From the NCBI GenBank assembly GCA_019648995.1, contig BLXT01007646.1, positions 1,862,956 to 1,899,670 of the forward strand: a stretch of 36,715 nucleotides of DNA, written 5' to 3'. Shown piece after piece: positions 1-36,715 of this stretch. The position numbers were made by a program, and so were the translations under genes. The notes under the pieces were generated by a model. It had not been told where the DNA came from and did not search any database. It saw only the letters and a program-made list of their open reading frames with translations. Source of the DNA: Plakobranchus ocellatus. Lineage: Eukaryota. Each line of letters opens with the position of its first letter. Position 1 is the first letter of the stretch.

Positions 1-6
1 CATACA

Positions 7-38
<32 letters not shown>

Positions 39-61
39 CATACATACATACACACACACAC

Positions 62-127
<66 letters not shown>
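1..127. repeat. Compound microsatellite: (CATA)n, then (CA)n, then (CT)n, then (AT)n.
   Basis: Direct reading: catacata... repeats at 1-50, caca at 51-62, ctct at 63-92, atat at 91-127. Confidence 0.95.
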
Positions 128-131
<4 letters not shown>

Positions 132-1457
132 CATATTTTCTTTTTATTTTAGGGAGTATTTGAAGAAGCCAAGTTTTCTTCACCAAACTCACTCAAAGCT
201 TCTTCTCTTTTTATATTCATAACAAAACTATCAAATAGGATGTGTGAGGCTCTGATTATAAACTAAACTAATTAAGCTTCCTCAACTCATAATGTTGTGA
301 TTAGTCCTGTCTAAACATATAGTGCCCAGAAGTCTAAAAATGCATCTTCTTCATTGGTGTCTAAACAGTATTCGCAAGCACACCAAATTCATTGAAACAA
401 CCTGATTTTTGTTAATGTTGTAGGGATTTTGTTTGTTTTTGTTTTTCTTTTATTTATTTTTTGTTTTCTACTGTACTTTTTTTTTTCACTTCGTAAATAA
501 CTTAGATTTTGTGTTTTAGTGGTTGTCTCGCTCTAAGTTTTCTGATGTAGATCCAATGTTTCAATGTGGTTTAATAATATGTTCAAGTGATGGCGTTATG
601 TTAGCATTTACTCCTGGCCTAAGAATGAATGAGTCTGGGGGTGCACATCTTTGTGGATTGGCAGATAGATGGATCTACGATCTAGATCAGTACAAATATT
701 GTGTTGGCTACAGTGGAAATTTACTAAGCCCTAAGCTCTTTGTTCTCCAATTGAGGAAAAGGGGAGGAGGGATAAAGGGGAAATTACATGTGACTAACAC
801 TGAGTAGACCAAGACAGCCATTAAAGCTTAATTGTTCAAGAATTACTGCCCGCACCTCCCAACAAAGCCAGCTGGCCTCTGCCTCCCTTCTCCCCCCCTC
901 CCCAACACACATAATAGATGCACATATATTGTTTGGAAATGATGGGCATGCTTGATCACCACAGTTGCATTGCTTCAGTGCTAGAGAAAAAAAAAGAGCA
1001 AGACAGAGACTATGAAGTTTAGTCAAAGCCAGTCAACACGGCCTAGGGTAACACAATAGTTGTTGCTGATGTAATAAGTGTGAATAGATCTAGAACAAGG
1101 CCTGCCTCATGACTAGACTGGTGAGCCTTGCCCTCCCTCCCCTTCCCCCTAAACATATACACAAATATAAAATTTCCTCCTGTGGCACCATCCTGTAAAT
1201 GTAATAAAGCGCTGAAGAATGTAACACAAGGTGAATTGGACAGGCACACGCATACTGATTAGCATGTGTGCCGATAAATAACATTTTTATAGATTTGAGG
1301 TAGGAAAAGGTTCTTTAATGAGCGACGCGGAACAATAAAGGTTGACTTAAATAAAAATTGATTTATGCAGTGGCCCTTTACAATAAGTCTTCAAAGGGGG
1401 CCATTTCAAGTAAAAAGATTGAGTTAAGCAGTCTCAACATTACTGTCTTTTTCACAG

Positions 1458-1657
1458 CCAAATACAACAAAGAGAGCTCTGGCAAGAAAAAGAAGGCAAA
1501 AGAAAAAAAGGCTGAAGCAGCAAGCAAAATTGAAACAAAGGCAAGCAAACTGACAGGAATGGGAAGAAAGGCCTCAAAAAGAAACAATTTCTTTGACAGT
1601 GACTCAAGTGACTCTGATGAGGAAAGCAGTGCACAAAAGGGATTCCCATTAAGACAA
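1458..1657 (+). CDS. TEP1: TEP1 exon, TROVE-domain segment. It encodes AKYNKESSGKKKKAKEKK...DSDSSDSDEESSAQKGFPLRQ, basic then acidic and low-complexity. Enters in phase 1, leaves in phase 0.
   Basis: Acceptor tttttcacag at 1457. AKYNKESS aligns with human TEP1 AKYNPRKH in the TROVE region. Donor caa|gtattc at 1658. The phase is compatible with the next exon. Confidence 0.6.
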
Positions 1658-2563
1658 GTATTCAAATCATTCAAATTTTATTTTCTGTGAAAAAAATAAT
1701 GTTATAATTAATGCTCTACGGTATTTACAATTATAGATGATTTGAATTGGCAAAGAAAGTTTGATTTTTTTTTTATTTTATGAAGTATTGAAAGTAAAAG
1801 AAAAGAGCGATAATTAATAGGAGCTGCACATTTTCAAGGTTGAAAAATTAAAAGAAAGCTATGAAATGTATGTAATTTTTAAAGTTTTAAATCCATATAA
1901 TTTAATCTGTACACCTTACTCAGCAAAATTTAGAATAAGGAACGCTTGCAATTTCTTAAACAAAGATTGATATGTCTTAAGACCAGTCTTAATGAGACAG
2001 GTGTCTCATATGGAACTTTGGAAAAAAATGTGTTTGTTTTCTATGAGATTGTAATTCCAAAAAGGAATCATGTAGTTCTTTCCAGTTTTCGCCATTGCAA
2101 ACTTATGAAAAAAAGTTTTAGTCTGTTTGGATTCTTGAAAATGTTCAGAATGGGACTTTCAACTCATTCAGACTGGTGCAGGACATTTATACTTATTAGT
2201 TTTCCACATTGTTTGTTTAACTTTCCTCAGCTCTAGAAAATATTTACTTTTCATCCTATAACATGGAAGATTTTTTCATAAAGGAGAATAGTATTTCTGT
2301 ATTTTTTGTATCTTTGATAACTAATACATTGTTAATATTTCTTATCAGTAAAGTGTTTCAGTATTTATGAATTAAATCTGTAGTGCTAAGTACTTAAAAT
2401 ATATCACAGAAAGATAATAATAGCTTTTGCAAATGCCTTTAATCCTACTATATAGTTTGAAGAAGTTTGAAGATAGCTGTTGATAAAATTTGTTATTTGA
2501 TAAAGAATGAAAATGTGAAATAGCTCCAAAATTTGTATCATATGAATATCCTATCTCTTTCAG

Positions 2564-2697
2564 TTGAGCAGTGTCTCATATGATGAGAAAGTCAGTGAGG
2601 AAGTTTTAAAAAATCAAAGTTTCACAATCAAACAGCTTATCCGCAAGTTACACATCAAAGAACCAGTTCAATATGTCATGAGCATCATTGGCAAAAA
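2564..2697 (+). CDS. TEP1: TEP1 exon, TROVE: LSSVSYDEKVSEEVLKNQSFTIKQLIRKLHIKEPVQYVMSIIGKK.
   Basis: Acceptor ctctttcag, donor aa|gtaagg. Aligns with human FTLKKLVQRLHIHKPAQHVQALLGYRYP. Phase 0 in, phase 2 out. Confidence 0.85.
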
Positions 2698-3087
2698 GTA
2701 AGGCAAAAGGAAGTCAAGTACAATCAATTGAAACTTGACCATTTGTGTGGTGCCACAAAAAAAAAACTTTTTTCATTAGTTGATTATTAAAAGGTTTACT
2801 ATCATACATAAATGATAAAAGAGAATTTTTCACTTACTTGCCTTTTTGTTTCATTGTCAGATTTGATATCTTTCAAAATGAATAATGTGCTGTAGTTATC
2901 TAAAATCACTTTTGATTTTATCTTGACCTCAAAATACAAGTTTTAGTTAAGAAATACAAATTTCTAATATCACACAGTCGTGTAAAATGCACTGAGAAAA
3001 AAAATTGTATATCGTTCAGTTAAAGATTAGAAGCAGTGTTTTCATTTAAAAGGTTTTAATTTAATATACATGTTTTTTTTTTCTCAG

Positions 3088-3245
3088 ATACCCATTAACA
3101 TCAGAGGAGTTTTATCAGAAACGATTGCCTGGAATATTTGATGAAACTAAAGCAGGGAAGAGGATGAAACTGGCAGTGCCAGAAACATGGGAAACTCAAG
3201 TATCACTCAAAGGAAATAATGCAAAGACATGGGAAGACCTCATTG
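3088..3245 (+). CDS. TEP1: TEP1 exon, TROVE: YPLTSEEFYQKRLPGIFDETKAGKRMKLAVPETWETQVSLKGNNAKTWEDLI.
   Basis: Aligns with human GKRMKLSRPETWERELSLRGNKASVWEELI. Acceptor ttttctcag, donor g|gtatgg. Phase 2 in, phase 1 out. Confidence 0.9.
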
Positions 3246-3584
3246 GTATGGCAAATTCATTCCGTTTTGATTTGTTTAAGTTATCATATTGGGTTAAATA
3301 TTACTCAAGTACTTTTGACTCATTTAATGTATAGTGCGAATTCATTATTTTAGAGAAAATATTGGACTGTTTTATGTGTGATTTTTCTCTATGTTGTAAG
3401 TATTACATGCCTTTGTTCATTTAGAGTTTCCCTGAATTGTACAATATAGATATTGAGTTTAAAGTCTTGGCAGATGAGCACATTTTGAAAAAAAAAAAAA
3501 TTTAAATGTGGTGGTAGGCAAACATTTAGAGCATATCTCTTTGAATTAAATCAAGAGTCGAATTCAAATATTTCTCTTCTTTAG

Positions 3585-3694
3585 ATCACAAGAAGCTTCC
3601 TTTCATGGCAATGCTAAGGAACCTGCGAAATTTGATCAAGTCAGGGATCTCTATGAAGCACCACAATTCCATTCTACACAGACTTTGTGACCAG
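3585..3694 (+). CDS. TEP1: TEP1 exon, TROVE: DHKKLPFMAMLRNLRNLIKSGISMKHHNSILHRLCDQ.
   Basis: Aligns with human GKLPFMAMLRNLCNLLRVGISSRHHELILQRLQ. Acceptor tcttctttag, donor cag|gtaata. Confidence 0.9.
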
Positions 3695-4405
3695 GTAATA
3701 GACATGGTTAGAATTTTTTTTTTAGTACCCTCTCATAGGCAAACTAATCTTGATATATGCTAAAATGCTATGATTGCTACACACCACACTTTATTTTTAT
3801 CATGTGTTGAAAATCTCTAAATTTTCGGTGGGGGGGGGGCGGCAAAGACAAAAATATCTGGAGAGAGGCAATCAGTCACAGAAGTCATTTGTTTCCCAGG
3901 AAATAAGATGGTACTTTTTCGCAAATGAACAGTGCACAGGAAAAACGGGCAGTCACATATTATGCACATATTGTAATATGTTCGTGGGGTCTTATTTCTC
4001 AGTATCTAGTATCCCTTTAAAAATTATCGTTTGGACAAGAATTCAGGTAGAGCTACAAGTGCAAAGAGATGCTGATGTAATTAATAAAACTGTGAATACG
4101 ATGTAAAATTAAAAATTCCATTTAAAAGTATCTTTCTATAATTTTACCTGTTCTTCCCAAGTAATCTTCCAATGTGAAAAAAGATAAAAACAACCCATTT
4201 ACATGTGTAATCAAGAGAGCCATTAAATTAAAAACAGATTACTGTATATACTTCATCATTTTAAAAATGTTTTTCACATTTAACAAGTTTCTTGATTTTA
4301 TTATATGGTGCATATTTACACATGTTGAGCAGATGTATCTCAAAATGATCTTAATTTTTATGTAATTAATGTACAATTTTTTTTACTGTGTTTTTCTTAT
4401 TTCAG

Positions 4406-4496
4406 AGATCAGTGGTGAACAGCAAGCAGTTTCCTTTCAGATTTTTCTCCGCCTACGTTGCTCTTACTGAACTGGAGGAGTCCTATGAAAAAAATC
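4406..4496 (+). CDS. TEP1: TEP1 exon, TROVE: RSVVNSKQFPFRFFSAYVALTELEESYEKN. Ends in phase 1.
   Basis: Aligns with human SVIHSRQFPFRFLNAHDAIDALEAQ...NEKNR. Acceptor cttatttcag, donor c|gtaagt. Confidence 0.9.
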
Positions 4497-4630
4497 GTAA
4501 GTGTTCTGAAACATTTCTTCTGCTAATATTCTTATAATTCGAATTCAATTGAATTTTTTTTTCTGCATTTAAAATCTCCATTTGGTTTTCATAAAATAAG
4601 AGAGCCGTAGGTAACATAATATTCAAAGAG

Positions 4631-4797
4631 ACAGTTTACATGCCAAAGTTGAAGTGGCATTGCAGGTACATTTTTTCAGAAGATGTTTTTAAATGGTTGA
4701 CATACCACACTTTTTTAATGACAGTTTACATGCCAAAGTTGAAATGGCATTGCGGGTAAATTTTTTCAGAAGATATTTTTTAAATGGTTTCCAAAAA
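4631..4797. repeat. Tandem duplication, 2 copies with an exact 100-bp period, inside the intron.
   Basis: acagtttacatgccaaagttgaagtggcattgcaggtacattttttcagaagatgtttttaaatggtt occurs at 4631 and again at 4731 with a few substitutions. Confidence 0.9.
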
Positions 4798-6179
4798 TTA
4801 AAGAAAGTACTTACTAACTCCATATAATGCTGCTATACCAAATGACATGTAGTATTAGAATGCTTACCTACCAGTCAGCATTTTGCACAATCAGCATAAC
4901 AGGATCAGTAGCCCTTCAGCAGGATACTGCATTTCATTTAGCTCCACTCATATACTGCATTTTAATTGGCTATTGCATGATGGTGCATTTCAATGGGCAA
5001 CTGGAAAATGGTTTTCATTGGTTCTACCATTTAGAAAAGATTCAATGACTTGTAAATAAAATACAATCATTTTTCTTATATCCTGAATTTTAATAAAATG
5101 CAATAAAGTAAAGTTTCATAATTTTTTAAGCAAAACTGCACATCATTTGGCTATGGCAGTATGCAAACAAAATCTCCTATCAAAGGTAAAGGTGGAAGAA
5201 TTAATGTAGAGAAGAAGCTTAATCAATTTTTTGAAAATACATTAAAAAGTCTCAAGAGCATGCTCCTACTAAATAAAGCAATGGGCATTTTGCTAGCAAG
5301 GCATGATCAATGAATACTTCTAGGAGCTAACTCAATAAGCTGAAACAGAGTAAAACTGCAAGATCCAGAACAAATTCAAACAGAAGCTCAAAGAGCAGTT
5401 GTAAAAACAAAATATAATCACACAAGGCACAGTTCAAAACTACATAGGAATGACTCTGTAATGGAAAAAATAATCAGAAAAGGGAACAATTAGCGTATTG
5501 CAGATCCCTTTGGATAAGTTTCATTTTACATTTGTAGGAATAGATGCAATTAAGATATTAAGACACCTTTATTAATAGGCTTGTCAAAATTAAAGATCTA
5601 CATCAAGAACCTAACAGCTCACAATGCAAAAAAAAATTTTCAAAACAAATTGGATCTTTCTGCTATTTGAAGCGTGATTGACAGACATTGAGGACTGTAC
5701 AGAAACAAAGTGGAAATGCATCAAATAAAGTCAAGAAGCAGGCCCACGATGAAAAAGAGTTAGGAGGCATTGAGTGGTTCATGATGATGATGCTGTTAAT
5801 CACATTTTGACCCAATCATCTGCAAGAACTGGACACAAAAAATTTATGCATATTTTCTTTAAATAGATAATGCTTAATTAGAGATGCTGTGTTATGCATT
5901 TCATATTCATATTATCATTAATATTATTTGTCGCGTTACACCAGAAATAAAAGGTTGATAATACCTCTGATGTAGGACGTTGAGTTCTTTAGATCTATAT
6001 AGACCTAGCTGGATAAATAACGGAACTCTGGAGATTGTGTGAAGAGCTAAAAAAAAACTGAGTTTATTTAACTCAACAGCAGGAAATCAAATCAAACAAT
6101 ATTCACATAGGCCGTCGATAAGAAAACTAGATCTAGCTCTAAAAAATCTGCGTAATCGCTATACAATGATCTTACTGCA

Positions 6180-6310
6180 ATTTCTATAATCTCTGTGATC
6201 TCTAAAAACTCTGAGTACTCTCTCTATGAACTTTCTGCCTACTCTGTGTCTTCTCTGTGTGATCTCTGTGTTATACTGGTATATCTCTGTGTCTCAGTCT
6301 GTGTGTGATA
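6180..6310. repeat. Cryptic CTCTGTG-rich simple repeat.
   Basis: Repeated tctctgtgatctct / ctctgtgtctt / ctctgtgtgatctctgtg / ctctgtgtctcagtctgtgtgtg units. Confidence 0.7.
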
Positions 6311-6816
6311 CTTTCACCAATCTTCTCCCAGTATTTATACTTTTTTTCAAAGAAAACTCTACAAATTTCTGGAAATCTATCCCACAATGCAAACATAGAA
6401 TGTTCGAAAATGTAGATCTAGAATGTTACATCATAATCCTAAAATAACAAAAAAGCAGTCTTTAAAAAGACATTAGGGAAATCCATAGGCTAAAAATAGA
6501 ACATGAGTCATACTCGTTTACGTAATGAATTCTCTTTCGCTTTGCATAAATTAACTCCCCTTAACTGGTCCTTTCTAGAACTCTCGAGTTGGCGTGCGTT
6601 CAATAACAAAACCTAAGTCTAGTTTTTTTTGTTACATTATTACAATTACAATAGTTAAAGAAAAACATATTGCAAATCCATGAGATATTTAAATAACTAG
6701 CTGATTTGATGTAACAGAATTTCAATAAAAAATGTGGGTCATAAATGTCATGGATTTTCATTTAAAAGGTGTCTGATCAGATCATCTATTGATCAAGTTG
6801 ATTTTCTGGATTTTAG

Positions 6817-6972
6817 AAAGAGACATCATTGATGCGGCAGTGGCACAAGAACAAAGTGGAATAAGCATGGGAGGGAGAGGAAGAGGGAGAGGAGCCCCAG
6901 GTAGAGGAAGAGGAGCCCAAGGAAGAGGGAGAGGAGCAAGGGGTTCACTCCGTGGTTTGGGCATCAAAGGAG
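6817..6972 (+). CDS. TEP1: Candidate cassette exon encoding an RG/RGG box: (Q)RDIIDAAVAQEQSGISMGGRGRGRGAPGRGRGAQGRGRGARGSLRGLGIKG. It is 156 nt long, phase 1 in and phase 1 out.
   Basis: Acceptor has a good pyrimidine tract (ttgattttctggattttag) and the donor is ggag|gtaatg. Phase is compatible with the upstream exon (ends in phase 1) and the downstream exon (starts in phase 1). The GA-rich sequence is also open in a second frame and on the minus strand, so the ORF alone is weak evidence. Confidence 0.4.
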
Positions 6973-8410
6973 GTAATGTTTGAATATTATGCGTCTAACA
7001 AAAGGAAATCATATGTGTGCATATGAGTTTATACTGTGATTTTAAAAAAATATGTGAAACTGATGCTAATGGTCACATGTCTCTTCTTAGACTTTACAGA
7101 ATAGAGCATTTGAGAACGTTTTTTTTTCTTTCTTACTGCTTTTTTTTTGTTAAGTTAAAACTCCAGTATCCTGGCACAGCATCATTATATCTCTATCTAG
7201 TTTTCACCATTGCAATTCTTATTAAATACTCATTGGCTGTACCAATGATTTAAAATGTTAAAAATGCAACTTTTGAGTCATTTGGACTGGTCTTGAGACA
7301 TATATCATAGTAATCAGGCTTTAGCAATGTGAGTGTATTAATGTTGGTTTTGACCCAAAAAAAAAAAAAAAGATATCATTACCATTGAGACAACAAGCTC
7401 AGCTAGCTCTAAGCATCCAAGAGTCAAATATGTATTGGTGCAACTGGCAAAATTGCCATTTATTTTGACTGCAATAAATGTGCATGTAATTCTTCTAAAA
7501 GAGATAAAAAAAACCAACCATTTTTTTTTCATGTGATTAGGAAATTAAATTGTTTACAGTGCCATAAGTCACTTTACGCAGAGGTTCTGCTGAGTATTTT
7601 TTTTTTTCTTTACTGGACATGCCTTGCACTCTCATTGGGAAGAACTTTGTGAATTTTGTTTTTTGTGTCTAAGTTATTCCTGTTAAAGCTGAGGGACTGT
7701 CTCAATGGATAGAGCTATCTTTTATGTACCAGTAGAAGTTTGTTTCGTCATTTTCTGTAGTTTTTGAGTCAATTAGTTCTCACAAAAGACACCTGTTTCA
7801 CTTTACGTTTTCAGCCATAAAGGTACAGTTGTCTGAAAAATTCTGATTTTTTTCCATCCAAATTATCAAATAACCTTTGGGAGAGCTTTGAAGGTTTTTT
7901 TTTTATTGGGACTTAAAATAAACAAGCAGATTTTTCTGTAAAACATTGTGGTAACACCACATAAATTTTTAAAAATTCATTGAAGATTTATTTTTCCACA
8001 TAGAGATTGTTTTTGCAATGTTTACACCTTCTATTTATTTTTTGTGTATGCGAATTGGATTGGAATATAAAATTAGAACTCCTGCAGTGATTTTTTCAAA
8101 TGCACCCCGATTCATCTAGTCTCCACAGGTAGCGAAAATGTGACTTAGTACATAAAAAGAAAGATACCTTACTATGTGACAGCTGAAAGTCAGTTAATTT
8201 ATTTGTTTCATAACTTTTGGGTAACGAAAAATCTTGAACTGCAAGAGCATGATTAAGCAATGTACAGTTGTTATGAATGTTCAGACTGTATGATATTTTC
8301 GCACTATAAATTTGCATGAAGTTTTCTCAGGTAGATTTTTCTAAACATAGTAAACTCTGAAGTTCATTCAAGCTTAAAAATAGTTTTGGACCTCTCTCTT
8401 TGATACACAG

Positions 8411-8540
8411 GTGGTGTGCAGAAGGTGGCAAGTAGCAGCAATAGAAGAGGTTTTGGCAAACAATCCAAACAAAACACAGAGTCTCAGTGGTGGCTGTGGA
8501 AAAAGATGAAAAAAGAAGGCAAAAATGGCAATGAAATCAA
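8411..8540 (+). CDS. TEP1: TEP1 exon, basic linker: GVQKVASSSNRRGFGKQSKQNTESQWWLWKKMKKEGKNGNEIK.
   Basis: Acceptor tgatacacag, donor aa|gtaagt. SQWWLWKKMKKEG...EVSYDKNLIQRYRKALDTAV aligns with human KARQWKYDGEMLNRYRQALETAV across the junction with the next exon. Confidence 0.8.
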
Positions 8541-11463
8541 GTAAGTGATGAGCCATTAACTTTAGTTGCAAACCTTACAGACTTGTAAACACTGAAGTAA
8601 TTTTGAAAAAAGCAAAAAATATTGAGACCATGTTGTATGAGAAATATTTTGTCTGCCATTCTTTTCATGCTGCTTATTAGAACACAATCTGACAATGGGG
8701 CAGAAAACATACACATGAACAAAAAAGCAATTCCAGCAAACAACATGAGAGGATAGAATAATGCACACAGAGAGGATACTGTGCGTGGGCAACAATAGGT
8801 AAATGAAAAACATTCTCTAACCAAAACAATCAGAAGTAGAGGAAAGCTCACATAGGCAAACAGAAAAGATGTAAAATTGAGCAAGAAAAACAAAAAACCA
8901 TAGATATGGTTAAAGAAAGATAAAAAATTATTTTTATACTGTACTTTTTGTGGGATTAATCCCTGAACAGATGATAGATAAATCCAATATACAATTAAAT
9001 CACAAAAGCCGTCATTAAATATTCACAAGTTTCTTAAGGCCATGATAAAGTAAAAATGTGCTGAAATTGCCATCCACAGTCCGACACATGAAATCTGTGA
9101 ATCTCAAATCCAAGGTGCCAAAAAATACAGCCAGTCGAGTAGAAAATAATGTAGACTAAATTTAATTCCTTGCATTTAAGGTCTTAGTGAGATATTAGTT
9201 CCTTTAATCCCTCTATAGATAGTATGTTTGTCTCTTGACAATTTATTGGAAATATGGTCTTATGAACTCATGAGCAACACCTGACTCCTCCCAAGCTAAA
9301 TAGCTAGTATTTAATGAGAGTTTAGACAACATTGTAGAACTTCTCTTGTAAAAGCCGAAAAAAAAAAATTATGATAGGATCATTCAGATTTACACACAGT
9401 CTAAGTCACCAAGGGTATTGCTTGATGAGTTGAAAATTTTGGTGCTCAGAAAATAAAATAGTAGCGGTGTTTTGGGAAGGCTTCTTTTCTCCGACTACTC
9501 CCATGCTCTCGAAGTCTCGAGTGCTGCTTGACCACCTGTCCTTGCTTTTTCTCAGCCTGTTGTCTTATTTACATAATTGTTAGTTACAATCACACTCAGA
9601 ACCATAACTTCAAATCAAATTAAAAATTTTTTTTCTGTTAACCCCCAAGCATAAAAACTCATGCTTTGCACAACTTAGTTATTATTGAAACTCAATGCTT
9701 TGAAACAGAGTAAATTTTATATATGCTAAGCACAATTTGGACAGTTGCCAATGTATACTTAATGTAGAAAAACGCTCAATGCATATAATCCTAACCTTAG
9801 ATAACCCCTTAGTCAACGGTAACATTGATAGTATGGTTGCAATATTTAGAGAAGACTGAACCCTTTTTTATGTCAACGGATTTGAAATTGAAATTTTTTT
9901 CCTTCAGAAGTAAGGAATTGGCGGTTCTTAATAACAAGTATTGACACCAAAACAAATGTGTCATCTCTGAAAATTTAGTGAACAGAATGAATCTTCAAAA
10001 TTTACATTAATATTTCATACCATTTCTGCTGAAATCCTGAAATATATAAAAAGTTTTTATTCAAAGAAACAATGGAATGAATTACAACTTGGGACTAATC
10101 ATCTACATATAAAGTATATCTGATGTATTTTGTACATAATTGTTACCTTTCACCTCACTCAATAATTCCCAAGAACTGGTATGCATGCCATGAGAGTTAG
10201 AAGAGGATTTACCAGGTGTTATGAGAGCACTTTTAGGACCATTAACTATCACTCAAACCACATAGCAACAATCAGACATATTTAAATCCTGCGATGGGTT
10301 TTTTTTTTTAATATGTAAGGGAAAGGGGAGAAGGGAAGGTGTGGTTTCAGGGTCATAATTTTAGCAACCAGCTTTCCTTGCAGTTTTGGTCTTTGATTGG
10401 GCTCTCTTTTCAATTTTTATGTAACTCAAATCGTCAGATGTATAGATTGATTTGAGATTCTGTTGTGATTTTCTGAACTTCCAAGTTGTATTCAATCATC
10501 AAAAGGATGGGAGCTATTGACCACTAGCTAATGTTATTTGTCAGCATCAAGGAGATCTTGGTTAGTGATCTGTGGCTCCCATGCATTTAGTAATTGAGTA
10601 CCATTTTGAAGTTCTGTTAAGCCATGGCGGAACCCATTTACTTTTTCTGAAACTTCAGAATGAAGGAATTTTGCTTCTCAGTCTTGTCAAGGCAAATTGT
10701 CCTTGTTGAGTGTCAAAGACATTAGTGAACTTTTCTGTTAACCCTTCCACTTATCAAGTCAGCAACACATCTAATCTTTTCCAAAGCGTAATTCTTAAAT
10801 AATTGAAATCTTGTCTTAAGACACCATAATATCAGTTTCATAACTTTTAGTATATAAGTATCTCTGGTGTTGCTAAATTTAATTCAATTATTTGCAATGT
10901 ATAAAAGCTCAAGATTTAGCCTTAACATTGTCTTATCTGAACAAGTATGGAATAATTTACCCAGTAGACTTTATTGGGCAGTTTTTTCCTACCTGAAGTA
11001 AGTAAATGAGTTATAGATCAAACATTTAAGTAGTTTGACCAGGCAGCAGATGAAAAGTGCAAACATCAATACACAAGTTCAGCAAAATTTTTAAAATGTA
11101 CTTTGTACTTCAGAACAGGCCTGATGCACGCCTTTTTTCTTTTCAAAGATTAGAAAGTTTTATGCCTCTTTAACCCTCTCAAAAGTTCTTGATAGCCGTT
11201 ATAGAAAGAGGGTATGAGCATACTTCTATTTAAACCAAAATATATTTATATTTAGGTATTTTTTTTCTAACCATATAGATAACATTGATGAAAGAGACTC
11301 AAAACTGGACAAAAACTGTTTTTTTGTTGTTTTTTTTTAATATTTTGTTGAGGGAACGGTAGTTTCTCATGTAAATTTTGCAATAATACTCATATCTTAA
11401 AAATTCTATTTTCAAAGGCTTTTTTAGATTTTTCAATTTATTTCTGTTGTATTTACTTTTCAG

Positions 11464-11644
11464 GGAAGTTTCCTATGATAAAAACTTAATCCAACGCTAT
11501 CGGAAAGCCCTTGATACAGCTGTGAAAATAGCAACAGTACATAATGTTCAGCCCATCAAAGGCAGGACAATTTTGCTCTGTGACATTGGACGTACCATGG
11601 ACAGGCCTTGTTCTAGTGCTAGAGGGCTTGGAAAACCTAGAACT
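11464..11644 (+). CDS. TEP1: TEP1 exon, start of the vWA-like part of TROVE: (K)EVSYDKNLIQRYRKALDTAVKIATVHNVQPIKGRTILLCDIGRTMDRPCSSARGLGKPRT. The 3' end could alternatively be 11650.
   Basis: Aligns with human DGEMLNRYRQALETAVNLSVKHSLPLLPGRTVLVYLTDANADRLCPKSNPQGPP. Acceptor tttacttttcag. The phase-0 donor is gtaggt at 11645 or gtaata at 11651. Confidence 0.85.
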
Positions 11645-11852
11645 GTAGGTGTAATATATAAAATCATAACTTTTACCTAAGGTACTGCCAATAGATGGGT
11701 TGTCATAATTTTTGTAATGAAGGAGAGTTAAATAGCCTGAGAAGTAATGCTATCTTTAAAAGATCGTTATTTTAGATCCTTTTTGTTGTGTACATCAGAT
11801 AAATAACTTTGGAACATAATTATGATCTGATAATGATATTATCTGAAAATAT

Positions 11853-11929
11853 TGGCGTGTGTGGTGACTTTTATTGTGATTATGATGACACAATCAAAAT
11901 AAAAGTCATTCACACGCCAATATTTTCAG
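11853..11929. repeat. Near-perfect inverted repeat (hairpin): ~32-bp arms with a ~10-nt loop.
   Basis: ctgaaaatattggcgtgtgtggtgacttttatt ... aaaataaaagtcattcacacgccaatattttcag. The arms are reverse complements except for a 2-3 nt bulge. Confidence 0.9.
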
Positions 11930-12690
11930 ATGGGTAATCATACAATAAAGAGATAAAAACCTCCTTTTTTTGGTGGTATCAAATTTAGCGTGATTTATCC
12001 TCTTTTTCACTGATTTATGTATTCCAGCCTGTGATTGGTGATCCTTACATTCACAACCAAATATTTTTTAAAAAGGGGGAACAATTTTGGAGCCTTTTAG
12101 CAATTCCTCACTTGCATGCTCAGTACCAGAGAGGTCACTGACCCTTAGGCAGGAGATTAAAAAATAGCAGGCTTATTTTAACTTTTATAGTGCATGACTG
12201 TTCACAAGTAAACAGTAGCGCAAGGCATGTATAAACACATAACATTTATAAGTTGTGAAGAAATCAAAATTAACTCAGTCTGACAATGGTGGCCAAACTT
12301 TTTTTTTTTTTTCCGAAGGCCATTGAGTAGGACATTCAAGATAGGTAATACAACGTTATAAATGCGGTATGTGGGATCATCAGATTTTATATCTTCATTT
12401 AGCCTTGTTGTTTTCATTCCAATTTTGAAATGTGCCATTTTTTTTTATTTCATTCAATGATATTTGGTTTTAATCTTTTGTCTTTTTTAATTTACTGTGA
12501 TTGTGGTGACAGAAGATGAAACCTGCAATAAGAATAATGATAATGATAAAAGAGAAATAAAAGATGAGATTCTATTTTTGTAAATCTTATTTATGAATTG
12601 TTCAATTCAGTTAATACTTCAATTTTTCACCTGTTCTTCATCTGAACTTGTTCTGTGTTGTATTTATTTTGCTGTATTTGATTATTACAG

Positions 12691-12852
12691 CTAAAAGAAA
12701 TATCTGTCTTGATGGGTCTCATGTGCAAATACTCTTGCGAAGAATGTGAGTTTATCGTCTTCGATGAAAATGGCTGTGAGGAAGTGCAGCTACAGCCTGG
12801 AACTATTTTGGACAATATGGATGTTGTGTTGAACTCTAAACTTCCTGTCTCA
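12691..12852 (+). CDS. TEP1: TEP1 exon, vWA-like: LKEISVLMGLMCKYSCEECEFIVFDENGCEEVQLQPGTILDNMDVVLNSKLPVS.
   Basis: Aligns with human LLLIGMMITRAEQVDVVLCGGDTLKTAVLKAEEGILKTAIKL. Acceptor gattattacag, donor ca|gtaagt. Phase 0 in, phase 0 out. Confidence 0.8.
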
Positions 12853-13362
12853 GTAAGTTTTGCAACCCTTTTCCTATCTTTGTCAATGTGAACTTAGGAA
12901 TTGTATCCCAATTTTATGTGCATGACTTAAACTTGAAGAATTATTCCTATTGTTAATATTAATACTTAAATTAATGCAAACAGAGCCATTTCATGTAAAA
13001 TTAAATTAAGAAAAAGAATGTCATTACTTTATGCTTAAGTATTTGTTCCTCATCTAGGACGTCTGATTGATAAATTGGACATATTCTATGAAGAAAAGTC
13101 TGGCACAGTGTAAATACGAAAAGCACACAATGACATAATTTTTACACAACTGATGTTGAGTTCAGTTATATTTACTGTGATTTAGATAAGAATACAGATT
13201 TAATTTTTGGCTCTAATTTTGTATGCTTGTGTAATTGATGAAGAAAATGCTCTCTGCAGCAGCAATGTTGAGATCTCAAAAAGGGCAGCTGAGATAAATA
13301 TCAGAATCTGTATAATCTGTCCATATTTCTTAATTTTTCAAAGATGAATGTTTGCCTTCCAG

Positions 13363-13428
13363 ACAAATGAGATGATCAGTGGAGTACCATACTCAGTTTT
13401 ACTTGAGAAATTGAGAGACAAGATCGAA
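13363..13428 (+). CDS. TEP1: TEP1 exon: TNEMISGVPYSVLLEKLRDKIE.
   Basis: Acceptor tttgccttccag, donor gaa|gtaagt. Phase 0 in, phase 0 out. Position is consistent with the human segment QFDENDGWSLNTFGKYLLSLAG. Confidence 0.7.
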
Positions 13429-13516
13429 GTAAGTATCTCAGAAGTTTCAGCTGCATATTCTTACAAGAACACAATATTATTATTATTTTTTTGTTTCTGT
13501 TTTTGTTTTTTATAAA

Positions 13517-13527
13517 ATCTCTCTCTA

Positions 13528-13605
<78 letters not shown>

Positions 13606-13670
13606 TCTCTCTCTCTTCTTCTCCCTCTCTGTCTTTCTCTCTCTCTCTCGCCCCCTCCCTCCCTTCCTTG
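13517..13670. repeat. Long (CT)n/(GA)n polypyrimidine-polypurine microsatellite, about 150 bp.
   Basis: Direct reading: tctctc... with occasional ccc/tct interruptions. It also creates spurious LSLS and RERE ORFs on both strands. Confidence 0.95.
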
Positions 13671-13967
13671 ACTTTTTCAATTTTTTTCATCTCAATTCAA
13701 AATTCCATACAGAAAATATGGCAAAAGATTGTGTATTTTAGCAAGTGCAAAATAGACTGATATTCCTGATAAAATAATGATGTCTCTTGGCACATAGCAT
13801 TGTGGTTTTTTTTGGCTGGTAAGTACAAAATGATAGCGAGGAAAAACTTAAATGGGATTCAAAATATAATGGTTATAATTAAAAACTACAAGTAGGCTGA
13901 ACAGTATGATTTCTCTTTGGAAGCCCAGCAACAGCATTATTTTGCTTTTTTTTCTGCTATTTAACAG

Positions 13968-14113
13968 GTGGATAATCTATTGATATTTGGAGAAGATTTC
14001 TACCCAGACATGGAAAAAGGTGTAGTTGTGAATGACTTTCTAAGAAACTATCGGCATATGGTAAATCCCAACTTGCTGTTCGTATCAGTCACATTTTCAA
14101 GTGCAAAGACAGG
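13968..14113 (+). CDS. TEP1: TEP1 exon: VDNLLIFGEDFYPDMEKGVVVNDFLRNYRHMVNPNLLFVSVTFSSAKT(G).
   Basis: Aligns with human VDRVILLGQSMDDGMINVAKQLYWQRVNSKCLFVGILL. Acceptor tatttaacag, donor gg|gtaagt. Phase 2 out. Confidence 0.85.
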
Positions 14114-14455
14114 GTAAGTGGCTAATGAAATGAGAAACAATCAAATATCCCTTGATTATTTGATCATTTCAGAAGATCAAGTTTGTCTCACTGTTTTATA
14201 ATTTTCCTAAGCCCTAATATGGCATTGATTTGCTGTTGTAGAATGTTCTTCACACAAACTTATCCCACTTTAATTTTATTACTGTTCAGGATCATTGTCA
14301 TTCATTCAGATCAATATAAATCATTAGTTACCTCCTGCATATAAGAATGATTTGCAAGATATTGCTTTGAAAATTAAGAGGTAAAACGAATTATGTAATG
14401 AATAAAGAAAAGATATACTAATCAACAAAAATTGATATGTTTGCGCTATCCACAG

Positions 14456-14527
14456 ATTTGCTCTTAACGTTGATCCGCGGCACCATAATGATGTCTATAT
14501 ATCTGGTTACAGTGATGCTTTGCTGAG
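14456..14527 (+). CDS. TEP1: TEP1 exon: FALNVDPRHHNDVYISGYSDALL(R).
   Basis: Aligns with human LNPNDVTLSGCTDAILK. Acceptor ctatccacag, donor ag|gtatgt. Confidence 0.85.
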
Positions 14528-14696
14528 GTATGTAAAGTTTAGATGATCCATCCATAACTGAAAATGATTTCACTTTTCCTTTAGGTTCAAATTTTGTTCT
14601 ATAGCTCTTCACTTTTCAAATCCAACTTTGACCACTGGTACACCCTAAAACATTTAGCATGAAATTAAACAAAATGAAAATTTTGGTGTGTTTCAG

Positions 14697-14870
14697 GTTT
14701 GTTGCTGAACGTGGAGATTCTAGTCAAATGAATCATGTGGAGAAGATTGATGTGGCCTTTCAGTTGTGCCCTGTTCCAAACAAAAACAAAGCTTCCCACA
14801 GGCCACAAAACTTGCGTTTGAAAATTCCAGCAGAAACTGGCATGCTTAAGCTTACAACACCAACTCCAAG
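14697..14870 (+). CDS. TEP1: TEP1 exon, end of the TROVE/vWA module: FVAERGDSSQMNHVEKIDVAFQLCPVPNKNKASHRPQNLRLKIPAETGMLKLTTPTP(R).
   Basis: Aligns with human FIAEHGASHLLEHVGQMDKIFKIPPPPGKTG. Acceptor gtgtgtttcag, donor ag|gtaggg. Confidence 0.85.
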
Positions 14871-15140
14871 GTAGGGATTAAAAAATCTCATTAGAGAGTA
14901 TTGTTTGTCGATTAGCCACTTTAAAGATATCATTTAAGCAAATACTAGGGGTTTCAAATTTATAGCTTTAACATTTAATATTCTCTCCTTTCAATCATTT
15001 GTGCAATCAGTAATTATCACCAAAATCTAAAAGAAATCATAACAATATTACACCAAATTACAAATTTCTTCAAACCTCTCCTTTTGAATAAAGATAAGCA
15101 ATTAACACCGCATTGCAAATTATTTTTTCTGTTTTATATC

Positions 15141-15532
15141 ATGTGCTCAATCTTTTAGAACAAAGTCTTGTTCTTCATTATCAAAATATGCTCCTCCTTA
15201 TCAAAATACAATTGATTTGAGCTAGTCACCCATTTCTCCGTTTTTAAATTCTGATATATTTTGAAAGCAAACAAAACTCTTGCAACTTTGGGGTATCCAA
15301 CGTCAAGTCTGTTGATTTTGTTTTAGAGTAGAACTTGCTCATGTGCTCAATCTTTTAGAATAAAGTCTTGTTCTTCATTATCAAAATATGCTCCTCCTTA
15401 TCAAAGTACAATTGATTTGAGCTAGTCACCCATTTCTCTGTTTTTAAATTCTGATATATTTTGAAAGCAAACAAAACTCTTGCAACTTTGGGGCATCCAA
15501 AGTCAAATCTGTTGATTTTGTTTTAGAGTAGA
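15141..15532. repeat. Tandem duplication, 2 copies with an exact 200-bp period and about 95% identity, inside the intron.
   Basis: atgtgctcaatcttttagaacaaagtcttgttcttcattatcaaaatatgctcctccttatcaaaatacaattgatttgagctagtcacccatttc... starts at 15141 and again at 15341. Confidence 0.95.
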
Positions 15533-15873
15533 GCGTGGAGAAAGTGGCCTAGGAGAGGTACTTTTTTCAAGATGGAAGGACAGTTTTTAAATGATACATT
15601 GTCAGCTTCCCTCTTTGATGTTCTTAACCCTTTCAAACCTGAGCTCCTTCTGGCTGTCATCCGCTCCCACCTGAGCCCCTGAATAAAATAGCTGAATTCA
15701 GGGTAGGGTACAGATAAATTTATCAGAATGATGAGAATATCATTTACAGAAAAAGAGTCCAATGAATCTAGATCTAGGCTCAGTGAATGTCTCTGATCAT
15801 TTCCTGTCTAAATTCTCTTCCAGAAATCTATTTCTTTCACATCTATCTTTATCTTCAGCTCTATATTCATCTA

Positions 15874-15908
15874 TAGATCTAGATCTAGAATTAGATCTAG
15901 ATCTATCG
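15874..15908. repeat. Short tandem array of the palindromic unit AGATCT(AG).
   Basis: tagatctagatctagaattagatctagatcta. Isolated copies of TAGATCTAG are present near 676-688, 1087-1095, 6127-6135, 6413-6421 and 15767-15775. Confidence 0.8.
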
Positions 15909-16729
15909 GCTCCTCTAACTCATTGTCATAGCTGTCACTTTCATTTTTAAGGTCAATATTGGTCAAATTCTTGTTTAACCTCATCAGAACTAATGATTTG
16001 TTCCAGAACATATTTGCAGAAAACAACTTTTGTTGTGGGGGTTTACCTGACAATGTCCCTGGTTACTCTAGTGCTCTCTTTATGTCTTAATTTGTTAAAA
16101 TTTCACAAAACATGCACACAAAAAAGCTGAGCTTAATGGTCACAACCATCTTTAAGCGATGACAACAGAAACAAAGTCGGTCAAATATTTTTTGAGTCTT
16201 AGGTTTTATGAATGGCTTACTGCATCCTGGTCTACTGGGAATGCAGCAGAGATCCATTGAAGAGGATCCCAGTTATCCAGGAATCTGGTCTGATGAGGTC
16301 AAACACATGAGAACCCAAATTCCAGTCTTGAGTCTTTTACTGTTGCAATAGATGTGCATTTATCTAGGGGTTGTGATCCTTGTAAAGCCTAGTAGCCTAT
16401 AAAAATTATCTTATTCTATCTTTTTTTATATACAAGATTTTGTATGATAATATTCAATGCATAATTTGTCTCCCATGTGTTTGATGACATACTTGTATAA
16501 TTTTGACCCTTTGGATGTAAAGATCCTGAGCATTTTCCTGATCAGTTTGTTTTGAAATACTAAGGTTTTAACAAAAGCTGAACAAGGATAAAGTTTGAAT
16601 GCATTTTTCTTCATTTGTAAATTTCTTTTTCTTTTCATGTTCATTTAACAAGTAAGATATGTTTCTTAAATTTTTAAGCTTGTGAAACAAACTCCACCTT
16701 CTTCATAACTTTTTTTTTCCTGTCTCTAG

Positions 16730-16906
16730 TTGGCGCACTGTTAGGATCTTCATCTCCTCAACATTTAGGGATATGCATGGAGAACGTGACCTTTTGACAC
16801 GCTTCATTTTTCCTGAACTGAGGGCTTTAGCTCGCAGAATGTTCATCAACGTCTATGAAGTTGATTTGAGATGGGGCATTACTGAGGAGCAGAGTAAAGA
16901 GAATAG
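16730..16906 (+). CDS. TEP1: TEP1 exon, first half of DUF4062: (S)[58 protein letters not shown].
   Basis: Near-identical to human [32 protein letters not shown]...IDLRWGVTEEETRRNR. Acceptor cctgtctctag, donor ag|gtaaaa. Confidence 0.95.
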
Positions 16907-17093
16907 GTAAAAAAAAGTCCTGTTTTTTCTGGCTTGTGAGATTCAACTTCACTATATTTTACATGATTTTTTTTTACTTTCACAAAAGAAAAAAGATGCA
17001 GAGATGCCTGAAGTCTTTACCAAAGTATTGAAACTGAACTATCTTTTCAAGGGATACATATCTATGTATATTTCTTCTTCTAATCCTTTTTAG

Positions 17094-17336
17094 CGCTTTG
17101 GAGATATGCTTGCAAGAAGTTTCTCGTTGCCAGCTGTTTCTTGGCTTGCTAGGTGAGCGGTATGGTTGGACGCCAGACTCTAACCAAGTGCCAGACACTT
17201 CTGAATTTGACTGGGTACGCTCTTATGCAGCAGGCGCTTCTGTCACAGAGCTGGAAATACAGTTGGGTGCTTTATCAAAAGTTGGAAACAGCAGAGATAC
17301 AGCATTTTTCTTCATTAGAGACAACTCATTTGAAAA
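17094..17336 (+). CDS. TEP1: TEP1 exon, second half of DUF4062: (S)ALEICLQEVSRCQLFLGLLGERYGWTPDSNQVPDTSEFDWVRSYAAGASVTELEIQLGALSKVGNSRDTAFFFIRDNSFE(K).
   Basis: Aligns with human [59 protein letters not shown]...ALIYFRDSSFLS. Acceptor cctttttag, donor aa|gtgagt. Confidence 0.95.
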
Positions 17337-18442
17337 GTGAGTCTGAAGAATTAAATGTTTTTTGTGGTGGTAGCTTGATATGTTAGTGTCCTAAATCACT
17401 TTGGAGTCCCATATGGCCATTAGTATTTTCCTGCCATATTCTTGCTCTCAACCAAAAAAATGTCCCTGCCTATTGAAAAAAATATATATTATTAGCATCC
17501 ATCAATCAAATTTTTTATGAAGATTCTGCTATTTATAGATGTCACCCTTGGAGGTTGTGTTCCTTTAGCTTCAGAAACAAAAAAAGACAAAAATTGTTAG
17601 CATCATTTTCATTAAGGGTTTACTTTTATCATGTAATCTTCCTATGAACAGTTTTCAATTGAAAGTTGTATGGTTTATCAGATACAGCCAGTGATCCATT
17701 ACAATCTTCTAAAGCAATATTTTTACTATACAGTGACTTTTTCTTGCTTCATTATAATTTCTAAAGATTTATGTGTAGCAGTCCCACAAAATGAGTTGAG
17801 TTGCGTTTTTGCATGATGGACTTTAAATGAAAACCATTAACCAGAGGGGTGAAAACTACTGCCCTTTCTACGGGGAGAGCTTTGTATAGACATGCTATAG
17901 ACTCTGTACATAAAGCATTGGAATTTTTTTTTTTTGCTTCAATATTTTGAGTTGATCCCAGTGATGCAGACCCACAATTTGACTCATTTTGTGAGACCTC
18001 TACACATATAGCAATTAACTTGGGTGCAATTTTGGGTTGTTTCAATTAATTTAGATTAAATTGTAGCTTGTCTTTATGATGGTAAAAGTAAAGTATTGGA
18101 TCCAGTCAATGCTCTTATCTAAAAATGTAAAAAATTTTAGTCTAGTGAAATACCTGCAGAGTTGATTTTAAAATGTGTTTATGGTTACTAATGGGCATCT
18201 CTTCTTCAACTAAGATATAAATCTATCACGGAAGAGATGTTTTACAACATTGTGTATAATTTAAATATAGTCTTCTCCATATCTCCTGCTTTCTCGCAAA
18301 TACTCTCAAGTCATAGTGAAAACAAAATCCAAGTTCAAATTAATTAAGTGCCATTGCAAACATTTGTAAATAAAATTGCTCATTTAGTAAAATAAAAGTG
18401 TTTGTTTATATTTCATAAATCAACATACTCTGATCCTTTCAG

Positions 18443-18556
18443 GTCTGTGCCAGCACCATTTCTCAGTGACTTTGTGGCAGAGTCAGAGACTCACAAATCC
18501 AGACTAGCAAATTTGAAGCAAAGAGTCCGAAGTAGTGGGCTTGAAGTGCATGACGG
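18443..18556 (+). CDS. TEP1: TEP1 exon: SVPAPFLSDFVAESETHKSRLANLKQRVRSSGLEVHD(G).
   Basis: Aligns with human [37 protein letters not shown]. Acceptor tgatcctttcag, donor gg|gtatgt. Confidence 0.9.
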
Positions 18557-19394
18557 GTATGTTTTCAGCTCTCAGAATCTGGATGATCAAAGTGGTTTAT
18601 TTTATTTGATAGAAAAAAAAAAGCTGGGGTACATGGAAGTTTGAAACTTAAATCAAAGGCACAAAAAATAGGCATATTTAGGATGAACCATCATTTTGTT
18701 TGCATAATAAGTAGCACTGCACATTTCAGTGGCAAGTTTTGTGACATCATATATTATTTTTACTGCACTGTGAGGCTCAAATATATTGCTGCCAATAAGT
18801 GTGGCTATAAGTACATTAATGCAATAACTCTCTGTTCTCTCAGCAAGGCATATCTACAACTGCTCTGACTTGTACATGCAATGCCTCATAAATATAATTC
18901 TTTTAAGAGAGCAGATACATTAAATATGTTGTGTTAGTTATTGTGCTTGTTCTTGACAGTGTAGTTAGAGCCTCATTTGTAAGGGTTGAAATGATTTTTA
19001 ATAGATTCCATTCATGTGTGAAATTTCTTGCTATTGTTTCCTCTCATTCCCTTTTCTCTCTACCCATGCTTTTTGTATTGATGCCTTTGAACTTTGAAAC
19101 CTCTCCGCCTGATTTTAGACAAAATGATGTGTTACTTTCTGAACTTAAAAAAACGTATATTTTTAAGTCTTATTTTTTTCTGTTTTCAATGAAAGATTTT
19201 GGTGATAGTTTATTAAAAAGATACACTACATAGAGTTTGCCTCCTTCTATGATCTTTCACAAAATATTTCTTTCCAAGAATTTCCTTTGTTGCAATAACA
19301 AGCTTCAGTAATTTGCAATCCTTGTCCCTCTTTGCAATTTTTTTTTTTTTGTGCACCAGCACTAAAAATTCTGCAACTGTTTGTTCTTCTTCAG

Positions 19395-19515
19395 GTATCC
19401 ATGTCATTGGGGTGGCTTTGTTGCAGGGAAACCTATTGTTGCTGGCCTTGAAGATTTTGGTGCCAAAGTTCTCAATACTTTGATGAATGCTGTTAAAAAA
19501 TTGTGTCCCAAACAG
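19395..19515 (+). CDS. TEP1: TEP1 exon: YPCHWGGFVAGKPIVAGLEDFGAKVLNTLMNAVKKLCPKQ.
   Basis: Aligns with human [40 protein letters not shown]. Acceptor ttcttcttcag, donor cag|gtgaag. Confidence 0.95.
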
Positions 19516-20648
19516 GTGAAGTCTACTATAATAACTTTCTTTTTCCTAGTTTTGGTGAAAATGAGTGTATAGAATATACAAACTTTAACTGGTTACTGTA
19601 AAGTAATTTTTACATGTATTTTAAATTGGTAAGAAAATGTAGCCACTTAAAAACTAATCAATTTAATCAAAATGATGAATTTTGCGATTGGCAAAAGAGG
19701 GAGGGGGAGCATTGGCGTTTCTGGGTGTGCTTATGCATGATTACATTCTGAATTGAGGAAACAGGAAAATTATAGTTTTTAATGCTACTCTAATAGTTTA
19801 TAGTTTCTAATGTTCCCCGACGCTTAGACTAAGCATGGGACCCACTTTACTAATGCTACTCTGTTTTAAGCTGTTTACTCTGATTTAACATCGTTGTGAG
19901 TAAACATGATTTCATCATTGATACAGTCAGCATTGCTTGATGTGAATTTCTCTGCAAAATACTCAGATTAACTGGAAATCCATTTTACAGATATTTTTTT
20001 CTAAGATTTTTTTTTTAACTCGGATATGGATGAGGGTGAGGGTCCCTGATCCATAAGCCCACAACTTTTTAATGGAGGGGTTATCTTCTGTTTGGGAAAA
20101 CTTGCTTAATAAAGAAAACTATTGAAAATTTGGTGCACAAAACTCATTTGCACTACTGAAAAAAAATATATGAAATATATAGGTACAATTTTTGCCCCCA
20201 AAATTTGAAAAATCTTTCAGCTTGAAAAAAAAAGTCTGATTAACTGAACTCAGGCTCAAATTATTTGAAACCTATATATATATATAGAAAAAATTCCATT
20301 TTAGTTGAGATATGCAGATGAATTGAAAATTTAGATTATCTTTGTTCAGGTTAAGCAGAACATCCTAAATTAGTTAAGTATGAACAAATATAAAACATCA
20401 TTTCTGTTAAATTGAATGAAAAAAGGCATAGATTTTAATTCCAAAATAATCCTGACATAAAAATAAATTCTGATTTGAACTAATATTTTATTATTTTAGG
20501 ATAGAATCGTGCTGAAGTGAAAATATAGTTTATTGGATGAGTAATTTCTTTGCAAAAACTCTTGATTTGGATTGTTAGGAAAAGATATTTTAAGGAGCTT
20601 GTAGTCATTTTGCAATGCTTTAAATTGTATATTTATGTTTCTGTATAG

Positions 20649-20831
20649 GATGAAACAATAACCGAAGATGAGCATAACAGCAACTTACAATGGGCTTATG
20701 TTGAGAGTCTTAGTGATGGTTTTGTAGGCCGCAAGGACCTTGTGAAAGATGTCATCTCCAAAATTCTTTGCATTCAGTCAGGAATTCTTTGCATATCAGG
20801 CAAAATGGGTACAGGAAAGACAGCTTTAATG
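20649..20831 (+). CDS. TEP1: TEP1 exon, start of NACHT with the Walker A P-loop: DETITEDEHNSNLQWAYVESLSDGFVGRKDLVKDVISKILCIQSGILCISGKMGTGKTALM.
   Basis: GKMGTGKT at 20799-20822 fits the GxxGxGKT pattern. Aligns with human HGRLSLVTGQSGQGKTAFLASLV. Acceptor tttctgtatag, donor atg|gtgagt. Confidence 0.9.
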
Positions 20832-21503
20832 GTGAGTTTTTCCTCTCAATTTTTGTTCTATCCTCAGCTCAACCACAAAGTAGGGTTTCTGGGCAGATTT
20901 TTTAACTTTCATCTGGTCAAGTTTCTTTCAAATATATGTCCTGAGTGTTATCCTATGTCATCTCACATATAGAAAGAACAATAGTTCTGCTCTCACAATA
21001 ACAAGTTCTAAAATTATTGGTAAAAAAATGCAATAGGCATATCATAGATGTATTGGTTGAAAAATTGGCTTTTCTCTAAATGAATCAGTAATACATTTTG
21101 ACATGCCTATTTCTCTTACAGTTATCAATGCCATCCACAGCTAAATGAGATGGAATTATGGTAAAGTCAAATAAAAAAGGCCACACAAGAGGGAGATAGC
21201 TGTAATCCTACATTATTTTCCAATATATTTTTTACAAGTTTGGTTCCAAATAAAGGTGAATAAAAGAAAAACAGTTGATTAACAAGACATAAATAGAGAA
21301 CTAGAGCCAGAGCATAGATCTTAAAAAACGAATAACAAGGCAATATAAACAATAAATGTCCATATTTTTTGTTTATATGAAGCCATTTTTTTTTCACAAA
21401 CTGAATACTAATAATGTCATGTAGTAACTCCTTTAATTATATTGACCATGTATCCATCTTAACTTAATACTTCATTTGTCTTTTTCCATAATCCCCCTTA
21501 CAG

Positions 21504-21679
21504 GCATTCAGCATTTTGCAATACACCAAACTTAAACATGTTGGTGGAAGCTATGGAGTATTTCTGAACTTTGCTGGCTCAGCTCCAGGTTCAGTGAGTG
21601 TGGCAGCCACAGTGAGGAGACTTGCCCAACAGCTTAACACTCGGTTTGGCCTTGGCCACAACTTACCAGAAGACTTTCA
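21504..21679 (+). CDS. TEP1: TEP1 exon, NACHT: AFSILQYTKLKHVGGSYGVFLNFAGSAPGSVSVAATVRRLAQQLNTRFGLGHNLPEDF(Q).
   Basis: Aligns with human AFLASLVSALQAPDGAKVAPLVFFHFSGARPDQGLALTLLRRLCTYLRGQL. Acceptor cccccttacag. Donor ca|gtcagt was chosen to give the phase 2 that the next exon requires. Confidence 0.8.
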
Positions 21680-22475
21680 GTCAGTATTCGTTAGTTCAAT
21701 AAGTGCATAGCAAAAATAAGGGCACCTTTTTTTGAAACAAAATAAGAGGAAAATTCTTTCTCTTTTTTTAAGTGAAGAGGTTTAAGCTTTCACAAATCTT
21801 TTGTAGTTGCTTATTGAAATTTGTTTGTCTTGAAACTAGCCCTATGAGTTTTAAGAAATAAAGATTTTTTTTTCTTTTCACTTTTCAAAGTGAAGTATCA
21901 TGGCACACACAAAAATGCAGAAACAAAATAATTAGTTGAAGGATCCTAAGGATGCGGGATGATTGAAATAGTTGGAATAAAAATAGAGAAGACAACCACA
22001 AACTTAAAAGAATTGGAACAAAAAGTAATTAAAAGAGTAACATTATACGGTTTTGCCTTTATTATGATTTCACCATAACGAATCTTAAAATGTTTCACCT
22101 TTAATATGGTGTCATCATTACTAGCACAAACCAAAACCATGATAAAGTTGACCATCTGTAATTTTTTTTTTAAATAACAGTGATTCCCAACACAAAAAAG
22201 CCTTAAGGGTCTTATGATTAACTGCAATTGCATTTGGTGAATACCGCTAATACTATGACATGCTGTAGGATAACAGAGCAGATAAGCTACTCAAAATTAC
22301 TTTTGAATCATCTGGGTTAAAAGTTTTTTAAACTTTACAATGTTGTGGAATTAGCATAGGCCAATAAGTTTTAATATCAGTAAAAAGCTTAGAGAAATGT
22401 TTTAATCTATGATCTACAAACATTTTTTGAAAATAAAATAAACAATTTATATTCTTTGGTCTGCCATACTTTCAG

Positions 22476-22623
22476 AAACTTAATCTTTACTCTGAAGTAC
22501 TTGTTGGAAGAAGCAGCTGCTATTTGCCCCTCCAGGCTTGTCATTTTTCTGGATGGTACAGATGAAATGGACAAGACGCATCAGCCCTGCAGTCTTGACT
22601 GGTTGCCTTCTCCTTTACCAGAT
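22476..22623 (+). CDS. TEP1: TEP1 exon, NACHT Walker B: NLIFTLKYLLEEAAAICPSRLVIFLDGTDEMDKTHQPCSLDWLPSPLPD.
   Basis: LVIFLDGTDE at 22537-22566 has the hhhhDGxDE Walker B form. Aligns with human GQTQVLIIDGADRLVDQNGQLISDWIPKKLP. Acceptor ccatactttcag, donor gat|gtaaat. Confidence 0.9.
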
Positions 22624-23145
22624 GTAAATTTTGCCTTTCATAATATTTAGTTTAAATCATTTCTTGTTTGCTAAATTCTAATAATAATTTTCACTCTCTA
22701 ACTTTAACTCAATGTTAACATTTACCTATAAATTATCTTTATGCCTGAACTCAAATGCATAATTTCCCTTTTTCTCCTACACTCTCCTTTGCTTTTTTGT
22801 CTTATTTGGTATGGCGATCATAAATGATTTGAATGGCTAGCTCCTATTGAGAAAATAGAAGGTACCATGCAGAAAAGCAGACCAGGGTAACTTGTTTTGA
22901 AAATTTTGACAGGTAAGTAGTGGGAAAATGTAAAAGATAAAAACATAAAAGCATCCAAAGACAACAATTTATGACAAAAGTGTTTGGCGAGTTTGCTTTA
23001 GATCTGGCCTTGAAGTAGTAGCCATTCAGATTATATTATTTTGAAACTAGTGAGCTTCTTTCTATTGCCTTATTTTACATGCAAAAAAAATACAGATTTG
23101 CTTTATTCGTATTCTCTTTTTTTTTTCATCTTTACCAATTTACAG

Positions 23146-35051: not shown

Positions 35052-36715
35052 GTAAGTCTAGGTGTTGCTGTACCTTCAATATTTTTGGGATTTTGCCAGC
35101 TTGAAAATAGCTGGACAGATTTTCAAGTGGACTTAAAGTTTCTTCCCGCTAACAGAGCAATAATATAGCATAGATTCTGTAAGATATATTAATGTTCATT
35201 ATAAAAAGGATTGAATCTAGATAAAGAGGAAAGATGGAAAAAAAGAATCTGTCAATTAAGATGTTCTGAAAAGTAGAAATTGTCATATAGAAAAATGATG
35301 ATTGCAAATATGTATTTCTTTGTGTTAAGTAACTATAATTTGTTCAAATCAAATATGTTGGATCCGATACTGTAGTAGTTTGAATATTAAGTGCTACTGC
35401 TAGTAGAAATCAGCACCCATAAAACTGACTTGCTAAATATCTGTCTTTAATCATTTACTCTCTCTCATGCCTTAGGCAAAGCTGATAAATAAAGACAGAT
35501 ATTTAGCAGGTCAGTTTGTGCCTTATTATCAAGACAGTCAAATGAAAAGCAGCAGTGTCCTGCCTACCTATCAGCCAACTTTCTCCACAATCACAAAAAA
35601 AATCATTTTACACTCTGCTGTTTTAAAATGACAGGTCTGTTTAGCATCTTTGACATGGTATTGATTCATGCAAGCTGGCAGTATTTGGCTCTGTGTGAAT
35701 TACGTAATATTTGCAATGCTGTGATTCAAATGGCAGAAGGGATCAACTTTCAGCCGCTAGCATTTAAACGAAACACAATATTATAACATTCCCAGTGATT
35801 TCGCAGCAACTTTAACATTCATGTGAGCATTGGGTGGCTTGGTATGTTTTATGTTATAGCCTCGTGGAGAGCTGATAGGTAAATTGGTAAAAGGGCTCAA
35901 ACATAAAGTCAAATCTTTGACATCATCATACCTAATTTAATTTTGTAGCTCTGAATCAACTTCTGAGATCTTTTGTTCTTTCTTTCACCTTACACAGTTT
36001 TGTAATCATCTGTCTCCAACTTACTCTATGTTTTTTAAAATCCCATCCTTGTAATTATTGAAATATGTGAATGTTTTTTTGTTTTTGTTTTTTTTGGGAG
36101 GGGGGGAAGGGAAGAATTGAAAATGTCCTGAAATTTTATATAATACTTTTTTAAGTTAAAAAAAAAACGTCTTTACTTATCTTTAAATTGGATTGTGTGT
36201 GCTACACACAGTCAACTTTTAAAAAATTAATTTAAAAGACCAAATGTTCTATTTCCCCTTAACAAAATCCTATCATGCAGCACTTCTTTTAGTCTCTATG
36301 GTCATTTGATATATAGCACATTAACTTATCAAAGGAGAAATATGTAGAATGACAACCCTCAGGTTCAAAGATCTTTTTTTTTTTGCGTTCAGTTATTCAA
36401 GTCTATCCGAAATCGTGTTTTTGATAGTGAGGATAATGAAATCGATGATTGTAAGGTCATTCCAAACTTTTTTGTTGGTTTATACAACCAAGAATACAAG
36501 AGAATGCTACATATTTCTTGCCTATGGGTTTATGAGAGAGTTTTGTTGTTTTTTTTAATCTAATTTGGCCTTTGCAGATTGGGAAGTCTAAATTAAAATT
36601 CATTTTAATAATCTTAACAATACTTTTCTTGTTGTCTCATCTCATTGTGAATTATCCATACGAAAGGATTCATTTGTCATGTATTGCCCAAAAGAAGCAA
36701 AAAGTATAATAGTTG

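Follow-up and report, generated by a model that had tools for sequence, protein, structure and literature searches.

A very probable conserved coding exon of TEP1 in Plakobranchus ocellatus carries an RG-rich loop of the TROVE domain

The 156-nt segment at positions 6817 to 6972 of the window, the entire 36,715-nt stretch of Plakobranchus ocellatus DNA that was analyzed, is very likely a conserved coding exon of TEP1. It would contribute part of a TROVE helix followed by an RG-rich loop with a putative role in RNA binding and arginine methylation. The original prediction of a genuine TEP1 exon, with its RG box in or next to the TROVE domain, was borne out by the agreement of splice sites, reading frame, and orthologs, and it is the orthologs that point to inclusion of the exon. 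To our knowledge, no other vault and telomerase-associated protein is as poorly understood as TEP1. Its RNA ligands include vault RNA and telomerase RNA.

The window is AT-rich (approximately 32% G+C) and contains a multi-exon TEP1 gene on the + strand, the open segments of which read as TROVE, vWA, DUF4062, P-loop, and WD40 pieces. On the spliced model, Pfam gave the TROVE domain (PF05731), including the FPFRF motif, with an E value of 3.6e-55, and DUF4062 (PF13271) in the spliced exons from 16686 with an E value of 1.5e-16. The exons encoding DUF4062 lie at 16686 to 16907 and 17038 to 17337. A P-loop-like GKMGTGKT and WD40-like segments (GHS, WD) were seen at 20649 to 35052, where NACHT and WD40 are a by-eye reading. 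Homologs matched by the window protein carry the name telomerase protein component 1. Nine exons, between 3088 and 14114, join in a single frame when the 156-nt segment (here the RG exon) is included, and the earlier claim that it fits with phase 1 on both sides between the exons at 4406 to 4496 and 8411 to 8540 held. The relevant features of the gene are as follows.

4406..4496, + strand: TEP1 exon encoding RSVVNSKQFPFRFFSAYVALTELEESYEKN, with a phase-1 end (C/gtaagt); FPFRFFSAY is invariant in TEP1 homolog alignments
4497..6816, + strand: phase-1 intron splitting a Gln codon (C/AA); its position is conserved across invertebrate TEP1 genes
6817..6972, + strand: RG-box exon of 156 nt, encoding (Q)RDIIDAAVAQEQSGISM, then GGRGRGRGAPGRGRGAQGRGRGARGSLRG, then LGIKG; collinear with scallop, Solemya, and other orthologs
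6817..6869, + strand: helix piece of the RG exon, Q-RDIIDAAVAQEQ...; the motif Q-x-(D/x)-I-(I/V)-x-x-A is common to orthologs
6878..6937, + strand: 21-nt tandem repeat in 2.9 copies (TRF), three GRGRGA(P/Q/R) heptads, the core of the RG box
6973..8410, + strand: extra phase-1 intron (G/GT), found only in the window; a single exon at six other loci
8411..8540, + strand: exon encoding GVQKVASSSNRRGFGKQSKQNTESQWWLWKKMKKEGKNGNEIK, a WWx.KK.K basic/aromatic patch, with a phase-2 end; patch and phase-2 donor conserved
11464..11644, + strand: exon encoding EVSYDKNLIQRYRKALDTAVKIATVHNVQPIKGRT..., the last TROVE helix and the start of vWA; the Pfam TROVE envelope runs through the helix

Simple and tandem repeats were also observed in the window. 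Microsatellites, (CATA)15 and (TA)23, stand at its start (1 to 60 and 90 to 136), and a (TC)67 microsatellite at 13518 to 13649 lies directly downstream of the exon at 13363 to 13428. An intronic 200-nt unit is duplicated in tandem at 15139 to 15532 (2.0 copies, 96% identity), with an open frame of about 55 codons per copy on the minus strand. The intron upstream of the RG exon holds a 64-nt direct repeat (4630 to 4693 and 4720 to 4783, 92% identity, 90-nt spacing).

The RG exon comprises 52 codons and has phase 1 at both ends. Its acceptor reads ...gattttctggattttag/AAA at 6817 (attttag/AAA), and its donor, after 6972, reads GAG/gtaatg. The entry codon joins the C of 4496 to AA, giving CAA (Gln), and the exit codon joins G to the GT of 8411, giving Gly. 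The translation is (Q)RDIIDAAVAQEQSGISMGGRGRGRGAPGRGRGAQGRGRGARGSLRGLGIKG(G), the same peptide that had been written down beforehand. Nine RG dipeptides occur within 29 residues, and the exon therefore has the three or more closely spaced RG repeats by which an RG/RGG motif is recognized. The RGG triplets of a strict RGG box number 0 in the window peptide. Because there are nine RG dipeptides and no RGG triplet, we describe the motif as an RG (GRG) box and not as a strict RGG box. The repeats, previously given as units of about 27 nt, were resolved by TRF (6878 to 6937) into a period of 21 nt with 2.9 copies and 87% matches, corresponding to GRGRGAx heptads. The GRGRGA cores show three differences, all of them synonymous changes at third positions.

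Splice sites were scored with a crude home-made consensus matrix, not MaxEntScan, which supports a rough ranking only. By that ranking, the donor of the RG exon is above the median and the acceptor is the weakest among the nine exons (-3.9), such that the expectation of a good donor was confirmed and that of a good acceptor was not. An internal GT at window position 6900 (CCA G/gtagag), with a donor score about equal to that after 6972, would give a phase-symmetric exon of 84 nt holding the first RG heptad only.

The purine-rich repeat of the RG exon contains no stops in any frame, and an open frame by itself is therefore weak evidence for coding. This bears on a different reading of the segment, also raised in the original prediction, as GA-rich, exon-like intronic sequence that splicing always leaves out: the repeat would supply part of the open frame at no cost, and the acceptor is weak. 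We enumerated AG...GT segments that preserve the frame, are free of stops, are at least 60 nt long, and have an acceptor score of at least -4 and a donor score of at least 0, thresholds taken from the splice scores of the RG exon itself. Within 4497 to 8410, the RG exon alone qualified, plus its shorter variant with the donor after 6900. The antisense control, covering the whole 36.7-kb strand, gave 8 qualifying segments, 0 of them of 150 nt or more, and thus nothing comparable to the RG exon.

Genomic loci from six other sources were compared with the window: Solemya (L001), a Logan contig (L002), amphioxus (L003), and large ENA contigs (L004 to L006). For scallop, the evidence is from protein only. 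The end of the upstream exon, the start of the next exon, the residue of the split codon, and, where listed, the peptide of the box are given for each locus.

Window: AAT C/gtaagt; ttttag/AA AGA GAC ATC ATT; Gln
Solemya (L001): GCT C/gtaagt; ttgcag/AA CAA GGA ATC ATA; Gln
L002: AAT C/gtaaga; taacag/AA CAG AAC CTA ATA; Gln; RG/RGG box RGHGGRGRGGRGRGRGGSRG
L004: AGT C/gtaagt; gtgcag/AA CAA AGG ATA ATT; Gln; RG/RGG box RGRGGGRGRGRG
L005: ACT C/gtaagt; ttgcag/AG CAA AAG CTA GTG; Gln; RG/RGG box RGRGGGRGGGRGRGRGG
L006: AAC C/gtaagt; taatag/AG GAA GAT ATT GTA; Gln; RG/RGG box RGGRGGRGRGGGGGRGGRGGRG
Amphioxus (L003): GCA G/gtatgt; ttatag/AA TCT GGA; Glu; RGG box, in frame, GRGRGRGRGGGRGGGRGRGRGRGGRGG

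The phase-1 intron before the RG exon is at the same position in all seven loci, with a split Gln codon in six and a split Glu codon in amphioxus, which has the RGG box and no helix piece. At all six other loci, the exon after this intron encodes an RG or RGG box, RGG being present in L002, L003, L005, and L006. The Arg codons of the box are AGR in the window and mixtures of CGN and AGR at the other loci. Since these codons vary and the RG peptide is kept, what is conserved is the protein and not a GA-rich DNA element. Conservation of the intron position, phase, and split codon, turnover of the Arg codons under a retained peptide, and the finding that a protein without the RG exon would miss a stretch that every invertebrate ortholog in the comparison has together make a never-spliced intronic sequence extremely improbable.

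It had been suggested that skipping the exon would restore a conserved EKNR junction. Five other loci share the phase-1 intron and the split Gln codon (C/AA or C/AG), and the conserved junction is therefore the one with the exon included, in which the Gln codon split in six of the seven loci is followed by xDI(I/V)xAA. The EKNR produced by skipping is, as judged from these sequences, a coincidence.

At the six other loci, one exon extends from the phase-1 acceptor up to a phase-2 donor that immediately precedes the E(V/T)xYD...RYRKALD exon; for Solemya, L004, and L005, both the RG box and the WWx.KKK patch lie within it. In the window, the same content (helix piece, RG box, and WW patch) is spread over 6817 to 6972 and 8411 to 8540, with the phase-2 end at 8540. 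The extra intron has the borders GGA G/gtaatg ... acacag/GT GGT, and it is required, because reading through past 6972 meets a stop three codons on, at 6981 to 6983. On the comparison of loci, one phase-1-to-phase-2 exon with helix piece, RG box, and basic patch is the ancestral arrangement, which the second phase-1 intron, 6973 to 8410, would have split in the lineage of the window.

Several further observations were made at these loci. The Branchiostoma floridae sequence (CM022888.1; L003, reversed, approximately 11700 to 12680) carries an NCBI model, P0054, of 656 amino acids with an odd W/A-rich tail (AAEWAGTWKRAWRRAWWWAWQG, then a stop), and a further model, P0058, begins 23 nt beyond it. 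An acceptor about 20 nt upstream of the annotated one, cttatag/AA, gives a 27-residue RGG box in frame, in an exon that ends AT/gtaagt in phase 2. The B. floridae TEP1 gene thus appears to be mis-split because the wrong acceptor was annotated in the RG exon. At 8100 to 8330, L006 has a second RG box (ARGRGRGGRGGRGVPRGRGRGRGG), which directly follows KYNKDSSKSKKKK and belongs to another TROVE loop. The equivalent of that exon in the window, 1458 to 1607, encodes KYNKESSGKKKKAKEKK...DSDSSDSDEE, which is Lys-rich and then acidic/Ser-rich and has no RG. L002 (Logan ERR14113986 contig, 2,707 nt) is a compact TEP1, with FPFRF, RG, vWA, and DUF4062 exons within 2.7 kb; its vWA exons are fused, whereas those of the window are separate.

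A profile-free scan of 1.84 billion representative proteins, with the exon at 11465 to 11644 as the query, led to full-length TEP1 proteins. Named matches were from Mizuhopecten yessoensis (XP_021378535.1), Solemya velum (KAL5022413.1), Mya arenaria (WAR22045.1), Anneissia japonica, Lytechinus pictus, Priapulus caudatus, and Macrostomum lignano, and among the named matches of that scan the bivalves are the closest relatives, with other sequences scoring higher. A word-indexed protein search with the spliced 126-amino-acid peptide of three exons (the RG exon and the exons on either side) returned no match. With the 400-amino-acid model it returned only proteins of up to 694 amino acids, with no close relative, and missed full-length TEP1s that are in the collection. 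In alignments, the stretch from FPFRFFSAY to RYRKALD is collinear with the orthologs when the RG exon is included.

Window: LEESYEKNQ-RDIIDAAVAQEQ...GRGRGRGAPGRGRGAQGRGRGARG...QWWLWKKMKK, beginning RDIIDAAVAQ after the Q
Scallop XP_021378535.1: LEKDYEKSQ-SDIVEAAEAAT...GRGRGSGRGTRGSSRGARGSGRG...MWWLDKKKNK
Solemya KAL5022413.1: LEKDYCKAQ-QGIIEEACVNL...RGRGVINRGQGRGRGRGRGRDRGARG...NWWLDRKKKR

The bivalve proteins XP_021378535.1 and KAL5022413.1 share with the window the TROVE, vWA, and DUF4062 domains (by Pfam) and NACHT- and WD40-like exons (by eye). In the linker they share EKxQ, the helix piece, the RG box, and the WWx.KK patch, and Solemya also has the phase-1 intron with the split Gln codon. 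A WWL, WWF, or WWI and K-rich motif is kept in scallop, Solemya, L004, and L005. The window differs from the bivalve TEP1s in its extra phase-1 intron inside the RG/WW exon, in a stretch from RG box to WW patch that is about 23 residues longer, and in the regular (GRGRGAx)3 triplication. The helix-piece motif is shared with scallop, Solemya, Mya, L002, L004 to L006, and the crinoid Anneissia. Mya keeps the helix piece (QAAIIAEAEEM). A Lys-rich run stands in place of RG in Mya, echinoderms, and many protists, and the length and content of the loop vary widely. Echinoderms and vertebrates are without an RG box. Of the 139 TROVE/TEP1-like homologs whose loop was readable, at least 12 have RG-rich runs in it, among them the flatworm Macrostomum (P0182) and many environmental sequences.

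Vertebrate TEP1 has the same domain order as the window, and the loop that joins its FPFRF and RYRxAL helices is likewise long and basic. The shark-, teleost-, and mammal-type sequences differ from the window in having almost no RG, with at most one short run (P0238), and their basic patch is Arg/Lys-rich, as in PKGRPRF or RYGKRF. The linker of human TEP1, which we take to read NEKNRPRRRF, had been equated with the window EKN. The vertebrate-type homologs P0056, P0168, and P0180 have no EKNR directly after the LE..L helix, and their basic patch falls opposite the RG-box zone in the alignments, some 20 residues farther along. The presumed human EKNRPRRRF is thus not positionally equivalent to the window EKN.

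These comparisons bear on the claim that the exon is a lineage-specific RG cassette inserted into an ancestral EKNR linker, a scenario to which the superficial likeness of the skipped form, ...YEKNR-GVQKV..., to the presumed human ...NEKNRPRRRF had lent appeal. The same content occurs in scallop (known from the protein only), Solemya, L002, and L004 to L006; an RGG box is present in B. floridae; and the split Gln junction is shared with Solemya and further loci, with Glu in amphioxus. The vertebrate-type basic patch lies opposite the RG zone and not opposite the window EKN. We looked for a second copy of the RG exon in the window and saw none, nor did we see transposon-like repeats around the exon or in the introns. 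A lineage-specific insertion has next to no probability and was rejected, as it is refuted by the orthologous loci.

Returning to the conserved exon, we considered its place in the TROVE fold. The Pfam TROVE envelope covers residues 1 to 248 of the 400-amino-acid model and extends through the RG exon as far as the RYRKALDTAV helix. Because the envelope spans the RG exon, the RG box is a loop inside the C-terminal end of TROVE and not an inter-domain spacer. No structure of a TEP1 TROVE domain was found in the PDB by sequence. An AlphaFold model, built on a 37-hit alignment, was considered for P0006, a TEP1-like distant homolog of the window protein with GRGRAPP repeats in the loop. The model has a mean pLDDT of 80.8 and is confident outside residues 368 to 451. 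Helices at 323 to 346 and 354 to 368 precede the RG loop and a helix at 474 to 495 follows it; residues 368 to 451, which hold the RG repeats, have pLDDT values below 50 and no secondary structure. The fold matches the TROVE/Ro60 structures 9kop, 9l5y, 2nvo, and 1yvr. By analogy with this modeled homolog, the RG loop of the window protein is probably disordered. Ro60/Rsr proteins (TROVE plus vWA) agree with P0006 in the TROVE-vWA fold, as modeled. Ro60-type matches, with E values of about 1e-17 or weaker (for example, P0073 and P0075), have a short connection at the point of the RG loop, and the long basic loop is, in comparison with Ro60, a TEP1-type feature.

The first third of the RG exon probably continues the TROVE helix after FPFRFFSAY. 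The rest, (GRGRGAx)3 with flanking RG dipeptides, would form the loop before the last TROVE helix (LIQRYRKALDTAVKIA) and vWA, and the next exon would add the Trp/Lys-rich patch WWLWKKMKK after the RG box. The loop would most likely act as a flexible, positively charged arm beside the TROVE ring, giving low-specificity affinity for the RNA ligands of TEP1 (vault RNA, telomerase RNA, and other small RNAs). It would likely be a substrate of arginine methyltransferases (PRMTs) and is a possible Tudor ligand. RNA binding and arginine methylation are proposed here from what is known of RG/RGG motifs: such repeats are established RNA-binding, PRMT-substrate, and Tudor-ligand motifs, and the GRG/ARG context of the window box resembles known PRMT substrates and Tudor ligands (PMC9718894). 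Close RG repeats likewise lie in a disordered region beside a folded RNA-binding module in FMRP, nucleolin, fibrillarin, Sm D1/D3, and the N termini of PIWI proteins. The window box differs from those of RG/RGG proteins in having nine RG dipeptides without RGG triplets and in being an internal loop of TROVE and not a terminus.

The exon could be real and its RG repeat nonetheless a neutral, low-complexity filler, with loop length and positive charge being what matters and RG drifting by slippage. The window box is a recent 21-nt triplication (87% identity), loop length and content vary, and Lys-rich runs take the place of RG in Mya, echinoderms, and many protists. Such filler is plausible, because Mya, echinoderms, and vertebrates lack RG character, although we regard it as somewhat unlikely. 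RG runs recur in precisely this loop across molluscs, amphioxus, a flatworm, and many environmental homologs, and its retention with different codons suggests selection for RG itself. The three repeat cores differ only synonymously, but those differences number just three. As the RG box is not universal, RG character may be dispensable, or it may be one way of keeping the loop basic.

Whether the conserved exon might also be alternatively spliced, to give RG-plus and RG-minus TEP1 isoforms, is a separate matter. The extra phase-1 intron splits the ancestral exon in such a way that the RG part is symmetric and skippable in principle: its length is a multiple of 3, it has phase 1 on both sides, and skipping keeps the frame (c plus gt, Arg). 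The acceptor is the weakest of nine, and the internal donor after 6900 gives a symmetric 84-nt variant. Skipping would, however, cost the protein the helix piece QRDIIDAAVA as well, a piece that even the RG-less Mya and Anneissia conserve, and this loss argues against a functional, "ancestral" skipped form. At the six other loci, loss of the RG exon (phase 1 to phase 2) would shift the frame, and in the one case of annotated TEP1 isoforms encountered, Lytechinus X1 and X2, the difference lies in the WD40 region and not in the RG loop. We consider an alternatively spliced cassette unlikely. More doubtful still is the fuller scenario in which an RG/RGG box that is old in TEP1 and was lost by vertebrates came, through the new phase-1 intron, under a splice-controlled switch between RG-plus and RG-minus forms. 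If true, such a switch would yield different RNA-binding or methylation-dependent states of vault/telomerase-associated TEP1.

The DUF4062 domain of human TEP1 has been described as a TIR-like NADase in two preprints (10.64898/2026.05.01.722283; 10.64898/2026.09.21.753143), one of which suggests that the NADase may be regulated through RNA bound by the TROVE region. The RG loop is not discussed in either preprint, and full-text searches gave no paper that connects TEP1 and an RG/RGG motif. Public databases already contain predicted proteins with the TEP1 RG box. The extra intron is a minor, lineage-specific addition to what is otherwise an ordinary conserved exon with a low-complexity motif. 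In practical terms, the comparison validated the gene model here, showed the skipped form to be nonancestral, and exposed what appears to be a mis-split TEP1 model in B. floridae. For the family, many invertebrate TEP1s have in their TROVE domain a conserved RG box that is a candidate for an auxiliary site of RNA binding and methylation, one that studies of vertebrates only would overlook.
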